Both the position numbers and the translations under genes were made by a program. The notes under the pieces were generated by a model. That model did no database searches. It was not told the origin of the DNA and worked only from the letters and a program-made list of their open reading frames with translations. A stretch of 64,000 nt of DNA from an uncultured virus (IMG/VR IMGVR_UViG_3300020048_000074) (taxonomy: Duplodnaviria; Heunggongvirae; Uroviricota; Caudoviricetes). The stretch is from the IMG/VR virus record IMGVR_UViG_3300020048_000074, positions 1 through 64,000 of that record. The stretch is one strand, 5' to 3'. This document shows positions 1 to 64,000 of the stretch, in pieces; position 1 is the stretch's first letter, and each line of letters starts with the position of its first letter.

Positions 1-55
1 CACGCCCTCGGGATGCTACAAGTTTTGTATTTTGGGGAGATAACGTGTTGGTAGG
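1..55 (-). repeat. 55-bp exact direct repeat of 3055-3109 (early promoter upstream and -35 part, cut by the window edge)
   Basis: cacgccctcgggatgctacaagttttgtattttggggagataacgtgttggtagg is identical at 1-55 and 3055-3109. Confidence 0.9.
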
Positions 56-81
56 TTGTTACTACACAACACGTCTATGGT

Positions 82-267
82 TTACCTCGAAACAGCCCAC
101 ACCGGATTGCCCTCGCTGTCACGCTCTTTAATCCGGTACGTCCAAATTCCAATCTGGGCCACTTTGTACTTAGTACCCATCGAGTCTTCAAGATCGGCCA
201 CCGCAGCTTTACGCTCGATGAGCTTTCCGGATCGGGTACGGACTTTGATCGTTTGCTGTTGAATCAT
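82..267 (-). CDS. small early hypothetical protein
   Basis: ORF 82..333; ATG at 267 follows GGAGGT SD; region upstream is a hairpin element. Confidence 0.65.
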   Translation of the reverse strand: MIQQQTIKVRTRSGKLIERKAAVADLEDSMGTKYKVAQIGIWTYRIKERDSEGNPVWAVSR

Positions 268-271
268 CGTT

Positions 272-332
272 ACCTCCATGGGATCGATATCCCGCAAGGG
301 ACTCTGTTTCCAAAGTCCCCCACGTGAGATCA
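272..332 (-). repeat. intergenic hairpin element copy 1
   Basis: TGA-long stem (gggacttt/agagtccc core)-small hairpin gggat/atccc-ATGGAGGT. Confidence 0.75.
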
Positions 333-641
333 AGCCTGCTGGCTCTCGTACAGCTTGACAAGCTTCTTGCTGGCTTCCTCCACCGGAGTAAACCCGCCGA
401 GCGTCAATCCGTATTCATCGAGCGACCAGTAAATCTCTTTACCGGCGATCGCGCTTTGATTCACGTCATGGGCGTCACCTATCACGCCACCGAAACATAA
501 ATCCAAAGCCCGAACAGTCGGAGCATTCTCGCATGGTACCAATTGCTCGATACCTGAAGCGTCCACCAAGATGAGAGCACCAAGCCCGCTTTGATACGTG
601 CCTCGAAACTCTTTGATCTTACCCTTGTTTATTTTTTCCAT
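330..641 (-). CDS. early hypothetical protein
   Basis: 103-aa ORF in tandem minus-strand array. Confidence 0.75.
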   Translation of the reverse strand: MEKINKGKIKEFRGTYQSGLGALILVDASGIEQLVPCENAPTVRALDLCFGGVIGDAHDVNQSAIAGKEIYWSLDEYGLTLGGFTPVEEASKKLVKLYESQQA

Positions 642-642
642 A

Positions 643-828
643 CTAAACCCCTTTCAATGCTTTCAGTGTTTCACCACCTCCGCATTCCTTGGTCCCTTTG
701 ACTTCGCAAGTCTCGCAAGCTGCAAGACCATTGAACTGCACAAGCCAACAATCACTTGTCAACTTGGATTGATCGATAACCTTCGTGTTGGTTATTTTTC
801 CATCACGACCCATCGTAGCGTACACCAT
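643..828 (-). CDS. small Cys-rich early protein
   Basis: 61 aa, C..CxxC..C, GGAGGT SD. Confidence 0.7.
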   Translation of the reverse strand: MVYATMGRDGKITNTKVIDQSKLTSDCWLVQFNGLAACETCEVKGTKECGGGETLKALKGV

Positions 829-829
829 A

Positions 830-893
830 AAACCTCCATCGGATTTACATCCGCGAAGGGCACCTCATTTGAAGTGCCTATCGTAGACGTTCA
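830..893 (-). repeat. intergenic hairpin element copy 2
   Basis: TGA-acgtct..ggcactt/aggtgcc..ggatgt; alternative hairpin cggat/atccg; ATGGAGGT. Confidence 0.75.
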
Positions 894-1325
894 GCTTGAG
901 GCGCGTTCAAAAACGCCTTCACCGTTACTGAATGTTCCAAGCCTTTTAAGAAGCCCGAATCCGTCTTCAACCAACTTAGCTCTAAGCTTCGTAAAGAAGT
1001 CCTCAGACCATTCGGTTGCAAACGCTTCCCAACATTCTTTCAAAGGTTCCCATGCATCATCATCCGCGTCTTCTTTCGGAACAATGGCAAGTGAGCAAAG
1101 TCCGCAATACTCGCTCAGCACTATTGATGCTATGCTGCATTTGCTTATTACCCTGCCCTCTCTCCCGATCCATTCATTATCCCCGGCAGCATCAAACCGA
1201 TTGTCAACCGATCCAATAACCGCGCATAGACTTGAAATGGTATCGTAAAAGAAATCCTCGTCATCGTCGTAACTGAAGTATAACACCGCAGCCGAATTGG
1301 AAGGTACATTTACGCTTCTACTCAT
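891..1325 (-). CDS. acidic early hypothetical protein
   Basis: 144-aa ORF, GGAGGT SD. Confidence 0.75.
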   Translation of the reverse strand: MSRSVNVPSNSAAVLYFSYDDDEDFFYDTISSLCAVIGSVDNRFDAAGDNEWIGREGRVISKCSIASIVLSEYCGLCSLAIVPKEDADDDAWEPLKECWEAFATEWSEDFFTKLRAKLVEDGFGLLKRLGTFSNGEGVFERASS

Positions 1326-1328
1326 ACT

Positions 1329-1394
1329 AAACCTCCACGGGGAAGTATCCCCCCTCTGCCCGCTCTTTCAAGTGGGCAGTAGGTGGCTACCTTA
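1329..1394 (-). repeat. intergenic hairpin element copy 3
   Basis: TAA-ggtagccacctactgccc..gggcagagggggatacttccccgtggaggt; close sequence homolog of copies 5 and 6. Confidence 0.85.
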
Positions 1395-1730
1395 TGATGC
1401 GGCAGAAAGCCGCAGCATCGCCTTGCGTATCTCATCTTTCGGTGGATACACATTTTCGGAAAGCGCCTTGAGATAAAGTTCATTGAACTTTTCGTTGGGC
1501 ACCCTGTCCGATCGATTACCCGGAAGCATGCCAAAATGCTTTCCAGTGGTCCTCGACCAAACATTCTCGCTGACTACATAACCGACCCCCGGTGCTCGAA
1601 ACGCGATAGGCGTTTGATACGAGAAATAAATGGTCATGTCACCAACCGTTATTTGCATCGTATGCGCACCGTAATTCTGGTTATCATAAGACCCGTAAGT
1701 CTTAACCTGTACATAATCACCGATGTTCAT
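1392..1730 (-). CDS. early hypothetical protein (FSYQTPIA..WSRTTGKH)
   Basis: ORF 1392..1742; ATG at 1730 after GGAGGT. Confidence 0.75.
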   Translation of the reverse strand: MNIGDYVQVKTYGSYDNQNYGAHTMQITVGDMTIYFSYQTPIAFRAPGVGYVVSENVWSRTTGKHFGMLPGNRSDRVPNEKFNELYLKALSENVYPPKDEIRKAMLRLSAAS

Positions 1731-1732
1731 AG

Positions 1733-1798
1733 AAACCTCCATTGGACTTTTCCGTCCATGGAGAGGGCCGGTTTCCCAGCCCCTACCATAGGCGCTCA
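1733..1798 (-). repeat. intergenic hairpin element copy 4
   Basis: TGA-cgcctatgg..ctgg-GAAA-ccgg..ccatggacg; alternative hairpin tggac/gtcca; ATGGAGGT. Confidence 0.75.
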
Positions 1799-2182
1799 GA
1801 TAAGCGGGATGTAGAGATTCGCATCCTTGGCAAACTGAGTGATTTTCGTGGCGGCATCGACCGCAGCTTTATTCCTGAGATCGTATGCCGCATCTTTATA
1901 GATGGACATGAACTCAATGAACGCCGCGATGGTTTGTGCTTGCAACGTCCGGTGGTCATGGGCCACCTTAATGAACATCGCCTGAGCTACCTCTTTTGGA
2001 TTACTGCCGTTCAAGGCATGCGACAAGGTTTCCATCGCTTCCCCGATGTGATCCCACCATTCCTTGTTGACGATCATCCTCTCGGCGTCAGCAAGCGTAG
2101 TTTCACCATTCGGCGTGAATGCGGCGTACCTGTCGATAGTCTCTTTGGCCTTTGCGCTTGCAAAGCTTTTGTTGTCTTCCAT
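1796..2182 (-). CDS. early hypothetical protein (helical)
   Basis: 128-aa ORF, GGAGGT SD. Confidence 0.75.
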   Translation of the reverse strand: MEDNKSFASAKAKETIDRYAAFTPNGETTLADAERMIVNKEWWDHIGEAMETLSHALNGSNPKEVAQAMFIKVAHDHRTLQAQTIAAFIEFMSIYKDAAYDLRNKAAVDAATKITQFAKDANLYIPLI

Positions 2183-2185
2183 ACA

Positions 2186-2250
2186 AACCTCCGTGGGAAA
2201 GTATTCCCCCTCCGGGCACTCCTTAAAATGCCCGGTAGGTGAATGCTTTA
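2186..2250 (-). repeat. intergenic hairpin element copy 5
   Basis: TAA-agcattcacctaccgggcatt..agtgcccggagggggaatactttcccacggaggt. Confidence 0.85.
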
Positions 2251-2619
2251 GCGGTGAGTAAAGACCCCGATCTTTACCTGAAACTGTCCAGCTTCGACAA
2301 TCGCGTAGCCGTACTTGCCGGAATCGTTTACGAGTTTCATAAACGCATCCACGGTAAGAGCCGGTTCCCTCGGGCTTCCGAATCCGGAAGAATCCACGAA
2401 GTACGCTCCGTAGCCAAGGTTGTCATCCTCGTAAACGCCCTGCATCGGCAGGCCCGCTTCCTTGATGTTTACCCGCTTCCAGCCCCGGGGACATCGTTCA
2501 CCGATGCTCGGGATTTTAAACTCTGCTTTCAGCTGAGGGATAAACGGCACGTCTCCGCGCTTTCTGCTGTCCTTAGCTGCCTGCTCGTTTAACTGCTTGA
2601 GTGCTTGTAAGCTGTACAT
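2248..2619 (-). CDS. early hypothetical protein
   Basis: ORF 2248..2631; ATG at 2619 after GGAGGT. Confidence 0.75.
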   Translation of the reverse strand: MYSLQALKQLNEQAAKDSRKRGDVPFIPQLKAEFKIPSIGERCPRGWKRVNIKEAGLPMQGVYEDDNLGYGAYFVDSSGFGSPREPALTVDAFMKLVNDSGKYGYAIVEAGQFQVKIGVFTHR

Positions 2620-2620
2620 A

Positions 2621-2687
2621 AAAACCTCCATGGGGAAGTGTCCCCCCTCTGCTCACTCTTTCAAATGAGCAGTAGGTGGATACCTTA
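2621..2687 (-). repeat. intergenic hairpin element copy 6
   Basis: TAA-ggtatccacctactgctcatt..agtgagcagaggggggacacttccccatggaggt. Confidence 0.85.
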
Positions 2688-2858
2688 ATCGACCGCAGTG
2701 TGAACCACCTGCTTACCGTTTAACTCGGCAAGCATCACGACCACCTCGTAGCTCTTCTTGGCCTTGAACTGCTTGGCAGCTTCAAGCTGCGCATGGTAGC
2801 TGGTATCGCTTTTTACTTCGATCCGCTTTCCACGATACATGCAAATATAACCGTTCAT
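2685..2858 (-). CDS. small early hypothetical protein (first gene of early operon)
   Basis: ATG at 2858 after GGAGGT. Confidence 0.7.
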   Translation of the reverse strand: MNGYICMYRGKRIEVKSDTSYHAQLEAAKQFKAKKSYEVVVMLAELNGKQVVHTAVD

Positions 2859-2877
2859 ACAAACCTCCAAATGCCTT

Positions 2878-2940
2878 TCTGGGTTTCGTCGTAATTCTCA
2901 ACGACTCAATCAGGGAACCTCTTTCGTGTTCCGACCCAAA
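2878..2940 (-). ncRNA. type III hammerhead ribozyme (one extra nt in core)
   Basis: UUUGGGUC / GGAAC-loop-GUUCC / CUGAUUGA / GUCGU-loop-ACGAC / GAAA / CCCAGA; three stems and GUC triplet present. Confidence 0.8.
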
Positions 2941-3047
2941 CCGTGTTACCGGTTTCTCTTTGGTCTGGTGTGGTGGACTACCGTTCCCGGCCTGCCTCAC
3001 TCTCGTCCCCACCGAGGCCGCGCTTTCTCTCGCTCCCCTACAACTTA

Positions 3048-3075
3048 ATTATACCACGCCCTCGGGATGCTACAA
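3048..3075 (-). promoter_or_regulatory. sigma70-type early promoter with extended -10
   Basis: TTGTAG-16 nt-TATAAT preceded by TG (TGgTATAAT); upstream part duplicated at 1-55. Confidence 0.8.
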
Positions 3076-3129
3076 GTTTTGTATTTTGGGGAGATAACGT
3101 GTTGGTAGGATGATTACTTTTGCGGGAAT

Positions 3130-3175
3130 AAAAAAATGCCGGTGCGGATGGAGGTAACCCATGATCGCACCGGCA
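3130..3175 (-). terminator. intrinsic terminator
   Basis: tgccggtgcg/cgcaccggca 10-bp stem followed by a T run on the minus strand. Confidence 0.75.
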
Positions 3176-3237
3176 AGCAGGCATGGCGCGAAGCGCACGC
3201 CCTTGAACTTAAAATATACAACAGCTTTGAAAGAATG

Positions 3238-3840
3238 TCAAACGTATACGATAAAATAATCCTTAACGTTTTGATCGTATTCCGCTTTCGACATGCGCCG
3301 GGCAAACCCTCCCTTGCCATCAGGGAATCGAGCACCCCACGAATCATGATATATGATTTCCTTGGTGTCTTCGTCGTAAGCAACCGCCGCGATGTAATGC
3401 CCGGGCTTAATAAGACAAAGCTGGACCGCCCTTCCTTCGACAAGCATGGTTACAATGGAATCGAAATTCTTGCCCCATTGGAATGCTGCCTTGGCGTTGA
3501 ATACCTCTTGCACCGCAACCGGATAATACTGAGGCACCCGGTTTTCTGGAATACTTTCATCCATAGCCCGGATAGCATTCAATTTTGTTTTATTGTTTGG
3601 ATCATTGAAATAATCCATCAATACCTCTTCAGACTGCGGGATAAAAACCCCGGGGCATTCAATGACGATATCGTACCCCAAAGCGTCAAGACAATTCACC
3701 GACGCCGATGGACCGCAAGATTCCAACCATCCTAGCTTGGTTTCCTTCAACGTAGCCTTTAGATACGCCTCGGTAGGATTATTCTCTTGGCTATGCAAGC
3801 GATCCCGATCATCCCAAAACTTTGCGCCTTTAATACCCAT
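3238..3840 (-). CDS. peptidase C39-like (papain-fold) protein, possible endolysin
   Basis: SCGP catalytic Cys, GHY His, YHDSWG Asp motif. Confidence 0.75.
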   Translation of the reverse strand: MGIKGAKFWDDRDRLHSQENNPTEAYLKATLKETKLGWLESCGPSASVNCLDALGYDIVIECPGVFIPQSEEVLMDYFNDPNNKTKLNAIRAMDESIPENRVPQYYPVAVQEVFNAKAAFQWGKNFDSIVTMLVEGRAVQLCLIKPGHYIAAVAYDEDTKEIIYHDSWGARFPDGKGGFARRMSKAEYDQNVKDYFIVYV

Positions 3841-3852
3841 GATGCTCTCCTT

Positions 3853-5877
3853 TTATTTCACGTACTGCCCACGTATTTTCGATTCGTGGTATCCCTGCCC
3901 TATGAGCACTTTCAATATGTCCTCTTCCGATTCAGTAACCGAACTTTTAACCAACGCTATATCAATATAACCTTGAGAAGTGTACATGAACGAAATAACA
4001 TCAGCCACCTTAACTACGTTCACCACAGGCTTAGGCGGGTTTATATTTACATGCTTATTGAACTGCTGGTTTAAAAATCCATCGGTGGTTACGTTCTGAA
4101 GACGCGCTATGTTTTCGCGCTCGGCATCGGATAGCCCCGGAGCCACTACATTCGCTTTATCGGCATACGAATCCATAGCTTTGGATTCCTGTTCAAAAAA
4201 GTCAAACAAACCATGGTCCGGCATAATCATCCCCGCTTGCATGCAATACGCTTCAGCTAAAAGAAAGTGATCCGGTCTACTTCCTTCTTTCCAAATAAAC
4301 CTTGATTTTTCCGGGCTGTCATCGTCGGCTTCAAGTATACGAGTTGACGCTTGCATGTGGGCGTAATACTCGCCGTCCTCTATCGTCTCTGCCTGCATCG
4401 GCAATATCATATTCTGAAGCTCGAACGCTTGACGCACATAATCAAGCATAGCGGTCCGGTCCATTCGCACTTCCCTTTTTTCTTTCAGCTTAACCAAAGA
4501 CGTGGCATCGCTTTGAAACCTGCTCGACCACACCATGGAAAACTCTTCCTTCAAATCCATTACCTTGTGGATTTCAGGCATGGCGTCAATTACGCAACAA
4601 GACGGCTTCCATTCACGCAACAACTCGGCCAGTTGATTAAACCCGGGAAGCGTCCACGCCCCGATCATCCGCAAAGACATCCCACCGTTTGGAGATCGCA
4701 CGCGCTCTCGAAGCACAGCATGCAAGTGTGATCCAACGTCAACGCCCATTATTCTAAGATGCTCATTACCTACCGTCTTAACCGGCCACTCATAAAGCCT
4801 TCGGCATGAGTCAAGCAAGCTTCGCGTTATTTTTGATCCTTTAGACGAGAAGGGTAATCCCAAATCAGAATTATAAAAAAGCTGCGTCTTTAAATCGTTG
4901 CCGACTGCTTTGGTCCACACCCGATACATTTCACGCAACGTGGTAAACTTGCTGAATACTTTTGAAACGCGGTAGCCTTTCCATTGTCTTCCAGAAAACT
5001 CGTGGACCCATTCACCCCATTGCAAACGATTCACAGGGCCGCCGCAATCATGGATCAAGTTTATTTCAACATTGGAAAGCGGATCGGTATCGGCAGAAAC
5101 ATCCCGAGGTATGAAACTGTTTGTCGAAGTCTCACGGACCACATGCTGCCAGAAATCAGGCACAAACCATTTATTGCAATGCGGGCATTTTATCTGCCAC
5201 TGCGCCCGACTGCTTTCAAGGTAGCGCTCATCGATTCCAAAACTCTCGGTGGTCGGGTTTCCAATCTCTCGCAGATATCTATACGGACTCGCGGTTAAGC
5301 GGTCCGGTATCATCAACAGGTTAGCTTGATTGCATCTATCCTTTTCATCCACGTAAGCAGAGTCTACCGGAATTTCAATAAACTCATCGGATACGTTTGA
5401 CCCCACATACGCCAACGTCCCCAAACCAAAATGCATTAAAGATGTTCGATGCACTTTTGTTTCTGCCTGCATTACAAACTTGCTGTATTGAGGTATCCGT
5501 TTATGCAGCTTGTATATGCGGTTATTTACAAACCGGTTTCTCAATTCGTATTTCGGCAAAATATACATTACCGTCAAACCCATCTCGCCTGCTTCGATAT
5601 GCGACATGATAATGAAAAGTTCCGAAAGTCCGCACTGCACACTTTTCTCCACTACCATGTTTGGATTGTCCACGATAGCCTTGTACAGCTCGACGAGGTA
5701 ATACAGGTCTTTGAACTGCATGCGCTGCAATCGGGTGTTCACGTGGTAGTTTCGCGCCCAGTACAAAGCGCGGCTACCCGACAACGAATCCTTTAGCCCC
5801 TGTTCCTTGGCAGCCTGCAAACGCTGAGAAGCGGTATACAGTTTGTTTAAGACTTCAGCGTCATTCAACCTCTGCAT
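3853..5877 (-). CDS. terL: terminase large subunit (lambda GpA-like)
   Basis: EKSVQCGLSE Walker A variant, YVDE Walker B, GNPT, CPHC Zn knuckle, GVDVG nuclease, C-terminal DH. Confidence 0.9.
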   Translation of the reverse strand: MQRLNDAEVLNKLYTASQRLQAAKEQGLKDSLSGSRALYWARNYHVNTRLQRMQFKDLYYLVELYKAIVDNPNMVVEKSVQCGLSELFIIMSHIEAGEMGLTVMYILPKYELRNRFVNNRIYKLHKRIPQYSKFVMQAETKVHRTSLMHFGLGTLAYVGSNVSDEFIEIPVDSAYVDEKDRCNQANLLMIPDRLTASPYRYLREIGNPTTESFGIDERYLESSRAQWQIKCPHCNKWFVPDFWQHVVRETSTNSFIPRDVSADTDPLSNVEINLIHDCGGPVNRLQWGEWVHEFSGRQWKGYRVSKVFSKFTTLREMYRVWTKAVGNDLKTQLFYNSDLGLPFSSKGSKITRSLLDSCRRLYEWPVKTVGNEHLRIMGVDVGSHLHAVLRERVRSPNGGMSLRMIGAWTLPGFNQLAELLREWKPSCCVIDAMPEIHKVMDLKEEFSMVWSSRFQSDATSLVKLKEKREVRMDRTAMLDYVRQAFELQNMILPMQAETIEDGEYYAHMQASTRILEADDDSPEKSRFIWKEGSRPDHFLLAEAYCMQAGMIMPDHGLFDFFEQESKAMDSYADKANVVAPGLSDAERENIARLQNVTTDGFLNQQFNKHVNINPPKPVVNVVKVADVISFMYTSQGYIDIALVKSSVTESEEDILKVLIGQGYHESKIRGQYVK

Positions 5878-6571
5878 CAGGTTCCTCAGTACCTAGAACT
5901 TGATACAGTATCTCAAGCTCTTCGATATCGGCTTTCATGGCAGCAAGTTGTTTAGGTGTTACATCGCGCTCGGCTTTGGCATAGGGATTTCCGTTTGAAG
6001 CATACGGACTTTCGGCAGGTATTTGTTGTTGGCCGTACCCGAGGTTTATATTCAACACTCCCTTGGCCCGGTCCCCTGCCCCTTGTGGGTCATGCAATAT
6101 CTGATAAACAAACTTAGCCATGCTTACGATAGGCCCGATGGTATCCGCAGTCACCTTATGGGAAAGAATGCTATTGATAGTTTTGTAGACGTTTCGCTGC
6201 ATGGTCAAATGCTGAGCCAAATTAAACATGCGCTGCTCATACCTGCAAACCGATATGTATGCGCGGACGCCCTCATGGGCCAACCATTTTTTTATGGTGT
6301 CAGGATCAACGTTATAAACATTCGCCCAAGCTTTTACGGGCATGTACTCCGTAGCGTACCTAAAAGAAAAATCACGCATCCTCTCGGGTATGAACGGAAG
6401 GTCTTCAAGCCTTGGAATATTATCGACGCTTATAAACCGGCTTAGCCCAACTTCGACCGGCGCACGCACAATAGCAGTGGGTTTATTCGGATCGATATCA
6501 AACGATCGAGTCCCAACCAAATAGGAACGAACGCGGTTGCGCACCGCGTCCATGTTTGGCTTAGTCTGCAT
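5861..6571 (-). CDS. putative terminase small subunit / HTH protein
   Basis: directly upstream of terL; HTH-like VKAWANVYNVDPDTIKKWL. Confidence 0.5.
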   Translation of the reverse strand: MQTKPNMDAVRNRVRSYLVGTRSFDIDPNKPTAIVRAPVEVGLSRFISVDNIPRLEDLPFIPERMRDFSFRYATEYMPVKAWANVYNVDPDTIKKWLAHEGVRAYISVCRYEQRMFNLAQHLTMQRNVYKTINSILSHKVTADTIGPIVSMAKFVYQILHDPQGAGDRAKGVLNINLGYGQQQIPAESPYASNGNPYAKAERDVTPKQLAAMKADIEELEILYQVLGTEEPDAEVE

Positions 6572-6950
6572 ACTCGACGACCCTTAATATTTTCATTATG
6601 AGTTCTACCTGCTCAGCGTCTAAAACCACGATCGACCGTTTATCGTCTATGGTTATTTCCAAGCTCGACTTGGTATACATATTGCCCGCCGTGTCAACAA
6701 GCAGCTCAGGTGTTTTCCACGCCGTCTCCGGTGACTGGATCATCGGGACCGGGGATGTCATCACCATCAACTCTCCCGAAAGCGAGAACGTCTTCGCGGA
6801 TTTCTTCTCCGGCGTCTTCGTAATACTCGCTGACTTCTCGCTCGAACTTTTCTTCAATTGCCGAGCTTCGGCTTTTTTTTCTGCTATGCTCGGCGCTGAC
6901 AGAGTATTCTTTGAGGGTAACTTCTCTGATTGTTTCGCCTTCGTTGCCAT
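6561..6950 (-). CDS. hypothetical protein
   Basis: GGAGG SD before ATG; basic N-terminus. Confidence 0.6.
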   Translation of the reverse strand: MATKAKQSEKLPSKNTLSAPSIAEKKAEARQLKKSSSEKSASITKTPEKKSAKTFSLSGELMVMTSPVPMIQSPETAWKTPELLVDTAGNMYTKSSLEITIDDKRSIVVLDAEQVELIMKILRVVEYAD

Positions 6951-7188
6951 TGTTTATCCTCCAAAGAAGCCATCGCTTCATCTTTAAAATTTTAAGACTA
7001 AACACTGACCGATAAGGGCAGTCATTAAAAAGATTCACGTACTCAGCGTCACGTATCCCAACAACGTCTATGCCCCGGCGTAAGGGTCCGCTTGAAAACT
7101 CAGCCATGGCTAGGCATTTCGGAGTGGACTTACCACCCAAATAAAATACTTTGGCGCAACCTAAACAATACACCTTTTTGATTTTCAT
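6706..7188 (-). CDS. Cys-rich hypothetical protein
   Basis: ATG at 7188 after GGGGTG; CxxC..C..C; overlaps the next ORF by 245 nt. Confidence 0.5.
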   Translation of the reverse strand: MKIKKVYCLGCAKVFYLGGKSTPKCLAMAEFSSGPLRRGIDVVGIRDAEYVNLFNDCPYRSVFSLKILKMKRWLLWRINNGNEGETIREVTLKEYSVSAEHSRKKSRSSAIEEKFEREVSEYYEDAGEEIREDVLAFGRVDGDDIPGPDDPVTGDGVENT

Positions 7189-7973
7189 ATCACCCCCGAG
7201 GTATGTAGTCCCAAACAATCGATATACCGTTCAGCTACCACCGATCCTTTGGCATATCCGATAACAACCTCAGCGTTGCTATGCAATATCCTAAGCTGGT
7301 CGCGGCACATCTCGTAACCCATCCACGTAGTCATTCCCAGATCAAAGCGCCGTTCAGGGCAAGCCCCGGGAATGTGTTGCTGCACACCTATGGATGGATT
7401 AAACATGACGGTATAAATTGAATACACAAAGCACGTAGAGCATATAGCTATTTCAAACTTACTGAATATGAATGACGAATACAGCGATCGATACGCGGAG
7501 ATTTCTGCTGGGTTATAAAACCCGTACAGCCAGTGCGTCTTGGTAGTATCAAACTTTAGCTTACGAATTAAAGCGGCAATAAACTGAATGCGTGAATACT
7601 CATTGTCCCCACAGCTTATAGCGATGACACCAACACGCGGGTCCTTTGCAGCTTCAACATATTCGCTGCACCACCCCCAGTCAAACAAATCCGCACTAAG
7701 AGTCTCATCCCTCGGCTGTATAACCACTCCAAGAAGCTCTTTCCCTTTTGAATGCAACGTGTTAAACGAAGCCATACCAAAAGCAAAAGAGCGTGATCCT
7801 GAAAGTTCAGCTACGCCTCCAAAATGGTATACTGATTCCCCACGGGATATCATGGTTTCCATCACAGGCCGACACCCGGGAGATTCGTCCAATACCGAAT
7901 CGAACGTCGAGTGCCCTGAAGAAATGTCCGATCTCGGTAGCGTAGAAATGCTTACTGGGAATGATACTCGCAT
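7185..7973 (-). CDS. hypothetical protein (weak TGT/TIM-barrel-like resemblance)
   Basis: 262-aa ORF in operon; THWLYG resembles the HLLG strand of TGT-like proteins. Confidence 0.45.
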   Translation of the reverse strand: MRVSFPVSISTLPRSDISSGHSTFDSVLDESPGCRPVMETMISRGESVYHFGGVAELSGSRSFAFGMASFNTLHSKGKELLGVVIQPRDETLSADLFDWGWCSEYVEAAKDPRVGVIAISCGDNEYSRIQFIAALIRKLKFDTTKTHWLYGFYNPAEISAYRSLYSSFIFSKFEIAICSTCFVYSIYTVMFNPSIGVQQHIPGACPERRFDLGMTTWMGYEMCRDQLRILHSNAEVVIGYAKGSVVAERYIDCLGLHTSGVI

Positions 7974-7974
7974 A

Positions 7975-8649
7975 TCAATCCTCCCCGGATAATGATACTT
8001 TCTTGACGCCCGTGCTCTCTTCTTTTTTACCGTTTAGCATTCTATTAGATTTTTGCTGTTTTGGACCCATGCCCTCCGAAGGCTCCGTAGTGCCCTTAAA
8101 CGGATCGGGAGCGCCGCCCAGCACGGAAACATCGTCGAAACCCTCACCTGTGGCAGCCTGTAGCGGGCTGGGACCCTCTTTCAGGAACATCAAACTGCCG
8201 AAAGATGTCAATTTCTCTATCTCGACCTTCCGGAACGGGGAGATGGTAAAATAGACCGGACCAACATGCCCCTCGTACAAGGTGTCGGAAGTCAGCATGA
8301 TGATATCAGCCACGTCTTGGTTAAGCAGTATCTTTGCCGTCACCCCCTTTGGGATCGGCTCGGAAAACTCGATCTGAGATTGCACCCTATAAAAGGAACC
8401 CGGGCGAAGCAGCACGAGGCCGGAACCCAGAGGATCAAACCGTCTACCGGAAAGTACCTGCTCCCGCTGGTTGTTGAAATACAACCGAACCGACCCGCTG
8501 AGGTCAGTTGTCCTTACGTCAAGAGTGCGAAGCACCAGATTGTTTCTTGAATCGTATTCAGTATTCCCGAACGACCCGGGACCCACTGATTTAAAAATAG
8601 ACTCAAGCTCACACGCGTTGATTACCATATCTCCCCCTTCATACAGCAA
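7975..8649 (-). CDS. dUTPase/dCTP deaminase-fold protein, apparently degenerate
   Basis: LLRPGSFY..IPKGVTAKI..LYEGHVGPVYFTI pattern; canonical RSS and IDxGY motifs altered. Confidence 0.5.
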   Translation of the reverse strand: MLYEGGDMVINACELESIFKSVGPGSFGNTEYDSRNNLVLRTLDVRTTDLSGSVRLYFNNQREQVLSGRRFDPLGSGLVLLRPGSFYRVQSQIEFSEPIPKGVTAKILLNQDVADIIMLTSDTLYEGHVGPVYFTISPFRKVEIEKLTSFGSLMFLKEGPSPLQAATGEGFDDVSVLGGAPDPFKGTTEPSEGMGPKQQKSNRMLNGKKEESTGVKKVSLSGED

Positions 8650-11143
8650 GCTTCAAGCCTACTGAATCGAATATGTCTTGCAGCCGGGATTCATTTTTTT
8701 GACCCCAGCGCTGATTCACTTCTACATCCACCTTCATGATAACCGGCATGGCTTTCACAGGTGACTCAAAAGCAACTTGTATTGTATCACGCATTGCTTC
8801 AACTTCATACTCTGGATCGTCTACGATAACACAGTCATGGACCGTATGCACTATTTTTCCCTGTAGCCTTTGAACCTGTATAGCCTGCCTGAGTCTAATC
8901 AGTCCGATGTAGGTGTAATCAGCGGCCCCGGATTGTATAGGGCTATTCATCGCCTGTCGTTCAGCCTTCCCGATGTCGCCCCATTGGTCGGATAATCCAA
9001 GAGGCAGCCTTCGCTTTCTTCCAAAGACAGAAACCACGTACCCGTTTTTCCGTACCAATGCTTTCTGCTTTTCCATCCATCGCGCCACGTTCGGCAAGCG
9101 CTCAAAGTACAGCCCCATGAACTCGGTAGCCGCTTCGATGGTTATACCTAAAGACTTTGCCAAGCCCATTTCGCTCATCCCATAAACAAGTCCAAAATTG
9201 ATAGCCTTGGCCATCCTTCGTTCCAGTTTAGTACATACATAAGTAGGTGGCAAGTTATAAATCCTACGGAACGTTTCTGAATGGATATCCAAACCCTCAG
9301 CAAAAGCTTTCAAGAAAGTTTGCTCACCACTTATCGCCGCGATGGTAGCCATCTCAGCACTCTTCAAATCTGCCTCTACAAGCAGGTTGCCTATACTTGA
9401 AATGTAAAGAGAACGTACCAACCTATCGGCAGGCACATTCTGAAGGGATGGCTGCGATGCGCTGCACCTTCCAGTCACCGCGCCGGTAAGATTGTAGTGA
9501 GTATGCGCCCTCCCATCTTCAGGCCATGTAAAATCTATAGCCTGCCCGATATGGGTACCGAGCATTGTGCTCGTATACGCTCGATCCAAAAGGAACTTGG
9601 CAATCTCGCTGTCAGGCTGCGTAGCGATAAACTCTATGCTATCACTATCGGCACTGTACCCTCCCTTTGTTTCTTTCAGAGGCGCAAACTTCATTTCCTT
9701 ATACAAAACTTTTTGAAGTTGAATCGGGCTGTCGATGTTAAACTCTCTGCCCGCGCATCGATATATTTCCCGTTCTAGTTTCACGATTGTCTCTTTGCAT
9801 GCTTCACCTATTTTTACAGCCAGTTCCGTATCAACGCGTATCCCGTTTATTTCAGCGTCACTCATAACCCGGCGAACTGGCATGGCTATCTTTTCAAATA
9901 CCGACTCTACTTTTTCAATAGCCATAATCGGTTTAGTGGTTACATATATAATCCACGTGGCAATAGCATCATAAGAACCGTAAGGTGCCAGAAGCTCAAC
10001 AGGTATTTTAGAATAGTCCTCTTTTATCTTGTTCTCTTTTTTGTACTTTTCTAATGGAGTATCATACCCACCAAACTTGGTGTGCAGCCAAGCCAAATCC
10101 TTTAAGCGTTTAGAAAAGTTCTCATCTATAAGGTGGCAGCCTATCATAGTATCAAAATACTTGACGCCATTCACCTTGATCCCGTATACCATAGTCAAGA
10201 TGCGGACCTCGTAAGCTCCGTTATGCATTATCTTGTAATACTCTTTTCCGGATATAAGCTCAACAAATAAATTGTATATGTCTCTACGCGAGTTTAAAAC
10301 TTCCCAGCTAAAATAGTATCCCAAATCAGGCTGGTTACTAAACGAGCAACCTATCACCCACTTATCGATAGTTCGACCTTTACCCCCGGTTTCAATATCA
10401 AAAGCAAACGCCTTAGACTCTTGAAAACGTTTCAAGACGGCTAAGGCTATTCTGGGTTCAGTGACATACACCGATTTCGGCATAGGTGCATCAGGCAACT
10501 CAAGCTTACTCGTGGCCCATGCCTTTTTGAGATCAGCGACAATCAACCCGGATGTATAACTGGAATACCCGCGTTTCGTAACACAAGCGGTAGGGTGCAG
10601 CGTAGGCATCAGCCAGCACCCAAACTCCTGAAGCCAAACCATCTTGCCTTGCCAGCGGCCAATCCCGCTTACCTTACTGTCCTGCTTTTTCGCAGTGCCC
10701 TCTTCGGCACCGCCCTTATAAAAAGATTGCAGCATGGACGCAAGTGGAACGTTACCCATGGCTACGATTACTTTTGGCTTAACCATTTTTATTTCAGCTT
10801 CAAGGTATCGCCTGCATCGCATTATTTCGCTTACCGTTGGTACCTTGTCTTTAAGTGTATGACAACGAACCGCGTGACTAAACCGTATTTTGGATTCTGG
10901 TATTTTGGCGTCAACGAGTAATCGATCTCTAAGGTATTCACCGATAGCATCCATGAAGGGACGGTTCATGGAGTCATCGAACGCGCTTGGGTTTTCCCCC
11001 AGTATCATAACGTCAGCGTTGGACGGTCCTTCCCCTTCCATGCAAACAGATGAGGAATTCGCACAATGCTTGGCACAAAGTTGACAGGTAGGCCAGTAGC
11101 CTACTCCGTCTGGGATAACTTGCTTGTCAACTCTTCCAGCCAT
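8639..11143 (-). CDS. polA: family A DNA polymerase with N-terminal family-4 UDG-like domain and 3'-5' exonuclease
   Basis: CxxC..GEGP..GENP..PF UDG motifs; FDIET exonuclease; ADLKSAE, RRMAKAINFGLVYG, TVHD polymerase motifs. Confidence 0.95.
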   Translation of the reverse strand: MAGRVDKQVIPDGVGYWPTCQLCAKHCANSSSVCMEGEGPSNADVMILGENPSAFDDSMNRPFMDAIGEYLRDRLLVDAKIPESKIRFSHAVRCHTLKDKVPTVSEIMRCRRYLEAEIKMVKPKVIVAMGNVPLASMLQSFYKGGAEEGTAKKQDSKVSGIGRWQGKMVWLQEFGCWLMPTLHPTACVTKRGYSSYTSGLIVADLKKAWATSKLELPDAPMPKSVYVTEPRIALAVLKRFQESKAFAFDIETGGKGRTIDKWVIGCSFSNQPDLGYYFSWEVLNSRRDIYNLFVELISGKEYYKIMHNGAYEVRILTMVYGIKVNGVKYFDTMIGCHLIDENFSKRLKDLAWLHTKFGGYDTPLEKYKKENKIKEDYSKIPVELLAPYGSYDAIATWIIYVTTKPIMAIEKVESVFEKIAMPVRRVMSDAEINGIRVDTELAVKIGEACKETIVKLEREIYRCAGREFNIDSPIQLQKVLYKEMKFAPLKETKGGYSADSDSIEFIATQPDSEIAKFLLDRAYTSTMLGTHIGQAIDFTWPEDGRAHTHYNLTGAVTGRCSASQPSLQNVPADRLVRSLYISSIGNLLVEADLKSAEMATIAAISGEQTFLKAFAEGLDIHSETFRRIYNLPPTYVCTKLERRMAKAINFGLVYGMSEMGLAKSLGITIEAATEFMGLYFERLPNVARWMEKQKALVRKNGYVVSVFGRKRRLPLGLSDQWGDIGKAERQAMNSPIQSGAADYTYIGLIRLRQAIQVQRLQGKIVHTVHDCVIVDDPEYEVEAMRDTIQVAFESPVKAMPVIMKVDVEVNQRWGQKNESRLQDIFDSVGLKLAV

Positions 11144-11364
11144 ACTTCCCCGTATTCTTTATGTCCTATGCTTATCAAGCCTAGAATAGCAGCCACGGAA
11201 ACTCCGGGACTTGCTTTCCAGTCAACCAATAATCCAGATGGAATCATAGCCGCCACGAGATACGATTCAGCGCGTACCACATTGGAAACTGCCATTTTCT
11301 TTTCATCGCTTAAAACAGCGTACTCCATGGCGATGCATCCTTGCGTAATTGGATGAAGCGTCAT
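11101..11364 (-). CDS. hypothetical protein
   Basis: 87-aa ORF, ATGA-coupled to upstream gene. Confidence 0.5.
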   Translation of the reverse strand: MTLHPITQGCIAMEYAVLSDEKKMAVSNVVRAESYLVAAMIPSGLLVDWKASPGVSVAAILGLISIGHKEYGEVWLEELTSKLSQTE

Positions 11365-12263
11365 TTTGAACCACCCTTCAATCGATCGTACAGGGTTTCC
11401 ATCCCACTCTTTAAAAGAATGTCAGAAAACCCTTCGCATGAATAATTGGAATCCACCCATACAATGGAATCCAAAGGAACGCCCCCCATAGTTATCAACT
11501 CTATGTTACGTTTCAATATCCAGCTATTCATTCTAAGCTTTTCTTCCCAAACATCTTTACCGACACGACGAAGCAGCAACGCTATGTTCCGCTCAAGATT
11601 ATCATGGGTCTGAGGCAAGGAATTGCATAACCAAGACGCCAATTTTTTAGGGAACCTTGGAACCCCAGATATGTTATCTGAAGGATCACCGGTAAGCGCT
11701 TTGAATAGCCACAACCGATCGGCAGGTACCGGATCGGCATTGAACTTCTTTTTAAACTTTTTGTCCATGTCCTCTCTGGTCACTATGAAGCTATGCTGGT
11801 AATACACATCCCCAAAGTTTACCAGTGACCACCAATCCCAGTCCCCTGAAGAATAAAGCGACTTGCGTTTATCGGAAGGTGCTAAAGTAGCCACCACGTC
11901 ATCGGCCTCGTAAGTCTCAGCGTAGCACTGCCGCATCCCTATGATCGGCAGGTACTTTTTTAGCTGCTCAACACCATCAAAAAACTCCTTGGTTTCTTCA
12001 GGAGTTTTTGAATCGTGTCGTTGCGCTTTGTATATGGGGTACTTTTTCTTTCTCCAAGAATCAGAGCCTTCCCAAACAACCACCATATCGATCCCGGGAT
12101 TTTTTTGGCGCAAGTCTAAAGCCAGCCTAGTAAACCCAAAAAGTATACCAGTCTTATGCCCGTGATAGGATAGCTCAGGCATCCCAAAATAGCTTCGAGA
12201 TACTAGGTTCATCCCATCGATGTATACCACCTCGTAGGGTTTGTAATCAGATAAACTTTTCAA
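11361..12263 (-). CDS. 5'-3' exonuclease / flap endonuclease
   Basis: IDGMN, WRKKKYPIYKAQR, EADD, SGDWD, LTGDPSDNISGV. Confidence 0.92.
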   Translation of the reverse strand: MKSLSDYKPYEVVYIDGMNLVSRSYFGMPELSYHGHKTGILFGFTRLALDLRQKNPGIDMVVVWEGSDSWRKKKYPIYKAQRHDSKTPEETKEFFDGVEQLKKYLPIIGMRQCYAETYEADDVVATLAPSDKRKSLYSSGDWDWWSLVNFGDVYYQHSFIVTREDMDKKFKKKFNADPVPADRLWLFKALTGDPSDNISGVPRFPKKLASWLCNSLPQTHDNLERNIALLLRRVGKDVWEEKLRMNSWILKRNIELITMGGVPLDSIVWVDSNYSCEGFSDILLKSGMETLYDRLKGGSK

Positions 12264-12430
12264 AACCTTTCCTCCCTACTGTCTTTCACAAACGGGATAT
12301 GCTGGATATACCCGCAGCATATACACACCGCTTTAATCCCCATGTCTGTTTCCTTAATAATGTCTTCAGGTTTTACATTGCGTATTTCCCGTCCACATTT
12401 TTCACAATGCACGCTTAGAGTATCACGCAT
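12260..12430 (-). CDS. 56-aa Zn-ribbon protein (absent from the ORF track)
   Basis: manual translation MRDTLSVHCEKCGRE..VCICCGY..; fills the gap and overlaps both neighbours. Confidence 0.6.
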   Translation of the reverse strand: MRDTLSVHCEKCGREIRNVKPEDIIKETDMGIKAVCICCGYIQHIPFVKDSREERF

Positions 12431-12650
12431 CCTTTTCTTCTATCTCTTCCAGCTTACGTGTTTGAGTATCGGTAAGCGTGTACCCGTTTACCAGACGATT
12501 TAAAATGCTTTCAAGGAACTCGTCTTCCCAGTCATTCGTCTCCCCATTAAAATCTATTTGATATTTTACCCGGGCCATAAGCTCAGTATTTTTCTGCTGC
12601 TTCTCCGCGTAATCATCTAGCTTGTTCATCGGGACCCTCTCTTTGCCCAC
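12423..12650 (-). CDS. small hypothetical protein
   Basis: NDWEDEFLESI..LTDTQ..L pattern. Confidence 0.6.
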   Translation of the reverse strand: MGKERVPMNKLDDYAEKQQKNTELMARVKYQIDFNGETNDWEDEFLESILNRLVNGYTLTDTQTRKLEEIEEKDA

Positions 12651-13120
12651 TCAGCGATCAACAGGGAATCGGCATCCCCATGTTTCTTTATAGCATCGGC
12701 GTGTTGTGGAAACAACCTAGAGCCGATATCCTTCGACGCCTTTTTCAATTCGTCACCCACGCAGCCGCTCGGCAAAAGCACTTTCTGCCATTGCTTTGAA
12801 TCAACGTATTCCAAAGACAACGAGTAGCGTTCAAGGCAACAGAGCACGGCTTCCAAACATCGTATGGCACTTATCGTAGCCTTGAACCTTCCGGGATTAA
12901 CCATGGGCCGCTCTAAGAAAACGCGTATACCGGTTTCACCGGCAACCCACTCGCTCAAAATCTTTTCAAACTCGTAAACCTTGACGCGAGTTATATTGGC
13001 TTTCGCTTTGGTATAGCTCTGCTCACTCTTCACAGGTATTATAGCGAACCGACAAGTGCTATCAGATATTAACGCGATAGAGCCTGTCACTCCGTTATCA
13101 ATACCTATATAGCAGCTCAC
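12626..13120 (-). CDS. RuvC-like Holliday junction resolvase
   Basis: IGIDNG, FLE, SKQWQK, DADSLLIA. Confidence 0.85.
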   Translation of the reverse strand: MSCYIGIDNGVTGSIALISDSTCRFAIIPVKSEQSYTKAKANITRVKVYEFEKILSEWVAGETGIRVFLERPMVNPGRFKATISAIRCLEAVLCCLERYSLSLEYVDSKQWQKVLLPSGCVGDELKKASKDIGSRLFPQHADAIKKHGDADSLLIAEWAKRGSR

Positions 13121-13512
13121 TGATTTTTCCCTGAAAAAGAATCAGAGCTGTAATCGAACTCTTGACCCTTCAAAGGCTTAACGATAATCCAGTTCACGTA
13201 GCTCGTGTTTTTGGATATCAATAAGCGGGAATAAAAAGCGAAGTAATCATTACTCAGCTTAAAGCTCGATGACGGGTCCACGGTGCTCCCCGGACTCCAA
13301 CGCTTTATATTCAGAATCAGCCAGATCGACGCTTTCTTCCAGCCCTCGGCAAACCTCGAAGCCGCTTCCTGCTCGATGTATTCGTATATGTGCGGATTCA
13401 CACAATGGAACTTCCAGAAACGAGAAAGCTTGGAAGGATCACAATCCTTGATAAGATACTCCCAACGCTTTGTTGCCGTAAGATTATCCAAACGCGTTTT
13501 TGACAAGTGCAT
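13117..13512 (-). CDS. hypothetical phage protein
   Basis: 131-aa ORF; FH..NP..Y and FKLSNDY..YSR pattern. Confidence 0.65.
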   Translation of the reverse strand: MHLSKTRLDNLTATKRWEYLIKDCDPSKLSRFWKFHCVNPHIYEYIEQEAASRFAEGWKKASIWLILNIKRWSPGSTVDPSSSFKLSNDYFAFYSRLLISKNTSYVNWIIVKPLKGQEFDYSSDSFSGKNQ

Positions 13513-13522
13513 AGTTACCTCC

Positions 13523-16132
13523 CTACCACTTAATAGATTCCCGGATGTACTCAGGTATGAACTTCCTACACCTCTTGTAGTACCACGGGAATCCGCTATC
13601 TAAAATATAAGTTACCGCACGCTCTTTGCTGCTTCTCACCGATCGGCCAAGCGCTTGAATAAACATTACCGTGGTCATCCACCCGTACCACTCGGGATCA
13701 AGTTCCATCTTCCTTGCTACTACCTTATCACCTAAACTCGGATATGGTATCTTACAAAATATCTGAACCTTGCTCAGGTCGCCGCGCAAATCAAGACCTT
13801 CCCGTAAACCACTTGCTACTATGATTGACCCCGGCTTGTTGGTGTGCTCCTCCAACATCTCCTGCGGTGTATCGTAATCCTTGTTGAACGTGTAGCGTGG
13901 ATCATCAAGATACCGCTTCAAATAACTTGCTATCTTTTCTGAATGCGTTTGTATAATCCCTTTTCTGTCCGGATGCATCGCAGCAATCTCTTCAATGATT
14001 TCCACGATCGAAGGAAGCGTAGCGTCTATATCCTTGTACCCCATTTTCCCGGCATACTTTTTTACTATTGGTCGATTCTCAGCGGGAAAGGAACTCGGAA
14101 CGGCAACGTAATAAACTTCAGCGGGATTAAGCCCCACATCTTTACAGAACATTTCTTTGTCAAGAATAGTCGCGCTCATCATGAGGGAGCGTTCACCGTA
14201 TTCAAACAACCAACGAGAAGCGTAGTCGCCAACGTATACCGGCCTGAACATTACCGAGGGAGCATACCTCCCAGTTTCCGAATAATCGAAAACATATTCT
14301 GCCGGGTTATCGCTTCCGCGCTCCGCAAGATACCGTTTCATTCGATGCACTATTTGAGATAGCTCTTGCATCCGAAACAAGCCCTCTTTGCTCAAGCCGT
14401 CAACCTCGAACTGGGCTTCAAACTTCGCGTACTCTTCGCAGTAATCCGCATACGCTGATTTAACAAACGAATCGTACTCGGCTAAAGTATCCGCTTCAGG
14501 AACCGTGATACCACCCCGGCTGTTTATAGTAAAAGAAAGAAACTCAGAAAACTTGTTTGCAATGTTATGGCAATTGTGCACTACAACGCCATTAACCACG
14601 TAGGTATGCAAATCCTCTACTTCAATATCATAGACTGAACCTTCAGGACACAATTCTTCAAATCTGCCATCACTTCCTTGTTTGATAACCTCAACACTCT
14701 CCACCCTAGCAAACCCAGAACGATTTCTTTCCGATGATCCTGCTCTTTCCGAACTAAAGAGCCATGAGAACCACCGTCCACCTCTACGGCTATTTGATAC
14801 GTTCGATTCGCCACATCTATCTTGTAGTGCTTTGGGCAACGATACTCTTCCCGAAGTAACACGGAAGTTGGTACAATCACTTCGGTTTCCCATCCGAGAC
14901 TTTTTGACAACAGAATTTGAGCTTTGGTTAAGCCCCTCCCGTTTCCACCTCTCACAGGGGGCTGCCAACCCATCGTCCGTAAAGTAGCCGATGCCTTTGC
15001 GCGTGTCTCCGCTGACTTCATGGGATTGTTTCGTGTCATACGAATCGAGGACGCATTGCGAGCCTCCACAGAGACAGTTCGCCCCATCATAGCAACAGAC
15101 TTTGCCGATAGACCACATTTTCTGGAACAGTACACTACCCCATGTCTTTTGTAGTGTGATATTTTCCCTTGGCTGAGACACACAAAAGAAGTTCCACAAA
15201 AACTGCACGATGCTTCCAAATAGTGGTAAGCGGCTTTTTCGTTTGATATTGGCCCACGTCTTCCCATAACCATTATTGTACTCCATGTTTTGCACAATGT
15301 CCATACCAAGTTTTAATTTATTAGCTTCTACCCACCCAGAGGCAGTCAAAAATAGATGGTTGCCAGTGCACCTCACGATAGACTGGTTTCCAAAAGTAAC
15401 TTGATAAAGAGTGCTTGTACTTTTAACAAACTTATTCAAAACCTTTTTAAGCTTAAAAGCTTTATTACCAACATCATAAGCCCAAACCATATCCCCAACT
15501 TTAATGTCATGTATCAACGTGTTACCACGCTCACACATCACAGGAGTTGATCCAACAAAACACTCATCAATGATTATAAGCTTCCTACCTTGGAACCCGG
15601 CACCGAAAGAGTTCTGGTAATAAAAAGAATCAAAGTTATGCACGGTGACCACCGCGCTCAAAGCGCTACCCTTCGCCCTTCGATAAGGGCACCCATCGCA
15701 GGGCATTCGTTTCTTCAAACGACAAGGGCCATTCGCGCAGGTAGTGCCTACATCCCCCGCTAAACATTCGTAAGCGCCCCGGCCCTTCATAACGAACATA
15801 TCAGAAAACTCAGACTCGTATTGATCCTGAAGTATTTTCTGAGCAGTCAAAATATGAGCATTTCCAGATTGAAACGCAAGTGCACGCGCTATATGACTTT
15901 TACCGGACCCTGTAGGTGCATCCACCACGACATGCCGGTAACCTTTCTCGTAAGCTGCCTCGATCTCTTCTATGGTTTCTCGTTGGTAAGGTCGGTAGGA
16001 TTCCGCAACGAAGTAATCCGTAGCTCTTCCTGAAGTGCCAAATATGTTTGTCTCCCCACCAACAGGATTGATATCCTCTCCCGGAGCTGCCCCGATGTCT
16101 GTATCAGTAAATGGTGCTTCGCACATAAACAT
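13523..16132 (-). CDS. DinG/XPD-like SF2 helicase containing an intein
   Basis: APTGSGKS, Cys cluster, DE|CH motif II split by the intein, MSAT, EGLD, QALGRSVR. Confidence 0.92.
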   Translation of the reverse strand: MFMCEAPFTDTDIGAAPGEDINPVGGETNIFGTSGRATDYFVAESYRPYQRETIEEIEAAYEKGYRHVVVDAPTGSGKSHIARALAFQSGNAHILTAQKILQDQYESEFSDMFVMKGRGAYECLAGDVGTTCANGPCRLKKRMPCDGCPYRRAKGSALSAVVTVHNFDSFYYQNSFGAGFQGRKLIIIDECFVGSTPVMCERGNTLIHDIKVGDMVWAYDVGNKAFKLKKVLNKFVKSTSTLYQVTFGNQSIVRCTGNHLFLTASGWVEANKLKLGMDIVQNMEYNNGYGKTWANIKRKSRLPLFGSIVQFLWNFFCVSQPRENITLQKTWGSVLFQKMWSIGKVCCYDGANCLCGGSQCVLDSYDTKQSHEVSGDTRKGIGYFTDDGLAAPCERWKREGLNQSSNSVVKKSRMGNRSDCTNFRVTSGRVSLPKALQDRCGESNVSNSRRGGRWFSWLFSSERAGSSERNRSGFARVESVEVIKQGSDGRFEELCPEGSVYDIEVEDLHTYVVNGVVVHNCHNIANKFSEFLSFTINSRGGITVPEADTLAEYDSFVKSAYADYCEEYAKFEAQFEVDGLSKEGLFRMQELSQIVHRMKRYLAERGSDNPAEYVFDYSETGRYAPSVMFRPVYVGDYASRWLFEYGERSLMMSATILDKEMFCKDVGLNPAEVYYVAVPSSFPAENRPIVKKYAGKMGYKDIDATLPSIVEIIEEIAAMHPDRKGIIQTHSEKIASYLKRYLDDPRYTFNKDYDTPQEMLEEHTNKPGSIIVASGLREGLDLRGDLSKVQIFCKIPYPSLGDKVVARKMELDPEWYGWMTTVMFIQALGRSVRSSKERAVTYILDSGFPWYYKRCRKFIPEYIRESIKW
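14617..15273 (-). CDS. Vsr/DUF559-like endonuclease with Zn finger and NUMOD3-like repeats, in a shifted frame inside the intein
   Basis: CSFC..YCSRKC, NPMKSAETRAKASATL, IDVA..IAVEVDGGSH..QDHRKE..GWRVLRLSNKEV; start 15273 (GGAG SD) or 15267. Confidence 0.88.
   Translation of the reverse strand: MVMGRRGPISNEKAAYHYLEASCSFCGTSFVCLSQGKISHYKRHGVVYCSRKCGLSAKSVAMMGRTVSVEARNASSIRMTRNNPMKSAETRAKASATLRTMGWQPPVRGGNGRGLTKAQILLSKSLGWETEVIVPTSVLLREEYRCPKHYKIDVANRTYQIAVEVDGGSHGSLVRKEQDHRKEIVLGLLGWRVLRLSNKEVMADLKNCVLKVQSMILK
15275..15303 (-). promoter_or_regulatory. internal sigma70-type promoter for the nested endonuclease
   Basis: TGGACA-17 nt-TACAAT, 7 nt before ATG at 15267. Confidence 0.6.
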
Positions 16133-16302
16133 ACTCCATTCTCAAGAATAAGCCGTAACCCAGAATGCCTACGATCAACCACGTGATGGGCGGCCACACC
16201 CCATTCAGAGTTGCACCCGATCCATGAACACCGCCCATCGCTTCTCGCTATAACCCGCGCTTGAAAGTCAGCGTCACTCTCAGCGTATGTAAACTCAATC
16301 AC
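15970..16302 (-). CDS. small HNH-family nuclease (NinG-like)
   Basis: CSWIGC..AAHHVVDR..ENGVCLCAKHH. Confidence 0.75.
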   Translation of the reverse strand: MIEFTYAESDADFQARVIARSDGRCSWIGCNSEWGVAAHHVVDRRHSGLRLILENGVCLCAKHHLLIQTSGQLRERISILLVGRQTYLALQEELRITSLRNPTDLTNEKP

Positions 16303-18266
16303 AGCACTCGTATGCTTGAAACGCTGTCTTTCATGGTAACCTCGATCGACCTGTCAAATATTTCAGGTATCACGGTATGGGTAACCAATATCAATTGCGG
16401 GAATATCTTGCGTAACGACTTGTTTACCAAACGCACCAGATTGTCTCGACTCTTCGGGCTGAGATTTCCCATGGCCTCGTCGAGCACAAGGAAGTCCACA
16501 TTGATGGCAGAATCCTCAGCGATGATCTGAGCCACCGCAACACGCACCGAAATAAAGAACATGATCTTTTCACCCATGCTCAATTGTCCGAAAGTCCGTG
16601 ATCCTTTTTGGTCCACAAGGAAAAACTGGATACCGGGCTTACCGCGATCCTCGACTTCTCGAACCTCGATATGCCCATTATCGAATTCCTTGTACACCGC
16701 AGACGCCCGCTCTTCAATTCTAACTGCCAATCGGTTTACCAGTTGAAGCGGGATGCCATAGCGATTCCACGCCGACTTCAACAAACTGAAAGCGGCAATG
16801 TCCAAAGCGCTCCGCTGTATAAGCTTATCGGACTCCGCAACTATTTTTTTCGCGGCGTCTGATCGCTTTATGGATTCACGCATTTGAACGGCGGCACCTG
16901 CATGGGTATGCTTTTCTTCCTGACACTTATCAATGTCAGCCAGAACGTTATTTATTTTTTGCAAAAGACCTTGGTACTCAAGGCCGAGCTTTTCAGATAC
17001 CACGTCAAACCGGCTGTCCTTATGCAAGAGATCGGCCTTGCACTGCGACAGCAGCGTAGTCGTATCCGCGATTGATTTCTTAGCAGCCCCAACGTTCTCA
17101 AGCGAATCGGATATCTGGTCGTTCAGGTCTTCGATTAACGATGTCGTATCTTGATAACTTTTCAAAGCACTCTGGGAACTTTCGAGCGACTTTGAAAGCG
17201 AAACCACTTCAGCGTTAAGCTCAGCTACCGCGCTCTCCCATGACGCTATGATATCCTTGGTTATATCCTGATCGCACAACGGGCACTTCGCAACCTTGCC
17301 AGAAAGTCTTGACGCCACGTTCTTCAACTGAGCCGTAGTTTTCTTTACGGTTATACTTTCTTTTATGCTCTCTATTTTCTCATCCAAGCCAGTTACATCT
17401 TTGGCTTTAATCAAGGCCGTGTATTCTTTCAAAGACTGTCGGTTCACCTTCAAAGCTTCAGTCTCAGACGCTATCGTAGCATTGTATTCATTGATGTCAG
17501 TCTGGTAGTCATTCAGATTATCGGTAAGCCCTTTTCGCTCCACCAACAACCGCTCTTTTTCTTTTACCAAAGTAAGGTACGCGTTTTCTTCAACCTGAAG
17601 ATCAGCCCGTACCTTTTTCAGAGCATCGACTTTTGCATCAGCTTTTTCAATGAGCTTTTCGCATACCACCAGTTCATCGCTTAAACTAAGGCTGCTATTA
17701 AGCACCGCCTCAGCGCCGTCTTTACGGGCAGCCTCAGCAGCGCCGACCTTCTCAGCGTTGGCACATCCATCTTTCGCTTTCGCAAGAAACTTGTTATATG
17801 GCCCAACCTGCGCAAGATTTTGTAACGCCTCCAAACGGGCAGCAGGCAAAACGTGAAGCAGCTTATCAGTGTAGGAATCGCCAAGACCAAAAAACGAAGT
17901 GAGCATGAAGGTATCAACGTCCATCTTTAAATAATTGGCAATCCACGCGTCAGCCTCAGCTCCCTTTGCCAACAGGTTATCCCCATTGTGCACCTCGGTA
18001 AAACCAGCGCCGCTTGCTTTCCTTCCACGAGTTACACAAATATCATGGTCATCCCAGATATCGACCCGGTGTGATCCGTCACCATGGATACGGCTCATCC
18101 CGAGTTTGTCTTCCCGGCCAACGCCGTAATATGCATAAGGTATGGATTCAAGGAACGCACTCTTGCCCATTCCGTTGTCGCCTACCACCGCGAAAGTGGA
18201 ACCGTAAAATGAAACGTCTACGGATTCGTATGATAAAAAGTTCTCAAGCGCTATTCTCGTTATCAT
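16299..18266 (-). CDS. sbcC: SbcC/Rad50-like ATPase
   Basis: GDNGMGKS, coiled coil with CPLC hook, LSMGE signature, LDE. Confidence 0.93.
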   Translation of the reverse strand: MITRIALENFLSYESVDVSFYGSTFAVVGDNGMGKSAFLESIPYAYYGVGREDKLGMSRIHGDGSHRVDIWDDHDICVTRGRKASGAGFTEVHNGDNLLAKGAEADAWIANYLKMDVDTFMLTSFFGLGDSYTDKLLHVLPAARLEALQNLAQVGPYNKFLAKAKDGCANAEKVGAAEAARKDGAEAVLNSSLSLSDELVVCEKLIEKADAKVDALKKVRADLQVEENAYLTLVKEKERLLVERKGLTDNLNDYQTDINEYNATIASETEALKVNRQSLKEYTALIKAKDVTGLDEKIESIKESITVKKTTAQLKNVASRLSGKVAKCPLCDQDITKDIIASWESAVAELNAEVVSLSKSLESSQSALKSYQDTTSLIEDLNDQISDSLENVGAAKKSIADTTTLLSQCKADLLHKDSRFDVVSEKLGLEYQGLLQKINNVLADIDKCQEEKHTHAGAAVQMRESIKRSDAAKKIVAESDKLIQRSALDIAAFSLLKSAWNRYGIPLQLVNRLAVRIEERASAVYKEFDNGHIEVREVEDRGKPGIQFFLVDQKGSRTFGQLSMGEKIMFFISVRVAVAQIIAEDSAINVDFLVLDEAMGNLSPKSRDNLVRLVNKSLRKIFPQLILVTHTVIPEIFDRSIEVTMKDSVSSIRVL

Positions 18267-19369
18267 TCCAAAACCCCCGCGATTATTTCTCGACCAAGTT
18301 TTAAAGCCAAAAGCTTTACTTCTTTATGCTCTTGGGCACCCTTCACGTATTCAACAAGAAGCTGGTCATGCGATAACGTCACATCACTCTTCACCGCTTT
18401 GTTTCCTGCGGTTACCACCACGGTTTCAAAGCGGGTAACATATCCGTACTTGTTAAACAGCTTTCTAATTCCCGCTTCGTTTATCACACCATGCGCTTTT
18501 GCCAGCACGGTTATTTTTATAATAGCCCCGGAAACCAATTGTTTTATAACTGATTCATCGAGACTGGTTTCATCCTTGTTGGTAAAATCAAGCTCGACAT
18601 GGACCCATGGCGTAATGTCAGATTCAGGGTAGGCCGTCCAATTCCATTTCAAAGTTTTTAAATCCACCTCGATGTAACCCTTGGCTTCATCCACTTCGCC
18701 AAAGTTGTTTATGGTAAGACTTCCGGGATACGCCCATTTTTTCCCTTTGATATGCCCGTGGATATGCCCTAAAAGCATAAGCTCCAAATTGGTGAACGCC
18801 GATGGATCAATTGTCATGGCATTTCCGGCTTCAAAAAAGATATCGTTCGAGTAACTTGAATCCTTTATCATGCCATGAGTGATTATAAAATCACTTTTTG
18901 GAAACGTGGTGCTTACCCATTTCGATACCGACCCGTGACCCTGCTCGGCCTGCTCTTGCAGATTAGTAGGCACATGGGGGATAACCAACGCTACACGAAC
19001 AAAACCGTCCTCGACGATTTCTACAAGACTCGGATGCGTAACTGTGGTTATACCTTTCATGCTTATACGCGCCACCATAAACATGGAAGTCCAATCGACA
19101 CCGCCGTCATGGTTCCCGGCAAGCAGGATTACGGGAACGTCGTTGTCAGAGCATTTCGATAACCAGTCAAAAAACACCGACATGACCTGAGTGGTTGGAT
19201 TCATTCGATTGAAAATGTCACCACCCACCACAATAGTTTGCTTCGACATCCGGGCAATTGCTTGAATAAAATCCAAACGTTTACGGATATCCACGGTCTG
19301 GCTCGGAGTACCTTCAACATCGATCGAATCATTCGTCTTACCCAAATGGATGTCAGCTATAAAAATCAC
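18263..19369 (-). CDS. sbcD: SbcD/Mre11-like nuclease
   Basis: ADIHLG, GGDIF, GNHD, TH, GHIH, YPGS. Confidence 0.93.
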
Positions 19370-20514
19370 AGGGCAGCCTCCAATGACTTAATTATTTCGA
19401 TCACGTCAGCGTAGACTTCCGGCTCTTCAAGAATCATAGCCAAACCACGCGATGTGTAATACTTTCCCTTTGACGGAATATACAAAACATCCCCTTTTAC
19501 TTTCGGGACAATAACCGGCTCAACCTTTTTTATTTTCTTTTGTCCCATGCCCGGTTTGGACGCCTGTTTTGTTTCTATAACCTCTACTTCTTTTACTTTA
19601 ATCTTTGGGGGTTTAAACGCCCCGGCGAACTCCAAGAATGAAATCGTATCGGCTACCTTGTCGATACCCTTCCCGTATTCAATCACAAAAGATGCGGTAC
19701 GATGTGGAGGATACAACTTGTTTTTCACCACTTTAACATTGGTACCGGTTCCGGTTTCAATTCCCGCCTCTTCCGCGCCATAACCCATCAACGTCTTTCC
19801 TGTTTTTTTCTCAGACCGTGGGGCGCGTACTTCTAAGCGATAAGAAGCATAAAACTTTAAAGCGTTTCCACCTGAAGTGGTTTCTGGATTACCAAACATA
19901 ACGCCAATTTTCAAACGTATTTGATTTATAAAAATAATAATAGCGCCTGTCTTTGCGACCAATCCAGTCAACTTGCGAAGGGCTTGGCTCATAAGACGAG
20001 CTTGAAGACCAACATGGGCTTCACCCATTTCACCCTCAAGCTCAGCGCGTGGAACCAGAGCAGAAACAGAATCGATAACTACAAGCCGATACCCGGACTT
20101 TATGGCGATTTCAACTTCATTCAAAGCGTCTTCACCGCAGTCCGGTTGGCTTATAGATAGGTTCTCAAGGTTGACACCCAAGCACTCAGCATAAAACACA
20201 TCGAGCGCATGTTCAGCGTCAACAAAAAGACATGGAATAGGTTCCCCGGTAAGTGCTTCAAGTTTCTGAGCCTCAGCAATAGCGTGAAGCGTCAGCGTAG
20301 TCTTTCCAGATTGCTCAGGACCATACACCTCAGCGATACGGCCCCAAACAAACCCGACAAAAGGCGATCCAGAAAGCGACATATTCAGCCTCAAGCTGGT
20401 CAATGATAATCCGTGGGTCAACCGCTTACCCTTTTCGGCTACCAGAGTACCAAGGGCATCACGATTCAACGCGGCGTTTACTTTAGCTCGAAGTTCGTCA
20501 TGTCTCATTTCCAA
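19366..20514 (-). CDS. recA: RecA recombinase
   Basis: [45 protein letters not shown]. Confidence 0.97.
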
Positions 20515-20969
20515 GTCCTCATACTAACAATATTCAAGATTGTAGTTTTTGACACACCATACAACCTAGCTAAGCTTACAGCGCTGCAAGAGTGGGATTT
20601 ATTACCCAAATTAACATAGGTCTTACGGATGTCCATAACTTCAGCTTCAGTAAGTCTGGTATTAAAATTACGTTCATGAAGCGCCGTTCTTTTTTTAAGT
20701 GCCGCGTCATGATTATTATCTTTGTGGCTACCTAAGAAAAGATGGTCTGGGTTTACACACTTAGGGTTATCACATGAATGGCATACTAGCATCCCTTTTG
20801 GTATCTCACCATATTTTTTCTCATAAGCCGCCCGATGAGCACCAACTTTCTTACCTCGTAAGGTTAAAAGAGTGTATCGACAATTACCACTACCGCATAA
20901 TGCTACATGCGAGGTAATCTCTATGCACCCTGAATTAGTTGTTTGGTACTCTATCGGGCGACTCAACAT
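20505..20969 (-). CDS. free-standing HNH homing endonuclease with C-terminal HTH
   Basis: [42 protein letters not shown]. Confidence 0.9.
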
Positions 20970-22033
20970 TATAACTTTACCTTTCCAGAGGGCCGTGCAG
21001 GTGTTGCGCCGGGGCGATGCGCTGCGGGAGCTGCCGGTTTTGAAGTGGGAGCTATCTTGGCCGCAGGTGCCTTGGTCGTAGCCGCAGGGCGAGGGGCGAC
21101 ACGCGGAGCGATTTTAGATGCCGGTTCCTCTTCCGGGAGGTCGTCAACGAAATCGGTATCCTCGGGAAGGTCATCGAGATCGGCGTCATCCGGAGTCTCA
21201 GCGGAATCACCCTCGGCCTCAGTCTCCACCGGATCATCCGCTTCGGGGGCTTCCACAGCCTGCCCGGAGATCAAGGAATATACCTTTTCGATCTCTTCGG
21301 AATCGATGGCGAAGTTTTCAGCGAGGTCCATGTCCAAAAGTTCCTGCGGAATTTCCACATCGGGCATTCCCGACTCGGCAGCATCGGCAGACCATACGAC
21401 CGCGCTGTAGTTGCTCGACTTCCCTTTCCTGTTTTCCTTGGCGGTCCACAAAACTCGTTTACCAAGGTCGTCGCCGCTGGCAATGAATGAAGTGGTTTCC
21501 CCGTTTATCATCCCGGTAAGCCCGGAAAATTGAGACTCGGAAAGAGATATCACGCCGATGCCGGTTGAACTCTCGGAATCTTCCATGTCGAAATCGGGCA
21601 CCCACTCTTTGCCTGTTTTGGTTTTGAGAAGGGTCCGCTGCCCGCGTATCGCCTTGAACTGGACTTCCGGTTTTCCGTGAAGCTTGTTGGCGCGATCCTT
21701 CAGGACTTTTGCCCGGGCTTCGTCACCCTCTTCAACGAGGCGTTTCGCTTCTTGATAGAGTTCGAGAACGTGGGCGCATATCGGGCAGGCATCGGTCGCA
21801 AAACCTTTACCCTCAAGCCCGCCTGCGCAAACGATCCTCCGTCCGTTGCCGCCGACATCATACCAATGGACGTAGCCATCGGCGTAATCGAGCGTGATGA
21901 AATACCACGGGGTTTTCTGATCCGGGATGCCAAGATACCAGCTCGGAGCTTTCTCCATGGCTTTCTGCGTTGACTTGACATCCTGTTGGTTGCTAAGACT
22001 TTTCATGTTCTGTCTCTCCTTATCGCCCGGCAA
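20969..22033 (-). CDS. probable single-stranded DNA-binding protein (gp32-like)
   Basis: H..C..CPIC Zn site, acidic C-terminal region, lies between UvsY-like gene and recA. Confidence 0.65.
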   Translation of the reverse strand: MPGDKERQNMKSLSNQQDVKSTQKAMEKAPSWYLGIPDQKTPWYFITLDYADGYVHWYDVGGNGRRIVCAGGLEGKGFATDACPICAHVLELYQEAKRLVEEGDEARAKVLKDRANKLHGKPEVQFKAIRGQRTLLKTKTGKEWVPDFDMEDSESSTGIGVISLSESQFSGLTGMINGETTSFIASGDDLGKRVLWTAKENRKGKSSNYSAVVWSADAAESGMPDVEIPQELLDMDLAENFAIDSEEIEKVYSLISGQAVEAPEADDPVETEAEGDSAETPDDADLDDLPEDTDFVDDLPEEEPASKIAPRVAPRPAATTKAPAAKIAPTSKPAAPAAHRPGATPARPSGKVKL

Positions 22034-22529
22034 GGGTTCCCTTACCGCGAAGTTCTATGTTACTCAATTCACCGTAAGTGAGCCGAGCTATTTCACGAAG
22101 CGTCCACGTCATGGTGTTGTACCCGGTGGTCAAGACGCCTATTTTCTTGTTCACGTCTTGAAGGTCACGGATAGCTGCTTTACGCGTCCGATACTGAACG
22201 GTGTTATCAAGAATTACTTTCGACTTTTTCCATGTCTCGGTATTCTTGCTGTACTGCTCGTCAAGCTCCATGTATACTTTCTGGAACCACAAATCGAAGT
22301 CCTCTTCGAGGTCAGCGATTTCACGCTCGACGCCCACCTGCAAGCTCTTCCAGTAGGACAGGCGACCGGGTATTTCGTTCAAGTGCTCTTTGATCTCGTC
22401 GGTCGAGAGGTCACGAAGCACAAGACGGTTCTCGATAGGCGAGTTGTACGCCTTGCCCTTGTACTTGAATTCGACTATGTGGGATCGCCACTCTTCGATG
22501 GTAGTGCCTTTAAGCGTTTTCGTAGCCAT
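22020..22529 (-). CDS. UvsY-like recombination mediator (helical)
   Basis: coiled-coil protein next to SSB and recA; strong GGAGG SD. Confidence 0.5.
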   Translation of the reverse strand: MATKTLKGTTIEEWRSHIVEFKYKGKAYNSPIENRLVLRDLSTDEIKEHLNEIPGRLSYWKSLQVGVEREIADLEEDFDLWFQKVYMELDEQYSKNTETWKKSKVILDNTVQYRTRKAAIRDLQDVNKKIGVLTTGYNTMTWTLREIARLTYGELSNIELRGKGTLAGR

Positions 22530-22583
22530 GTAACCTCCTGCATATATCTTATCGATCCAACGACCAATGTGTATCGACTATTC

Positions 22584-23665
22584 TTAAATATTTAACCGAT
22601 TTACGTTTTCCCGGGAATCCAATCGCGCTTTGTCTTTCTCGGCGCTATGAATCATCCTGTCAATACCTTTACCACGTGCCATTCCCGATATGAGGATGTG
22701 CACCTGAAGGGAGGTGAGCTTTTTGTTGAAATACGAACACCGAAGCGAATCCGGGGTATGCCGGGTCGCCTTGGACACCGACTGAAGCACGTGCTCAATG
22801 AACTGAAGCGTATCGGGCTTGTCTTTCCAGCTTTCAGGTATCCCGATCGACACCACGTAGCGCTTGGCCGTTCGCATGTCTAATGAGCCGAAAACCAGAC
22901 TGGCATCGCGGATCATGGTTGACAAGACATCGCTCGTAGACAGATCAAACGTCAGTTGCCTGATGTCTGTGTACCCGCTCTTCGAGAACAGAACACGCCG
23001 GACATCGTTTTTATCCAACGCCTNNNNNNNNNNGCCTTGTACCCGCTTGCCACATCGATAAACGCAGCAAAGCGATCGATCTCGGTAAGCAGCCAGAAGC
23101 GTTTCAACGCAGCTACGATGCCTTTGTTTACCGCGCCCCAGTAATCAAACCCTTCACCATTCCCGTACCGCTTTACGCAGTATTCGTTGTCGATCAAAAG
23201 GATTGATATTTTTTCAGGCTGGATGTATCGGGCGATAAGCCGGTCGAGCGACACCAACGCATTCGGCTTGGTTGGAATGCCCTCGCGGTCTTCAGGCAGC
23301 GTGAATACTAAAAACACTTCTTTCTTTTTCAAAAGCAGGTACTCGATCAATGGGAACATGAACCCGGTCCCGGCACCACCGCCACCGCCTACGATGACGA
23401 GAATGTATTTTGAATCCTCAAACGACGAACGCGTTAAAAACGCTTTAACGTCATCGAACCGATTCTTTACCATCTGCTCACCAAACTCGGGGTTTCTCCC
23501 TGTCCCACCCTCTTCAAAAATCAAGACGTTTTTTCTGTCGGTTTCAAGGTGTGTGAAATCGACACCGGCAAGATTCATGTACATGGTTGGAACGTCAAAC
23601 CCTTTTCCAAACGACTGAGCAAGCCTACCGCCGCCCTGACCTAATCCGATTACGAAATCAAACAC
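22584..23665 (-). CDS. tubulin/FtsZ-family GTPase (TubZ/PhuZ-like), interrupted by an assembly gap at 23024-23033
   Basis: IGLGQGGGRLA, GGTGRNPEFG, GGGGGAGTG signature, IDN; collapsing the duplicated gcct flanks restores the frame GYKALDKND; GTG start after GGAGGT. Confidence 0.88.
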
Positions 23666-24617
23666 TTTGAAACCTCCATAGTGAAAATATTTCTTCGACT
23701 TCTTGCTCATCCAACTCGTTCGGGTCTTTACCCTCGATCAAACGGGCAGATACTACCGGAACATAACGTGATAGTTTTTTAAGTTCCCCGTCACGATTCT
23801 TCTTACCGGGGACGTTATGGACACCGTACATCGCCGTAAGGCCAGCAGGGTCGTCATCGTATCCCAAAACAGCTTTCTTAGCGTATTTTCGTATTATGTT
23901 TATTTTCCACGGCGTCAAAGGGGACGTACCCATGTTTGACACCGCAGGAATATTGAATTGCTGAAGGTATATCGCGTCGAACTCACCCTCGACAATCACA
24001 AGCGCCTTTGGCTTAGGGCATATTTTAAGAAGCTCGTATATCCCAAAAAATGTCCTATGAGGCGACCGGCTCTTCTTGGTCTTCGGTCGCATCTCCGCGT
24101 ATATCGCTCGGCCCACGTAAGCTACCAGTTTTCCGTCCGGATCGAATATAGGCAGTACGACACGATTACGGTATTTTCCGGTATCGCCACCCCAACGCAT
24201 CTTAAACCGTTTTATCGATTCAGGCGTCATCCCCCGGCCTATCAAGTAATCCCAAGCCTCGCTATTTTCTTCAACCGCAGGAAACGCCTTTAAAAATGAT
24301 TTCAGGTTATAAAACTGAAACACCTCTTCTTGCTTATCGAGCATCCTGCCAAGCGAATCCATCAGATCGGTTACACCAGTTTGACCGCGCAGCCTGCGAA
24401 GCGCCTGCTGGATCGGAACGTTATCCACTTTCGCAATAAACTCAGCAAAGCTCCCCTCTTCGCCGCACCCAAAACATTTGTAGTACCCGGTATCCACCCA
24501 AAGACCGCATGACGGCTCCGAGTCATTATGGAATGGGCAACAAACCATAAACCTGTCCTTGGCTTGATAGTGATCCACGCCAAGATCGTCTAATATTTTT
24601 TCGACATCAATGCTCAT
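23658..24617 (-). CDS. dnaG: DNA primase (CHC2 Zn finger + TOPRIM)
   Basis: CPFHND..CFGC, VEGEFD, YDDDPAG, KDPNE. Confidence 0.93.
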   Translation of the reverse strand: MSIDVEKILDDLGVDHYQAKDRFMVCCPFHNDSEPSCGLWVDTGYYKCFGCGEEGSFAEFIAKVDNVPIQQALRRLRGQTGVTDLMDSLGRMLDKQEEVFQFYNLKSFLKAFPAVEENSEAWDYLIGRGMTPESIKRFKMRWGGDTGKYRNRVVLPIFDPDGKLVAYVGRAIYAEMRPKTKKSRSPHRTFFGIYELLKICPKPKALVIVEGEFDAIYLQQFNIPAVSNMGTSPLTPWKINIIRKYAKKAVLGYDDDPAGLTAMYGVHNVPGKKNRDGELKKLSRYVPVVSARLIEGKDPNELDEQEVEEIFSLWRFQSV

Positions 24618-26061
24618 GCAACGTCTTCTTTGGTCGGGCACTTCGCTGCGATGTTTTCTTAATGTCCAAAGTATCGGGCAGCCTACCGCTCAACGTCTTC
24701 GTCTCATAAACGTCTTGGTGTATCCGCATGATATCAAGCTTCGGAGTAAGCACAATCGGCCTAGAGGGTAACGGCGCGTTACGCATTTTTAAAATCTGAA
24801 GCTTCATTCGATTCTCGATGATATCTTTTTCAGACCGTATAAGAGCGGCAATGACGGGAGCACACTCGCTTATCGCTCTCGCATACTTTAGGTCCTGCGC
24901 ATCGAACAGCTCTTTCTCGTATGCCTCATCTTTAACCTGCCCGGCAGTCCATCCAACCAAGTCATGCTCGGCAACAAGACCTTTAAAATCCCACACCGCT
25001 TCAGCCTGATCCTCCCAACCGCCCTTACCCGCCCGGCGTACCGGGTCCATTATGTTTATATAATCAGCGCATATAACTTCTACTTTTCGGCCTGTCTCTT
25101 CCTGAATGCGCATTAAATCGCGCTCAATGCTCTCAGCCGTAAACCTTCGAGTGTATGCGCCAACGTACAGCATATTGTGCTGCTTGGCCCTGTACATTTT
25201 TATAGTGTCATCCCATTTTTTAAAATCCTCATCCTCCAAGTTGGCTACACGGAACTTCAATCCGGATATCTCGGTCAAATAAGAATCGATGCGAAACTCC
25301 AAAGCCTCCTTCGACATTTCACCCGACACCAGCATTACATCGTGGCCGCGTACCCAAGCGTGCACCCCGAAATTAACCAACGAAGCTGTTTTTCCAACTC
25401 CGGTTATTCCGGCAATAAGCCCAAACTCTTTTTTCATCATGCCACCAATGAGATGGTCAAATCGGTATATCCCTGTCGGTATTCCCGCGTTACCTTCATG
25501 GTTTTCGGAATCCTCTTTTTTCTGGGCCATTACTTCTATGCGTGTTTCATAGTCATCCAGATACATTCCTGAGTTTTCGGTATCAACCAGATCAACCGGG
25601 CGGCCAAGTACCATAAGCTTTCGCTTGGCATCGTCGAGATTAAAATTCTTCATGCCGCCGATTATTTCACCGCAGCCGGTAAGGATGCCCCGCGTCTCGT
25701 GGAGCTTCAATACCTGAAGCATCATGTGCTTTACATTTTTGGAATTGAACAGGGATACGTCCACCGTAAATAACTGGTCAACCACTTCGTCGTAAAGCTG
25801 ATCCTCGTCTTTCCCTATCAAACCCCGTTCATTCATCTCGTTTATGAGCATGGGTTTCGACATGGTGATACGCAAATCGTTCACGACAGAAAACACGTCC
25901 TGCAAAAGGATATCGCTAAGCCACGCTTTCTGCATCATACCAGCAGCGACCGGATTTGATCGGGATAAGTAAGCAACAAGTTGGTATTCTATCTCTGGAT
26001 CACGGAACTCTTCAGCCGCGTCTCGTATTTTCTCATCAAGTGGTTTGGTAGACATTATCAT
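24607..26061 (-). CDS. dnaB: replicative DnaB-like helicase
   Basis: IPTG, GITGVGKT, SGEM, ADYI, ILKMRN. Confidence 0.92.
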   Translation of the reverse strand: MIMSTKPLDEKIRDAAEEFRDPEIEYQLVAYLSRSNPVAAGMMQKAWLSDILLQDVFSVVNDLRITMSKPMLINEMNERGLIGKDEDQLYDEVVDQLFTVDVSLFNSKNVKHMMLQVLKLHETRGILTGCGEIIGGMKNFNLDDAKRKLMVLGRPVDLVDTENSGMYLDDYETRIEVMAQKKEDSENHEGNAGIPTGIYRFDHLIGGMMKKEFGLIAGITGVGKTASLVNFGVHAWVRGHDVMLVSGEMSKEALEFRIDSYLTEISGLKFRVANLEDEDFKKWDDTIKMYRAKQHNMLYVGAYTRRFTAESIERDLMRIQEETGRKVEVICADYINIMDPVRRAGKGGWEDQAEAVWDFKGLVAEHDLVGWTAGQVKDEAYEKELFDAQDLKYARAISECAPVIAALIRSEKDIIENRMKLQILKMRNAPLPSRPIVLTPKLDIMRIHQDVYETKTLSGRLPDTLDIKKTSQRSARPKKTLHEH

Positions 26062-26848
26062 CCTCCGCTTGCTCTCGGTCCATAAGACGCTGCGCCATAT
26101 CGGTTATGCAAGCATCGAAGTAATCCCGGTTCGATTCCATTATGGTATCCCATCTCGTTTGAAGCGTGTCGCTGTAGTCGTCACCCTCTACGTTAAGAAA
26201 CTTTAAGTGGCGACGAAGCATCGACATGGTGGATTGGCCAAAAACCTCTTCCAGCGTCTTTTCGTCATGGTTAGTGCACACGATCAGTGATGAACCTTCA
26301 GCGGTTTTCCTACGAAAGAAATCCTCCAACGTTTTTGTTACGAAGTTTGATTTCGCTTTTATGTACACCTTGTCAAGTTCATCAAGCAAAATCACATCGG
26401 CATTTTCGTATTCCACCGAGTATCCTGCTTCATCTTTTCGAGACTCGATGTATTGCTGCGCCGTAAAGTATTGCACCTTGTAACCTTGCACCACAGCCTC
26501 TTTACCGATAGCACACTGCATCGATGTTTTACCTATTCCATTCGCGCCAAGAAACAAAACACCAAGGGCATGTGTTGTGGCTTTAGGCAGGCGCTTGATA
26601 TACCAGTGGCAAAACTTTTTATAAAGATCACTCACGCCATCAAGGTTGTCCAGACCAAGCCACCAGTAATCACGAGGTATGCCTGATTCCAACAACGCAT
26701 TCAGGTAGTGAAACACCGTCATGCATTTGCACGGGTTTGGCTTACCGGGAACCACCGGAGTCAACCACCCAGAACCACCACACTCGGAATGGCTACTCAC
26801 CAATTCCGATTTCAAGGCAAGCATTGCGTTTTTAAGTTCTACGCGCAT
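26036..26848 (-). CDS. DnaC/IstB-like helicase loader ATPase
   Basis: CGG..CKC Zn, GANGIGKT, LLDEL, CTN. Confidence 0.88.
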   Translation of the reverse strand: MRVELKNAMLALKSELVSSHSECGGSGWLTPVVPGKPNPCKCMTVFHYLNALLESGIPRDYWWLGLDNLDGVSDLYKKFCHWYIKRLPKATTHALGVLFLGANGIGKTSMQCAIGKEAVVQGYKVQYFTAQQYIESRKDEAGYSVEYENADVILLDELDKVYIKAKSNFVTKTLEDFFRRKTAEGSSLIVCTNHDEKTLEEVFGQSTMSMLRRHLKFLNVEGDDYSDTLQTRWDTIMESNRDYFDACITDMAQRLMDREQAEDDNVYQTT

Positions 26849-27873
26849 TATTCATCCTCCAAGCGGTTTAAGAAATCTTTTGTTCGATCCACATCTGCTT
26901 TGAATCCGTCACTCTCTTTCAACCTAGATGACGTTTTCAAATACTTACCTTCAATTTTTTTACGGTCACGATATTCAGCTATCACATTCGGGTATAAAAA
27001 TAAACCAAAATTAAAACCAGCACTAGCATACTTATGCCCAGCGTACCAAGCACAGTACCCTGCAAAATCAAACCCTTCCTCAGACAGTAAACTGATAAGA
27101 GATTCAAACCTTCGCTTGCGTACCAAAACGTTAGGATCAATTTCAAAACCTTTAAAGTATTTTTCCAGCTCTTTCTTTGCTATCGCCCAGTCAGCATCGT
27201 GTTGGATATCCCAAAGAGAAAAATTGTTTGACAATCTACGACCTTTCATCTCCACCTGAGCATGACACCTATTACAAAGCCAAAGGACATCCAACCAGCT
27301 TTCTTCCTCGTACCCTTTATGATGATGGGCAGACGGGTGACATTTAGCATCACAAGCCGAACAGGTCGATGGGCGTATAAGCTCACCACGAGCCACCGCT
27401 ATAGTTACAGCACGCCTCGCTGCTGCTTTCAATCCACCAAGCCCTTCGACGTATCCTTCTGAGCCAGACCATACCCTCGAATCATCTTCTTTATTATCTT
27501 TATTACTTATAGAGTTGTTTATCATAACAATATGCGCATTAGTCTTTTGAGAAGCTATGTTAAGTATAGAGTATATAATACTAAGCTTATTCGAGGGTAT
27601 GGTCTGGCTCGAAAGGGGAACTACCATAACCTTTTGGCGATGCTCCGTTCCTTTAGCTGGGCCAAAAGTAATAGCGTCATGCGCTTCCAAGAGCTTGAGA
27701 TGCTTACGCACCGTTTTAACGTTTATACCTGTAGCTTCCACGATGTCTTTAGTCGTAATTTCTTTATCGTTTTTTGACACTAAAAATAAATAGATTACGA
27801 CTGTCTGTGGAGCTATGGTTAAATCGTGATACTGCTTTATTATTCCAGTGATAAAATCAGTTGCAGGTTTCAT
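26848..27873 (-). CDS. putative replication initiator (N-terminal wHTH) with internal HNH-like domain
   Basis: TTKDIVEATGINVKTVRKHLKLLE; CSAC..AHHH..Y..LDVLWLC..CH; upstream of loader and helicase. Confidence 0.7.
   Translation of the reverse strand: MKPATDFITGIIKQYHDLTIAPQTVVIYLFLVSKNDKEITTKDIVEATGINVKTVRKHLKLLEAHDAITFGPAKGTEHRQKVMVVPLSSQTIPSNKLSIIYSILNIASQKTNAHIVMINNSISNKDNKEDDSRVWSGSEGYVEGLGGLKAAARRAVTIAVARGELIRPSTCSACDAKCHPSAHHHKGYEEESWLDVLWLCNRCHAQVEMKGRRLSNNFSLWDIQHDADWAIAKKELEKYFKGFEIDPNVLVRKRRFESLISLLSEEGFDFAGYCAWYAGHKYASAGFNFGLFLYPNVIAEYRDRKKIEGKYLKTSSRLKESDGFKADVDRTKDFLNRLEDE
27461..27610. repeat. perfect 22-bp inverted repeat around a 106-bp AT-rich spacer (candidate replication origin)
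   Basis: gagccagaccataccctcgaat (27461-27482) and attcgagggtatggtctggctc (27589-27610). Confidence 0.85.
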
Positions 27874-28175
27874 AACAGCCCCTCATCATCCTCCACACTT
27901 GACGGCGTGGTTATCTTGGAAGCCTTCGGCGCGATCACTCGTTTTATCCCGAGTTTGCTTGTTCGATACTTCCCGGAGAAATTCATATACACGATTGTTT
28001 CGGCTGATCCATGGCTCAGTAGCGGCTCCACCTTGACCAGCTCCCTTGAAGCCTGCCGCTTCGACATTCCACTTTCCAAGCATTCCTGAAGGAACTCTAC
28101 CCGGGCCGCTGTTCTGGTAAGAGTCTCAAGCAGCTCATGGTATCTTGCCTTCCGCTCTTCATCTTTATTTTGCAT
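27870..28175 (-). CDS. hypothetical protein
   Basis: ATG at 28175 after GGGAG. Confidence 0.6.
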   Translation of the reverse strand: MQNKDEERKARYHELLETLTRTAARVEFLQECLESGMSKRQASRELVKVEPLLSHGSAETIVYMNFSGKYRTSKLGIKRVIAPKASKITTPSSVEDDEGLL

Positions 28176-28206
28176 TGCCACTCCCTGATAATTAAACTTT
28201 ATTTGC

Positions 28207-28761
28207 TTACGCATACTTTCGAGCAAAGCGCAACACCTTTGCCTTATGCTTCGCCCACGTGCTACGCGTAACCAAGTAGTCACTACAAAATTGCTTGTCT
28301 GTTTTACCCTGTCTCAGGTATCGGAATGTAACAAAATCAAAGTACATCGATTTACTTTTCTCATACCTTAATTTTAAATCACTCTCAATCTGGTCAAGCG
28401 TGTAGTTTGTTTCAACGTCAACATAACACGTATCGACGAGGCCACCATTGCAGTGCACTTCGTCTAAATATGAGATGCTGTTCGTCTTGCTTTCTTTTTT
28501 TGGGTTAGTACATGCTTCAACATTCTTAACAAGCAGGTGCCCATAGCTTGAGAACACTACATCGAAAGCGTAATCGATTATCGGAATGCTGCCATCGTAT
28601 TTTGTTTCTATGGCGTCAAACAGCTTCAGCCATAAATCATTTTCGGCATCGCTGAGATCGAGGTAGGACGGGTACCATCCTCTGAGCTTTTTGGCTAGGT
28701 ATTTGATTCGGGAACACAGCTTGGGGTTAGAAACGCATTGGTCTTTCAGGGATAGCAGCAT
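28207..28761 (-). CDS. sigma-factor-like transcription regulator
   Basis: region-2-like DLSDAENDLWLKLFDAIETKYD; C-terminal HTH-like segment; strong SD. Confidence 0.6.
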   Translation of the reverse strand: MLLSLKDQCVSNPKLCSRIKYLAKKLRGWYPSYLDLSDAENDLWLKLFDAIETKYDGSIPIIDYAFDVVFSSYGHLLVKNVEACTNPKKESKTNSISYLDEVHCNGGLVDTCYVDVETNYTLDQIESDLKLRYEKSKSMYFDFVTFRYLRQGKTDKQFCSDYLVTRSTWAKHKAKVLRFARKYA

Positions 28762-28813
28762 GTGGGTTACCTCCTTATGCTACTCAAAATAGTATTCTAT
28801 TAGATTCTTACTA

Positions 28814-28842
28814 AATATACACCCGGTCCGTTTGGCTGTCAA
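28814..28842 (-). promoter_or_regulatory. sigma70-type promoter of the replication operon
   Basis: TTGACA-17 nt-TATATT. Confidence 0.85.
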
Positions 28843-28891
28843 GCACTAATTTTTAAAATTCGATGTATTTCTCGTAATTGCTTACAGCATA

Positions 28892-28923
28892 TAAAGAAGC
28901 CGGTGGGTAGTCAGTCCACCGGC
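28892..28923 (-). terminator. intrinsic terminator ending the late/lysis operon
   Basis: gccggtgg/ccaccggc stem then TTCTTT. Confidence 0.75.
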
Positions 28924-28957
28924 AGGAGAGAGCTACCAACTGGTTGCCCAGTTAGCA

Positions 28958-29518
28958 CTATTTCATCAGATTGGAGATAATTACATACGTGGTTTCCCCA
29001 ACGACAACCGCGCTAAGCACCCCGATAATAATTCCATACACTTTTAACTTTCTCTCGTAGCCGGTAACCAGTACACCTATCTGCTTTATGTGATCCTCCG
29101 TTGCTTTATCAAAATCCGCTTGTAATTTTATCAACGATTCCGATAGCACGATCAAGCGACTCTCCAAGAAGTCGATTCGATTCTGTAAGCGAGTTTGTTC
29201 CTCCAATGCTATTGATAAGCGCGTCTCTAAGTCTGCTATTTTCAACGCCGAGGCCAGCCGCAGCTTCTCGGCTTCTTCCAAGCTCAGATTCAAGTCTATT
29301 ATTTTCTTCTCTGAGTCCTCTTGCGATTTCTTTGCTTCTATCAAGTTCGTCTTTAATGACTCCACTGCTTCGCTTGAGGTCTTCAACAGAGCCTTGGAGT
29401 TCAACAACTCGACCTTGAGCTGTTGTAAGCTCTCCACTGATACGCTTATTGTCTGCGCGGAGAGTGGCAACGAGTTTAGAAGAACGAGACTCAGAAAGAA
29501 GCGATGTGATAGTTTCAT
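28958..29518 (-). CDS. spanin-like coiled-coil protein (signal peptide, C-terminal TM)
   Basis: MKLSHRFFLSLVLL..LSA signal, heptads, hydrophobic C-terminus; overlaps its partner. Confidence 0.6.
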   Translation of the reverse strand: MKLSHRFFLSLVLLNSLPLSAQTISVSVESLQQLKVELLNSKALLKTSSEAVESLKTNLIEAKKSQEDSEKKIIDLNLSLEEAEKLRLASALKIADLETRLSIALEEQTRLQNRIDFLESRLIVLSESLIKLQADFDKATEDHIKQIGVLVTGYERKLKVYGIIIGVLSAVVVGETTYVIISNLMK

Positions 29519-29585
29519 ACACCAAACCCCCGGCGACCAAGACAGCCGCAGATATAAGGATAACCTTTAAAAGCTTCTTGCTCAT
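29109..29585 (-). CDS. i-spanin-like protein
   Basis: N-terminal TM followed by coiled coil; directly after holin. Confidence 0.65.
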   Translation of the reverse strand: MSKKLLKVILISAAVLVAGGLVYETITSLLSESRSSKLVATLRADNKRISGELTTAQGRVVELQGSVEDLKRSSGVIKDELDRSKEIARGLREENNRLESELGRSREAAAGLGVENSRLRDALINSIGGTNSLTESNRLLGESLDRAIGIVDKITSGF

Positions 29586-29594
29586 GGTTCACCT

Positions 29595-29858
29595 CTATTT
29601 TCCATTCTCGGATTTCGCCTGTATCGCTTTCGCTGCTTCTCCCATACCGAACATGGCCGTGCCTATGCCGACAAGGATAATTCCAGATGGTGTGTTACTG
29701 GTTTTTAACCAAAATAGTTCCACCGGCGTTATGATAAGCCCAACCCACACCACGAGCTTGGCTAGTTGCACTCCATAGTAAACTACTAGGCGCATCATGG
29801 AAAACTCACCTGTCCCATCTTTGAAAAATCCTGAATCAAGATTTTTTGGTAACCGCAT
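29595..29858 (-). CDS. holin-like membrane protein
   Basis: two TM segments, FFKDGTGEFSMMRL N-terminus, charged C-terminus. Confidence 0.7.
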   Translation of the reverse strand: MRLPKNLDSGFFKDGTGEFSMMRLVVYYGVQLAKLVVWVGLIITPVELFWLKTSNTPSGIILVGIGTAMFGMGEAAKAIQAKSENGK

Positions 29859-29898
29859 ATATAAACCCCCAATCAAGTTTTATTTTATTTTCCCATAT

Positions 29899-31635
29899 CT
29901 ATAGCCCATGTATTAACGTCATTATAATTGCACCGTCAGCACCCGCAACTCCCGACTGAATTGAACTTGCTGCGGTGAATAAAAGACCGGGAGCACCACC
30001 GCCATACAAGCCATCGCCTGAAACACTCATACCTGAGCTAGCTATGTTTCGTCTACCTGATCCATAATGGGAATCCCCGCCTGCACCTGAAGCACAAACA
30101 GCGGGTGTAGTCGCAAAATACATTCCCTTTTCCCCTGCTTGACCATTTATGGTGATTGCACCGCCTATGGACGCACTAACAACACCACCAGCACCCGCAG
30201 CGTTGCTACCCGACGCACCCATACCCGATGTGCCTAAACCGCCACCAGCAGTAAGAACGGACCCTCTCAAATTAAGAGATGTGGGGCCTCCATTACCTCC
30301 CGCATTATTTCCAGCTGCACCAGCAACCCCACCCGCGCCTATAGCACAAACATACGAGACTCCGATTTCTAATAACGTTTGCAAAATTAACGAAGCCCCA
30401 CCACCTGCGCCACTCGCACCAAAAATAAAAGATGAGCCACATCCCCCCGTACCACCACCTGCACCCACAAGCTCAAGTTGATATAAACCCGTAATTGGGG
30501 CATTAAGAGTTAGTGCTCCCGCCCCAACAATATTTTTGTATCCGGAACTTGAACCGGCTACCAGTACCCACACAGCGCCATCCGATACTAAGGATACATA
30601 CTGACTAGTGTAAGCTAATCGAATTAAATTAGTTACACCACCTGAAGAATAGCCTATACGCTCACTGCCATAGGGTACAATATCGAGTCCCCAGTAAGTC
30701 AAATTAGTATCAGTTCTAAAAAACGTTAGTTTTCTACCTGTATTAAAACTTGCTTGGGGTAATACTATTTGATAATTGGTGTTGGAAATTGAGCATTTAA
30801 ACAACAAATCTTTTGTCGTATCACTTAATGCTAGGGCACCAGTAATACTTATAATGTTTAAAGGTATTAAAATATCAACATATAGTTTATTTGCTATGTC
30901 TAAATTCGCAACCGGATTGTTTACTTGTGACCTACCCGCCGCGTCACGCTTCATTGTAGAGCTTAGCGCTGGGGTAACTGATTTATTAGTAATTGTAATT
31001 CCAATTTCATTCGACCACAACCACGATTCATTAAAATAAGTAACGTCATTTTGGCTTATGCTTGTAGCCGCAATATCCACCCGCACCTCTGCAAGTTTTA
31101 TCCACCCCGCAGTCGTACTCGGCGTCACCCCTCCGCTTCCTTTTCGTATTGCCACTTCATAGGTATACTGCTTCCCGGTAGCCACTATCGCCGTGCTTAT
31201 CAAACCGGTTATCGGGTCTTTAAAGTTTCTGGTAACGGAATCCACGTTCGTAACTACCGGCCTTATTTCTACGATATCAACCCTGTCAAACGTCTCGCCT
31301 ATTCCGTTATCAAAAGCTAATACTTGGTCTTCAGGTACAATAACGCCAAAGCTATAGTCGGGATTGGCCGCGAATCCCCACGTATCGCCGTCCATGTAAC
31401 ACCCGGTATGAGACAACGCGGAACCCGCAGCCATTCGCACGGACATTCCGGTAACAAACGTAAAATCCAATCCCTTTATTACTTCAGCGCCCGTGGACTG
31501 GTTGCTCATGTTTAAAAGCATGTCAACCATATTCTGATAGGATTCATACCCTAGTCTATTTATGTCCTCTTGGCGCAGCATTTCGTTGGTGAACCACTGA
31601 CGAGTTTTTAATCCGCGTGCGTTTGCGTACTTCAT
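29899..31635 (-). CDS. tail fibre protein 2 (Gly-rich C-terminus)
   Basis: N-terminal ~210 aa paralogous to 31998..34715; DIANKLYVD motif; Gly-rich tip. Confidence 0.85.
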   Translation of the reverse strand: MKYANARGLKTRQWFTNEMLRQEDINRLGYESYQNMVDMLLNMSNQSTGAEVIKGLDFTFVTGMSVRMAAGSALSHTGCYMDGDTWGFAANPDYSFGVIVPEDQVLAFDNGIGETFDRVDIVEIRPVVTNVDSVTRNFKDPITGLISTAIVATGKQYTYEVAIRKGSGGVTPSTTAGWIKLAEVRVDIAATSISQNDVTYFNESWLWSNEIGITITNKSVTPALSSTMKRDAAGRSQVNNPVANLDIANKLYVDILIPLNIISITGALALSDTTKDLLFKCSISNTNYQIVLPQASFNTGRKLTFFRTDTNLTYWGLDIVPYGSERIGYSSGGVTNLIRLAYTSQYVSLVSDGAVWVLVAGSSSGYKNIVGAGALTLNAPITGLYQLELVGAGGGTGGCGSSFIFGASGAGGGASLILQTLLEIGVSYVCAIGAGGVAGAAGNNAGGNGGPTSLNLRGSVLTAGGGLGTSGMGASGSNAAGAGGVVSASIGGAITINGQAGEKGMYFATTPAVCASGAGGDSHYGSGRRNIASSGMSVSGDGLYGGGAPGLLFTAASSIQSGVAGADGAIIMTLIHGL

Positions 31636-31646
31636 AGTTCACATCC

Positions 31647-31748
31647 TTATGGGTGGCATCTTGTTAAGTTTGAGCAGTTAGTAAAGACTTGAAGAGAACC
31701 TGTTCCGTCTTTGAAAGACTCGGGATCGAGATTTTTTGGTAATCGCAT
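31647..31748 (-). pseudogene. truncated duplicate of the holin 5' end
   Basis: translates MRLPKNLDPESFKDGTG.. versus holin MRLPKNLDSGFFKDGTG; stops after 33 aa. Confidence 0.8.
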
Positions 31749-31785
31749 ACAACTACTCCTTTAAAACGAATAATCTACTAATACT

Positions 31786-31986
31786 CTATGACTCCGGATT
31801 CGCCTCTTTTATTTTCAGCATACCCTTGTCGTCGTACTCGTCAATACGGCGACCAGCTACGGTCTGCGGAGAAACAAGATCACAAGGATACGGGAACACC
31901 AAGTAATCTTGAATATTCGCAGGTTCGGCTGATCCAAACATAACTGTCATTATTATTCCGTTCTCAACCATGATGTAAGTAAACAT
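31786..31986 (-). CDS. small tail-fibre-associated protein
   Basis: 66 aa after the fibre gene, AGGAG SD. Confidence 0.6.
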   Translation of the reverse strand: MFTYIMVENGIIMTVMFGSAEPANIQDYLVFPYPCDLVSPQTVAGRRIDEYDDKGMLKIKEANPES

Positions 31987-31997
31987 AATATCACTCC

Positions 31998-34715
31998 TTA
32001 ATACTCTATGATTATGATACCAGAACCGCCAGAACCTCCTGCATTTCCATTATAAGAAGAGCCTCCTCCGCCGCCGCCACCAAAGTTTCCATTTGAACCT
32101 ATTGAATCTGCAACTCCTGCACCACCCGCACCACCACCGGCTCCACCGTTTCCATAGGTACTCGGAGTTGTCGATCCTTCAGTCCCTGATCCACCGCAAG
32201 CTCCCGCTTGAACACCAGTAGACCCAGCCCCTCCTACGCCGCTTACCCCGCCATCACCACCCGCACCTCCACCGGTACAGGTAGGTGCGCCTGCAAAAGA
32301 AGTGCTTCCTCCACCGGCTCCAACACCTCCACCGGCTCCAACGGAATAGGCTAAAGACTGTGACGGAGTTACAGTTATAACGGAGGCCGCGACTAAACTG
32401 ATACAAGTTCCGCCCCCGCCTCCACCAGCTCGCCTCCACGTTGCCTGATTACCGTAGCCACCACCACCGCCACCACCAATGCAAGTAACTCTTAATTTAT
32501 AAACATTTGCTGGAACAGTCCAATTTCCTGAACCGGAAGTTAATTTAACTATTTCACCTTTCCATGTACTATGCATAGCGGAATTTAAAATTTCATTCCA
32601 ATACGATCCTAACGTATTATTTAAAATGTGTTTAAAATACATAGCACCTAAGTTATCTGTAGCAATAACTAAACCCGTTCCAGTAATAGTTCCTCGTTCA
32701 GTTTTAAAAAATGTGTAGGTCCATACTTTTGTAGATACACCTTCAGGACTAGATGAAGTACCTATGCCACCCGATGCAGTTCCAAAAGGGTATACAGCCA
32801 ATAAACCTAGTAAGTTTGTTGTAACATCCCCAGAAAACAAAGAAACAAGATTTTGTCCAATAGCTAAACCATACTGCTTATTTACTATGTCTAAATCCGC
32901 AACCGGATTGTTTACTTGTGCGCAACCAGAAGCACCTCTGGTCATTAAAGAGTTTATAACAGGTGTACTAGACTTTACTTGACAGTCTACACCACTTCCT
33001 TGTTCGAGGTATAAATTATAAACTTCACCTGCGGATAATGCACGGTTATAGATGCGGGGTTCGTCGATGGTGCCGTTGTAATAATAGTCTGGGCCTCCTA
33101 TTTGAACTGGGCCTAGTCCTGACGTTAAGCTCGCTCCAGTAGTCGGTTGCGTTGAGACTAGATTACCATTTAAATACAGTTTTGCTACGTTGCCCGATAG
33201 TGTGGCACAGATATGATGCCACGACCCATTAGCCATCGCAGAATTAGGTATACTACATCGAGTTATGTCTATTGCCGAACCCAACTTAAATATCAGTGCG
33301 TTATATGGTGCAGAAGAATATATTGACGGATAATCTGAACTCGTCCTAATTATCCTCTCTGCAACCGAAATAGCACTAAAATCTCTTATCTTATAAATCC
33401 AAACAGAATAAGACATATACGCCGTTGCATTGTCAACTTGTGACGTGCTTACATAATCATTCACCCCATCAAACGCCAGCGCATTACCAGATATTCCAGC
33501 TACCGGGGTAGCTCCATAAATAGTGCCGTGTTTCCCGTTGCCGGAATTATCAACGAGGGAGTTGGTGAGATATGCGCCAGTGCCAACGTAAATCCAGTCG
33601 ATTTCACAAGTGTCTCCTACTGAACCACCCTCGTTTATTAAAAATAATCCTGCTACAGTTTCCGCCCCTGTAGCTACGGTAATATCTACTATTTTTGATA
33701 TACCAAGAGACATCCCCGTAATATTTCCGCCTGAACTAAATCCTGATATTGATCGATTAACTCCTAATCTATAGCTGGTGAGTGTCCCTGCTGTAATCTT
33801 TAATTTTGCTCTAATTGTATATGTCGAAGCCCCGGCAGATAAGCCCTTATAAGCAAAATTAGTCCCGGCTAAGTTATTTACAACAGTAAGACTTCTGGCA
33901 ACAGTGTCCTTGCTAACTGTGCATTTTGTTCCATTCCACCCATCCACCGTCGCCCACGCATCTTGCAAATACGTCACGCCAACCGGGTCGTCTGGTATCT
34001 CCGGCACATTGTTCATTGACCAACGTGCGATTAAGTTTGCATCACTTACTTTTTGTAGCCTATTTAAAGCGGTTGATCCCATATCTTTTGACCATAACCA
34101 CGATTCGTTAAAATATGTGATATCACTTTGAGTTATGCTTGTAGCCGAAATCGCAACCCGTATCTCTGCGAGTTTTATCCATCCGGGAGTACCGTTTGGT
34201 GGAAGCCCACCGCTTCCTGAAGTTACTTTAAACTCGTATCCATATTCTTTTTTTGTTGACACCAAAGCCGTACTAATAAGCCCGGTTACTGGGTCCTTAA
34301 AGTTACGCGACTTTGAATCGTAGTCATTCAACTTAGGTCTGATTTCTAAAATGTCTATACGTGCAGAAGCCCCACCGGGAACCAAACCTATTGAAACATC
34401 TTCAGGAACAACCACCATGAACATTTTCTCCGGTGAAGCTACAAATCCCCATACCCTACCTTCAAGGTACGATCCACTGAATGACATCGCTATACCAGCT
34501 TTAAGCGACATGGTTAAAGCGGTAACCCAAACAAGTTCAAGCCCACCAAGCACCGTGTCTATATTTCCACTGGTATTTCCTTTTACCAGTACGCCAAAAG
34601 AGTCTACCAAGTTTTGATACTGGGTCTGCCCTATATTGTTTATGTCTTCTTGACGAAGCATTTCGTTGGTGAACCACTGTGAAGTTTTTATACCACGGCT
34701 ATCGCTTAATTTCAT
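31998..34715 (-). CDS. tail fibre protein 1 with LamG-like domain
   Basis: ALAFDGVNDYV..WHHI..GTIDEPRIYNRAL; Gly-rich C-terminus. Confidence 0.88.
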   Translation of the reverse strand: MKLSDSRGIKTSQWFTNEMLRQEDINNIGQTQYQNLVDSFGVLVKGNTSGNIDTVLGGLELVWVTALTMSLKAGIAMSFSGSYLEGRVWGFVASPEKMFMVVVPEDVSIGLVPGGASARIDILEIRPKLNDYDSKSRNFKDPVTGLISTALVSTKKEYGYEFKVTSGSGGLPPNGTPGWIKLAEIRVAISATSITQSDITYFNESWLWSKDMGSTALNRLQKVSDANLIARWSMNNVPEIPDDPVGVTYLQDAWATVDGWNGTKCTVSKDTVARSLTVVNNLAGTNFAYKGLSAGASTYTIRAKLKITAGTLTSYRLGVNRSISGFSSGGNITGMSLGISKIVDITVATGAETVAGLFLINEGGSVGDTCEIDWIYVGTGAYLTNSLVDNSGNGKHGTIYGATPVAGISGNALAFDGVNDYVSTSQVDNATAYMSYSVWIYKIRDFSAISVAERIIRTSSDYPSIYSSAPYNALIFKLGSAIDITRCSIPNSAMANGSWHHICATLSGNVAKLYLNGNLVSTQPTTGASLTSGLGPVQIGGPDYYYNGTIDEPRIYNRALSAGEVYNLYLEQGSGVDCQVKSSTPVINSLMTRGASGCAQVNNPVADLDIVNKQYGLAIGQNLVSLFSGDVTTNLLGLLAVYPFGTASGGIGTSSSPEGVSTKVWTYTFFKTERGTITGTGLVIATDNLGAMYFKHILNNTLGSYWNEILNSAMHSTWKGEIVKLTSGSGNWTVPANVYKLRVTCIGGGGGGGYGNQATWRRAGGGGGGTCISLVAASVITVTPSQSLAYSVGAGGGVGAGGGSTSFAGAPTCTGGGAGGDGGVSGVGGAGSTGVQAGACGGSGTEGSTTPSTYGNGGAGGGAGGAGVADSIGSNGNFGGGGGGGSSYNGNAGGSGGSGIIIIEY

Positions 34716-34725
34716 TGTGATCCCC

Positions 34726-35475
34726 CTAAGCTATCGTTGCGTTTACAGTTTTATTAAAGCTTATTGTTTTTTGTACCGAAGCCTTAACGGTCTTATAAAC
34801 CTGCACCGTTCCTATAATCATGCTTGATGTTTTCGTTACCCGTCTTTGTTTTACGAAAATCAAATCGTAATCAACACCCGCCGCTTTTATCCTGTCAACG
34901 AGTTCTCCGATATACGATATAACCTCACCTACACCTTCGCCACCTATAAAGTTTTGATCGATGTATCCGGTGTCGATGTTGTTTAAAAACATAGCGTCCT
35001 CATAGGATACCGTGCCTTCAATACGCAACTGAAAATAAGTAGACGTAATCTCAAATATTTCTATTACCTGAACCGCGCCGGTTACATCGGCTATAAAATA
35101 GCGCAGTGCATCGAGTATGGCCCACTTCGTTGTCCTTCTTTTATTCAACGATTGGTTTACAATCGTCTTGAACCTTTTTCGGTATATGGAATCAAGCTCC
35201 CCTCGGTTTCTTCGAGGCAGATCGATAAACGCGTTTATAAGTGCATCGAGATTTCCACCCTCTGCAATATCAAGAGAAAAAGAACGCACAAAATAAGTAG
35301 ACACCATACGCAGATTTTCGAGTTCATTGCATAACGCTCCACAATTAAAATCAGACGACTTCGTTATTTCAACAGCAGGTACGAACTCAGGATTTCCAAA
35401 AATCGCTAGGTAGTCCGGATTCTGTTTATTTATTGCGTTTGAGATTGTGCTATTGAACGTGTCTATGGCACTCAT
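34726..35475 (-). CDS. baseplate wedge protein
   Basis: position after baseplate J; LPRR..E.D..YRKR and IKAAGV motifs. Confidence 0.7.
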   Translation of the reverse strand: MSAIDTFNSTISNAINKQNPDYLAIFGNPEFVPAVEITKSSDFNCGALCNELENLRMVSTYFVRSFSLDIAEGGNLDALINAFIDLPRRNRGELDSIYRKRFKTIVNQSLNKRRTTKWAILDALRYFIADVTGAVQVIEIFEITSTYFQLRIEGTVSYEDAMFLNNIDTGYIDQNFIGGEGVGEVISYIGELVDRIKAAGVDYDLIFVKQRRVTKTSSMIIGTVQVYKTVKASVQKTISFNKTVNATIA

Positions 35476-35478
35476 GCG

Positions 35479-36561
35479 TTACACTCCAAACAGGGTTACG
35501 GTACCCAACCTGCCGACCTGTGTGGCAGCTACGCCTACGTTTGCAGCAGGTAAAGTTAAACTAACATCGATAACACCAAAAACACCCATTATGGATGCTA
35601 TCAATTCATTGTACACTATATCTGCCCCAACACCGAGCGTGTTTACATAATTGGTAAGCGCATCGATCACATCTTTCTTTAGCTGATCGGTATCGACGCC
35701 TGAAAGGATGGATAGCGTGGCAGAAACGTTCTGGGTGATCCTTCCCGGCTGCTTTACCTGAACGTTTATGCCTGCGGCTCGGTACCCGGGGTTTTCTTCA
35801 GTCCCATCACCATCGATAACCGCTTGCACCTCTGCGATCTGGTCTGAGGTAAGCCCGATACTTGTGCCATCGTCAACGTACAAATCGACATTAACACCAG
35901 CCACTGGGGGAAACAGCTCGACGATAGACGCACTGGTTATCCCTTCGACACTCATAGCGCCAAAACGTAAACCGGCCAAGTTTGATTTTCCCAAGCCCTC
36001 GATATACGATTGAAATCTATTCTTGTACGCTATATCCGATTCTACGTTTACGCCTCCGGTCGCTGCAAGCGCGTTGGTTACGCTATCAACGCCGCTTATA
36101 GAATCCTCGATTGTAGTTATGGTTCCCGACCCTACATTGTAGTTTGAACCAACTTCGTCGGCGGTAACTGGAACCGAAGCTGAAGCAGTCAACCCGTTGC
36201 CTATATAGGTTGCGCTGTCCAAAATAAAGCGAAGACCTGACGCGGTTTTCAAACGGGTTCCTTCCGGTATATCCACTTGGGCACCGGCTACCAGTCTTGA
36301 AAACACCACGTTTACTTTAGCTTTCGTTCCAGTTTTACGCGCAAAATCAAAAACAGTTTCCTGTACGTTATTCAGGTACCTGCGAAACCCAAGATAGCAG
36401 GCCACGTACACTTCCTCGATGCTTAAAGATGCGCCTTCAACAAACGAGCGTATTACCGATCCCGGGGACATATCGGTTATGCTCGGCGCATTCGCTATAA
36501 TCCATGCTGTCATGTCGGAAACTATTTGATCGAATGTCTTAACGCTAAAGTTTGTTGCCAT
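35479..36561 (-). CDS. baseplate J-like protein
   Basis: PGSVIRS, ATGGVNVESD, YRAAGI. Confidence 0.9.
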   Translation of the reverse strand: MATNFSVKTFDQIVSDMTAWIIANAPSITDMSPGSVIRSFVEGASLSIEEVYVACYLGFRRYLNNVQETVFDFARKTGTKAKVNVVFSRLVAGAQVDIPEGTRLKTASGLRFILDSATYIGNGLTASASVPVTADEVGSNYNVGSGTITTIEDSISGVDSVTNALAATGGVNVESDIAYKNRFQSYIEGLGKSNLAGLRFGAMSVEGITSASIVELFPPVAGVNVDLYVDDGTSIGLTSDQIAEVQAVIDGDGTEENPGYRAAGINVQVKQPGRITQNVSATLSILSGVDTDQLKKDVIDALTNYVNTLGVGADIVYNELIASIMGVFGVIDVSLTLPAANVGVAATQVGRLGTVTLFGV

Positions 36562-36570
36562 ACTATCCCC

Positions 36571-38250
36571 TTATATTGTTATCGGAACCGACAACGAAGT
36601 TTCAGAACCTACAAGTTTTATATCCATGCTTAAAAACACGGAATCCGATTCCAAGTTCACGACGATATTACTTACGGCTTCCACTCTCGGGTCTTTCATT
36701 ATAGAGGACTGTACCGCCATTTTTATATAACTTAATGCCATGGAGGTTCCAGCAAAACCGGCTTGAGCTACCATACCGAAACCGGCCTGCTTTATCATGC
36801 TACCCACCTCGGTATTAAGCTGCATGTTTATAGCCTGCTTAACGTTTTCTATACCTGATATGGTGGCCGCCTCCCCACCAATAAACATTAAATTACCTGT
36901 CTCGTCAATTTGTATATCTGATCCGTAAGGATCACGGGTAACGTCTTCAGAAAATATAAACTGCTCTTTATTACTGGACAGGGTGCTGCTTGTTTTAACC
37001 GGTATAAAAAGAGTTTCACCAGAAACCAGATCGGAACTGTTGGTTATCCCCGGGTTTACGTTAGCGATATAGGGCCACAGATCAGAGTTTCCAAGCTCGT
37101 TCAGTGCTATGCTCGGAAGCGTATCGTTTCCTTTTATAGTGTACACATTTAAACCAGAAAAAGAATAACTTGAAGCTAAAGACGCTCTGGAAACACTCGT
37201 TACGGTGCCATCGTCCACCACGTCCATGCCCGTGTCTACATCAAACGATAATGTTTTTATTGATTGCCAGCCTTCAGATATTTGATACCCATATATGCGG
37301 AGGGATTCGTTAAGAATAGTTCTAGCGAACTCCAAGGCACCAAGCTTTTTATCCACGTATCGGTCGCTTACATAAACCACGGCATCATAGGTATCCGGTA
37401 TGATTGCAAGCAGCGTAAACGCAGCATCAACTAGGTTATGCGCCAAATCGAGAGGTGATACGAGTATATTCGTTGCAGTATCAAGCGCCTTATCCCACCG
37501 AGCACGAAGCTCTAAAGCTTTTGCATTCACCATACTTATGGCGTTGGTGATACTTTGAAACCCTTGATTAAGTTTCTTCATAAGATTAAGTAATTTATTT
37601 ATGTTATCCAAAGCGCCCTTTGGGTATTTCGATATTACAATTGGTTTAAGCTTGTATTTATATGTACTCAAAGACTCGTATACGAATAAGCTTATGCTAA
37701 AAGGGTAATGCAACGGAGACTCAGCGTTTCTATCAAGGGTAAAATCGAGTAGAACACAAAGGTATGATTGCTCGTCGGCTAAATCGTACACCCTCAGTTC
37801 CCATTGATCCCAGTCAGCCGACTCTTTGAATCGTATGATGTTATCCCTAAACTTATAAAACGCGTCCGAAGCGTTGTACCCTACTTTAGACGTGCCATTC
37901 CCTATAGACAACGTTGGAAACGCGTGAGCCGTTCCAGATATTCCCTTTATGGTTATTTGAATGTTATCCATTCCGTAGTCATCGACAAACGAGTTTCCAA
38001 ACGTTTTCGTAATACTCACTCGCTGCGGCTCTTTTATGGATATAGATTGTGGTGGTAGAACTAGGGTATAAGAATATAACGTGCTTTGCGTTTTCCTATC
38101 TCGTATTTCAAACATCCAGCTTTTAGTGAGAAAACCTTGAAGGTCCGGACGTGGTGCGTTCGATCCATAGGGTATTGTTTTATCAACATTGGCTTTCCCC
38201 ATTTTGCCAAGACCCAAAAAGCTGTTTGCTCCTGAAAAGTCTATGCTCAT
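36571..38250 (-). CDS. baseplate protein with LysM and C-terminal gp25/GpW-like domain
   Basis: YTIKGNDTLPSIALNELG LysM; ISGIENVKQAI..DPRVEAV. Confidence 0.8.
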   Translation of the reverse strand: MSIDFSGANSFLGLGKMGKANVDKTIPYGSNAPRPDLQGFLTKSWMFEIRDRKTQSTLYSYTLVLPPQSISIKEPQRVSITKTFGNSFVDDYGMDNIQITIKGISGTAHAFPTLSIGNGTSKVGYNASDAFYKFRDNIIRFKESADWDQWELRVYDLADEQSYLCVLLDFTLDRNAESPLHYPFSISLFVYESLSTYKYKLKPIVISKYPKGALDNINKLLNLMKKLNQGFQSITNAISMVNAKALELRARWDKALDTATNILVSPLDLAHNLVDAAFTLLAIIPDTYDAVVYVSDRYVDKKLGALEFARTILNESLRIYGYQISEGWQSIKTLSFDVDTGMDVVDDGTVTSVSRASLASSYSFSGLNVYTIKGNDTLPSIALNELGNSDLWPYIANVNPGITNSSDLVSGETLFIPVKTSSTLSSNKEQFIFSEDVTRDPYGSDIQIDETGNLMFIGGEAATISGIENVKQAINMQLNTEVGSMIKQAGFGMVAQAGFAGTSMALSYIKMAVQSSIMKDPRVEAVSNIVVNLESDSVFLSMDIKLVGSETSLSVPITI

Positions 38251-38251
38251 G

Positions 38252-38641
38252 TTATTGTGCCTTCACTTTCGCTTGCCCAGCATCGCTTATCTTTAATTTG
38301 AACGATACCGGATAAACCACTGGGGGGCTTCCCGGTATCTTCGGATTCGCGTTTATGGTATCCGTCTCATCATCGACGCGAAGCACCAAGGTATTATCCG
38401 CTTTCACTTTGGCTGCGGTCTTGCTGAACGTGGCAGTATACGGACCCGGATCGGGTATGGTAGCACCTACTGAAGGCACCATGATCGCGGAAACGCTCAT
38501 AGTGTGCCCATCCTTGCATATCCCCTTGCCACCGGCCTTGCAGGTTGTCGAAGGGGTCCCAGAATGCACCACGGTAGCAACCACGAGTGGATTGGATATG
38601 GAATGAGAAAACTGAGCTACTGCAACATTTTTAAGGGCCAT
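38252..38641 (-). CDS. spike-tip (PAAR-like position) protein
   Basis: follows the spike gene; KVKADN..VLR, ISDAGQAKVKAQ. Confidence 0.55.
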   Translation of the reverse strand: MALKNVAVAQFSHSISNPLVVATVVHSGTPSTTCKAGGKGICKDGHTMSVSAIMVPSVGATIPDPGPYTATFSKTAAKVKADNTLVLRVDDETDTINANPKIPGSPPVVYPVSFKLKISDAGQAKVKAQ

Positions 38642-39278
38642 TTGCTACCTCAAGATTCCCATTGATTGTCACTTTACCGGAAGCCATGGTGATATCGTTT
38701 CCGTTTTTGTCCACCACGATAACCCCATCGGTATCCATGGTAAACGCATTATCGAAGCTATCCTTTATTTCAAGAATTTTATCGTCACCCCCGTAAAGTA
38801 TATGTGTCCCATCGGGTGTCTCTACTATTATTCTACCATCCTCTTCCACTTCTATGGTAGTGCCGTTTTTAAATATACGCTTATAGGTAAGGGGCTTGTC
38901 CTTTTCCAACAACTTTTTGGTAAACGTCTTGTTTGCGGAATTCACAGAATCAGCCATGAATTCATTAGCGAGATATGGTATAAACGATCCTAAAATAACT
39001 TTGTATCTTTGGTTATTTGACGCAAACCCAACCACCACGTAATCGTCTATAGCTGGTAGGTCAACTTCACCGTATGGCTCTCCGTCAACTAAACCACATT
39101 TAACTAAAATAGGAATATTATTAAGCTTTTGATTATCAATGGACAAAACATCGCATGTCATTCTTTCAGAGTATACTTTTTTAACTTGAGCTATGAACGG
39201 CATAAGTGTGGCAGGTGAAGAAAACTTTGAGGTATAATCACACCCACCTTGGTATACCCGAATATCACGTAATATCAT
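38631..39278 (-). CDS. baseplate central spike (gpV-like)
   Basis: OB-fold LPAIDDYVVVGF followed by beta-strand repeats. Confidence 0.75.
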   Translation of the reverse strand: MILRDIRVYQGGCDYTSKFSSPATLMPFIAQVKKVYSERMTCDVLSIDNQKLNNIPILVKCGLVDGEPYGEVDLPAIDDYVVVGFASNNQRYKVILGSFIPYLANEFMADSVNSANKTFTKKLLEKDKPLTYKRIFKNGTTIEVEEDGRIIVETPDGTHILYGGDDKILEIKDSFDNAFTMDTDGVIVVDKNGNDITMASGKVTINGNLEVANGP

Positions 39279-40676
39279 TTACGCCATCCCTATTGGATTG
39301 TTTACGAATACGCTATCAATCAGTTTTGTTCTATCTTTTCCAATACCACGAGTAATGGATAGATCACTTTTCATTGGTCCTTGGTAACTCCAACTATGGG
39401 ATATACCTTCCACATAAAACTGACCCTCTATCCCGTATATTTCTATTTTATCACCTATACATGGGTCAAGCGAGCTATCAGTTGGAACCATCATGCTTAC
39501 AACACCGGAAAAAGTATTCGCATTATTGTAGTACCAATTGTAAAGCGTAGTAGCTGCTTCAGTTGCCACTTTTTCAGCCTTACTTTTTATAAGGTCTACA
39601 GCATCCCCTTCTTTTTTTAACAAACGAGTAAAAAACAATTCCACAACCATAGGCTTCATTAAATATTGTCCTATTAAATTATTGTCAACTTTAGGTATTC
39701 CAAGAAGTATTCGAACAATATCGTTAAGCAAAAATGCTGGCGATTTTACGTTGTATACGGTGTATACTTCGTCTAAGCTACGGGCTAAATCAAACGATAT
39801 TAAATGATCCTTATCAATTTTAACAACAGGGAGAGCATCAAAAGCTTTACCTACTTTTCCATCGGTTACTGTACCATCAAACGGTGTAGGCCGAAATACC
39901 AAACAGGATCGACCGCCTAAGTTCACTCCCTCACCGTCTATCTGAACTGTTCGAGGCCCGTTATCGACCCATAATTCATTAAACGGTCGCTCTACCATTT
40001 GACTGAGCACGTCCCAAATGTTTATTGATTCTTCAGTGCCGGTCATAAGCTCATAAGTTTTTGGTAACCCAGAAACTTTTTTACATTGAATTCCAACTGA
40101 AGTATCAATATACTCATTTATATAATTCATAAGCCCGGACCCACCGAGCGCCACGATGTAGTCAAAAAAAGCAGTTAGTGTAAGATCAGCAACTTCCCCA
40201 AAAGACGAACCATCGTCACTTGCCTTTTCAAGAGCGACAGATAACTCAGCGGTCTTTTGAGATAATTCCTCTTCAGGTTTACCTAAAAGAGTTCCCATGC
40301 CTAAACCCATAGACGCCGATAACAATAGCCCGCCCATTTGAGCACACTGTATAACCGCTCCCCTAGAAGGTGAACCATCGGTGTTTATTGCCCCGCTATA
40401 CGATTCACGAGTCACATACCCGATATACTTCAGAGTATCAAACTCATATATTTTTATAACGTCCATTATTTTAATGGTATCAAGTATATGCACCCCGTCT
40501 CGTTGCGGTAGTATGGATAACTGACAAACCCCTTCCGGGCTTTTTATTGTTTTTTGAAACGTATAACTTAACACGTCTTTTGTTATGTCCATACTCTGAT
40601 CGAGTCTTCCTTTTGGCCACTCCCAAAGATCGAGGATTATTGATAATTTAACGCGTCTTCCATACTCACTCATCAC
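39279..40676 (-). CDS. baseplate hub protein
   Basis: position after tape measure; RPTPFD and FYVEGISHSW..TRG. Confidence 0.7.
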   Translation of the reverse strand: MMSEYGRRVKLSIILDLWEWPKGRLDQSMDITKDVLSYTFQKTIKSPEGVCQLSILPQRDGVHILDTIKIMDVIKIYEFDTLKYIGYVTRESYSGAINTDGSPSRGAVIQCAQMGGLLLSASMGLGMGTLLGKPEEELSQKTAELSVALEKASDDGSSFGEVADLTLTAFFDYIVALGGSGLMNYINEYIDTSVGIQCKKVSGLPKTYELMTGTEESINIWDVLSQMVERPFNELWVDNGPRTVQIDGEGVNLGGRSCLVFRPTPFDGTVTDGKVGKAFDALPVVKIDKDHLISFDLARSLDEVYTVYNVKSPAFLLNDIVRILLGIPKVDNNLIGQYLMKPMVVELFFTRLLKKEGDAVDLIKSKAEKVATEAATTLYNWYYNNANTFSGVVSMMVPTDSSLDPCIGDKIEIYGIEGQFYVEGISHSWSYQGPMKSDLSITRGIGKDRTKLIDSVFVNNPIGMA

Positions 40677-42715
40677 TTATCCTTATGTATGTAGCCTGAA
40701 TCCGTCATTACAAACCCAAGATTTCTTAACAGAGTTTGAAACTCTCTTGTAAGCGCAAGGAATGATGCCCGGTTCATGTCTTCTGGGATAACACGATCCT
40801 CCCATGCTTTTAAAACTATATTGGTTTCATTCTCCGCTACCTCATCCTTCTTTTTACCTATCTTGAAATTAGTTTTATCAAGCTCCGTCAAAGCATACAT
40901 TATGGCTTCACTAGCCATCTCTCCAAGTGATCCTATACCCATAACGCTAGTAGGGTCTGTTGAATCATAATCTTTCATTATGTCTTTTGTACGACCGCCA
41001 CCAAGTCTATAAGTATCGCGTATGGCTGCGTCCAATTCTTTGTCTGTTCTAGCATCAAACCTAGCAGTTATTGATCTAGCTGCCGGTGTGCTTGATCTAA
41101 CCAAATCAACCAAACTTGATTGGGTTTTTAAATCAGATACACTGGCAATAGCTACGTTTAAACTAGCCACACTCTGTATAGATACTAAACCAGATTCTAT
41201 TTTTTCAATTCTAGCGGCATCGTATACTGGTATGTCACCGTCTTTATTCACGCCGTAAGGATCGTATTTTGCACCACCTAAAAGAAGTTTGGCAAGACCT
41301 GTTGACAAGGCTAAAGCATCATCCTCTGCTGTCTTAAACAGTGAAGTATTTTTAATGTGATTTACGTCTAATGCATAGTTGGTATCTTTATCCCTTTTTT
41401 GCCATGATCTATCGTACTTACCTACTTTGGCATCAACTTCATCTTGGGTAAGCGGATTTCCATTACTGTCAAGCATACCTTCTTGAGTCTTCATCCATTT
41501 TTCAACAGCCCCGAGAGTAGTACCTTCACCTAAGTATTTTTGTATTTGAAGACGCATAACATCTTTGTCACCACCTGTTGATTCTTTAATGTACTGGTAT
41601 ATTTTTTGATTCGTTTCAAAGGGATTCTGTTCCATGCGTAGCATAGTATCGGTTACAGACTCACCCTCTCTTCGCATAGCTTGAAATGCAATAACATCTT
41701 CAGGCTTTGTTAGACCCGCCGCTTGTATCCCTCGATTTTGAAGTTGTGAAGCAAACGTAGCTGCTCCCGGTGATGAGAAACCACCAAGTTTGGCTAGAGC
41801 TGCCATATTCGATGTCATTGTGTTTGTAGACCCTGAAGTAAGATCAATACCGCGTGAAGACGCGGAATCCACCAAGCTTTGTAACGACTGCACGAACAAG
41901 GAAGTATTGGCACGCCCAAAAGAGCTATTAGCGATGCTAAACATTCCGGTATTCACTGTTTTACTAATATCAACGTTGCCTCGATTTAAAGAACCTATAA
42001 GCCCGGCTGAAGCGGTCGGATCAGTACCCATCAGTGTAGCCGCGTCTAAAGAGCTTCGCACACCGGCCATGGTCGATGGCCCGGCAAGGTTTACCCCAGA
42101 CACACCGGCAGCATCATAAAAAGATTTTACCATTCCCATGGGGATACCCATATTTGCAAACGTACTTCGTTGTTTATCAAACGCCGCATAGGACAACCCG
42201 GTACGCTGCGACATGCCGCTTCCGAATGTTTCTTGCATGCGGTCCCATGCTTTATCGCCAAACTTTTGAACGCCCATGGCAATAGCAGCGGTAGCCATGA
42301 TGCCAACACCAATAGGGCCACCTATTCCAGACAGCATTCCGGCTATACCACCTACTGCGCTACCACCCTTACCTTGAGATAAAGAATCAGCCACGCCGAA
42401 CCCTTGGCTTATTACCCCTCCAAAATCTTTACCTTGTCTGTTATTTTTAGACTCTCGTTCTCGTATATCATCCTTGTACCGTTTTGTTCTCTCTTCACGT
42501 CCACCAACTTCGGCAGGTGAGTTGCCCCCTTGAGTAGCGCCCCCACCTGCCTGTGCTGCTTTAGTAAACGGATCAGCACCACCACCTACGTTTGCCGAAA
42601 GTCCGCGTGCTGCGTTGCCCGCTTCGACATACGCATCACGGAGTTTGAGTATTTCTCGGGCAGCTTGATCGGCCCCCTGTGCTTCTACCCTTATCCGACT
42701 AACTATATCCGGCAT
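40673..42715 (-). CDS. tape measure protein
   Basis: Ala/Gly-rich helical protein after the tail chaperones. Confidence 0.8.
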   Translation of the reverse strand: MPDIVSRIRVEAQGADQAAREILKLRDAYVEAGNAARGLSANVGGGADPFTKAAQAGGGATQGGNSPAEVGGREERTKRYKDDIRERESKNNRQGKDFGGVISQGFGVADSLSQGKGGSAVGGIAGMLSGIGGPIGVGIMATAAIAMGVQKFGDKAWDRMQETFGSGMSQRTGLSYAAFDKQRSTFANMGIPMGMVKSFYDAAGVSGVNLAGPSTMAGVRSSLDAATLMGTDPTASAGLIGSLNRGNVDISKTVNTGMFSIANSSFGRANTSLFVQSLQSLVDSASSRGIDLTSGSTNTMTSNMAALAKLGGFSSPGAATFASQLQNRGIQAAGLTKPEDVIAFQAMRREGESVTDTMLRMEQNPFETNQKIYQYIKESTGGDKDVMRLQIQKYLGEGTTLGAVEKWMKTQEGMLDSNGNPLTQDEVDAKVGKYDRSWQKRDKDTNYALDVNHIKNTSLFKTAEDDALALSTGLAKLLLGGAKYDPYGVNKDGDIPVYDAARIEKIESGLVSIQSVASLNVAIASVSDLKTQSSLVDLVRSSTPAARSITARFDARTDKELDAAIRDTYRLGGGRTKDIMKDYDSTDPTSVMGIGSLGEMASEAIMYALTELDKTNFKIGKKKDEVAENETNIVLKAWEDRVIPEDMNRASFLALTREFQTLLRNLGFVMTDSGYIHKDK

Positions 42716-43025
42716 TTTTAAGTTGCTCCTTGATCCGCTTTATCTGATTAGCCGTGTACCCTAATTTTTTGAAGTGCACTGCGTCATCTTTCGTAACTGT
42801 TGGCGTTTGATCCTTCTTGGAATACCACTCTTTTATCCGATCCGAAGTTGGCAATTCCAGCCAACTAACATACATCAGATTTTTTTGCCTAGATGTTAGC
42901 TTTTTATAGCGTTCATCGGTCGGCAATATTCTAAAGTGGTGGCATATCCATAGATCAACTGCTAATACCTTTACTACTTCCTTCGGATCGATCTGTGCGG
43001 ATTCTTGTTTGAAAGTTTCCTCGAA
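42699..43025 (-). CDS. tail chaperone frameshift extension (gpT-like)
   Basis: +1 frame is open from the TTT CGA site (43021-43026) to the stop at 42699. Confidence 0.6.
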   Translation of the reverse strand, partial: FEETFKQESAQIDPKEVVKVLAVDLWICHHFRILPTDERYKKLTSRQKNLMYVSWLELPTSDRIKEWYSKKDQTPTVTKDDAVHFKKLGYTANQIKRIKEQLKNAGYS

Positions 43026-43353
43026 AACGAAGGTAGCCTTGGAACAATGTTACGATACACTGATCGTCATAACAAGTCCACGCGCTCTTAAACCAAGCCG
43101 GACTCTCTTCCGGCACGATGAGTTGATTGACGTATGCGGTGGCTTCAACCATGGCGAGATGTTCCGGTGGGTACGAATCGCGGGAGTACCCGCCCAGTTT
43201 ACGCGCTATCTCAGCTTCAATCGAAGCTTTTTCAAACGGTGTGGGGTATCGCATGGTGAATATTTCACCGTTGTATTGCTGCGTGAATTTCAGATCGTCT
43301 TCAGTAAGCATCTTGGTGCCTACCCTGACTGCAATCTCTTCCGACTCTTTCAT
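42955..43353 (-). CDS. tail assembly chaperone (gpG-like)
   Basis: lies between tube and tape measure; strong SD. Confidence 0.75.
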   Translation of the reverse strand: MKESEEIAVRVGTKMLTEDDLKFTQQYNGEIFTMRYPTPFEKASIEAEIARKLGGYSRDSYPPEHLAMVEATAYVNQLIVPEESPAWFKSAWTCYDDQCIVTLFQGYLRFRGNFQTRIRTDRSEGSSKGISS

Positions 43354-43375
43354 GACTCTCTCCTTAAAAAAGCTA

Positions 43376-43404
43376 AAAGGGGAGGGGTAAAAACCCCGCC
43401 CCTA
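43376..43404 (-). terminator. hairpin/terminator after the tail tube gene
   Basis: aggggcgggg/cccctcccct stem followed by T-rich tract. Confidence 0.6.
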
Positions 43405-43410
43405 TATCCC

Positions 43411-43860
43411 TTAGATCACCCGTTCGACTGCCATCAGTCGAAGGTTTGCCGTGACGTAGCTGTTCGGCGTTATCTGTACGCCGTTACTCGCTACCATCAC
43501 TTTCCTGAACTGGTTTACGAGTTCACCCGTAGCCGTATTCAGGAATTGCAGCAAGTCAAACTCACCCGGTTTCCCGTCGTTTGATTGCACCTGACTACGC
43601 GTTGGTAGGAACTCTGCCAGCGCCACTTGTCCACCGTCCGGCCACGGGCCTTCACCGGGTCGTTCCGGTACAAACGTGGAAAGCGTAAGGGTACACGAAT
43701 ACCCTTGCGAATCGTAGTCGATCGGTCCATGGTAGTTCAGGACGTTGGCCGGGTTTACTGCCCAGTCCTCGTCGTAAGAAGCACCGGTGGACAAGCCAAC
43801 CGCCCTGCCGTTTATGAGCACCTGTACCCATGCTCCACCGGCCAAAAGTTTCTGTGCCAT
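43411..43860 (-). CDS. tail tube protein
   Basis: 149 aa, beta-rich, downstream of sheath. Confidence 0.75.
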   Translation of the reverse strand: MAQKLLAGGAWVQVLINGRAVGLSTGASYDEDWAVNPANVLNYHGPIDYDSQGYSCTLTLSTFVPERPGEGPWPDGGQVALAEFLPTRSQVQSNDGKPGEFDLLQFLNTATGELVNQFRKVMVASNGVQITPNSYVTANLRLMAVERVI

Positions 43861-43862
43861 AG

Positions 43863-44372
43863 CTATGCCCCCTCAGTATCTCGTCTCAGTATAGCATGGT
43901 GCTTAACACATAGCCATCTAACGTCTAATGGCTTCGTGTAATCATCATGGTGGGCATGTACTTCAGGTTCCCCGCATACCTCGCAGACACCCTTAGTTAG
44001 CTTGCCCGTTTTTAAAGCATAATGCACGTTGTTACGCGCAAGCTGCTTTAAAAGATAGTCTTGGTATTCCGGGGTACCTTTAATAAGCGTTTTACCGTTA
44101 TACCCATGCTTACCATAATACTTCCGCGTGGCCTTTTTATTCGTTTCATAGCCGCGCTCGGTTTTACCATAAGCCTTTGCTCTAGCATCAATCTCGTCTT
44201 TTTTGGCAAGATACCGGGCTTTGTCGTACTTGGTCTTGCACTCGATGCACATCCTACCAGTTACAAACTTGTCCCGGCTCTTCCGTTTTCCACAGTAGGT
44301 ACACGCTTTCGTAGCTGTACCTGTCCGTGTGTGAATGGAAACCCGCTTCCCGTTCACGTCTATCTTTTTCAT
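43863..44372 (-). CDS. free-standing HNH-type endonuclease
   Basis: CTYC..CIEC Zn finger; CEVCG..HAHHDDY..PLDVRWLC..HH. Confidence 0.8.
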   Translation of the reverse strand: MKKIDVNGKRVSIHTRTGTATKACTYCGKRKSRDKFVTGRMCIECKTKYDKARYLAKKDEIDARAKAYGKTERGYETNKKATRKYYGKHGYNGKTLIKGTPEYQDYLLKQLARNNVHYALKTGKLTKGVCEVCGEPEVHAHHDDYTKPLDVRWLCVKHHAILRRDTEGA

Positions 44373-44393
44373 GATGTATACCCCCATATAGAG

Positions 44394-44422
44394 AGTATAC
44401 CACGTTTATGCCCCGGTTGCAA
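44394..44422 (-). promoter_or_regulatory. sigma70-type promoter for the HNH gene
   Basis: TTGCAA-17 nt-TATACT with TG extension, overlapping the sheath 3' end. Confidence 0.75.
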
Positions 44423-46130
44423 CCATTTCATGAAAATGGTTCGTTAGAAACTGGAAGTTCACCGGCAGCGTCACGTATGCATCGTAGTCGATGTACACGG
44501 TATCACCCGAGATGCTGATCTGAACATTCCACCACGACCGTTTTTCTACCGGGTGGGTAATGAAAATGCCCAGTTCGGTGTACAGCGCCAAGCGGCTTTC
44601 AACCGCGCCGCGAAGCACACCACCGATGATAGAAGTTCCCGGCTGCCCGATGAACCTGTTCTCAAGGAAAATCCTGAGATCACGGGAAACGAAAAACATT
44701 TCCGTAACCGCAGAAAACTCGTTGAACTTGATGTCGTTGGTCTGGTAGGTATTGAACTGACGAACCAACCTTGGCTGACCATTCGGCGCATAGGCCAAAG
44801 GCGCAACACCGTTTTTAAGCAGCGTTTCCAAATTGGAATCCGAAAGCGAATACTCCAACGCGATGAAGTTCAATTCCTTGAACGTCAAGGGCTGGTTTAT
44901 AGCCAACGCCGTTTTCATGCCCATGATCATGCATGCGGCATAGGATGCGGGATAATTTTGTATAACCCCGTTCACATCCCTCTGGGTTCCACCGTTGAAC
45001 ACGTACATTCCGTTTTTGCTGTTCAACACGATGGCCGCTGCGGTTGTCGTGGCGATATCGGTAGCCAGTGTGCCCGTCTTGAGAGCGCCACCGACAACGA
45101 ACTGTCGCTCTTTCCTTCCGGTTACCGCGCTCATCAACTGGCAATGCGTTTTTACTGCCGCGTGAACCGCAGAATCGGTGGATGGTGTCGAAATGAATTG
45201 AATGTCTTCCGCTTCCAACGCCAAAAGAGCCGCCGACCATTCCGTAGCGGTGTACGCACCGTCGCCGCCGCTTGCGAGATACGAAACAGCGAGGTTATCC
45301 GGTATCGTTCGGGTAATGGCCGCGTTTGCCAAGGTCGCAGATACCCGGGAAGCGCTGCCGTTGATGGTATCGACGATCGCCTGAAGCGTGCTCTGACAGG
45401 TGTATGTCGTTGCAATGCTCTGGGCCGAAACACCGTCAAGCTCCGATGGGCTTTTGTCTTCTTGACCGGCAACGGGAGCGCAGGTGAAGCTTGCAAGCGT
45501 GTTGATGTACGCCGCGAGATCGCCTATGGTTGCGTAATCACTGAGCACCACACTCAAACCACCAACGGATGATACCATTGTTTTAGCTCCGGAGTGATTC
45601 ACGATGGTAATCGTGCACGCACCCGAATAGGCAATAGTCATCGACGCCCGGTAAACGTTGTCAAGCACTTCGGGGGTTTCCTGTTTGAAACCAAACGTAA
45701 TTTTCTTTCCGAGCGTGGTCCCTGCTTCGACCGTAACTTTGATCTGGTTCGTGAAAGCTCCGTAGTCACGCGATTTCAGCGTAACCATGGGGTTTGCACC
45801 CGACATGAGATTCTTGGTGGACTGAACCGCCGTGTTTACTCTCATAGCGAAAAGACGTTGCGGATTGATCCCTGCACCGGGATCGAACGCAAGACGCACC
45901 GCTTCCATCAGTTCCCCGCCCTGAAGAGCGGCGACTGCCTCTGCCATGGTGTTGAATTGAAGGAGGGTAGCAGGCTTACCACCGCCCACCGACTTACCCA
46001 TTATCACACCATTACTGGCAGAAGCCAATCCACCGGCTCCCATAACGGAGTCAATCCGGGAATATGCTCCCGGAATGATGTGAGAACTGATCTTGCCCGC
46101 GCTTTGGAATGTGCGATAATCAAGACTCAT
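44406..46130 (-). CDS. tail sheath protein
   Basis: IPGAYSRI N-terminus, PLTFK, FIGQP, PVNF C-terminus. Confidence 0.92.
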   Translation of the reverse strand: MSLDYRTFQSAGKISSHIIPGAYSRIDSVMGAGGLASASNGVIMGKSVGGGKPATLLQFNTMAEAVAALQGGELMEAVRLAFDPGAGINPQRLFAMRVNTAVQSTKNLMSGANPMVTLKSRDYGAFTNQIKVTVEAGTTLGKKITFGFKQETPEVLDNVYRASMTIAYSGACTITIVNHSGAKTMVSSVGGLSVVLSDYATIGDLAAYINTLASFTCAPVAGQEDKSPSELDGVSAQSIATTYTCQSTLQAIVDTINGSASRVSATLANAAITRTIPDNLAVSYLASGGDGAYTATEWSAALLALEAEDIQFISTPSTDSAVHAAVKTHCQLMSAVTGRKERQFVVGGALKTGTLATDIATTTAAAIVLNSKNGMYVFNGGTQRDVNGVIQNYPASYAACMIMGMKTALAINQPLTFKELNFIALEYSLSDSNLETLLKNGVAPLAYAPNGQPRLVRQFNTYQTNDIKFNEFSAVTEMFFVSRDLRIFLENRFIGQPGTSIIGGVLRGAVESRLALYTELGIFITHPVEKRSWWNVQISISGDTVYIDYDAYVTLPVNFQFLTNHFHEMVATGA

Positions 46131-46360
46131 GCTTCACCCTCCCTCAATAATCGGATCGCTTCTTTCCACGACCCCTTTGACTTCATTATACCACGAAAGC
46201 GATCCTCAGCATACGCTTTAACGTACACATCGATCGCCGGTTCATGGAGTTGGAAGTATTTCTCGATATTGATATCCCCCGAATCGATTTCGGATGGACC
46301 CGTAGAAACCTCATCGATGATAGGCTCAGATAATTCTTCAGCCTCTTTTGTCTTTGCCAT
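46127..46360 (-). CDS. small hypothetical protein
   Basis: 77 aa, coupled to neighbours. Confidence 0.6.
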   Translation of the reverse strand: MAKTKEAEELSEPIIDEVSTGPSEIDSGDINIEKYFQLHEPAIDVYVKAYAEDRFRGIMKSKGSWKEAIRLLREGEA

Positions 46361-47139
46361 TAAACACCCCCCATGTCAAAAAATTCCGGTAACGAAGAGG
46401 TATCAATCTCCTGCACCGATCCTATAGCCGTGTCAAACAATACTGCCACGTGATTCATGACCACACTTACTTGAACATTCGCCCCGTACAAAAGCATTCC
46501 AAAATCCAAGTTGATATCACCGCTGCGGCGTCCGTTCAATTGCCCGATGTCGATTTTATTCTCCATGTGGATATCGACTTTTTTCTGGATAAGAAAATGG
46601 CCAACCATATCAAACAGAAAACTGGTTATATCTTTGTTCTCACTCCATATATTGAAATCGATCGTACTGCGCGTATTGTACGACCGTTGTATTCCTACTA
46701 TTTTTCCCACAGACGCTATGGTGGATTGTATCTTGGCCCATCCAGTATCGGATACGAACACTTCCTTGTTCTGCCTGTACCCATCCAGAATAGCGACTTC
46801 CTTTGCATGAAAAACAAGAGCATTATATTGATCCGCTAAAGTCTGGATATCCTCGCTGGTGTTTGAATCACAAACGGTAATGGACGGAAACACGTTTACG
46901 GATTTCGGCTGTTCGAGCACTTCCTGCGCCAAAAGAATAGAGAAAGGATGTACCGTTCCAACGCGCAGCTTATCGAAGTTTGGAAACATCTCGGAATACC
47001 CCATGCCTTCCATGAAGTCTCGAAGTATGCGGGACAACACGGTTTCAGGGTTTACGGAATCCAATGCATAAACGAACCGCTGGTTGGCAGTGGCCGGGCG
47101 AATACACGCTCTCGATGTCTTGTATGTTTGACCACTCAT
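46360..47139 (-). CDS. tail completion/terminator-like protein
   Basis: position before sheath; FPSITV, IDFNIWSEN. Confidence 0.55.
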   Translation of the reverse strand: MSGQTYKTSRACIRPATANQRFVYALDSVNPETVLSRILRDFMEGMGYSEMFPNFDKLRVGTVHPFSILLAQEVLEQPKSVNVFPSITVCDSNTSEDIQTLADQYNALVFHAKEVAILDGYRQNKEVFVSDTGWAKIQSTIASVGKIVGIQRSYNTRSTIDFNIWSENKDITSFLFDMVGHFLIQKKVDIHMENKIDIGQLNGRRSGDINLDFGMLLYGANVQVSVVMNHVAVLFDTAIGSVQEIDTSSLPEFFDMGGV

Positions 47140-48020
47140 TTTATGTCAGCCTCCAACGCTTCCTGTAGAATACCCTCAGCAAACGGTTTCATAAACTCAA
47201 GTACCGCCAAGCGAACGGGCCACGGCTCTTTTTCCGGTACGATCCACGACATGGGATCGCTTGCTGCCGATACGATTCTAAACGTAAAATAACCACCGCG
47301 CTTTGACTTGGAAGTGCTTTGCTGAAGACGCACCATCCCGGCGTACCTTCCCGCTTTTTGGGTGTACGTCCCCTGCAACTTTCCTTTTTTCAATATCAGT
47401 TTTGACGCCTGCCCCTGTGTGCTGCCCGGGTCGTACTTGGCACCCCACGTATACGACCGTCCCCCGGGCGTGGAACTCGACTTGCTGGTATACGATGTTC
47501 CGGGGGTGGGAGACGCGCCGGATTGCTTCATGGCATCCACGCGCTTTACTTCCGAAGAAAACGATTTATAAACCGACATAGGCATGGGGTCATTTCTAGT
47601 ATCTGATCCGGGAGTACCGTGCCGGAACGAAACGATATTATAGCGTCCGTTTTTACCTGATCTCGACTTGGACCCACGAAGCAGCCCGGGTTTCAAGTCT
47701 ATAGGACCGTGCCCCGCTTCCAAAAGATTAGTAACCCCATACCCGCCTTTGGTGGTGTAATCGGAATACACCTCCCACGCGTACTTCCCAACCTGTTGCC
47801 TCTTTATGGTTCTCTGGTATTGCCGGGCATTCAACACGTAAGGCAGCCCGGGAAGAGCTGCGCCGGTCGCGGCATTCACCCACGCCTCTTGGTACATGGT
47901 GCTGAGCTTTTCAACCGCCCGCTCCGTATGCGCGAGTATGATATTGGTTTTTCCACGCTTGGCAAGCTGAATGAACTCGGGAATAATATCCTGTACAGTT
48001 ATTGTCAGCTTGCCACTCAT
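47136..48020 (-). CDS. neck/tail completion protein
   Basis: LEAG..PIDLKPGLL, FRH, YFTFRIVS..SWIVP. Confidence 0.65.
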   Translation of the reverse strand: MSGKLTITVQDIIPEFIQLAKRGKTNIILAHTERAVEKLSTMYQEAWVNAATGAALPGLPYVLNARQYQRTIKRQQVGKYAWEVYSDYTTKGGYGVTNLLEAGHGPIDLKPGLLRGSKSRSGKNGRYNIVSFRHGTPGSDTRNDPMPMSVYKSFSSEVKRVDAMKQSGASPTPGTSYTSKSSSTPGGRSYTWGAKYDPGSTQGQASKLILKKGKLQGTYTQKAGRYAGMVRLQQSTSKSKRGGYFTFRIVSAASDPMSWIVPEKEPWPVRLAVLEFMKPFAEGILQEALEADIK

Positions 48021-49141
48021 CAGTATTCCACCTTTTCATGGACGTGATCGAATTGCCTGACGCCTATTCGATTCACAAACGCTTTATTCTCGGAATTTCG
48101 CAAGGTATGCATCTGTTCCAAAGCGATGTAGGTGGGATGATAAGTGAACTGGGCCGTCAACGCCACCGCAGGTTTGGTTATGTTCCATTTAAGCTCGTTG
48201 CGGCCATACAGCTCCACATCCTTGCCTACTCCGGTACTGTATTCCCTGCCCGTGGCATCTATCACCCGTAAAAGCCGGGAAAGGTCATAATACGCCGAGA
48301 TAATATCGTTCCCAGCGGTCAAGGTGGGCTGTAGAACCGCCCGGCCTGTTTGCTCCACCGCCATGGTCGTAAAAAGGTCATCCGGCGCAACCTGTGCCCA
48401 GTATGGCGTAACCAGCGTGGCATCAGCCTGCTCTAAAACGTAGGGCTGGTTGTATCGCATCTTTGGGCTAATCCCCGTAAGCATGAACTCAAACGGTTTT
48501 TGGTAAACGTAATCGACTTCAAGGATGTCACCAGAAACCCACGAAGGCATAGCCAACAAATGGATGTACACCTTGAAAGACGACACCACGGTATACGTGA
48601 GGCTTCGCGTAACGTTTCGCACCCGGGTAACCGTCTTTATTGATCCTTCAAACTGCTTTCCCTTATCAGAAAACAACGGAGCGATTACCCTAAGCACGTT
48701 CGTTCCGTACACGGTGCTGTTTTCAGCCACGACCGAGATGTCTGGATCGTAGTCGCAGTCCATGGTAAGTATTTCGTACACTTTAGGGTACGGGAAGTTC
48801 GCAAGCTGAACATAGCTTCCATCCGCTGGCTGAACGGAAGCCAAGGGAAGCGGGACCCCGGCCCTGCAAACGGTTGCAGACCCCACCACTATGGGAGTCT
48901 TCTTTGGGTATACCCGGCCATTCTCGTCATGCTTTACCAAATCGTTGAGCAGCCTGAGCTTCCCGGGACTGGTATAAATCTTGCCCCTTCCTTTGCAGGT
49001 GGGGCAATGCGGGTCCGGCTGGCCTGTTTCCGGAGTAAGACAAGGGCAAACGATGCCGGACACCCAGCGCACCCACTGAGCATGCCTCTGAAGGGCGTCC
49101 TCGTACCTCTGGATCGTTTGATAGGTTTGAAAGGTTCCCAT
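48020..49141 (-). CDS. head closure/neck protein
   Basis: CPC..CPTCKGRG motif; position in neck cluster. Confidence 0.65.
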   Translation of the reverse strand: MGTFQTYQTIQRYEDALQRHAQWVRWVSGIVCPCLTPETGQPDPHCPTCKGRGKIYTSPGKLRLLNDLVKHDENGRVYPKKTPIVVGSATVCRAGVPLPLASVQPADGSYVQLANFPYPKVYEILTMDCDYDPDISVVAENSTVYGTNVLRVIAPLFSDKGKQFEGSIKTVTRVRNVTRSLTYTVVSSFKVYIHLLAMPSWVSGDILEVDYVYQKPFEFMLTGISPKMRYNQPYVLEQADATLVTPYWAQVAPDDLFTTMAVEQTGRAVLQPTLTAGNDIISAYYDLSRLLRVIDATGREYSTGVGKDVELYGRNELKWNITKPAVALTAQFTYHPTYIALEQMHTLRNSENKAFVNRIGVRQFDHVHEKVEY

Positions 49142-49142
49142 A

Positions 49143-50288
49143 TTACCTCGATCCTACAAATCCGATTGGTATCGGCGCGTACTTGTAGCGGTTCCGTTCC
49201 AGAAACTCCTTGATCTCTTTTTGGTACTGAACGATACGCGCTCCGAAATACGCGCTCGTAGCACTCTGGGTAGAGCTGAAACTTTCCGAAAGTCCGTCAA
49301 GGCTTACCGACTGAGAAGAGAAACCGGCAAGCAAACCGTCACCGATAACCGCAAGTGCTTTTATGGTGGCGTACTTTCCGATGGCTGCTCGAAGACCTTC
49401 AGGCACAAAGTCGGAATTCTCGTACCCTGTTTCGTAGTCAAACTCAAAGGCTCCCGGGTACCGCGTTGATCCAACCCCGGTCCACATCATTCCGTATGCC
49501 GAATAAGGGCCGTATGTAAAACCGGTTGTCGGGAACATGCGTATCTGCCCGAATCCTTTTTCTACGCGTATCCATTTGTTGGCTATCATGTCCATGATCT
49601 GCCCGCGCACCGGATTAAGCCAAACCGCCCGGGTTACTTTTATTACGGGAAAATGCCTGAGCTGCACGAAACCGTATTCAGACCATTCAAGAGGATCGAA
49701 GTCGTATGGCTCATCCTCATGAGTAAAATCAACGCCGGGCCGCCAGAACCTAGATCGGGTATGGCCGTCACTTGATTGAGAAGCAAAAGTCTTGTACACC
49801 CTCCGGCGTATGTCCATGGTTAAGAAGTCTTCAAACTCCCCGATTGCTTCTACGACAAGCGAATCAAACTGCTCATTGGTGAACTCTGATTTTGCGATAT
49901 CGGAACCAACGCAATCTACTCCGAAAAGCATGGTGTATCGAATATCATCCGCAGTATACAGTTTCCCCCATTCCCCCGGGGATGGAGAATAGTTACCAAA
50001 AGAATAACCGATTTTACCTGCTTCAGTTCCAACCCTTCGAGGATCGGACAGCACGCTCTCGTCAATCGAGGTGGTGTTGTAATACGAGGTCTTGTACCAC
50101 TGTGCGCTGAGTCCAGTCATGTCATCAAAGAAGTAAACGGTGCTTTCAGGTATGAGAACTATGCGCGTTGCCACATCAGTTATTTCAAGATATATTCCGG
50201 TTTCAGTGTCGCACCGATATATTTTTACGCAGTCGTATTGGAGTAGGACCTGCTCTATGTTGTCAACGTCTATCGATATTCTATTCAT
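49143..50288 (-). CDS. head-tail adaptor protein
   Basis: QLRHFPV, DYETG, SVSLDGLSESFSST.SA..AYFGARI. Confidence 0.7.
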   Translation of the reverse strand: MNRISIDVDNIEQVLLQYDCVKIYRCDTETGIYLEITDVATRIVLIPESTVYFFDDMTGLSAQWYKTSYYNTTSIDESVLSDPRRVGTEAGKIGYSFGNYSPSPGEWGKLYTADDIRYTMLFGVDCVGSDIAKSEFTNEQFDSLVVEAIGEFEDFLTMDIRRRVYKTFASQSSDGHTRSRFWRPGVDFTHEDEPYDFDPLEWSEYGFVQLRHFPVIKVTRAVWLNPVRGQIMDMIANKWIRVEKGFGQIRMFPTTGFTYGPYSAYGMMWTGVGSTRYPGAFEFDYETGYENSDFVPEGLRAAIGKYATIKALAVIGDGLLAGFSSQSVSLDGLSESFSSTQSATSAYFGARIVQYQKEIKEFLERNRYKYAPIPIGFVGSR

Positions 50289-50300
50289 GGGCGACTCTCC

Positions 50301-51506
50301 TTAAAACGTATTCTTTGGCGAACCCGGCTCGTCTACTTTCGTAACCTTTGAAGGATCAAGCGTGGTTACATCCAATACGCTTGGATCAACTATAACCGAA
50401 GAAACAGGCTTTGGGTATGCCAAAGTGGTAACGTCTTCTATTTTGGATGACACGCGGATAGACCCTGTTATTTTAGGGGTTCCAAGCGAGTCGCGTATTC
50501 GTTTTATTACCCTTTGAAAAAACGTATCGGCTATTCCGATCACATCAGATATAAAACGCGTCATGCGCTTTCCGGCAGACAAGCTATCAGTGATCCCTTG
50601 CGTGTCTGATTTTAAACGCCTGTAAGCCAACCATCGGGTAAGCGTATGAGTTACTATTACGGAATCAATGACTGTTTTTTTATACGCCGCTTTTCTGGCA
50701 AGCGTCATGGTGATTCCAATCGAGTTTGCAATGCTTCTAAGTATTATTTTTATAGCATTTAACGACATGGTTATATTCACCGTGTTTGAAACCGTTCTAA
50801 ACGCGCTTTTCTTCCGCACTATAGTTTCAGTGACCGATACGCTGTTGATTGTGGTTCTAACGTAGCCCATTTTCTTTGATATCGATGAAGTTATACCAAC
50901 CGTGTTGGATATCGAACGTAATAATATCTTAATAAGGTTTAAAGTATGCGTTATTCCAACCGTGTTGGCTATGCCGCGTATAAATCCGCGTATTTTAGTT
51001 AGTGCATCGGTAATTCCAACGGTATTGCTTATTGATTTTTTTACATCCCATTTTCTTGAGAGCGTATGGGTTATTCCTTCAGTGTTTGAAATCGATCGGT
51101 AGGCTGATTGTATCCTGCCTAGAGTATGTGTGATTCCAATTGTGTTTGCTATCGATCTAAAAAGGATTTTAAACGCGGCTAGGGTATGCGTAATTCCAAC
51201 TGGGTTGCTCACTGCTCGTTTGTACCCTAAGACCCTCCCAAAAGTATGCGTGATACCTTCGGTGTCTAAAAACGTTCTATATGCTGATTTTATACGCGAT
51301 AGAGCATGTGTAATTCCAATCGAGTTAGCTATCGATCTCGTAAAAGCAGTTCCACCGCCACCGGTTAAAGTTCTCGTAGGGTGCACCCAAATCTGGTAGG
51401 CTATCCCATCAATTAAAGTGCCGTCTGGTGCCGCAGGGGTCCCCGGGTCAAGCGTGCGAGTTGGATGAGTCCATATTGCATCTGCAATTTGCGCCGGGGT
51501 ATACAT
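50301..51506 (-). CDS. basic virion-associated protein with 14 x 20-aa repeats
   Basis: repeating RSI(A/S)NTVGITHTL.. Confidence 0.8.
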   Translation of the reverse strand: MYTPAQIADAIWTHPTRTLDPGTPAAPDGTLIDGIAYQIWVHPTRTLTGGGGTAFTRSIANSIGITHALSRIKSAYRTFLDTEGITHTFGRVLGYKRAVSNPVGITHTLAAFKILFRSIANTIGITHTLGRIQSAYRSISNTEGITHTLSRKWDVKKSISNTVGITDALTKIRGFIRGIANTVGITHTLNLIKILLRSISNTVGITSSISKKMGYVRTTINSVSVTETIVRKKSAFRTVSNTVNITMSLNAIKIILRSIANSIGITMTLARKAAYKKTVIDSVIVTHTLTRWLAYRRLKSDTQGITDSLSAGKRMTRFISDVIGIADTFFQRVIKRIRDSLGTPKITGSIRVSSKIEDVTTLAYPKPVSSVIVDPSVLDVTTLDPSKVTKVDEPGSPKNTF

Positions 51507-52771
51507 TATGTAGTCGTCCTACCTGCCCGAGTCCAAACAGCCTCCGCGATTTCAGCAGGGTCGTATGGGTCGTCAAGATATCCAGTAATTTCAATATCAA
51601 GGTACGCTTGTTCGCTTGTCTCGATAAGCCCGAAACCTCCACCAACAACTGCTATGCCTTGACCCGGCCAAATAATTATTTCAGTGTCGCCGTTACCACC
51701 AGCTCCGCGTCTGTCTCCCGGCCATACCTCGTATTCAGCTCGGGAAAGCATGTCAGCGTTTAAAGTTACTGCCCCGGTTTCTGTAATATAGGGACCAGCA
51801 CCCAACCAACGACGGAAACAATCAACGCGTTGCTGCATCAAAGTGGTTATCGGAGTATTCTGATAATTCTGGTAGTCAATTTGTATCCCGTTCGCAGCCC
51901 CGGCAGGGAGAACTTTCATAGCCCCACGGTAAGCAAACAATTCAGAAAAAGTGTTAGCTGTATCGTGAGCATAAATAGGAACGGCTATTCCGGCTTTATC
52001 CACATCCATACTTGCTGCACATCGAATGATCCTGTAGGAGGGTATGTTTTCTTCACCTAAGTCTGGCAAAGATACTATCATTACCTGCAAAACAACACCC
52101 GATCCCGCTCCGTTTATGAACGCGATAGAGGCCATCCCTTTTTCAAGAGAGGAACCAACGTCACCATCCCGGTACTTGTACGTCCTGTTTGTGCCGACAA
52201 CACGCACGGTCACGCCGAAGTGGAACGCCTGTGGAAGCCCAAACTCTCGACGGGTTAAGCAAAAACCCTGCCCTTCATTAAGCACCAGAGGCTCCGTGTC
52301 CGAATCCCCGTCTACGTGCCAAATGTTATGACTCTCGGTTGTTCTCCCTGTATGGTCATTGGCATCGCAAACGCCGGGCGCACGCATCATCGCCTGAAAG
52401 CTGATCGACTTCGTTATAGTGTACGACGAGATGCAGTCTCCGAACCTTCGGAAAGTATCGGTTATTGTTACACTGTCCGGGTTCTCATAAAACTTCACCT
52501 GTGCCGGAAGGTCTGCGGCAGCCGTATCATGCTTGAACGCAACAACTTCATCCCCGCCCGATACCGCGCTGATCCTGTCAAGACTGACGATCCCTTGGTT
52601 CCCAAGAGGATTAGTTACATCGGGGTTTATCGCCCGTGGGACTGTCCGTATTTCACAAATATGAACCGCTGCCTCTGGCGAAGTTGAGTTATTAAAAAGA
52701 GCGGCCATACCATCAAGGCCAACATCGCAGTCGCACCTCGGGAATATGGCCGTAAAACTCTTCCTGCTCAT
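51506..52771 (-). CDS. putative structural protein with two copies of an HDT..FRR domain
   Basis: internal duplication; paralogous to 52774..53289. Confidence 0.7.
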   Translation of the reverse strand: MSRKSFTAIFPRCDCDVGLDGMAALFNNSTSPEAAVHICEIRTVPRAINPDVTNPLGNQGIVSLDRISAVSGGDEVVAFKHDTAAADLPAQVKFYENPDSVTITDTFRRFGDCISSYTITKSISFQAMMRAPGVCDANDHTGRTTESHNIWHVDGDSDTEPLVLNEGQGFCLTRREFGLPQAFHFGVTVRVVGTNRTYKYRDGDVGSSLEKGMASIAFINGAGSGVVLQVMIVSLPDLGEENIPSYRIIRCAASMDVDKAGIAVPIYAHDTANTFSELFAYRGAMKVLPAGAANGIQIDYQNYQNTPITTLMQQRVDCFRRWLGAGPYITETGAVTLNADMLSRAEYEVWPGDRRGAGGNGDTEIIIWPGQGIAVVGGGFGLIETSEQAYLDIEITGYLDDPYDPAEIAEAVWTRAGRTTT

Positions 52772-52773
52772 GC

Positions 52774-53289
52774 TTAACTCGCGGCATCCGTGAAGGTGAT
52801 CTCGAACTCCATGCTCGTTACAGCGCCCGCGCCAACGTTGAATATATCAACGCCCTTGGTATTCCTGAAAACAATCGGTTCAAGATTCGCATCCCCGCCC
52901 GTGGGAAAGAATACGATCCCTACCGGGATAAGCACTTCCCAGTTCGCTTGTGTAACACCCGTGGTGGTCGCCTCTTCAAGCAACCACATGAAACGCCTAA
53001 ACGTAGCCTCGGCTGTTGCCGTGCCCCCGTGCCAACAAGATATGCTGGTAAGAGCACTTGAATTCGTGTCATGCGCAACAGGAGATACCACGGTTCCTGA
53101 GCCTACCACAAGCGCCGACAGCCTGCGAATCGACATGATTGAAAGAGCCGCCGTGATCGCGGCTGTCTGCGTGTTGAAAACACAAAAACGGTAAGCACGC
53201 ATAACACGCGCACCACCGTTGATAAGCCCAAGCATAGACTTTGCGGAAGCAAACGCTACCGTAGCCTGCGAAACCCAAGTGCTTGCCAT
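52774..53289 (-). CDS. putative structural protein (single HDT..FRR domain)
   Basis: PVAHDT..TFRRF..EPIV..G. Confidence 0.7.
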   Translation of the reverse strand: MASTWVSQATVAFASAKSMLGLINGGARVMRAYRFCVFNTQTAAITAALSIMSIRRLSALVVGSGTVVSPVAHDTNSSALTSISCWHGGTATAEATFRRFMWLLEEATTTGVTQANWEVLIPVGIVFFPTGGDANLEPIVFRNTKGVDIFNVGAGAVTSMEFEITFTDAAS

Positions 53290-53723
53290 TACGAAACCTC
53301 CTGTTTCTTTAAGGCCCTGCTGACCTGATACATGACGGTGTATTCCTTTATCTCGTTCACAGAATATCTCTTGTTTGTATTTGAGTTACGCTCCAAGCGA
53401 AGTTCATAAAACTTAATAGCTATTTCTGCTTGAGCTTTTTTAAGAACTAAAAACTTTACTACATCGCGCAACACTTGATATGCCACGCCCCCATTGAACT
53501 GAATAACACTAACCGGGTGGCCTGTCATACTTTTCCTTTTGTAAATGCTACCTCCAAGTCCGTTCTGTATATGCACTAACGGAAAAGGGTCTTTTTGAAC
53601 AATTTGTAGCCTTAGTCCAAACCGAGGGGTGTCTCTCCCTTTCCCCATGCTTTTAGTAACAGAGATGCAACCCTCCCCGTCTATGAATCCCGCCAGCCAA
53701 GCTTTATTCAGAGTTGCCGCCAT
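53289..53723 (-). CDS. single-motif LAGLIDADG homing endonuclease
   Basis: WLAGFIDGEGCI, LQIVQKD, LVLKKAQA. Confidence 0.9.
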   Translation of the reverse strand: MAATLNKAWLAGFIDGEGCISVTKSMGKGRDTPRFGLRLQIVQKDPFPLVHIQNGLGGSIYKRKSMTGHPVSVIQFNGGVAYQVLRDVVKFLVLKKAQAEIAIKFYELRLERNSNTNKRYSVNEIKEYTVMYQVSRALKKQEVS

Positions 53724-53744
53724 AATACCCCCTAAGCTATGCGA

Positions 53745-54020
53745 TCAAGTGAATATTTTTTTAGTGCTCTTGTAAGCATCAAAAAGAACCTTGTCACCTG
53801 TTCCTATTATATTTTGAGTCACCTTACCCGCTCGAAGCGCTAGAATAGTAAGGTGACATTCCATCTTTTTGTCCCCGGGTGGAATGGTAATATACCTGTC
53901 CATTTGCACTTTGAGAGTGTAGTCAACGGCGCGGTGCACCTCTTTGGCAGTAAGCGCCGTTTCTACATCAATCATCCATCCTGTTTCGGGTCCAGCCCAC
54001 CACATCCTTGGTTGCTGCAT
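53745..54020 (-). CDS. hypothetical protein
   Basis: 91-aa ORF tightly packed in the operon. Confidence 0.55.
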   Translation of the reverse strand: MQQPRMWWAGPETGWMIDVETALTAKEVHRAVDYTLKVQMDRYITIPPGDKKMECHLTILALRAGKVTQNIIGTGDKVLFDAYKSTKKIFT

Positions 54021-54021
54021 A

Positions 54022-54681
54022 TCACGAACCTAAGAAGGTAAGTTCCCAGTCTATTTGCAAGGTATCGGATGCCGTGATCGCCACCGAAGGGGTAACCTGA
54101 GCATACGCCAAGCAACTGTTCGCGGCCACATCGGTACTGTGCGACGTAATTGCTGCTTCCGTTATGGTAACCGAACCAAACGCACCGGCAGCGTAAATCG
54201 CCCGGTACTGAAGCACGTTATCGTTCGCAGCAAGCCACGCGCCCTTCAGCAACGGGTAGGTAGCTTCAAGCGCTTTCGGAGTCCCGGTAAGCGTGTTCAC
54301 CCAGCCATTGGCTTTCGGTGTAGTGCCTGTCCAGTTTGTTCCCACGGGCATAAACCCGGCAGCGGCCACGATCTTGGTACGAACGGGGGAATTCGCCATG
54401 GTGTCAGCAATCAAAGCATCACCCTCATCCGTGACGATGTTATGGTTTACCGAAACCTGCCGACAGTACATCTGGTCAAACCGCTTTACTTCTTTGCGGT
54501 ACTCGCTTTTGATCCAGCCTATAAACTTTCTGAGTTTACTGCCCGCGATGTTTCTGATTTCGCTTTCAAGCGATTTCATAAGCGAGTCGCGCCGATTCAG
54601 CAATTCGGTTTCTTGGCCTACAGGAAACCGAAATAAACGAGCGGTTACTTTACCGCGTATGCGTGAAGTCATGGCAAACAT
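54022..54681 (-). CDS. putative structural/fibre protein
   Basis: HNIVTDEG..ITEA..DTLQIDWELTF. Confidence 0.65.
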   Translation of the reverse strand: MFAMTSRIRGKVTARLFRFPVGQETELLNRRDSLMKSLESEIRNIAGSKLRKFIGWIKSEYRKEVKRFDQMYCRQVSVNHNIVTDEGDALIADTMANSPVRTKIVAAAGFMPVGTNWTGTTPKANGWVNTLTGTPKALEATYPLLKGAWLAANDNVLQYRAIYAAGAFGSVTITEAAITSHSTDVAANSCLAYAQVTPSVAITASDTLQIDWELTFLGS

Positions 54682-54695
54682 ATAGCTCCCCTCCC

Positions 54696-54968
54696 TTACA
54701 TTTTCTGTTCAAGCAGAACGTACATTACAGCTCCGGCAGGCCCCGAAGTCAACGTAAGTTTGTTTACCCTGCGCTGAATTTCGAGCGGAAGCGTCAAAGC
54801 GTTCGCGGAGTTATCAAGTGACATGGCAGTGTTGCCAAGTGATATAACAAAAGTCCCCGCAGCCGTACCACGGAGAATAATGCTCTTGACTGCCATTCTG
54901 TCTTCAGAATAAGTATCACCGACAGCCAGCGTGATAATCTGTTCGGTTTGATTAACCAGTACAGCCAT
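54696..54968 (-). CDS. small beta-rich putative structural protein
   Basis: 90 aa, GGGGG SD. Confidence 0.6.
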   Translation of the reverse strand: MAVLVNQTEQIITLAVGDTYSEDRMAVKSIILRGTAAGTFVISLGNTAMSLDNSANALTLPLEIQRRVNKLTLTSGPAGAVMYVLLEQKM

Positions 54969-54977
54969 GATAACCCC

Positions 54978-55352
54978 CTAAAGTTTCGTATTCCATTTCC
55001 ATTCAACACCATCGTCTCCGATTTCTATGAACACAACGGAACCCGTCGATCTGCTTTCTATCCCTATAAGCCACGTAACAATCCTATTACGCTCTTCGCT
55101 GTTCATGGCTACTTCCGCTTTTGTTCTACGCCGATACAGTATTCGGCAGTCTTCCATCTCATTAAACTTGGTCCGTCTCCCACCATTTATGATAAACGTC
55201 CGAGACACGGAATCCACGTAATAGCTATTGGTATTCCAAAGCAGCATCAAGCTGCCAATACGTTCACGCATAGCATACAACTCAGAAAACTGGACAAGCC
55301 GAGAGGTAAGATCATCCTTGAGTGTAACCATTATTTCCATAGGATTACTCAT
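54978..55352 (-). CDS. hypothetical protein
   Basis: 124 aa, GAGG SD. Confidence 0.6.
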   Translation of the reverse strand: MSNPMEIMVTLKDDLTSRLVQFSELYAMRERIGSLMLLWNTNSYYVDSVSRTFIINGGRRTKFNEMEDCRILYRRRTKAEVAMNSEERNRIVTWLIGIESRSTGSVVFIEIGDDGVEWKWNTKL

Positions 55353-55397
55353 ACCTCGCCCTCGCTAAAACAAAAGAGGGCATGCGCCCCCTTTGCA

Positions 55398-55931
55398 CTA
55401 CTGCTCGTCCCATTGAAACGTAATAGTCTTCTGGTTGACCGCACCTGCCGGGGTCAATTCGGTAACGTCAAGCTGAAGAGCCATCCAGTCACTATACCCC
55501 GGGGCCGCGACAAGAGAACCGCCCAGCGATCCACCGATGCCTAGATTCGGGCCACTCGGCTCGGCTACAGGCATTGCCAGAGTAGCGATTGCCGAATTGG
55601 TCTGTATGGGTCCACCGACCGGGTACGATGCGGCTGAGTACCCCGCCTCTCGCAGGTTGCAGCTCATCCCCTCACCGGTTTTCCAGCCACCCCCGAGATT
55701 CGATATCCATATTTTAAGGTTATCGATTATGCTTGAGCCACCGAGGTCACTCAAATAAAACCGTAACCATTTTTCAAAAGCGTGTCCGTCTGCCTGAGCG
55801 GTTACCGGATACGCCGTTGGATTCAAAACAGCGGCATCAACCGACCCCATGTTCAGGTTTGCAGGATCAATAGTTTCAAGGCTGGTTCCTACCGCGCCGT
55901 TTGTTTCCGCAATTACGACTGTTGCTGCCAT
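55398..55931 (-). CDS. putative structural protein
   Basis: 177 aa; FEKWLR and TFQWDE; AGGAG SD. Confidence 0.65.
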   Translation of the reverse strand: MAATVVIAETNGAVGTSLETIDPANLNMGSVDAAVLNPTAYPVTAQADGHAFEKWLRFYLSDLGGSSIIDNLKIWISNLGGGWKTGEGMSCNLREAGYSAASYPVGGPIQTNSAIATLAMPVAEPSGPNLGIGGSLGGSLVAAPGYSDWMALQLDVTELTPAGAVNQKTITFQWDEQ

Positions 55932-55983
55932 ACTGTATATCTCCTAAATGAGAATGGGATTTTTACATCCCACCCCAATGAGT

Positions 55984-56304
55984 TTATTCGTCGTCGAAAG
56001 CTTCCCAAGTAACCAAAAGGTTGTTACTCGCGGAAGAGGTTCCACCCGTATTATTGATACGGGCATCTGCGGTTATCGTGAACTGCGAGGTCAAATCGGT
56101 GAGCGCCCCGTTGGTTCCGGATACCATGATAACCGCGACAAGATGGTCACCCTTCTTGATTTTGGATACCGTGATGTTACCGGCTGCGGCACCCGCTACC
56201 GCCTGCTGCATGACAAGACCCTTGTTGACCTGAATATTAAAGGCGCGGGCAATCAGCCTGCGCCATATCGGGTCGGACTTCATCATTCTGTCTTTAAGTT
56301 TCAT
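55984..56304 (-). CDS. putative head decoration protein
   Basis: immediately after the capsid gene; AAGGAG SD. Confidence 0.55.
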   Translation of the reverse strand: MKLKDRMMKSDPIWRRLIARAFNIQVNKGLVMQQAVAGAAAGNITVSKIKKGDHLVAVIMVSGTNGALTDLTSQFTITADARINNTGGTSSASNNLLVTWEAFDDE

Positions 56305-56323
56305 GTACGTTCTCCTTGAATCA

Positions 56324-56350
56324 CGGTAGGGGATTTTTAGTCCCCTACCG
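56324..56350. terminator. 10-bp hairpin after the capsid gene (no clear U tract)
   Basis: cggtagggga/tcccctaccg. Confidence 0.55.
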
Positions 56351-56363
56351 CAGTTCTATTTGA

Positions 56364-57806
56364 CTAGAACCAACCCAAGTTGGCGGGAGCGATGTTTCTG
56401 ATGATGACGTGGTGCTCGGTCTTTTTGAGAGCGAGAGCACCGAAGAGCAGCATGAGGAACGGGTACACCGCCTGATTGGTGGGGTACAGATCGAACTTCA
56501 TGAGCGGGAGGAACTGGAACCACTCGATCGCGTCGTAGACCTGATCCATGGTGAGGATGATGCCGTGCGAACAACCGGGAAGTTCGGCGTTGAAATCGGT
56601 GATAACCGTGGTAGCGCCGGAGCGGGGAACGGTCTTCACGTACTTTACCGCGCCGCCGCCCTTTTTGGAACGGTAGAGCTTGAAGCCGGTACCTGCGGTG
56701 CCACCGTCTGCAACGGTCATGGTGACCTTGTTGCCAGCGGTTGCGGAAGCAAGCTGGGTCATGCTCACAGCAGCGGATTCACCGAACTTGCTCACGGCGG
56801 TTACTTTGTAGTCGTAAGCGCCGACATCACCTGCGGTGAAGAAGGAAATTTCGGAACCGGCAAGCGCAACAGTCGCAGGCGCGGTATTCTGGGTGGGAGC
56901 GGTCGGGGCACCGGCGATAACGGAACCCGCTGCGGGGTTTACTTCACCTTCGCGGATAAACACGTCATCCAAAAGTTCCAGTTCGCCAAACGGCGTGGGG
57001 TACTTGTTGAAAATCGCGCCACCGGAAGTGCTGCCGCCCGCGTTGAAGCGGATACGGTCGCGGAGAAGGTTCTGAACGTCCTGCATGACCATGGTACTGG
57101 TGAGCAGGAGCGATCCCTTACCGTACTTGTCACGGATTACGCGGGTTCCTTCGTTCATTTTCTTCTCGAACTCGGCGCTGTCAGCGGACGCGCCACGGAT
57201 ATCGAGAATATTGTCGGCAACAGCGGAACCGTAGGTCGCCTTGTTGTTGGCGGCGTCTTCGAGCTGCTGGATGATACCTTTGGGCTGCTCCGCTATGATG
57301 CGGTCATCTCCGTAGAACAGCGCTTTTTCAACTTCACGAACGATCCACAAGGCACCGGCGTTCTGCTCGATGGTCATGGCATTTTCGATCATGTTGGTAA
57401 GCGTGGCCTGAAGAGTCGCCTTGCGGAGAGTCTGGAGGTACTTGGCAGTTGCGTACACGCGGGAGATGGTCTGGTCTTTCTCGAAAGACGTTCCACCTTC
57501 AGATACCCACGCGCCGTCGCTGTCGCCTACCTCGGTCCGCTTGTCCCACTGGTGGACGGGGGAGCTGATGGCCTTTTTCTTGATTCTCTGGAACAGGCGA
57601 GCTTCATCCTGTGACCAGAGAACGTTGACGAGGGTGTTTTCGAGAGATTCGGGGATGAGGGCACGACCACCGGTAAACGCACCGGCGTCTACACCGGAAC
57701 CAGCAGAAAGTGCTTTCTGAAGGTTTTCCAGAACATCCATATTACCGAAATCACCGTGTCCGACCATGTTGGCCGGGTATTGCTGAGAGAGTTCAGCGGG
57801 GTTCAT
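56364..57806 (-). CDS. major capsid protein
   Basis: ALIPESLE, EKALFYGD, Ig-like insertion YDYKVTAVSKFGES, LFGAL; strong codon bias. Confidence 0.9.
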   Translation of the reverse strand: MNPAELSQQYPANMVGHGDFGNMDVLENLQKALSAGSGVDAGAFTGGRALIPESLENTLVNVLWSQDEARLFQRIKKKAISSPVHQWDKRTEVGDSDGAWVSEGGTSFEKDQTISRVYATAKYLQTLRKATLQATLTNMIENAMTIEQNAGALWIVREVEKALFYGDDRIIAEQPKGIIQQLEDAANNKATYGSAVADNILDIRGASADSAEFEKKMNEGTRVIRDKYGKGSLLLTSTMVMQDVQNLLRDRIRFNAGGSTSGGAIFNKYPTPFGELELLDDVFIREGEVNPAAGSVIAGAPTAPTQNTAPATVALAGSEISFFTAGDVGAYDYKVTAVSKFGESAAVSMTQLASATAGNKVTMTVADGGTAGTGFKLYRSKKGGGAVKYVKTVPRSGATTVITDFNAELPGCSHGIILTMDQVYDAIEWFQFLPLMKFDLYPTNQAVYPFLMLLFGALALKKTEHHVIIRNIAPANLGWF

Positions 57807-58477
57807 TATTTATCCTCCCGGAGCAGTGCGGCGACCTTCTGGTCAAGGCGATCATTCACCCGTCCCACAAGACCTTTATTGATGCGTCCTTCGAGGCTGC
57901 CAGCCTCGATAAGGTCCATCTTTCCTGTCTTTACCCAGTCGCGGCTCTTTACGAGCAGTTCGCGGGTATCGATTTCTTTTTCTTCGGTTCCGAAGCGGGC
58001 TTTTTCAAGCCGCTTGAGTCCCTGAGCTGGAAGGGGCTGATCCCCGATGCTCTTTACCATATCGCGGGTGGACTTCTGAAGCTCGGAGTTGGCAAGCGTG
58101 GCCGCGCCGATGCTCTTGGTAAGTTTCTCTACCTGAGCAATGCGTTTACCGAGTGTAGCCATGGCCGAGTCCAAAGACTTGGCAAGCTGGTTCAGGAACG
58201 GCTCGACATCCATGGCAGCGGCAGCTTCCGGGTCTTCGCGGAGGCGATCGGACATGGATTTCTTCATGCCTTCCTCATCTCCCTCTTCGCCCTCTTCACC
58301 TTCGCCCTCTTCGCCACCCTCTTCACCTTCGTCTTCGTCTTCCGGCTCTTCGGCTTCTGACTTATTCAGCTCGGCCTTTTCAGGTCGGCCCAACGACTTT
58401 CGGAGGTCATTGATTGCGTCGTTGAACCCTGTTTCCATTTCGAGGTCATCTTGCAGACCTTCGGTTTTGGCTCCCAT
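57806..58477 (-). CDS. capsid scaffold-like protein
   Basis: acidic tract, coiled coil, many xKS motifs; between protease and capsid. Confidence 0.7.
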   Translation of the reverse strand: MGAKTEGLQDDLEMETGFNDAINDLRKSLGRPEKAELNKSEAEEPEDEDEGEEGGEEGEGEEGEEGDEEGMKKSMSDRLREDPEAAAAMDVEPFLNQLAKSLDSAMATLGKRIAQVEKLTKSIGAATLANSELQKSTRDMVKSIGDQPLPAQGLKRLEKARFGTEEKEIDTRELLVKSRDWVKTGKMDLIEAGSLEGRINKGLVGRVNDRLDQKVAALLREDK

Positions 58478-58498
58478 AAGAAACCCTCCTATAACGTA

Positions 58499-59293
58499 TT
58501 ATCGCTTTTGCCCAACAACGTTGGGTATTTTCCGAGCGATATAGTTCACAATTCTTGCGGCAGTATTGCCCTCAAATCCTCGATCGTATACGAAATTGAG
58601 CATGTCATTGTAGTTCATGATTTTCCCATCACGCACCCCCTTCAAGAGGTCACTGAAGAGACTGCGGACATCTTTCATATCCAGAGTATCAACACTGCCC
58701 TGCAAACTTTCGTGTGCAAGTGCCCGACCCCCAGTAAACGATCCAGCGTCAACACCGGCCCCGGCCATAAGCGCTTTTGCGAATGCAGCAAATGGAACGA
58801 CTTGAACCATCCCGAGCGTGCCATCGTTTACCGGCTTATGGGTAAGTGCAGTCTCATCCCAAACCACCTGTTTAATGGTTGTTTCGGATTTCTGAAGGAT
58901 ACCACCACCAATGGACGCACCGAGTCTGCGTGCACCACTCTGGATATTCTTCCAGACTTTCTGAGCGATGTCGTTTGATTTATAGAGAAAACCCTTTACG
59001 AGTGTTTCGCCTGTTTGAGTAAACTTAACATCCAGAGGCTCACCGATAATGAATCCCGGGTCGTTGGTTACCTTGTGCTTATGATCCCACGAGAGAACGC
59101 CGTGGGTCATGAAGTAGTCGGCAGCTTTCTTCAAAGCTGAAGCTTCTACTTTCTCGCCGTCTTGATCGAGCATTTCGTTTGATGCCTGAAGGTAGATGAT
59201 CCACTTCCCGTCCTCTTCCGCACCCTTAATCAATACGCTACCAAGAGGCGTATAGAATGGATTGGTCATGTGTTCTAACGATTGATCGTCCAT
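58499..59293 (-). CDS. prohead protease
   Basis: ASNEMLDQDGE, WDH, IGEP, GASIGG, ALTHKPVN. Confidence 0.88.
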   Translation of the reverse strand: MDDQSLEHMTNPFYTPLGSVLIKGAEEDGKWIIYLQASNEMLDQDGEKVEASALKKAADYFMTHGVLSWDHKHKVTNDPGFIIGEPLDVKFTQTGETLVKGFLYKSNDIAQKVWKNIQSGARRLGASIGGGILQKSETTIKQVVWDETALTHKPVNDGTLGMVQVVPFAAFAKALMAGAGVDAGSFTGGRALAHESLQGSVDTLDMKDVRSLFSDLLKGVRDGKIMNYNDMLNFVYDRGFEGNTAARIVNYIARKIPNVVGQKR

Positions 59294-59311
59294 ACCGTCC
59301 CCCTCTCTCTC

Positions 59312-59374
59312 AAAATAGAAAACCCACTACTCTCCGCATATAGTGCAGAAAAAATAGTGGGTTCTTTGACCTCT
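59312..59374 (-). promoter_or_regulatory. terminator-like hairpin upstream of the head genes, preceded by a short AGA direct repeat
   Basis: agaggtcaaagaacccacta..tagtgggtt-TTCTATTTT. Confidence 0.55.
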
Positions 59375-59378
59375 ACCT

Positions 59379-59606
59379 TTATTGTAGCACAAGAAGTCCC
59401 TCAGATACAAGTAAAGTTCCGCAACTTCGGCATTTTACTTCTATCATGGACTTCTCAAGATTTAAGCCTTTAAATAAGAGTGCGTGGCATGCACCACAAC
59501 GAAACTCATCCAATTCGCCCTTCACGAGTACAAGCCGCATGTGCTTTGATCCTCGATCCGTTTTGTCTATGGATGGGGAAGTTCCGTACACTACGTTATG
59601 CGCCAT
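59379..59606 (-). CDS. Mu Com-like zinc-ribbon regulator
   Basis: EFRCGACHALLFK..IEVKCRSCGT; alternative start at 59540. Confidence 0.75.
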   Translation of the reverse strand: MAHNVVYGTSPSIDKTDRGSKHMRLVLVKGELDEFRCGACHALLFKGLNLEKSMIEVKCRSCGTLLVSEGLLVLQ

Positions 59607-59631
59607 GTGTGTTCCCCATCCAAACGTTTAA

Positions 59632-59892
59632 TTACTCGAACAGGCTGGGATACAGGTTTTTGAAATCCTGAAATCCGGCAGGGTCGAGTTCATGCTGCGC
59701 GATGTAAATGATTGCCGACTTGAGCGTGGTGAAGTTTTCAACCGGTTTTTGTTTCTTCACCTGTTTCTCTTCCACGGGAGGCTCTTCCACTGCCGGAACT
59801 TCCGGAGCAGCGGGCGCTACAGTCGCACCAACGTCTTTATCGATACCAGCAGGCTCGATATCCTTTTTCTCATTCTCTGTGCTCATCGCCAT
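59632..59892 (-). CDS. hypothetical protein
   Basis: 86 aa, GGGGG SD. Confidence 0.6.
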   Translation of the reverse strand: MAMSTENEKKDIEPAGIDKDVGATVAPAAPEVPAVEEPPVEEKQVKKQKPVENFTTLKSAIIYIAQHELDPAGFQDFKNLYPSLFE

Positions 59893-59911
59893 AATCTTTC
59901 CCCCTGATTAA

Positions 59912-59939
59912 AGTATATCATGATTCGCGTTATACGCAA
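59912..59939 (-). promoter_or_regulatory. sigma70-type promoter
   Basis: TTGCGT-16 nt-TATACT with TG extension. Confidence 0.6.
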
Positions 59940-59944
59940 ATTGG

Positions 59945-62095
59945 TTACCAAGGAAGCGCACGCAAGTCGTTGCCGTAATCGTTCGGCGGCCTTTGCATCT
60001 TTTTGCCCTTCTCACGTGCTTGAGCCATCGCATCTCGAAACATATCATCCCACTTCTCAAACCCCGGGATGTGTTTTACCCACGTGCAATGGCAATTCTT
60101 GACAATGACCCCGTTGCAAGTGTATAATCCATACATCTCGTCTTGAAGGTCGTAAACATGCCCACTAAAACTTCGTCTAACAAGCCCAGTTACCTTACTC
60201 GGAACAACAAAACTACCGGAGTTCGCTATGGTAACCTCCCTCAAAGTATCATCGACAGGTACGTTGCAGGCGAATCTTTGGATAAACTCGCCACTGAGAT
60301 TGGAATGAGCAGGAATGCCTTGCATTACCGATTCAACAAAATTGGAATCCACCTCAGAGGATGCAAAGAAGCCCATCAAATTCGACTTGATCGGATGAGC
60401 CAAGAAGAACGTAATCAAATGGCTAAGAAGGCGCAAGATGTATGGCGAGGTACAACCGTACCCTTGGAGAAATTGGAAAGACGTGCGAAACTTCTTGAGC
60501 AAAACGCCAGAATTGAGAACCAAAGTATTGCCGAGCAACATTTCATAAAAGTCTTTAAGAAAAACGGTCTTGAAATAATTCCACAAAAAGCCATTGGTAA
60601 ATACAATATCGACATTGCTATCAAAGAACCTCCCATCGCCATAGAAATCTTCACTGGCAACTTCCATAATGGAGGGGGGTCTGCTCGAAAAATGCCTGAC
60701 CGATGCAAAAAGATTCTCGACGAGGGTTGGTCGTTGGTAATTATCTGGGTTTACCAGCTTATGCAACCCATCGGGGTTGGGGCTTACAAATATATAACTA
60801 TCTTGAGTGATGAACTTCGCCGCAACAAACCCATTAGGGGTGAGTACCGGGTGATTTTCGGTGACGGTAACCCTGTGCCCACTCGTCGTACATATTTCAA
60901 TGACGAAGCCTTCATAAAAAGCCTTGGTGACCGCTCCTAACTCATTGGTGGCTACCAACTGACCACCGGGCACACAATGCGGGTGTTGAGTGCCCGCGCT
61001 GATCCACCAGTTCGCCCGGCTTCTACCAAAATTACTTTTACCCGGCCAGATCACCGGATACGTGGATTCGCCTATGGTAATAGAATCGCCGCTGCCGGGT
61101 GGCTCATCCATGAGCACTACTATCTTTCCATCCACTTCATTACGGCACCATGGACATGCCCCGGCAGCCGAGATGCCTTTCATGTAAACGTATTCGTCTT
61201 CAGGCTTTCGTCGTTCAAGCTCAGTAAGAAGCTGCCCATTGTTTAACGAGTTACCTATCTCAGTCTCCGCGATCCTTCTCCAATCACGATTCATCGCTCC
61301 AAAACTATTGTACAGGGACTCTTGAAGCTGGCCATGCGTTGCCCGATTCTTTATGGCGGTCTGGATCGTATCATGAATCGCAAGGTATTGTTTTTGCTTT
61401 AACTCGACGATCATGGAACCGGCATTCTGAGTCGCAAACTCCACAGCGTTTTCCCATTCAGGACTGGTAAGCTTGGCCATGGCGTCATCAATAGCAGGCT
61501 TCAACGTCTTGTAGGTTGTCGTAAGCTGCTTGTCCAAAGGAAGCCCTTTTATAACCTTGCCAAGCGACATAGCGTGCATGGCTATACGCTCTTCCTCGGT
61601 ATCGTAAATGTAGTCGAACGCCTTCAGGATTTCCTTTTTTATGATCGCCCAAGCAGCCTTAGTAAGCGGCTGGCCGGTCTTCGGGTTTATAAATATTCGG
61701 CCATTAAGCACGAAGGTAGTGGCTGCGGTGGCCTTCTCTACCACGATCCATGTGGTCCGGATAGCCTCGAAAAGCTTCAAAAGCCCCTCTTCAACCCGGT
61801 CTTTACTGTACATTTCAAGGTCGCGGACCGCCCGGAAGGGTGAAATTTCCTTTTGCTGGCTCTCAGAATCGTATCCGAGGGCCTTGGTAAGCGCCTCAAT
61901 ACCTGCTTCGTACTTGGCCCCGGTCTTGACATGAATATTGCGAAATTCTAATAGAATTGTTTTTTCGTCGGGCTTGACGCAAAGATCACACATTCCGTCT
62001 GCCTTTTCCAGAATGATACGTGCACCAGTTTCTCCAAGTGGCGATATCGTTTGGAATATTTTTTTTGATCTCTGCTCCGGCGTTGAATGGGTCAC
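59945..62095 (-). CDS. MuF/gp7-like minor head protein containing an intein
   Basis: NRDWRRIAETE, ACPWC, HPH|CHC motif split by the intein; true start may be slightly downstream. Confidence 0.85.
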   Translation of the reverse strand: MTHSTPEQRSKKIFQTISPLGETGARIILEKADGMCDLCVKPDEKTILLEFRNIHVKTGAKYEAGIEALTKALGYDSESQQKEISPFRAVRDLEMYSKDRVEEGLLKLFEAIRTTWIVVEKATAATTFVLNGRIFINPKTGQPLTKAAWAIIKKEILKAFDYIYDTEEERIAMHAMSLGKVIKGLPLDKQLTTTYKTLKPAIDDAMAKLTSPEWENAVEFATQNAGSMIVELKQKQYLAIHDTIQTAIKNRATHGQLQESLYNSFGAMNRDWRRIAETEIGNSLNNGQLLTELERRKPEDEYVYMKGISAAGACPWCRNEVDGKIVVLMDEPPGSGDSITIGESTYPVIWPGKSNFGRSRANWWISAGTQHPHCVPGGQLVATNELGAVTKAFYEGFVIEICTTSGHRVTVTENHPVLTPNGFVAAKFITQDSYIFVSPNPDGLHKLVNPDNYQRPTLVENLFASVRHFSSRPPSIMEVASEDFYGDGRFFDSNVDIVFTNGFLWNYFKTVFLKDFYEMLLGNTLVLNSGVLLKKFRTSFQFLQGYGCTSPYILRLLSHLITFFLAHPIKSNLMGFFASSEVDSNFVESVMQGIPAHSNLSGEFIQRFACNVPVDDTLREVTIANSGSFVVPSKVTGLVRRSFSGHVYDLQDEMYGLYTCNGVIVKNCHCTWVKHIPGFEKWDDMFRDAMAQAREKGKKMQRPPNDYGNDLRALPW
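60099..60128 (+). promoter_or_regulatory. consensus sigma70 promoter antisense within the intein
   Basis: TTGACA (60099-60104), 18 nt, TATAAT (60123-60128). Confidence 0.85.
60158..60940 (+). CDS. HTH + Vsr/DUF559-like endonuclease encoded antisense inside the intein
   Basis: YVAGESLDKLATEIGMSRNALHYRF HTH; YNIDIAI..IAIEIFTGNFH..DR..EGWSLVIIW; GAAGGT SD and its own promoter. Confidence 0.85.
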   Translation: MPTKTSSNKPSYLTRNNKTTGVRYGNLPQSIIDRYVAGESLDKLATEIGMSRNALHYRFNKIGIHLRGCKEAHQIRLDRMSQEERNQMAKKAQDVWRGTTVPLEKLERRAKLLEQNARIENQSIAEQHFIKVFKKNGLEIIPQKAIGKYNIDIAIKEPPIAIEIFTGNFHNGGGSARKMPDRCKKILDEGWSLVIIWVYQLMQPIGVGAYKYITILSDELRRNKPIRGEYRVIFGDGNPVPTRRTYFNDEAFIKSLGDRS

Positions 62096-62327
62096 GATTC
62101 ATAAACGAAACAAGAGCCTCACTTGGAAGCTCTCGGCCATTCTCTCCGCACCACTTTTTAAACTTGTCACCCTCTCCAAGAATGGTTCCATCTTTCAATT
62201 TTACCGCGTTCTCAATCAACGCATCAATCTCTTGATCCGTCTTTCCTTCTATTTTATTTTTTTGCATAAACCCCAAGACCGCATCTGAACGTTGCACCGG
62301 CTCTACCACTGATATTACTTTTTTCAT
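61986..62327 (-). CDS. hypothetical protein
   Basis: 113-aa ORF, ATGA-coupled to upstream gene. Confidence 0.55.
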   Translation of the reverse strand: MKKVISVVEPVQRSDAVLGFMQKNKIEGKTDQEIDALIENAVKLKDGTILGEGDKFKKWCGENGRELPSEALVSFMNRDPFNAGAEIKKNIPNDIATWRNWCTYHSGKGRRNV

Positions 62328-63217
62328 TTCGATTCTGCCTCCGCAAGAAACGCTTTATATCCTTTAGAAAGCTCCATCCTAAATATAAAATTGTTTCGCG
62401 TTTTTTTACTCTTTATATGGCTGATAATAAACGCTTTCGCAAATGCATACGGTATCTCGATATCCACCTTAGCGGTTGCTCGTGTTCTCTCAGCTACATT
62501 TCGTATTTGTTTTACATGGATGGTAAGCGAAGTACCATTATATTTCAATTTCATGTCTTCAGCCTTCGATGGCATTACCCACGCTTTCTGAGAATGCACC
62601 TGACCTTCAATCAAAGTAGCTGTTTTGTTTTTAAGCATACGCATGACATTATCAGATTTAAGCGAGCCGGTTACTGACCATCCACCCATAAGCTTTGTCG
62701 CTGCTAACACGGCACTCGGTTTAAGCAGCGGAAGTTTTTCAGAAACCTTTTCTACTTTCGTATATTCTTTTCCCGTGATATGACTTTTAACTTTCATAGT
62801 AACCCGGGGCTTTGCACTTCCTGTCGTATACTGGTCCCTCAGCTTAACCAGAGCAGTTCCTATCAAATGAAGCGCGGCATGCTTCTCTCTCGGTACCCCG
62901 GGGCCTTTGTCTATGTGATCGAATACTTCTTTGAATATGTTATGCGCAGTGTCGGGCTTGCTTGTCTTTATTTTTTCAACCAACGAATTGAAACCGGTCA
63001 CTCCATGCTTTTCCAGAATGGTGGAAATCTCCCCGCCCAAATTGGTAGTCATCGCGTGGTCAAAATAATTCTGAGCAGTTACTTCCGTTTTATCAAGCAC
63101 CTGTCTTTCACGATGGACAATGACCCACTTGTGCCCGGTCTTTTTCCATTGCCGCTTGTCTTGGTGAGTCCGTATCTCACCTTCCATGGCAGCTTTATGC
63201 TTCAGAAACAGAATCAT
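62324..63217 (-). CDS. basic hypothetical head-associated protein
   Basis: ATG at 63217 after GGAGG; KA..GE.R..WKK N-terminus. Confidence 0.6.
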   Translation of the reverse strand: MILFLKHKAAMEGEIRTHQDKRQWKKTGHKWVIVHRERQVLDKTEVTAQNYFDHAMTTNLGGEISTILEKHGVTGFNSLVEKIKTSKPDTAHNIFKEVFDHIDKGPGVPREKHAALHLIGTALVKLRDQYTTGSAKPRVTMKVKSHITGKEYTKVEKVSEKLPLLKPSAVLAATKLMGGWSVTGSLKSDNVMRMLKNKTATLIEGQVHSQKAWVMPSKAEDMKLKYNGTSLTIHVKQIRNVAERTRATAKVDIEIPYAFAKAFIISHIKSKKTRNNFIFRMELSKGYKAFLAEAESK

Positions 63218-64000
63218 AGGCGTCCTCCGGCTCCCTACCCATCGGGTAATCAAACGACCGAGCTATGGCTTCGATCCTGTCTTCATCTGAACTGAATTTC
63301 GATTTCAGCATATCAACAAGTTCCATTTTATTCGGTATGACATGCACATGCGTATACCGAGAATTCGTAGGGTGATCGATACTTACCACTTTAAGCGAAG
63401 GTGCAACCAATAGAAACTCTCGCTCATCCGCGTAGGCGGCTATATTATATTTATGTATAAGCTGTTCGGTACCATGATCCTCAGAGCCTTCTATCATGCT
63501 ATCAACGTCAACTCCAATAACTTTCGTCTCAGGTGTAAGATTTTCTTGATCTATAATAAAAATAGCGCCTGCCGAGTATTCTTCACCAACACTCGATGCT
63601 TTGGAAAAAGAAGCCATACCAAGCGGAATCACATCACCCACTTCACAGTTCATCCATTCCGTATTTTTTGATCCACGATACAGCTTATCGTCTTCAAGAA
63701 AATCGTACTCTGTAAAATGCCCATCGACTATAGTTTCTATCAATGAATCCCCTGACCACGTTCCCCATTCTTTTCCGTCTTCCTTCATTTGAAAATAATC
63801 CCGAGCTTTTTTTCTGTTTCCTTTAACCTCACCCCCAACCCAACGGCCAAGCAGGTGAAGCTGAATCCCATCCCATTCATTTCCACTGACGTCTTTCATG
63901 GACGTTGTTTCTTCAATCTCGTCTTGACGTTTAAGCATTATTTCGGTTACCGCTTCAACCGCCTCGTTAAGCGACACGTTATTTACAAATGCATATCCTA
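63195..64000 (-). CDS. ADP-ribosyltransferase-like protein (5' end beyond the window)
   Basis: LYRG, ASFS, ERE (R-S-E) motifs; frame open to the window edge. Confidence 0.65.
   Translation of the reverse strand, partial: GYAFVNNVSLNEAVEAVTEIMLKRQDEIEETTSMKDVSGNEWDGIQLHLLGRWVGGEVKGNRKKARDYFQMKEDGKEWGTWSGDSLIETIVDGHFTEYDFLEDDKLYRGSKNTEWMNCEVGDVIPLGMASFSKASSVGEEYSAGAIFIIDQENLTPETKVIGVDVDSMIEGSEDHGTEQLIHKYNIAAYADEREFLLVAPSLKVVSIDHPTNSRYTHVHVIPNKMELVDMLKSKFSSDEDRIEAIARSFDYPMGREPEDAYDSVSEA

Follow-up and report, generated by a model that had tools for sequence, protein, structure and literature searches.

Six intergenic elements in the early operon of an uncultured tailed phage belong to an RNA family that is absent from Rfam; its covariation is unusually clear, and two folds that exclude each other are both conserved. 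The family occurs only in early operons, and only in a small clade of uncultured myoviruses from aquatic habitats. We tentatively read the elements as intercistronic mRNA punctuation modules, with a predicted cut that would probably be made in the long conformer by an RNase III-type enzyme of the host, a preference held with limited confidence. Their layout is a natural counterpart of the engineered insulators that are built from ribozymes or RNase sites.

Elements of the early operon and their distribution

The window, i.e. the whole stretch of DNA that was analysed, covers 64,000 nucleotides of a 91-kb genome. The early operon occupies positions 82..2858 on the minus strand and comprises eight small ORFs of 57-144 aa separated by the elements: g1 (2858-2685), g2 (2619-2248), g3 (2182-1796), g4 (1730-1392), g5 (1325-891), g6 (828-643), g7 (641-330), and g8 (267-82). 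Only g6 and g7 directly abut, with no element between them. No Pfam family was found in the eight small ORFs, and PHROGs yielded only two families, of unknown function. An early promoter (TTGTAG, 16 nt, TGnTATAAT) was read from the sequence at 3048..3075 on the minus strand; a simple promoter scan omitted it, the -35 match being just 3/6. Part of this promoter (3055-3075) lies inside a 58-bp direct repeat (3055-3112, with a second copy at 1-58; family D10, copies 98% identical), and the same repeated promoter layout occurs in the relatives L019, L007, and L036. Positions 60-3060 of the window are present in three DNA runs from aquatic or freshwater metagenomes, while one run of the same study has next to none of this segment; no RNA run was listed among the runs containing it.

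The initial annotation had placed six intergenic elements in this region, each beginning at the upstream stop codon. Both statements were confirmed by a covariance model (R1, seeded on ten copies), which matches at all six positions on the minus, coding strand, each match extending from the stop codon of the preceding gene as far as the following ATG. In the 5' to 3' direction, an element consists of the stop codon, a stable tetraloop hairpin (hairpin A), a short G-C hairpin (hairpin B), the ribosome site GGAGGT, and ATG. Three sequence types were distinguished. Type I includes E6 (2617..2687, between g1 and g2; 80.2 bits, fold z -3.25), E5 (2180..2250, between g2 and g3; 78.5 bits, z -3.32), and E3 (1323..1394, between g4 and g5; 75.7 bits, z -3.31). 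E6 illustrates the layout, with the stop codon TAA, a hairpin A of 10 bp with a GAAA loop above the lower stem, hairpin B, GGAGGT, and ATG. The type III elements E4 (1728..1800, between g3 and g4; 31.1 bits, E 5.6e-8, z -3.40) and E2 (826..893, between g5 and g6; 27.6 bits, E 1e-6, z -4.19) are outside the seed. In E4, a 2x2 internal loop lies between the lower stem and hairpin A, and a CUCCA anti-SD stretch lies 3' of hairpin A. Type II is represented by E1 (265..332, between g7 and g8; 71.3 bits, z -3.64).

The model recovered all six window copies (27.6-80.2 bits) and a seventh, E7, at ~89.6 kb of the genome (about 89,608-89,680), with no further copies in the 91-kb genome at E<0.01. It was used instead of a preliminary hairpin descriptor, which missed E3 by one mismatch and returned 8 weak, chance-like sites elsewhere. 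The compensatory stems CTGCTC/GAGCAG, CTGCCC/GGGCAG, and CCGGGC/GCCCGG, listed previously for three copies, are readable on the minus strand. The accompanying view that the remaining three copies retain only the structure did not hold: a model seeded without them recovered them with E 8.6e-23, 3.4e-08, and 6.2e-07, E2 and E4 are sequence homologues of one another, and sequence homologues of E1 occur beyond the window, at ~89,608-89,680 of the genome, and in L007 (14687-14755).

In five related phage records, 24 additional copies were found, and ~198 kb of control loci contained 0 copies by the covariance model. The orthologues of E4 and E2 in L019 lie at 11344-11414, where compensatory changes are present, and 12083-12154, respectively; the slot of E3, ahead of the g5 orthologue, is occupied in the same record by an element with a differing stem (11592-11658). 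The elements are restricted to early-operon gaps. The phage itself has no DNA similarity to any entry in a collection of 50,697 phage records, and its terminase shares no more than about 23% identity with those of named phages. Among viral contigs, the exact type I motif gave 0 matches and a gapped type I pattern matched 5 loci, L029 being the only true carrier by the model; L031 and L032 reached only E 4.6 on the opposite strand, and L030 and L033 had no model match. The 12 loci detected with a hairpin-B pattern included 0 confirmed by the covariance model. The sole match in a cellular genome was to a contig in a MAG titled as an archaeon, and all 9 element matches in this 2.3-Mb record (150 of 419 candidates scored) fall on one phage-like contig. 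As a clue to the host the archaeal label is uninformative, and it was set aside because promoters, terminators, and ribosome sites are all of a bacterial kind.

Covariation and two mutually exclusive folds

The elements are real RNA structures under selection. Their fold energies range from -28.7 to -33.4 kcal/mol and are far lower than those of their shuffled versions with the same dinucleotides (z -3.25 to -4.19); per element, 0-1 of 200 such shuffles fold equally well. The control stretch 2855-2930 folds poorly (z +0.84), and the control stretch 636-700 has a z of -4.21 yet just -14.9 kcal/mol. A conserved structure had been proposed in the initial annotation as a subject for covariance modelling, and base pairing indeed covaries strongly: of 504 pair cells, 94.2% are paired, compared with 62.4% after shuffling, and 16 of 17 pairs have changes on both sides. 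None of 500 shuffles matched the observed pairing values, and slid controls gave 42-56%. When the alignment was not fitted to the structure, the corresponding values were 94.6% and 70.7%. The sense strand folds better than the antisense strand in 24 of 25 elements. Selection thus acts on RNA pairing, given the G-U pairs, this sense-strand bias, and the compensatory changes. The loops of hairpin A are of the GAAA type in the window and L019 and of the UACG/UGCG type in L036 and L007; they are selected for stability rather than identity. Outside the stop codon, the ribosome site, and ATG, only two G residues, one in the 3' arm of hairpin A and the other in the 5' arm of hairpin B, are conserved in at least 90% of the 31 copies.

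Two folds compete for the same strand. The long form is a single interrupted hairpin of ~16-21 bp, made of the lower stem and hairpin A, and in the tandem form hairpins A and B abut. The lower-stem columns 11-49 are paired in 22 and columns 12-48 in 23 of 24 sequences, and both pairs covary; columns 48 and 49 alternatively pair with columns 85 and 84 in hairpin B. The competition of the long hairpin with hairpin B is therefore backed by covariation, which upholds the two-state structure put forward at the outset. For 13 of 25 elements, the constrained energies of the long and tandem forms differ by no more than 2 kcal/mol. In 17 of 31 copies, folding to minimum energy yields the long form with at least 16 bp (18-24 rungs). 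For the window copies and E7, with the ribosome site left out, the tandem form is the minimum-energy fold in 6 of 7, and the long helices of these copies have only 12-17 bp. Two interruptions of the long helix recur: the mismatch columns 13/47 are unpaired in 18 of 25 copies, and in the type III internal loop the pair 18-41 is open in 6 and the pair 19-40 in 4 of 25 copies.

Both folds reach into the translation signals. Pairing in the long form begins at the stop codon or within a few nucleotides of it (median offset 2), and the helix of type II copies includes the stop codon; in 5 of 8 type II copies, the flank of the stop codon can pair, through differing sequences, with hairpin B, namely its loop and 3' strand. 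In type I, the 3' strand of hairpin B can pair with GGAGGU in the long state, and GGAGGU is freed in the tandem state, whereas in type III the CUCCA stretch masks the ribosome site in the tandem state. A single logic of ribosome-site masking for all copies was accordingly rejected, types I and III being opposite. The probability of an unpaired ribosome site varies from 0.04 to 0.94 across the elements. Hairpin B had been described as lying right beside the SD sequence; this is true of the window, where it lies 2-3 nt upstream of the ribosome site, but not of the other copies in relatives, where the distance is 5-37 nt.

Self-cleaving ribozymes in the same operons

The leader of the operon (~180 nt) is closed by a hammerhead type III-like RNA at 2878..2940 on the minus strand, which matches the full Rfam model RF00008 (positions 1-54) with 39.4 bits and E 2.4e-6, below the gathering score of 48.5, and ends 10 nt before the ribosome site of g1. 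Its core is complete except for one extra U in CUGAUGA, and the predicted cut is between 2933 and 2932; passages of PMC3088659 report that a core insertion of this kind lowers activity. At the same position, the end of the leader, L019 and L007 have a two-hairpin element. A twister-P5 RNA (53.3 bits) lies in the gap adjoining E7, in the next operon, and twister-P5 matches are located in gaps other than those of the elements. The L007 operon contains two type II hammerheads (50.2 and 39.5 bits) in consecutive gaps, its other gaps holding two-hairpin elements. According to the alignment, the cut of a type II hammerhead would leave the upstream RNA with a 3' tetraloop hairpin and the downstream RNA with a 5'-terminal hairpin. 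The two-hairpin elements and self-cleaving ribozymes thus occupy equivalent slots, which may bear on the function of the elements by analogy.

The role of hammerhead and twister ribozymes in phages is still described as unknown (PMC6765202). The relevant passages of PMC3088659 propose that clustered hammerheads flanking phage genes cut long transcripts into gene-length mRNAs, and place a hammerhead just upstream of the first gene of the early transcript in haloviruses HF1 and HF2. The elements resemble these clusters in their slots, in the operons that they share in the phages studied here, and in the proposed role in cutting transcripts. In contrast to hammerheads, they are without a ribozyme core (CUGANGA, GAAA, and UH are absent), have almost no conserved unpaired nucleotides, and have no Rfam ribozyme match. 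Within positions 1-3200 of the window, none of the six elements matched hammerhead models at E up to 5, the only match being that at 2878-2940. Models of twister, twister-sister, pistol, hatchet, hairpin, and HDV-like ribozymes likewise gave no element at the gathering score or at E up to 5.

Proposed punctuation by cutting and competing readings

The preferred mechanism would start from intercistronic RNA that adopts either the long hairpin beginning at or next to the stop codon or the tandem of hairpins A and B. A double-strand-specific endonuclease of the host, presumably of the RNase III type, would cut the long form in the 3' strand of the lower stem. This would leave the upstream mRNA with the very stable tetraloop hairpin A at its end, which should block 3' exonucleases, and the released 3' strand would re-pair with its other partner to form hairpin B at the extreme 5' end of the downstream mRNA. 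Located before a strong ribosome site, hairpin B could then guard against 5'-end-dependent RNases and insulate the ribosome site. We infer the cutting itself, the position of the cut, and the identity of the enzyme. Processing by RNase III was one of the options offered in the initial annotation, and it is now the best supported of them, because self-cleaving ribozymes fill equivalent slots of the same operons and because the hammerhead II cut gives a matching product layout; RNase III is the putative enzyme. No phage RNase III or other RNase was seen in a Pfam search of 71 proteins, the larger ones of the genome, and no phage-encoded nuclease that could act on the elements is recognisable among these proteins or the eight small ORFs.

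A 34-nt hairpin suffices as a substrate of RNase III from E. coli, and the general properties of its sites were taken from the same source (PMC1540722). The internal loops or mismatches that characterise cutting of one strand are present in the elements, at columns 13/47 and as the type III loop. The early region of phage T7 contains RNase III sites from R0.3 to R1.3, with a helix of about two turns, possibly reached by coaxial stacking; with at least 16 bp in 17 of 31 copies, the long form of the elements may approach this length. Like the elements, the T7 sites are interrupted hairpins, occur in the leader and between the cistrons of an early operon that the host polymerase transcribes, and contain internal loops that would confine the cut to a single strand, so that a protective hairpin stays at the 3' end. 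The elements differ from them in the extra hairpin B, which shares a strand with the lower stem, in their three sequence types, in their coexistence with ribozymes in equivalent slots, and in having no sequence similarity to any record of the phage collection. The early mRNA of Bacillus phage SP82 is reportedly cut by RNase III at intercistronic stem-loops, and a 5'-proximal structure or polypurine sequence is said to stabilise the cleaved mRNA. The elements resemble these sites in layout, as intercistronic stem-loops with a predicted 5' stabilising structure, and to our knowledge bistability has not been described for the SP82 sites. The lower stem would be melted by any ribosome that stops at the stop codon, and cutting would have to compete with translation. 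The preference of E1-E7 for the tandem form, in six of the seven, and their short helices of 12-17 bp count against cutting.

The involvement of the stop codon is also the starting point of a different proposal, in which the elements are uncut, ribosome-actuated bistable switches or insulators: a terminating ribosome would melt the lower stem, hairpin B would form, and the site for the next ribosome would be presented differently, giving translational coupling or insulation from it. A translation-coupled switch was likewise among the options of the initial annotation. The near-isoenergetic states, the start of the long helix within a few nucleotides of the stop codon (which in type II is itself inside the helix), and the pairing of GGAGGU in the long but not the tandem state of type I are all consistent with this. 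The type I copies can even be drawn as an alternative four-segment pairing similar to the translational attenuator of the ermC leader, in which pairings 1:2/3:4 alternate with 2:3 and a ribosome covers the first segment, except that the elements have a long tetraloop hairpin between segments 1 and 2. However, this masking logic is not common to types II and III, the accessibility of the ribosome site varies widely, hairpin B is 5-37 nt from that site in the other copies of relatives, and the ribozymes in equivalent slots are left unexplained; we consider a switch rather unlikely. Passive structural spacers, which would make the polycistronic mRNA more stable, hinder exonucleases or the loading of Rho, and prevent ribosome sites from pairing with adjacent coding sequence, with neither cleavage nor switching, would account for the stability-optimised loops, for spacers that are G-rich and structured throughout, and for a hairpin A without the tail of an intrinsic terminator. 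They would explain neither covariation that keeps two exclusive pairings nor the exchange with ribozymes in the same slots, and such a role seems improbable. Intrinsic terminators were rejected as a candidate: the scan listed no hairpin A and found 4 sites against 3.2 expected, and the sole site within an element (2639-2624) is an alternative hairpin between the B strand and the ribosome site.

The slots shared with ribozymes could also mean that the elements are a new self-cleaving class that replaces hammerhead and twister there. Passages of PMC4604425 describe pistol, hatchet, and twister-sister as found in a like setting, in intergenic regions near hammerheads or twisters and phage genes; the elements have the three-way-junction topology of the type II hammerhead, and pairing of the flank with a loop is possible in type II copies. 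Yet no conserved junction core was found in the 31 copies, the junctions are of 0-2 nt, the loops are generic tetraloops, and the two conserved G residues lie in stems, which, with the failure of the Rfam ribozyme models to match, makes a new ribozyme very unlikely. The least probable reading, for which we see hardly any chance, is that of DNA-level recombination junctions whose primary role is the exchange of gene cassettes, as described in PMC4122927 for the PeSLs of T4-like phages. The resemblance lies in short repeated intergenic motifs that border small variable early genes. The gene order g3, g4, g5, g6, g7 of the window is g3, g6, g5, g7 among the orthologues in L019, with breakpoints at the elements, and the 5' halves of the elements track the upstream gene, being 33/40 and 31/40 identical to the orthologous copy against 22-26/40 for other compared pairs; the 3' halves are too similar (23-26 of ~30) to reveal linkage to the downstream gene. 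PeSLs, however, are composite terminator-promoter DNA motifs, whereas the elements have RNA-level covariation without a convincing promoter or terminator tail. The promoter cassette was rejected, as just one of six elements has a promoter-like match (9 of 12 positions, 1371-1344) and the region is poorer in matches than its shuffles (2 against 3.3). An integron attC-like site, which needs a partner integrase and a structure read on single-stranded DNA, was also rejected, as no integrase or other specific recombinase was seen among the 71 proteins scanned and the G-U pairs favour the mRNA-sense structure in 24 of 25 copies; exchange needs none of the selected RNA pairing. Cassette exchange, another option of the initial annotation, therefore stands as an evolutionary side effect, visible in the shuffled gene order, and not as the main role.

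The punctuation reading can be extended, though here we are doubtful, to a clade in which almost all cistron boundaries of the early polycistronic mRNAs would be punctuated by RNA-cutting modules that can replace one another, the bistable element being a new autonomous member. The set would include hammerhead II and III, twister-P5, perhaps a tRNA-like unit, and the bistable two-hairpin element, which might cleave itself as a minimal ribozyme or else act as a conformational switch, triggered by the ribosome and licensing cleavage once the upstream gene has been read. If this were true, it would provide the first direct functional context for the orphan hammerhead and twister ribozymes of phages. 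Should ribozymes and a plain hairpin module indeed be interchangeable, what they have in common is probably the segmenting of operon mRNA into pieces capped by hairpins at both ends. The reshuffled gene cassettes appear to have the same boundaries as the predicted processed mRNAs, which would tie RNA processing to genome modularity.

The early operon and its two-hairpin elements

The virus is represented by a single contig of 91,440 bp (47% G+C), of which the window is the first 64 kb, and its minus strand holds almost all genes. Pfam matches among the 71 proteins scanned identify a myovirus (tail sheath, baseplate J, portal, SU10-like capsid, terminase) that encodes replication proteins of its own (family A DNA polymerase, RecA, DnaB-like helicase, primase, SbcCD); the scanned proteins include neither a recognisable RNA polymerase nor a recognisable RNase. 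The region carrying the elements is an early-type operon read from right to left, in which an extended -10 promoter (3075-3048, minus) is followed by a leader of roughly 180 nt and eight small ORFs, g1 to g8 (57-144 aa), none with a Pfam family. The promoter overlaps part of a 58-bp direct repeat (3055-3112 and 1-58, 98% identical), which covers its -35 element and spacer, and the contig begins inside one copy of this repeat. The closest relative is L019, with 76% identity in the terminase; a second promoter copy there drives a MoxR-like ATPase gene, the same gene that is cut by the far end of our contig; by this synteny, the contig ends adjoin in the real genome.

Also on the minus strand are a helicase gene interrupted by an intein with Intein_splicing and HINT domains (13526-16126), free-standing HNH and LAGLIDADG endonuclease genes (20508-20969; 53292-53723), a tubulin/FtsZ-like protein (22955-23665), and, beyond the window, a protein of 2553 aa in which pyrophosphatase, zeta-toxin-like kinase and SNF2 helicase domains are joined (genome positions 66,457-74,118, in L035). 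Diverged direct repeats (families D1, D5 and D9) at 50,700-51,340, within the ORF 50301-51506, are spaced by multiples of 60 bp, implying a repeat of roughly 20 aa in an unannotated protein.

In all six window elements (E1-E6), the order on the minus strand is upstream stop codon, lower stem, hairpin A (8-13 bp upper stem, 4-nt loop), hairpin B (4-6 bp), GGAGGT and, after 4-6 nt, ATG. The initial annotation had proposed six such elements, and this stands: each folds better than its shuffled versions (z from -3.25 to -4.19; at most 1 of 200 shuffles did as well), and all six were recovered by a covariance model seeded with ten copies of types I and II. Of the two stretches used as controls, 636-700 likewise had a low z (-4.21), though its energy was half as large; the z of the second was not low. 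The copies least like the seed, E4 and E2, scored 31.1 and 27.6 bits. The model also found a seventh copy, E7, at 89,608-89,680, and nothing further below E 0.01 in the whole genome (the window, L034 and L035). A degenerate eighth copy in L034 (genome positions 87,209-87,283, minus), not detected below that threshold, has a type III-like lower stem and a hairpin A of 8 bp with a 7-nt loop, and lacks hairpin B.

Distribution, structural constraint and alternative folds

The elements are present in five related phage records (L019, L029, L007, L002 and L036), with one further copy in each of two shorter records, L001 and L021 (both 25.7 bits). At E below 0.001, 31 copies were found in the window, L034, L001 and the five related records, all on the coding strand. 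The model had no matches in ten other loci (142,773 bases) or in twelve pattern-matched loci (55,153 bases), and none below E 0.1 in four AT-rich terminase relatives (L003-L006). L036 belongs to a MAG record of 2.3 Mb, and all nine matches there, with 150 of 419 candidates scored, fell on a single phage-like contig. Three sequence types were distinguished: type I (E3, E5 and E6, with copies in L019, L029, L002 and L036), type II (E1 and E7, with five copies in L036 and several in L007) and type III (E2 and E4, with two copies in L019 and further ones in L007, L029 and L001). Their lower-stem sequences differ, yet one model aligns all three; the copies initially thought to keep only the structure are therefore detectable relatives of the others.

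In the alignment of the 31 copies, which was fitted to the model and so favours structure, 94.2% of 504 cells were paired (62.4% after shuffling; 42-56% in slid controls), and 16 of 17 pairs had changed on both sides. A MAFFT alignment of the ten seed copies, not fitted to the model, gave 94.6% paired against 70.7% shuffled, with 11 of 17 pairs changed on both sides. The observed values were reached by 0 of 500 shuffles in either alignment. Compensatory stem changes are seen directly in orthologous pairs, such as E3 and its counterpart at 11592-11658 in L019, both preceding the g5 gene. In 24 of 25 copies the sense strand gives the better fold, a bias that G-U pairs are expected to cause. Outside the stop codon, the ribosome site and the ATG, only two residues are conserved in at least 90% of the 31 copies, both G, one in the 3' arm of hairpin A and the other in the 5' arm of hairpin B. 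The hairpin A loops differ between phages (GAAA-like in the window and L019; UACG, UGCG or UAUG in L036 and L007), so they appear to be chosen for stability rather than recognition.

The long interrupted hairpin is hairpin A extended downwards, and its helix starts at or within a few nucleotides of the stop codon (median offset 2). Of 24 copies, 22 form its column pair 11-49 and 23 form 12-48, and both pairs covary (U-A, C-G, U-G); columns 48 and 49 also pair with 85 and 84 in hairpin B. One strand thus has two conserved partners, which upholds the two-state structure proposed earlier. In five of eight type II copies, the flank containing the stop codon forms 5-9 bp with hairpin B (its loop and 3' strand), using different sequences. 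By constrained energies, the two states differ by less than 2 kcal/mol in 13 of 25 copies, and in 16 of the 25 it is the long state that lies lower. When folded from stop codon to ribosome site, 17 of 31 copies have the long form as their minimum-energy structure (at least 16 bp, 18-24 rungs); among the window copies, the tandem form of hairpins A and B wins in five of six.

Ribozyme matches in corresponding gaps

The operon leader ends with a hammerhead type III-like RNA (2878-2940, minus) that stops 10 nt short of the first gene's ribosome site. In a permissive Rfam search covering 1-3200, it matched the full-length model with 39.4 bits (gathering score 48.5; E 2.4e-6). Its core is intact except for one extra U in CUGAUGA, and the predicted cut lies between 2933 and 2932. 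Its activity is uncertain, since PMC3088659 reports that an insertion next to A6 lowers hammerhead activity. The same end-of-leader slot is filled by a two-hairpin element in L019 and L007 (E 1.3e-4 and 2e-4). In the next operon, outside the window, a twister-P5 ribozyme (genome positions 90,554-90,612, L034:6555-6613, minus; 53.3 bits, gathering score 37.6) sits between the MoxR-like ATPase and DUF3150 genes, and the following gap holds E7. L007 carries two type II hammerheads in consecutive intercistronic gaps (13671-13736 and 13962-14027, plus; 39.5 and 50.2 bits, gathering score 37), and the other gaps of these operons hold two-hairpin elements. Another twister-P5 match in L029 (7879-7940, minus; 39.9 bits) lies 30 nt upstream of a gene start. 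Because ribozyme matches and two-hairpin elements occupy corresponding gaps, the slots are probably functionally equivalent, with a predicted self-cutting RNA as the occupant of several. At locus L022, a tRNA-like sequence with a GGTTCGATTCC T-loop (726-800, plus; tRNA-Sec model, 30 bits, E 0.04) directly follows the terminase stop codon; it is a further candidate for an RNA-processing signal placed between cistrons.

By the alignment, a type II hammerhead cut releases an upstream RNA that terminates, shortly after the stop codon, in the tetraloop hairpin of stem III, and a downstream RNA headed by the stem I hairpin; cutting the elements between hairpins A and B would produce exactly this layout. 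Perreault et al. (PMC3088659) propose that phage hammerheads found in clusters flanking genes serve to cut long transcripts into mRNAs of gene length. They also describe a hammerhead in a halovirus, 13 nt ahead of the first early gene and close to a mapped 5' end.

Proposed role and neighbouring RNA signals

From the equivalent slots, the shared product layout and this earlier proposal, we infer that the elements would act as mRNA punctuation modules. Rfam ribozyme models had no matches to the six elements, and this, with the lack of a conserved junction core, argues against self-cleavage and points to a structure-specific host enzyme. RNase III substrates span about two helical turns, coaxial stacks being accepted and a 34-nt hairpin sufficing, and internal loops limit cleavage to a single strand, leaving a protective hairpin at the 3' end (PMC1540722); by analogy, these properties would fit the elements. 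On this reading, cutting would act on the long form, and the products would be capped at their ends by hairpins A and B; the strand that the two states share would then have to pair in the long form as well as in hairpin B, which would explain the two-state property.

A ribosome-driven switch is an attractive alternative, given a helix that begins at the stop codon. Types I and III, however, mask the ribosome site in opposite ways, and the probability of the site being unpaired spans 0.04 to 0.94. Readings of the elements as terminators or promoters were not supported. Recombination at the elements is real but looks secondary. The orthologues of g3, g5, g6 and g7 are ordered g3, g6, g5, g7 in L019, with breakpoints at elements, and the 5' halves of the elements track the upstream gene (33/40 and 31/40 identical, against 22-26/40 for the other pairs compared). 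The 3' halves resemble one another too closely for such linkage to be judged. The exchanged cassette seems to be the predicted processed mRNA. As punctuation modules, the elements would work like the T7 early RNase III sites and the phage ribozyme clusters, and by the tests run they are members of neither. Rfam has no family for them, the phage collection held no similar DNA, and no description of such an element was found in the open-access literature searched.

Further RNA signals lie near the early operons. The leaders behind repeated promoters in L007 (12840-13086 and 15650-15880) and L036 (about 9,330-9,540) share a motif, a hairpin then ATCAAGTTCC, which had no Rfam match and suggests a structured leader RNA. 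In the window, an intrinsic terminator (3130-3174, minus) follows a C39-like peptidase gene, and a TTGACA-17-TATATT match lies just upstream of it (3241-3213). The terminator's 19-nt loop has an anti-Shine-Dalgarno-like stretch whose complement is found in the ribosome sites, invariant among the early genes (that of g8 matches perfectly over 11 nt), a loop motif kept in L019 and L036 with different stems; it could be a small RNA or a terminator loop that shuts off early translation.

Follow-up and report, generated by a model that had tools for sequence, protein, structure and literature searches.

A type III hammerhead motif with an eight-nucleotide core strand in the 5′ leader of a small-gene operon of an uncultured phage

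Introduction

Among natural hammerhead ribozymes, a variant with a base inserted after A6 ('A6a') has been described as having low activity while still cleaving, and the low activity was explained by a disturbed contact of the A6–N7 phosphate with U4 (Perreault 2011, PLoS Comput Biol, PMC3088659). The same paper describes HHphage, which lies in the haloviruses HF1/HF2 13 nt before the first early ORF and for which a transcript 5′ end was mapped no more than 3 nt from the cleavage site (PMC3088659). From prophages and phages, it further describes canonical hammerheads that occur in clusters and flank individual genes (PMC3088659; RF02276, RF00163, RF00008). Activity at low Mg2+ has been tied to a motif of loop 1, UNmYN (Dufour et al. 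2009, PMC2632901).

Here we analyse a hammerhead motif on the minus strand of a 64,000-nt stretch of DNA from an uncultured member of the Caudoviricetes (positions 1 to 64,000 of the IMG/VR record IMGVR_UViG_3300020048_000074, called the window below). As in the A6a variants that Perreault and co-workers describe, one base more is present between A6 and G8, the rest is complete, and the source is environmental or phage-like DNA (PMC3088659). The two differ in the core itself, since the A6a examples published from marine metagenomes and those found in IMG/VR read CUGAAUGA, whereas the window reads CUGAUUGA (PMC3088659). With HHphage, as presented in that paper, the window shares a core-variant hammerhead in the leader of a polycistronic phage transcript, at a similar distance from the first ORF (13 nt in HHphage, 10–20 nt here), and in both cases the hammerhead could set the 5′ end of the mRNA. 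However, in HHphage 2 nt are inserted beside C3 and stem I, cutting is salt-dependent and the viruses infect a halophilic archaeon, whereas the window insertion is of 1 nt and falls between A6 and G8; in addition, the HHphage 5′ end was mapped experimentally, while that of the window is predicted (PMC3088659). Like the clustered hammerheads of the same report, the window element directly precedes a small phage gene with its Shine-Dalgarno sequence and start codon, but it is a single copy and not an array, it lies behind a promoter and not between genes, and it is of type III with a non-consensus core (PMC3088659).

The original prediction therefore overstates the novelty of the variant, since this type of insertion had already been published, as had, with HHphage of HF1/HF2, a variant hammerhead in the leader of a phage early operon (PMC3088659). 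In searches of published full texts, the strings CUGAAUGA and CUGAUUGA were found in no paper, the term A6a led to nothing relevant besides Perreault 2011, and in the literature on phages nothing relevant was found that joins a hammerhead to an anti-Shine-Dalgarno architecture. With this locus, the few natural hammerheads in which a base is inserted between A6 and G8 gain a further, well-placed member.

Sequence and architecture of the element

The minus strand from 2940 to 2878 (63 nt) reads UUUGGGUC/GGAAC-ACGAAAGAG-GUUCC-CUGAUUGA-GUCGU-UGAGAAUU-ACGAC-GAAA-CCCAGA, where the slash marks the predicted cut; these are exactly the letters from which the original prediction started. The topology is of type III: loops close stems I and II, whereas stem III is left open (Table 1). 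All seven bases of the consensus core strand (CUGANGA) are present in order, in a strand that is 8 nt long against the 7 nt of the consensus, and this additional base in the A6–G8 interval is the sole departure from the hammerhead consensus. Position 17 is a C, i.e. a non-G base, within a GUC triplet. On these grounds, and with the model match described below, we hold it to be very likely that the element is a member of the hammerhead ribozyme family.

Stem-loop II can also be read as a stem lengthened by U-U and G-U pairs with an AGAA tetraloop on top. Read in this way, loop 2 fits the RNnA motif, and loop 1, ACGAAAGAG, does not fit UNmYN, both motifs being those given by Dufour et al. (PMC2632901). 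The extra base lies at A6–N7, a place where harm is to be expected from the published account of A6a, and it counts against activity (PMC3088659).

Table 1. Positions of the hammerhead parts and of the surrounding signals and genes in the window.
Feature	Position	Strand	Basis
Type III hammerhead motif, 8-nt core strand	2878..2940	-	RF00008 match, full model; isolated 63-mer MFE fold
Stem III, 7 bp including one U-G pair	2940-2934 with 2884-2878	-	Sequence
Stem I, 5 bp	2932-2928 with 2918-2914	-	Sequence
Stem II, 5 bp	2905-2901 with 2892-2888	-	Sequence
C17 of the GUC triplet; predicted cut between 2933 and 2932	2933	-	Model alignment
G12-A13-A14 at 2887-2885, then A15.1 at 2884	2884..2887	-	Model alignment
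A15.1-U16.1 pair	2884 with 2934	-	Sequence and model alignment
G10.1-C11.1 pair, opening stem II	2905 with 2888	-	Sequence and model alignment
Core strand CUGAUUGA = C3 U4 G5 A6 U U G8 A9; one U at 2909/2908 extra	2906..2913	-	Model alignment
Stem-loop II, GUCGU-UGAGAAUU-ACGAC	2888..2905	-	Commonest form among listed canonical phage hammerheads
Large terminase gene terL; PHROG 675, E 4.8e-70	3853-5877	-	
200-aa gene (p200), weak Peptidase_C39_2 match, downstream of terL	3238-3840		
Intrinsic terminator ending the terL–p200 transcript	3130..3175	-	Sequence; terminator-like sRNA match (Esr41)
Promoter of the small-gene operon	3048..3100	-	Sequence; homologues in relatives
Predicted 5′ cleavage fragment (leader RNA, ~110 nt; 109-113)	2933..3044	-	5′ end inferred from the -10 box
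Shine-Dalgarno GGAGG, 10 nt past the hammerhead 3′ end	2868-2864	-	
Start codon AUG	2858-2856	-	
First operon gene, 57-aa protein	2685..2858	-	ORF

Promoter, leader and genes of the locus

The phage record is an IMG/VR contig of 91,440 bp, estimated by CheckV to be 95% complete. There is no close cultured phage, TerL being at most ~23% identical to its counterparts in cultured phages, and a blastn search of the leader against cultured phages gave no match; no tRNA was found in the window. The terminator upstream of the operon consists of a 10-bp stem (3175-3166 with 3146-3137) and a T-run (3136-3130), its loop holds GGGUUACCUCC (3160-3150), and the same arrangement is present in the related loci L002, L023, L026 and L105.

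In the promoter, an upstream element (ACGTTATCTCC..., 3100-3081) is followed by the -35 box TTGTAG (3075-3070) and by an extended -10 box, TGgTATAAT (3056-3048). A consensus promoter scan called no promoter at 3048-3100, because the -35 box fits only 3 of 6 positions. We nevertheless take the promoter as real, since homologous promoters are found at the same place in L002, L003, L023, L026 and L105 and the upstream element has an exact second copy at window positions 27-46. Judging from the -10 box, transcription would start near 3041-3045, and the leader from there to GGAGG would measure ~185 nt. The hammerhead lies downstream of the promoter and ahead of the first Shine-Dalgarno site, where the original prediction had located it, with the -10 box at 3053-3048 and GGAGG at 2868-2864. 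Promoter, terminator and Shine-Dalgarno site are all of bacterial type, and the Shine-Dalgarno region of the window includes a block, UUUGGAGGUUUG, that is common to L002 and L023.

The 57-aa protein encoded by the first gene matched no PHROG and no Pfam family, and it is followed by five further small genes without assigned function, up to the contig end. The label 'early operon' seems plausible.

Statistical support for the match

In a permissive scan, the Rfam model Hammerhead_3 (RF00008) aligned to the element over its full length (model positions 1-54 of 54) with 39.4 bits, the alignment containing one inserted 'u' in the core and additional loop bases. The E-value is 3.8e-7 when 501 nt are compared with 4227 families, 2.5e-6 in a 3.3-kb scan, and 1.7e-8 when RF00008 alone is run against the entire 91,440-bp record. 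An Rfam model search was among the checks proposed with the original prediction, and the result speaks for the prediction even though 39.4 bits is below the gathering score of the family, 48.5 bits. It is for this reason that the default Rfam scan of the 64-kb window listed nothing. The full-length match, together with the recurrent phage set described below, upholds the initial assignment as a type III hammerhead with three stems, a GUC site, a predicted cut at 2933/2932 and one extra U. It is the only hammerhead found in the 91,440-bp record; no type II hammerhead was found in the genome, and no other Rfam match at E<=1 in positions 1-3300.

The low score and the empty default scan could suggest that the likeness to a hammerhead is a chance product of an ordinary hairpin-rich leader. 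Against this, the E-value for the genome is 1.7e-8, none of the matches in 14 control genomes passed the hammerhead cut-off, the stem and cleavage-site filter described below was passed by only 2 of the 48 pattern matches with bases other than AU at the variable positions, and stem-loop II is common to the main set of phage hammerheads. A chance origin is in our view exceedingly improbable, and can be regarded as effectively refuted for practical purposes.

The score is, moreover, typical for hammerheads with this length of core. Five other type III hammerheads with 8-nt cores were found in IMG/VR, and they score 28.4–41.7 bits, all under the gathering score. All six type III examples scored here (6/6) thus fall below it, indicating that the default Rfam thresholds miss the class, and the sub-threshold score is no mark against the window element. 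For two canonical type I hammerheads of phages, too, the score is under the respective gathering threshold. The window motif is a real hammerhead-family element, with a core variation of a rare but known type and in a known type of location.

The eight-nucleotide core among viral hammerheads

In order to place the core among other viral sequences, IMG/VR was scanned with the pattern CTGANNGAGTC..GACGAAAC, which matched 63 loci, and the matches were filtered for the presence of stems I and III and of a non-G cleavage-site base after U16.1. When NN is AU, 13 of the 15 matches pass this filter (9 distinct sequences, of type I and type III), compared with only 2/48 for any other NN, these two being one CUGAAAGA match and the weak L097. 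With L097 set aside, complete hammerheads make up 14 of the 63 pattern matches. The extra base is A (CUGAAUGA) in 13 of these 14 structured 8-nt cores and the core is A-A (CUGAAAGA) in the remaining one; UU occurs in none, so the window core CUGAUUGA, with U-U, differs from the extra A of the structured IMG/VR cores. None of the three other U-U matches among the 63 passes the filter. The exact core CUGAUUGA with the same stem II ends was found at 3 loci in IMG/VR, with no hammerhead stems around it. At one of these three loci, there is an overlapping canonical hammerhead-like match.

The canonical pattern is present in at least 126 stretches, and the same filter is passed by 76 of 83 matches to it, among the matches listed (80 loci). 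Compared with the counts above, canonical cores are therefore much commoner. Stem-loop II of the form GUC-NN-UG[AG][AG]AAUU-NN-GAC, to which that of the window belongs, is the commonest among the canonical matches listed, and its NN pairs covary.

All 5 type III hammerheads with 8-nt cores from IMG/VR have a Shine-Dalgarno sequence and a start codon within ~60 nt downstream. The placement in the window matches this class, with 10 nt to GGAGG and in phage DNA. Among the canonical matches listed, a Shine-Dalgarno sequence and start within 110 nt were found in 37/76, as counted by plain pattern matching that had no control for chance. In viral contigs, then, 8-nt cores recur in complete hammerheads directly before translation starts, which suggests that such a core is tolerated. 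One of the type III members with an 8-nt core has a long stem II.

These comparisons bear on whether the window element is still a ribozyme. It may instead be a relic derived from a hammerhead, or a non-catalytic leader structure, in which the extra U crippled catalysis and the three-way junction shapes, protects or spaces the 5′ UTR, or decays. In agreement with this, the insertion is at a position reported as damaging (PMC3088659), the U-U core is present in no other structured hammerhead among the 63 matches, and loop I lacks the common tertiary-contact motif UNmYN described by Dufour et al. (PMC2632901). However, all other core bases and the three stems are intact, complete hammerheads with 8-nt cores are found repeatedly in front of genes, and the A6a variant, as published, does cleave (PMC3088659). 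The distribution of the element among related phages also has a part in this question.

Related phages

Searches with TerL retrieved phage contigs at 51-76% identity, among them 7 loci that include the region from p200 through terminator and promoter to the leader (L002, L003, L023, L024, L025, L026 and L105, with TerL 55-76% identical). A protein query of IMG/VR with p200 came back empty, and homologues were found by tblastn in the loci fetched with TerL. The hammerhead is absent from all seven loci with this region (7/7, at E<=1 to 5), no type III hammerhead was found in 4 whole records of more distant relatives, and seven viral contigs with homologues of the 57-aa protein gave no hammerhead at E<=5.

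At this place, the leaders of several relatives combine the UUUGGAGGUUUG block with an anti-Shine-Dalgarno stretch, ACCUCC(UCC), and with one or two hairpins. In L023, L002, L026 and L105, the anti-Shine-Dalgarno sequence (ACCUCC-type) is located 34-71 nt upstream of the site, and its complementarity is equalled in only 11-26 of 300 shuffles in each case. This three-way leader structure of the relatives matched no Rfam family. L105, a MAG contig, is labelled as an archaeon, yet its signals are of bacterial type. In L008, with a TerL 51% identical, a 65-aa ORF ~1.7-2 kb downstream of terL is flanked by a pair of canonical hammerheads of type II, which score 50.2 and 39.5 bits, and hammerheads are therefore at home in the lineage.

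Further relatives, one of them closer to the window phage, were found among the contigs of four DNA sequencing runs, and no RNA run was found for window positions 2300-3900. A DNA contig of 163 nt from run X2 aligned only to 2875-2939 (65 nt, gap-free, with 9 substitutions). Neither flank aligns: downstream, the Shine-Dalgarno site is similar but the first gene is another one, and in the upstream leader another hairpin replaces the one that adjoins the hammerhead in the window. In a contig from run X1, the upstream flank of the X2 type is joined to promoter and leader sequence that aligns to 2987-3109 with 8 substitutions and 5 gapped letters, and a second X1 contig represents the same variant between 2875 and 2908, with 3 substitutions. 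In this relative, the hammerhead is 86% identical to that of the window and the 5′ leader ~89%, so the hammerhead is no better kept than the leader. Since the relative has the hammerhead in the same place and with the same length, an assembly error is ruled out as the source of the extra base. A 30-nt flank of the X1/X2 relative had no match in IMG/VR, and a 16-nt leader pattern common to both phages was found at 16 IMG/VR loci with nothing else alike.

A contig from run X3, representing a third relative from another study, covers 2650-2900 with 24 differences in total. The 20 substitutions listed lie without exception within the gene, at 2723-2852, and a G is inserted at 2870. No listed substitution falls at 2853-2892, a segment made up of the Shine-Dalgarno site, the 3′ strand of stem III, GAAA and the 3′ strand of stem II; four of the 24 are unlisted and may fall in 2853-2900, probably at the contig end.

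Conservation in related phages, by which the original prediction was to be judged, is thus divided: the hammerhead is absent from 7/7 relatives with TerL at 55-76% identity, and it is kept, with the same length, in the closer X1/X2 relative. The first part agrees with a relic or non-catalytic structure, because the element is missing from all relatives at <=76% TerL identity and another structured leader stands at the same place. The second part disagrees, because decay would be expected to add lesions, whereas this diverged relative has kept the length unchanged. Taking all of this evidence together, we consider loss of catalysis to be unlikely, although it deserves serious attention.

Another view of the same distribution is that the leader is a slot for swappable RNA modules, filled by an anti-Shine-Dalgarno structure in most relatives and by an 8-nt-core hammerhead in the window and one close relative. 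The 8-nt core would then not be a damaged copy but the mark of a ribozyme subclass, slow by design or dependent on conditions, by which expression of the first gene is timed or gated. This is a speculative proposal, and we give it a low probability.

Should the U-U core cleave, it would extend the known tolerance of the hammerhead core for an insertion between A6 and G8, and the locus would offer a simple natural system of promoter, leader, ribozyme and ribosome-binding site in which the effects of phage hammerheads on mRNA fate can be followed. Should it not cleave, the locus would be a dated snapshot of ribozyme decay. Neither outcome would overturn current understanding.

Predicted folding and the Shine-Dalgarno region

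For the isolated 63-mer, the MFE structure is the hammerhead secondary structure (-18.2 kcal/mol), and stem III as a lone duplex contributes ~ -8.4 kcal/mol. When the hammerhead fold is enforced on the full leader, its energy is 3.1 kcal/mol above the minimum, and at equilibrium the exact hammerhead fold accounts for ~0.5% of the ensemble of this leader. In the predicted fold of a transcript that ends at 2878, the hammerhead junction is already formed, so that folding during transcription favours the hammerhead. A predicted hairpin at 2955-2938 abuts stem III.

The predicted folds also hold a long-range helix, 2967-2962 with 2865-2860, which encloses the hammerhead. This raises the idea of a cleavage-coupled translational switch, in which cutting either parts an anti-Shine-Dalgarno sequence, CAGACC (2967-2962), from the site, or frees the 3′ strand of stem III, AAACCCAGA, to pair with UUUGGAGGUUU; in both versions, translation of the first gene would be controlled by self-cleavage. 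Besides the enclosing helix, the idea draws on a change of the outer pair of this helix on both sides in the X1/X2 relative (from C-G to U-A), on the upstream anti-Shine-Dalgarno sequences of L023, L002, L026 and L105 that few shuffles equal (11-26 of 300), and on the MFE fold of the 3′ product, in which AAACC/CAGA is paired with the Shine-Dalgarno region. Against this, the region of the Shine-Dalgarno sequence and start codon is, by calculation, equally costly to open in the three states considered, at 5.3 kcal/mol for the precursor, 5.0 once the precursor has folded as a hammerhead, and 5.4 for the 3′ product. For the Shine-Dalgarno sequence of the window, even the best upstream partner is at shuffle level (z -0.2), and the covariation amounts to one pair in two sequences. 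The switch is consequently most improbable.

Two specific forms of this idea were rejected: an unmasking of the Shine-Dalgarno site driven by cleavage, given the equal opening cost in all three states, and an anti-Shine-Dalgarno mask in the window, which is indistinguishable from shuffles (130/300 as good).

Proposed self-cleavage and its consequences

The explanation that we favour overall is a type III hammerhead, with a core one nucleotide longer than the consensus, that cuts itself in the 5′ leader of the small-gene operon; we think it probable, with considerable room for doubt. The analysis establishes that the motif is present, where it is placed, that it is statistically significant and that it is akin to other phage hammerheads; the cleavage, its rate and its consequence are what we infer. 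The RNA would fold while it is being transcribed, and this is the most likely course because the hammerhead is completed before the Shine-Dalgarno site emerges. Self-cutting is then predicted after C2933, probably more slowly than in a consensus hammerhead, and some meaningful degree of it in vivo seems rather likely.

Hammerheads in general leave a cyclic phosphate on one side of the cut and a 5′-OH on the other. By this chemistry, cutting would remove a leader of ~110 nt ending in a 2′,3′-cyclic phosphate at C2933, and the remaining message would begin with a 5′-OH right at the stem I hairpin, the ribosome-binding site following 64 nt downstream. As a result, the operon mRNA is expected to have a defined 5′ end, which would be independent of the leader and probably more stable. 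A role of the same kind has been proposed for other phage hammerheads that lie just before genes.

In many bacteria, a 5′-terminal hairpin and a 5′ end free of monophosphate slow decay of the RNase E type. In Firmicutes, by contrast, products with a 5′-OH, such as that of glmS, are degraded by RNase J1. Given these opposite behaviours, the direction of any effect on stability would depend on the host. The predicted product also resembles in its layout that of RiboJ, a synthetic insulator made from a satellite-RNA hammerhead, in which self-cleavage in the 5′ UTR removes the upstream leader and yields an mRNA with a 5′-OH and a hairpin ahead of the ribosome-binding site.

Leaders of related phages

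In four related phage loci found by TerL (L002, L023, L026 and L105), the slot taken by the hammerhead in the window holds an anti-Shine-Dalgarno leader, with a common architecture that consists of an ACCUCC(UCC) anti-Shine-Dalgarno stretch, one or two hairpins and conserved linkers, and that ends at its 3' side with UUUGGAGGUUUG followed by the start codon. The linkers conserved between the L023 and L002 leaders include AUGGAAC and ACGGACUUU. This architecture, for which no Rfam family was matched in the four loci, may act as a translational regulator of the first gene of the operon.

L105 is a 67-kb contig from a MAG labelled as a Thermoplasmatales archaeon. It also carries the block formed by terL, p200 (the 200-aa gene after terL), terminator, promoter and leader, with promoter and Shine-Dalgarno site both of bacterial type, and looks like a phage contig that was binned into an archaeal MAG. 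In a single relative, L026, a tRNA-like match was observed immediately 3' of terL.

Features of the window and of the related phage loci
Feature	Locus	Position	Strand	Details
Promoter upstream element, exact repeat	Window	27-46; 3081-3100	minus	
Strong sigma-70-like site	Window	3213-3241	minus	TTGACA, 17-nt spacer, TATATT; 11/12 positions
Terminator loop with GGGUUACCUCC	Window	3150-3160 (terminator 3130-3175)	minus	
Anti-Shine-Dalgarno leader	L023	6880-6973		
Anti-Shine-Dalgarno leader	L002	4190-4280		
Anti-Shine-Dalgarno leader	L026	1810-1873		
Anti-Shine-Dalgarno leader	L105	7280-7335		
Canonical type II hammerhead	L008	8671-8736		39.5 bits
Canonical type II hammerhead	L008	8962-9027		50.2 bits
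tRNA-like match	L026	726-800		tRNA-Sec model, 30 bits, E 0.021

Canonical hammerheads in other phages

Another relative, L008, whose TerL is 51% identical to that of the window phage, has two canonical type II hammerheads, both exceeding the Rfam gathering score (the curated family cut-off) of 37. They lie on either side of a 65-aa ORF, each between a stop codon and the following ribosome-binding site. Among the matches listed from the canonical pattern scan of IMG/VR (L109-L183), a GUC-NN-UGAAAAUU-NN-GAC stem-loop II is very frequent in the type I phage hammerheads; the two examples scored, L109 (25.8 bits) and L127 (20.9 bits), are under the type I gathering score of 34.

Promoters and terminator

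In the window, the exact repeat of the promoter upstream element reaches through the -35 box. The assembly was probably broken at this repeat, since the contig starts inside its second copy (27-46); the contigs of X1, a DNA run that includes a close relative of the window phage, also branch there. The p200 gene carries the sigma-70-like site at its extreme end, upstream of the terminator. In the terminator loop, GGGUUACCUCC is similar to an anti-Shine-Dalgarno sequence or the 16S rRNA 3' end, and motifs similar to it are present in the terminator loops of L002, L023, L026 and L105.

Follow-up and report, generated by a model that had tools for sequence, protein, structure and literature searches.

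A candidate homing endonuclease gene nested out of frame in the intein of a phage helicase

Helicase gene, intein and overlapping ORF

The analyzed window is a stretch of 64,000 nucleotides from the IMG/VR virus record IMGVR_UViG_3300020048_000074, which appears to represent a ~91-kb myovirus-like phage genome. It contains a helicase gene that is interrupted by an intein, and a second ORF is open within the intein on the same strand but in a different frame. The features of the locus are listed in Table 1.

Table 1. Coordinates of the helicase gene, its intein, the overlapping ORF and candidate start signals in the window
Feature	Position	Strand	Description
Helicase precursor gene	13523-16132	-	869 aa; XPD/DinG/Rad3-like SF2 helicase with intein; assigned by ORF, Pfam and PHROG
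N-extein	15563-16132	-	residues 1-190, ending with motif II (...LIIIDE); aligned to intein-less P0132, P0133 and P0135
Intein	14573-15562	-	residues 191-520, 330 aa; class 1: Cys1, TxxH, terminal HN, +1 Cys
N-terminal splicing (HINT) half	15269-15562	-	intein residues 1-98; pLDDT 96-98 over 1-90, beta-rich
Helicase-frame read-through of the endonuclease gene	14723-15268	-	intein residues ~99-280; poorly conserved linker, predicted to be disordered
C-terminal splicing half	14573-14722	-	intein residues 281-330 (...VYDIEVEDLHTYVVNGVVVHN); pLDDT 92-97
C-extein and stop codon	13523-14572	-	residues 521-869, starting with CHNIANKF
Homing endonuclease ORF, +1 frame	14617-15309	-	230 codons from TTG 15309; stop codon 14617-14619
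Likeliest endonuclease CDS	14620-15267	-	216 aa (MGRRGPISNEKAAYHYLE...), from the conserved ATG 15267
Doubly folded overlap, ~100 nt	14620-14722	-	endonuclease residues ~196-230 and intein residues 281-315; pLDDT high in both models
Promoter-like TGGACA-17-TACAAT	15275-15303	-	10/12; TGGACA 15303-15298, TACAAT 15280-15275; ends 7 nt before ATG 15267
GGAG, Shine-Dalgarno-like (candidate)	15281-15284	-	7 nt before ATG 15273, 13 nt before ATG 15267

The helicase is encoded by a single unbroken ORF. It was also considered as a fractured gene, in which the host gene is present as two ORFs that each carry an intein half, and this was rejected. Pfam assigns ResIII/DEAD to the N-terminal and Helicase_C_2 to the C-terminal part, and Intein_splicing to residues 206-520 (E 1.7e-13). 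The precursor matches PHROG 2488 (DNA helicase, E 1.7e-91), and its homologues are named Rad3-related or DinG in their sources. A DNA search of GenBank phages with the helicase region gave no match, and a small ORF at 15970-16302 has no match in Pfam or PHROGs.

The insertion point is helicase motif II (DE|CH). The intein-less homologues P0132, P0133 and P0135 (~537 aa) read LIIIDE|CHNIASKF at this site and lack precisely residues 191-520, which bears out the borders given in the original prediction; P0132 is 77-80% identical to the window protein. Intein-less alleles are common among the close relatives of the helicase. Among the 120 best extein homologues, the distribution of the intein is sporadic: Intein_splicing is found in five, and the others have lengths of 477-594 aa, except for P0179, which has 809 aa yet no intein match. 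A search of IMG/VR for the DNA of the P0132-type allele returned distant helicases only, so the homing site was compared at the protein level only.

The insertion is a class 1 intein according to its sequence motifs, its borders and its predicted HINT fold. Cys191 directly follows DE, and this C1 is invariant among 47 aligned inteins, as are T66 and H69 of the block B motif TxxH (CTGNH) and the terminal N330; H329 in the C-terminus (...VVVHN|CH) is nearly so. The HN|CH junction is conserved across the loci. In Foldseek, the N-terminal half of the predicted structure matches the Ssp DnaB, Mtu RecA and gp41-1 inteins, and both halves match the splicing domain of Mtu RecA (TM 0.88). The intein model has 55 PDB matches at E <= 0.001, and those listed are inteins or other HINT-fold domains. 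The helicase precursor is predicted to undergo protein splicing.

Read in the helicase frame, the middle of the intein is a poorly conserved linker. In the AlphaFold model, this linker has a pLDDT of 43-63 and hardly any secondary structure. The fraction of the commonest residue is 0.27, as opposed to 0.44 and 0.63 in the splicing halves. The linker had been described as rich in Ser, Arg and Cys. This is correct for Ser (26 of 209) and Arg (18), but Cys is not notable, while Gly is (21).

The overlapping ORF runs from intein residue ~99 to ~315, between the splicing halves, and is in the +1 frame, as (16132-15309) mod 3 = 1. Both frames are open across 693 nt, in agreement with the claimed minimum of 650 nt. 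The ORF matches Pfam DUF559 (E 6.8e-10) and has 129 homologues. It retains all 20 of the 20 invariant columns of the family, including four Cys. Residues E176, D178, H182 and D191, which we take to be catalytic, are invariant in 28 sequences and also present in the window. The endonuclease frame folds confidently in AlphaFold (pLDDT 86). The best Foldseek match of this model is 3r3p, I-Bth0305I (probability 1.00, TM 0.61-0.68), followed by 3hrl and 1vsr; the E-values are modest (5.5e-3). Profile searches match 3hrl (E 5e-9) and 3r3p (E 7e-4). Together with the profile and Pfam matches, the model points to a Vsr-type nuclease fold of the +1 protein, whose nuclease activity and target are putative. 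The NUMOD3 label of the original prediction was not recovered, as NUMOD3 is absent from the Pfam matches at E <= 1; the conserved RM..NNPM...ETR stretch, which we presume to resemble NUMOD3, is helical in the AlphaFold model. At the 3' end, according to the two models, ~100 nt of the ~650-nt overlap would encode folded segments in both frames. At other loci, the endonuclease stop codon lies 4-19 codons ahead of the intein end.

Conservation of the nesting and selection on the two frames

An endonuclease homologue was found in the +1 frame of the annotated CDS at all seven GenBank phage loci examined (from 40 matched records). In a set of 88 sequences (87 loci and the window), the helicase frame is open over the whole endonuclease match in 78. 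The other sense frame is open in none of the 88, and in none is the endonuclease encoded in the helicase frame. Among 31 additional matches from metagenomes and genomes, 28 show the same nesting. In total, 106 of 119 related loci are nested, with 31-75% protein identity, and these come from isolates, viromes and MAGs. They include Vibrio phage CP-T1, Corynebacterium phage phi673 and Pseudomonas phage MR14. The non-nested loci (10 of 88 and 3 of 31) are mostly fractured helicase genes with a split intein and a free endonuclease. In the IMG/VR scan, relatives were found with a profile query, but none with a single-protein query. The uniform frame of the nested loci may reflect one origin, because the HINT halves are homologous across the loci, which are not to be counted as independent inventions.

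Selection keeps the helicase frame open throughout the overlap. This frame has no stop codon over the ORF, compared to a mean of 11.9 in synonymous-codon shuffles, none of which (0 of 2000) was open. The third sense frame has 19 stop codons, with 18.2 expected. When sequences were clustered (<80% identity), none of the 56 clusters had a helicase-frame stop codon, compared to 2.5-15.2 expected. Codons ending with T are absent from stop-prone codon junctions (0 of 3357) but common elsewhere (2201 of 9503), and the Tyr of the YK[IL]D motif is encoded by TAC in 52 of 53 cases. The linker-equivalent frame of fractured and free-standing relatives has 15-35 stop codons.

Purifying selection acts on the endonuclease frame and not on the helicase-frame linker. 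In four close pairs, substitutions at endonuclease codon positions 1, 2 and 3 number 14, 11 and 76. Amino acid differences amount to 23 of 721 in the endonuclease frame versus 83 of 717 in the helicase frame, and over the same bases, the mean pairwise identity is 43% in the endonuclease frame but only 21% in the helicase frame. Conservation, codon statistics and structure prediction thus agree on a separate out-of-frame endonuclease gene, as originally proposed, and support that the in-frame middle of the intein is mere read-through of this gene.

This is a clean natural case of long dual coding on the same strand (~650 nt in two frames) with a measurable codon signature. GenBank records and gene callers report only a helicase at these loci (e.g., CP-T1 gp10, phi673 gp43 and MR14 gp44), so a family of active-looking homing endonuclease genes is invisible in the annotation. 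Such inteins are likely misread as decaying inteins or mini-inteins.

Proposed explanation and alternatives

We consider it very probable that, as a whole, the locus is a mobile intein at DE|CH that harbors a separately started homing endonuclease in the +1 frame. In this reading, a mobile intein would have invaded an XPD/DinG-like helicase gene at motif II, and the intein would consist of two nested genes on one strand. In the helicase frame, two class 1 HINT halves would be bridged by a disordered linker of ~180 residues, which may have no function of its own except to stay free of stop codons. Ribosomes could thereby continue into the C-terminal splicing half and the C-extein, and the intein would then excise itself and restore DE-CH. 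The DNA of the linker would be the coding sequence of an endonuclease of the free-standing type (216 aa), composed of a zinc ribbon with four Cys, a helical region for DNA binding and a nuclease of the Vsr-like/EDxHD type (DUF559, I-Bth0305I-like). Translation of this protein would most likely start independently at ATG 15267, and its template would be either the helicase mRNA or a transcript that begins at an internal promoter. In co-infections, the enzyme would most likely cleave helicase alleles that lack the intein, close to the DE|CH codons, and repair of the cut allele would copy in the whole unit of intein and endonuclease.

Two start codons had been proposed. ATG 15267 is conserved in the relatives L089 and L008, but ATG 15273 with its GGAG is conserved in neither; in L089, GAGG is found where the window has GGAG. 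The homologue P0003 (75% identical to the window endonuclease) has 216 aa and starts with MGKRGPRPN, and residues 1-20 of the 230-aa reading have a pLDDT below 50. ATG 15267, rather than 15273, is most likely the start codon from which the endonuclease would be expressed. The RNA around the start is not more stable than shuffled sequences (z = +1.03), so no regulatory hairpin is proposed.

It is possible, although doubtful, that the endonuclease has its own leaderless mRNA, transcribed from an internal sigma-70-type promoter and starting at ATG 15267. The motifs TGGACA-17-TACAAT and GGAG are indeed in place, each with the predicted spacing of 7 nt to its ATG. The former scores highest among the promoter-like sites within 3 kb, but the number of such sites in the region (4) is at the chance level (4.5 in shuffles). 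Its -10 element ends 7 nt ahead of the conserved ATG, and this spacing is retained in the closest relative, L089 (TTGACG-17-TACACT-7-ATG), despite changes in both hexamers. L089 is, however, the only close relative to keep a similar site: L008 lacks it and has AGGAG 6 nt before the ATG. Moreover, the conserved N-terminal splicing half ends in these same bases, and this could by itself explain their conservation. A sigma-70-type consensus may not be that of the host. Endonuclease genes of this kind bring their own control elements, according to Dassa et al. 2009 (PMC2677866). If true, an internal leaderless promoter would uncouple the timing of the endonuclease from helicase expression.

It is tempting to speculate, with due reservation, that the +1-nested state is a stable, selected way of life for this large endonuclease family, as opposed to a rare accident. 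The endonuclease gene and the HINT halves may travel as one unit, and this unit may have hopped among unrelated ATPase genes (ResIII/Helicase_C, XPD-like and SNF2 helicases, and terminase). A gain of stop codons in the linker frame could be enough to convert the nested unit into a fractured gene with a split intein. The genetic code itself may dictate the frame relation, because only a host frame equal to the endonuclease frame minus one allows synonymous third positions to avoid every stop codon. The leaderless promoter is also part of this joint reading.

Other explanations dispense with a functional, separately started gene. Homing endonuclease genes commonly decay once fixed, and the ORF in the window might be an unexpressed or inactive relic, so that the intein would live on as a mini-intein in practice. 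This is unlikely: the ORF is full length, with every invariant family column and all four of the acidic and His residues named above in place, its product is predicted to fold confidently, and purifying selection acts on this frame throughout the family. Furthermore, targets for homing exist, because intein-less alleles are common among close relatives.

Even less probable is a +1 ribosomal shift inside the intein, which would yield a fusion of N-extein, N-intein and endonuclease without a new start. Both genes share a strand and an mRNA, and a good Shine-Dalgarno motif is often absent: a motif of at least 4 nt precedes the crudely chosen first ATG in 20 of 56 clusters, and there is none in 31. 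However, 33 of the 56 clusters have an endonuclease-frame stop codon at most 6 codons before the first ATG, so that a shift site could hardly fit in between. All 56 have an in-frame ATG close to where the ORF opens. The same endonuclease is a separate gene in fractured relatives, and the RNA structure around the start is, as stated, not significant.

The contig of the window is viral, comes from a metagenome and has a low depth (a word depth of about 3-6). Nevertheless, the notion that two compensating sequencing or assembly indels displaced a normal in-frame endonuclease, set beforehand as the refutation of the original prediction, is for practical purposes refuted by the conserved layout (106 of 119 loci, the in-frame version in none), by stop avoidance in the helicase frame, which an artefact would not yield, and by 11 Logan contig pieces that align with 0 mismatches and 0 gaps, from two runs of one study that may include the window's own sample, over a coverage that excludes 14619-14641. 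Both are DNA runs, and no RNA run is listed as containing the stretch; as contigs, they carry no information on transcript ends.

Comparison with known systems

I-Bth0305I, which gave the best structural match to the nuclease domain, shares the family invariants E, D, H and D. It is encoded in a group I intron, and we take it to represent the 'EDxHD' Vsr-like homing endonucleases. Unlike I-Bth0305I, the window protein has an N-terminal four-Cys zinc ribbon and is encoded inside an intein. Canonical inteins with DUF559 are found in UvrD-type SF1 helicases (P0124-P0130). They resemble the window in combining an intein and DUF559 in a helicase, but their nuclease is encoded in frame, the match is limited to the nuclease half (42-65% of the query), and the host belongs to another helicase superfamily.

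ShiLan-type phage methylase insertions are reported (PMC11855218) to have a nested out-of-frame endonuclease with a host frame that stays open, as in the window. They differ in having no intein, an HNH nuclease and a methylase as host.

Out-of-frame and antisense endonuclease genes in inteins have been described, in two preprints, by Gosselin, Arsenault and Gogarten (10.1101/2025.01.02.630785) and by Phillips, DeSimone and Gogarten (10.64898/2026.09.14.751524). An out-of-frame intein endonuclease is attributed to Gorbalenya 1998, as cited by later papers. In this literature on non-canonical inteins, it has been proposed that they arose when a free-standing endonuclease gene invaded a mini-intein. 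The window shares with these cases a contiguous intein, a disordered middle in the host frame, an overlapping ORF for a well-folded endonuclease, and purifying selection on the overlapping frame. The cases given there are antisense LAGLIDADG, antisense VSR-like and frame-3 endonuclease-VII-like endonucleases (hosts: DNA polymerase, minor capsid, terminase and thymidylate synthase), and a +2-frame LAGLIDADG in cyanobacterial dnaX. The window differs from these by its sense-strand +1 Vsr-like endonuclease in helicase motif II. Also, nesting is the rule in its family (106 of 119 loci) and no rarity. Our literature searches found no sense-strand +1 Vsr-like endonuclease in a helicase motif II intein; the preprint supplements, which lay outside these searches, may list cases. 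The window is thus a real case of an already described layout, and its particular family was not found described in these searches.

A further parallel is with the fractured genes of Dassa et al. 2009 (PMC2677866), in which a free-standing gene for a Vsr-like endonuclease separates the two parts of a split intein. They share with the window the endonuclease family, the order of N-intein, endonuclease and C-intein, and the way in which the endonuclease gene, at its 3' end, runs into the start of the C-intein part. The fractured form, in the same relative frame, was found in the relatives L040, L048/L050, L057, L065/L067 and L087. In a quick, unrooted HEG tree, the five fractured loci form one clade (SH-aLRT 99), which is grouped with the window and L008 with weak support (92); 31 of the 60 inner branches are unsupported. 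As the tree is unrooted, no direction of change is claimed. Unlike in the fractured genes, no stop codon interrupts the helicase frame of the window within the endonuclease gene. The intein is therefore contiguous and predicted to splice in cis, and no split intein is needed. The family thus links three states: a free-standing endonuclease beside the gene that it targets, a contiguous intein with a nested endonuclease, and a fractured gene with a split intein. This link bears on the origin of both split inteins and endonuclease-bearing inteins.

The helicase intein and the endonuclease nested in it

What the original prediction describes is confirmed, and its core reading, a helicase intein with an out-of-frame endonuclease gene, is right. 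The source record is viral (91,440 bases, completeness rating 95%) and has a tailed-phage gene set (large terminase, DNA polymerase, exonuclease, Holliday-junction resolvase, SbcC/SbcD, UvsX-like recombinase, DnaB-like helicase and tail sheath).

Features of the helicase locus
Feature	Position (nt)	Strand	Description
Helicase precursor ORF	13523-16132	minus	single open frame, 869 codons
Intein	14573-15562	minus	alignment with intein-less homologues; interrupts helicase motif II
Homing endonuclease ORF	14617-15309	minus	+1 frame relative to helicase, 230 codons open

The precursor has N-terminal ResIII/DEAD and C-terminal Helicase_C_2 domains, with Intein_splicing at residues 206-520 (Pfam); PHROGs assigns it as DNA helicase. 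A search with the C-extein returned 1937 proteins at E <= 1e-10, and the best 120 are mostly 477-594 aa long and named Rad3-related or DinG helicases. An intein domain occurs in 5 of these 120; no intein match was found in P0179, an 809-aa protein among them. Homologues of ~537 aa read LIIIDE|CHNIASKF at the insertion site (DEAH in one of those aligned) and lack precisely window residues 191-520, which therefore sets the intein borders (table), exactly as predicted. Between the SbcC-like gene and the helicase lies a 110-aa Cys/His-rich ORF (15970-16302, minus strand) with a CxxC...HH...CxxHH pattern by eye. It shares ~160 nt with the helicase 5' end in a different frame, and Pfam and PHROG searches gave no match.

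The intein was modelled with AlphaFold on an alignment of 47 inteins. The pLDDT is 96-98 for intein residues 1-90, 43-63 for about 100-280, where secondary structure is nearly absent, and 92-97 for 281-330. The model has 55 PDB matches at E <= 0.001, and its folded parts resemble mini-inteins (Mtu RecA splicing domain, TM 0.88; Ssp DnaB; gp41-1). The endonuclease gene starts where the ordered N-half ends (intein residue ~99) and enters the ordered C-half for about 35 codons, so that ~100 nt encode folded segments in two frames.

The +1 ORF matches DUF559 in Pfam (E 6.8e-10), in line with the endonuclease of the original prediction. There are 129 database homologues of similar length, and the window endonuclease has all 20 columns that are invariant in an alignment of 28 of these homologues, including Cys 35, 38, 61 and 65, GNG, K163, D165, E176, D178, S181, H182 and D191. 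In the PDB, the alignment profile matches the DUF559 protein 3hrl (E 5e-9) and I-Bth0305I, entry 3r3p (E 7e-4). In the AlphaFold model (pLDDT 86; <50 only at residues 1-20 and 119-122), the top Foldseek match is the I-Bth0305I catalytic domain (probability 1.00, TM 0.61-0.68), and the next ones include 3hrl and E. coli Vsr, with modest E-values (best 5.5e-3). The NUMOD3 label is unsupported, since this family was absent from the Pfam matches up to E 1.

Nesting in relatives and selection on the two frames

A tblastn search against GenBank phages matched 40 records. In all seven looked at (Vibrio phages CP-T1, 104E43.1, 1.088.O, 1.194.O and 159E43-1b, and phages phi673 and MR14), the endonuclease match is offset by +1 within an annotated helicase or hypothetical CDS, with the intein at DE|CF...HN|CHH. 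Only the helicase is annotated in Vibrio phage CP-T1 (gp10), Corynebacterium phage phi673 (gp43) and Pseudomonas phage MR14 (gp44); the intein and nested gene are unannotated at 1474-4455, 1864-4374 and 1945-4518 of the respective loci (L001, L002, L003). An IMG/VR profile scan yielded 280 relatives, the best 80 of which were kept. In the resulting set of 88 (87 loci and the window), the helicase frame is open over the whole endonuclease match in 78, within ORFs of 1.4-7.6 kb; in none is the other sense frame open or the endonuclease in the helicase frame. Nine loci are not nested and one is interrupted by a contig end. Metagenome and genome collections yielded 31 matches that exceed 130 residues, and 28 of these have the +1 nesting. 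In two related loci, an antisense frame is likewise open across the whole match (L002, 2212-3237, 1026 nt; L053, 3384-4280, 897 nt).

Compensating indels had been raised as a possible source of the layout. Contigs of two public runs (from one study, possibly including the window's source sample) have 0 mismatches and 0 gaps against the window, except for uncovered bases 14619-14641. With these contigs and the nesting at 78/88 and 28/31 loci, sequencing error is ruled out.

When synonymous codons of the window endonuclease ORF were shuffled 2000 times, the helicase frame had a mean of 11.9 stops and was never open; for the third frame, 18.2 stops are expected and 19 observed. None of the 56 clusters (<80% identity) has a helicase-frame stop, where 2.5-15.2 would be expected. 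T-ending codons occur at 0 of 3357 stop-capable junctions versus 2201 of 9503 others. In 52/53 cases, the invariant YK[IL]D motif uses TAC for its Tyr, which gives 'LQ' in the helicase frame. Non-nested relatives have 15-35 stops in the equivalent frame. According to these codon statistics, the helicase frame is kept open by selection. In four close pairs of loci (L030/L034, L004/L007, L069/L077, L005/L006), substitutions at endonuclease codon positions 1/2/3 number 14/11/76, and amino-acid differences are 23/721 in the endonuclease frame and 83/717 in the helicase frame. Mean pairwise identity over the same bases of the 56 clusters is 43% and 21%, respectively. The commonest-residue fraction among 47 aligned inteins is 0.44 in the N and 0.63 in the C splicing part, and 0.27 in the middle.

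The genetic code implies that, with the host frame one less than the endonuclease frame (minus one), any potential stop can be avoided by synonymous substitution of the third position before it. In the other sense frame, a TGA is unavoidable wherever a codon starting with A comes after Met. This constraint may help account for the persistence of the +1 relation; common descent accounts for the uniform frame equally well.

Predicted expression

Translation in the helicase frame would pass the stop-free linker to give a precursor, whose HINT halves would associate and splice, rejoining DE-CH, as suggested by the intact hallmarks C1, TxxH and HN|C. The +1 frame would yield a separate 216-aa endonuclease. 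It probably starts at ATG 15267, because this codon is kept in the related loci L089 (endonuclease 74% identical) and L008, and the database homologue P0003 also has 216 aa and begins similarly (MGKRGPRPN versus MGRRGPISN). The SD-linked ATG 15273 proposed originally is kept in neither locus and is not borne out.

The predicted promoter, TGGACA-17-TACAAT, is present and is the top-scoring site within 3 kb; the corresponding position of L089 reads TTGACG-17-TACACT. That it drives a leaderless endonuclease mRNA is unproven and rather doubtful: promoter-like sites are at shuffle level (4 versus 4.5), the bases double as conserved intein coding sequence, and L008 has no such site but AGGAG 6 nt upstream of its ATG. 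Expression by frameshift fusion of the helicase/intein part with the endonuclease is unlikely because a stop lies <=6 codons upstream of the first ATG in 33 of 56 clusters. Given homing endonuclease behaviour and the sporadic intein distribution, the target would be the intein-less allele at DE|CH.

Host genes, non-nested relatives and known systems

Among 50 domain-scanned host ORFs, 43 are ResIII and/or Helicase_C helicases, two are Helicase_C_2 helicases as in the window (L008, L078), four are SNF2 helicases and one is a large terminase (L081). Nearly all have the junction DE|CF[PV]AGT...VHN|CHH. Since the HINT halves are homologous, the intein-endonuclease unit probably arose once and then moved between ATPase genes. 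In L081 (2846-4924), the unit lies in the large terminase subunit (Terminase_3), with junction HN|CEEAQ. Five host helicases (L056, L058, L062, L032, L028) have a second intein elsewhere, with an in-frame LAGLIDADG_3 in three.

Seven of the nine non-nested IMG/VR loci are fractured helicases; two have free-standing endonuclease genes directly upstream of the helicase gene. In fractured loci, an N-part ORF with a terminal N-intein half is followed by the endonuclease gene and a C-part ORF, which begins inside the endonuclease 3' end; the relative frame is as in nested loci. In locus L079 (3462-5599), with its free-standing endonuclease gene immediately upstream of the helicase, the helicase frame is broken exactly at motif II: the first ORF ends ...IIIDERTPRSSSDL, the next reads ...NGHHAAAPTYKK. 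The endonuclease tree is a quick one, weakly supported and without a root. Its fractured copies group in a single clade (SH-aLRT 99) close to the window endonuclease, and no direction of change is claimed from it.

The gene arrangement of the fractured relatives is identical to that described by Dassa et al. 2009 (PMC2677866). In-frame DUF559 inteins occur in UvrD-type helicases, with the match limited to the nuclease half (8 longer proteins). The database proteins P0124-P0130 (about 800-830 aa; P0129, 1995 aa) are UvrD-type SF1 helicases with Intein_splicing and DUF559 in one frame; here the nuclease has an in-frame equivalent, in another helicase superfamily. In the literature searched, with preprints taken without their supplements, no account was found of helicase motif-II inteins that hold a Vsr-like endonuclease on the sense strand in the +1 frame. 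Out-of-frame or antisense endonuclease genes in inteins as such are already known (Gorbalenya 1998, as cited in later papers). Gosselin et al. (bioRxiv 10.1101/2025.01.02.630785) describe antisense LAGLIDADG, antisense VSR-like and frame-3 endonuclease-VII-like cases in DNA polymerase, minor capsid, terminase and thymidylate synthase genes, and Phillips et al. (bioRxiv 10.64898/2026.09.14.751524) describe a LAGLIDADG in the +2 frame of cyanobacterial dnaX. These authors term the layout rare.
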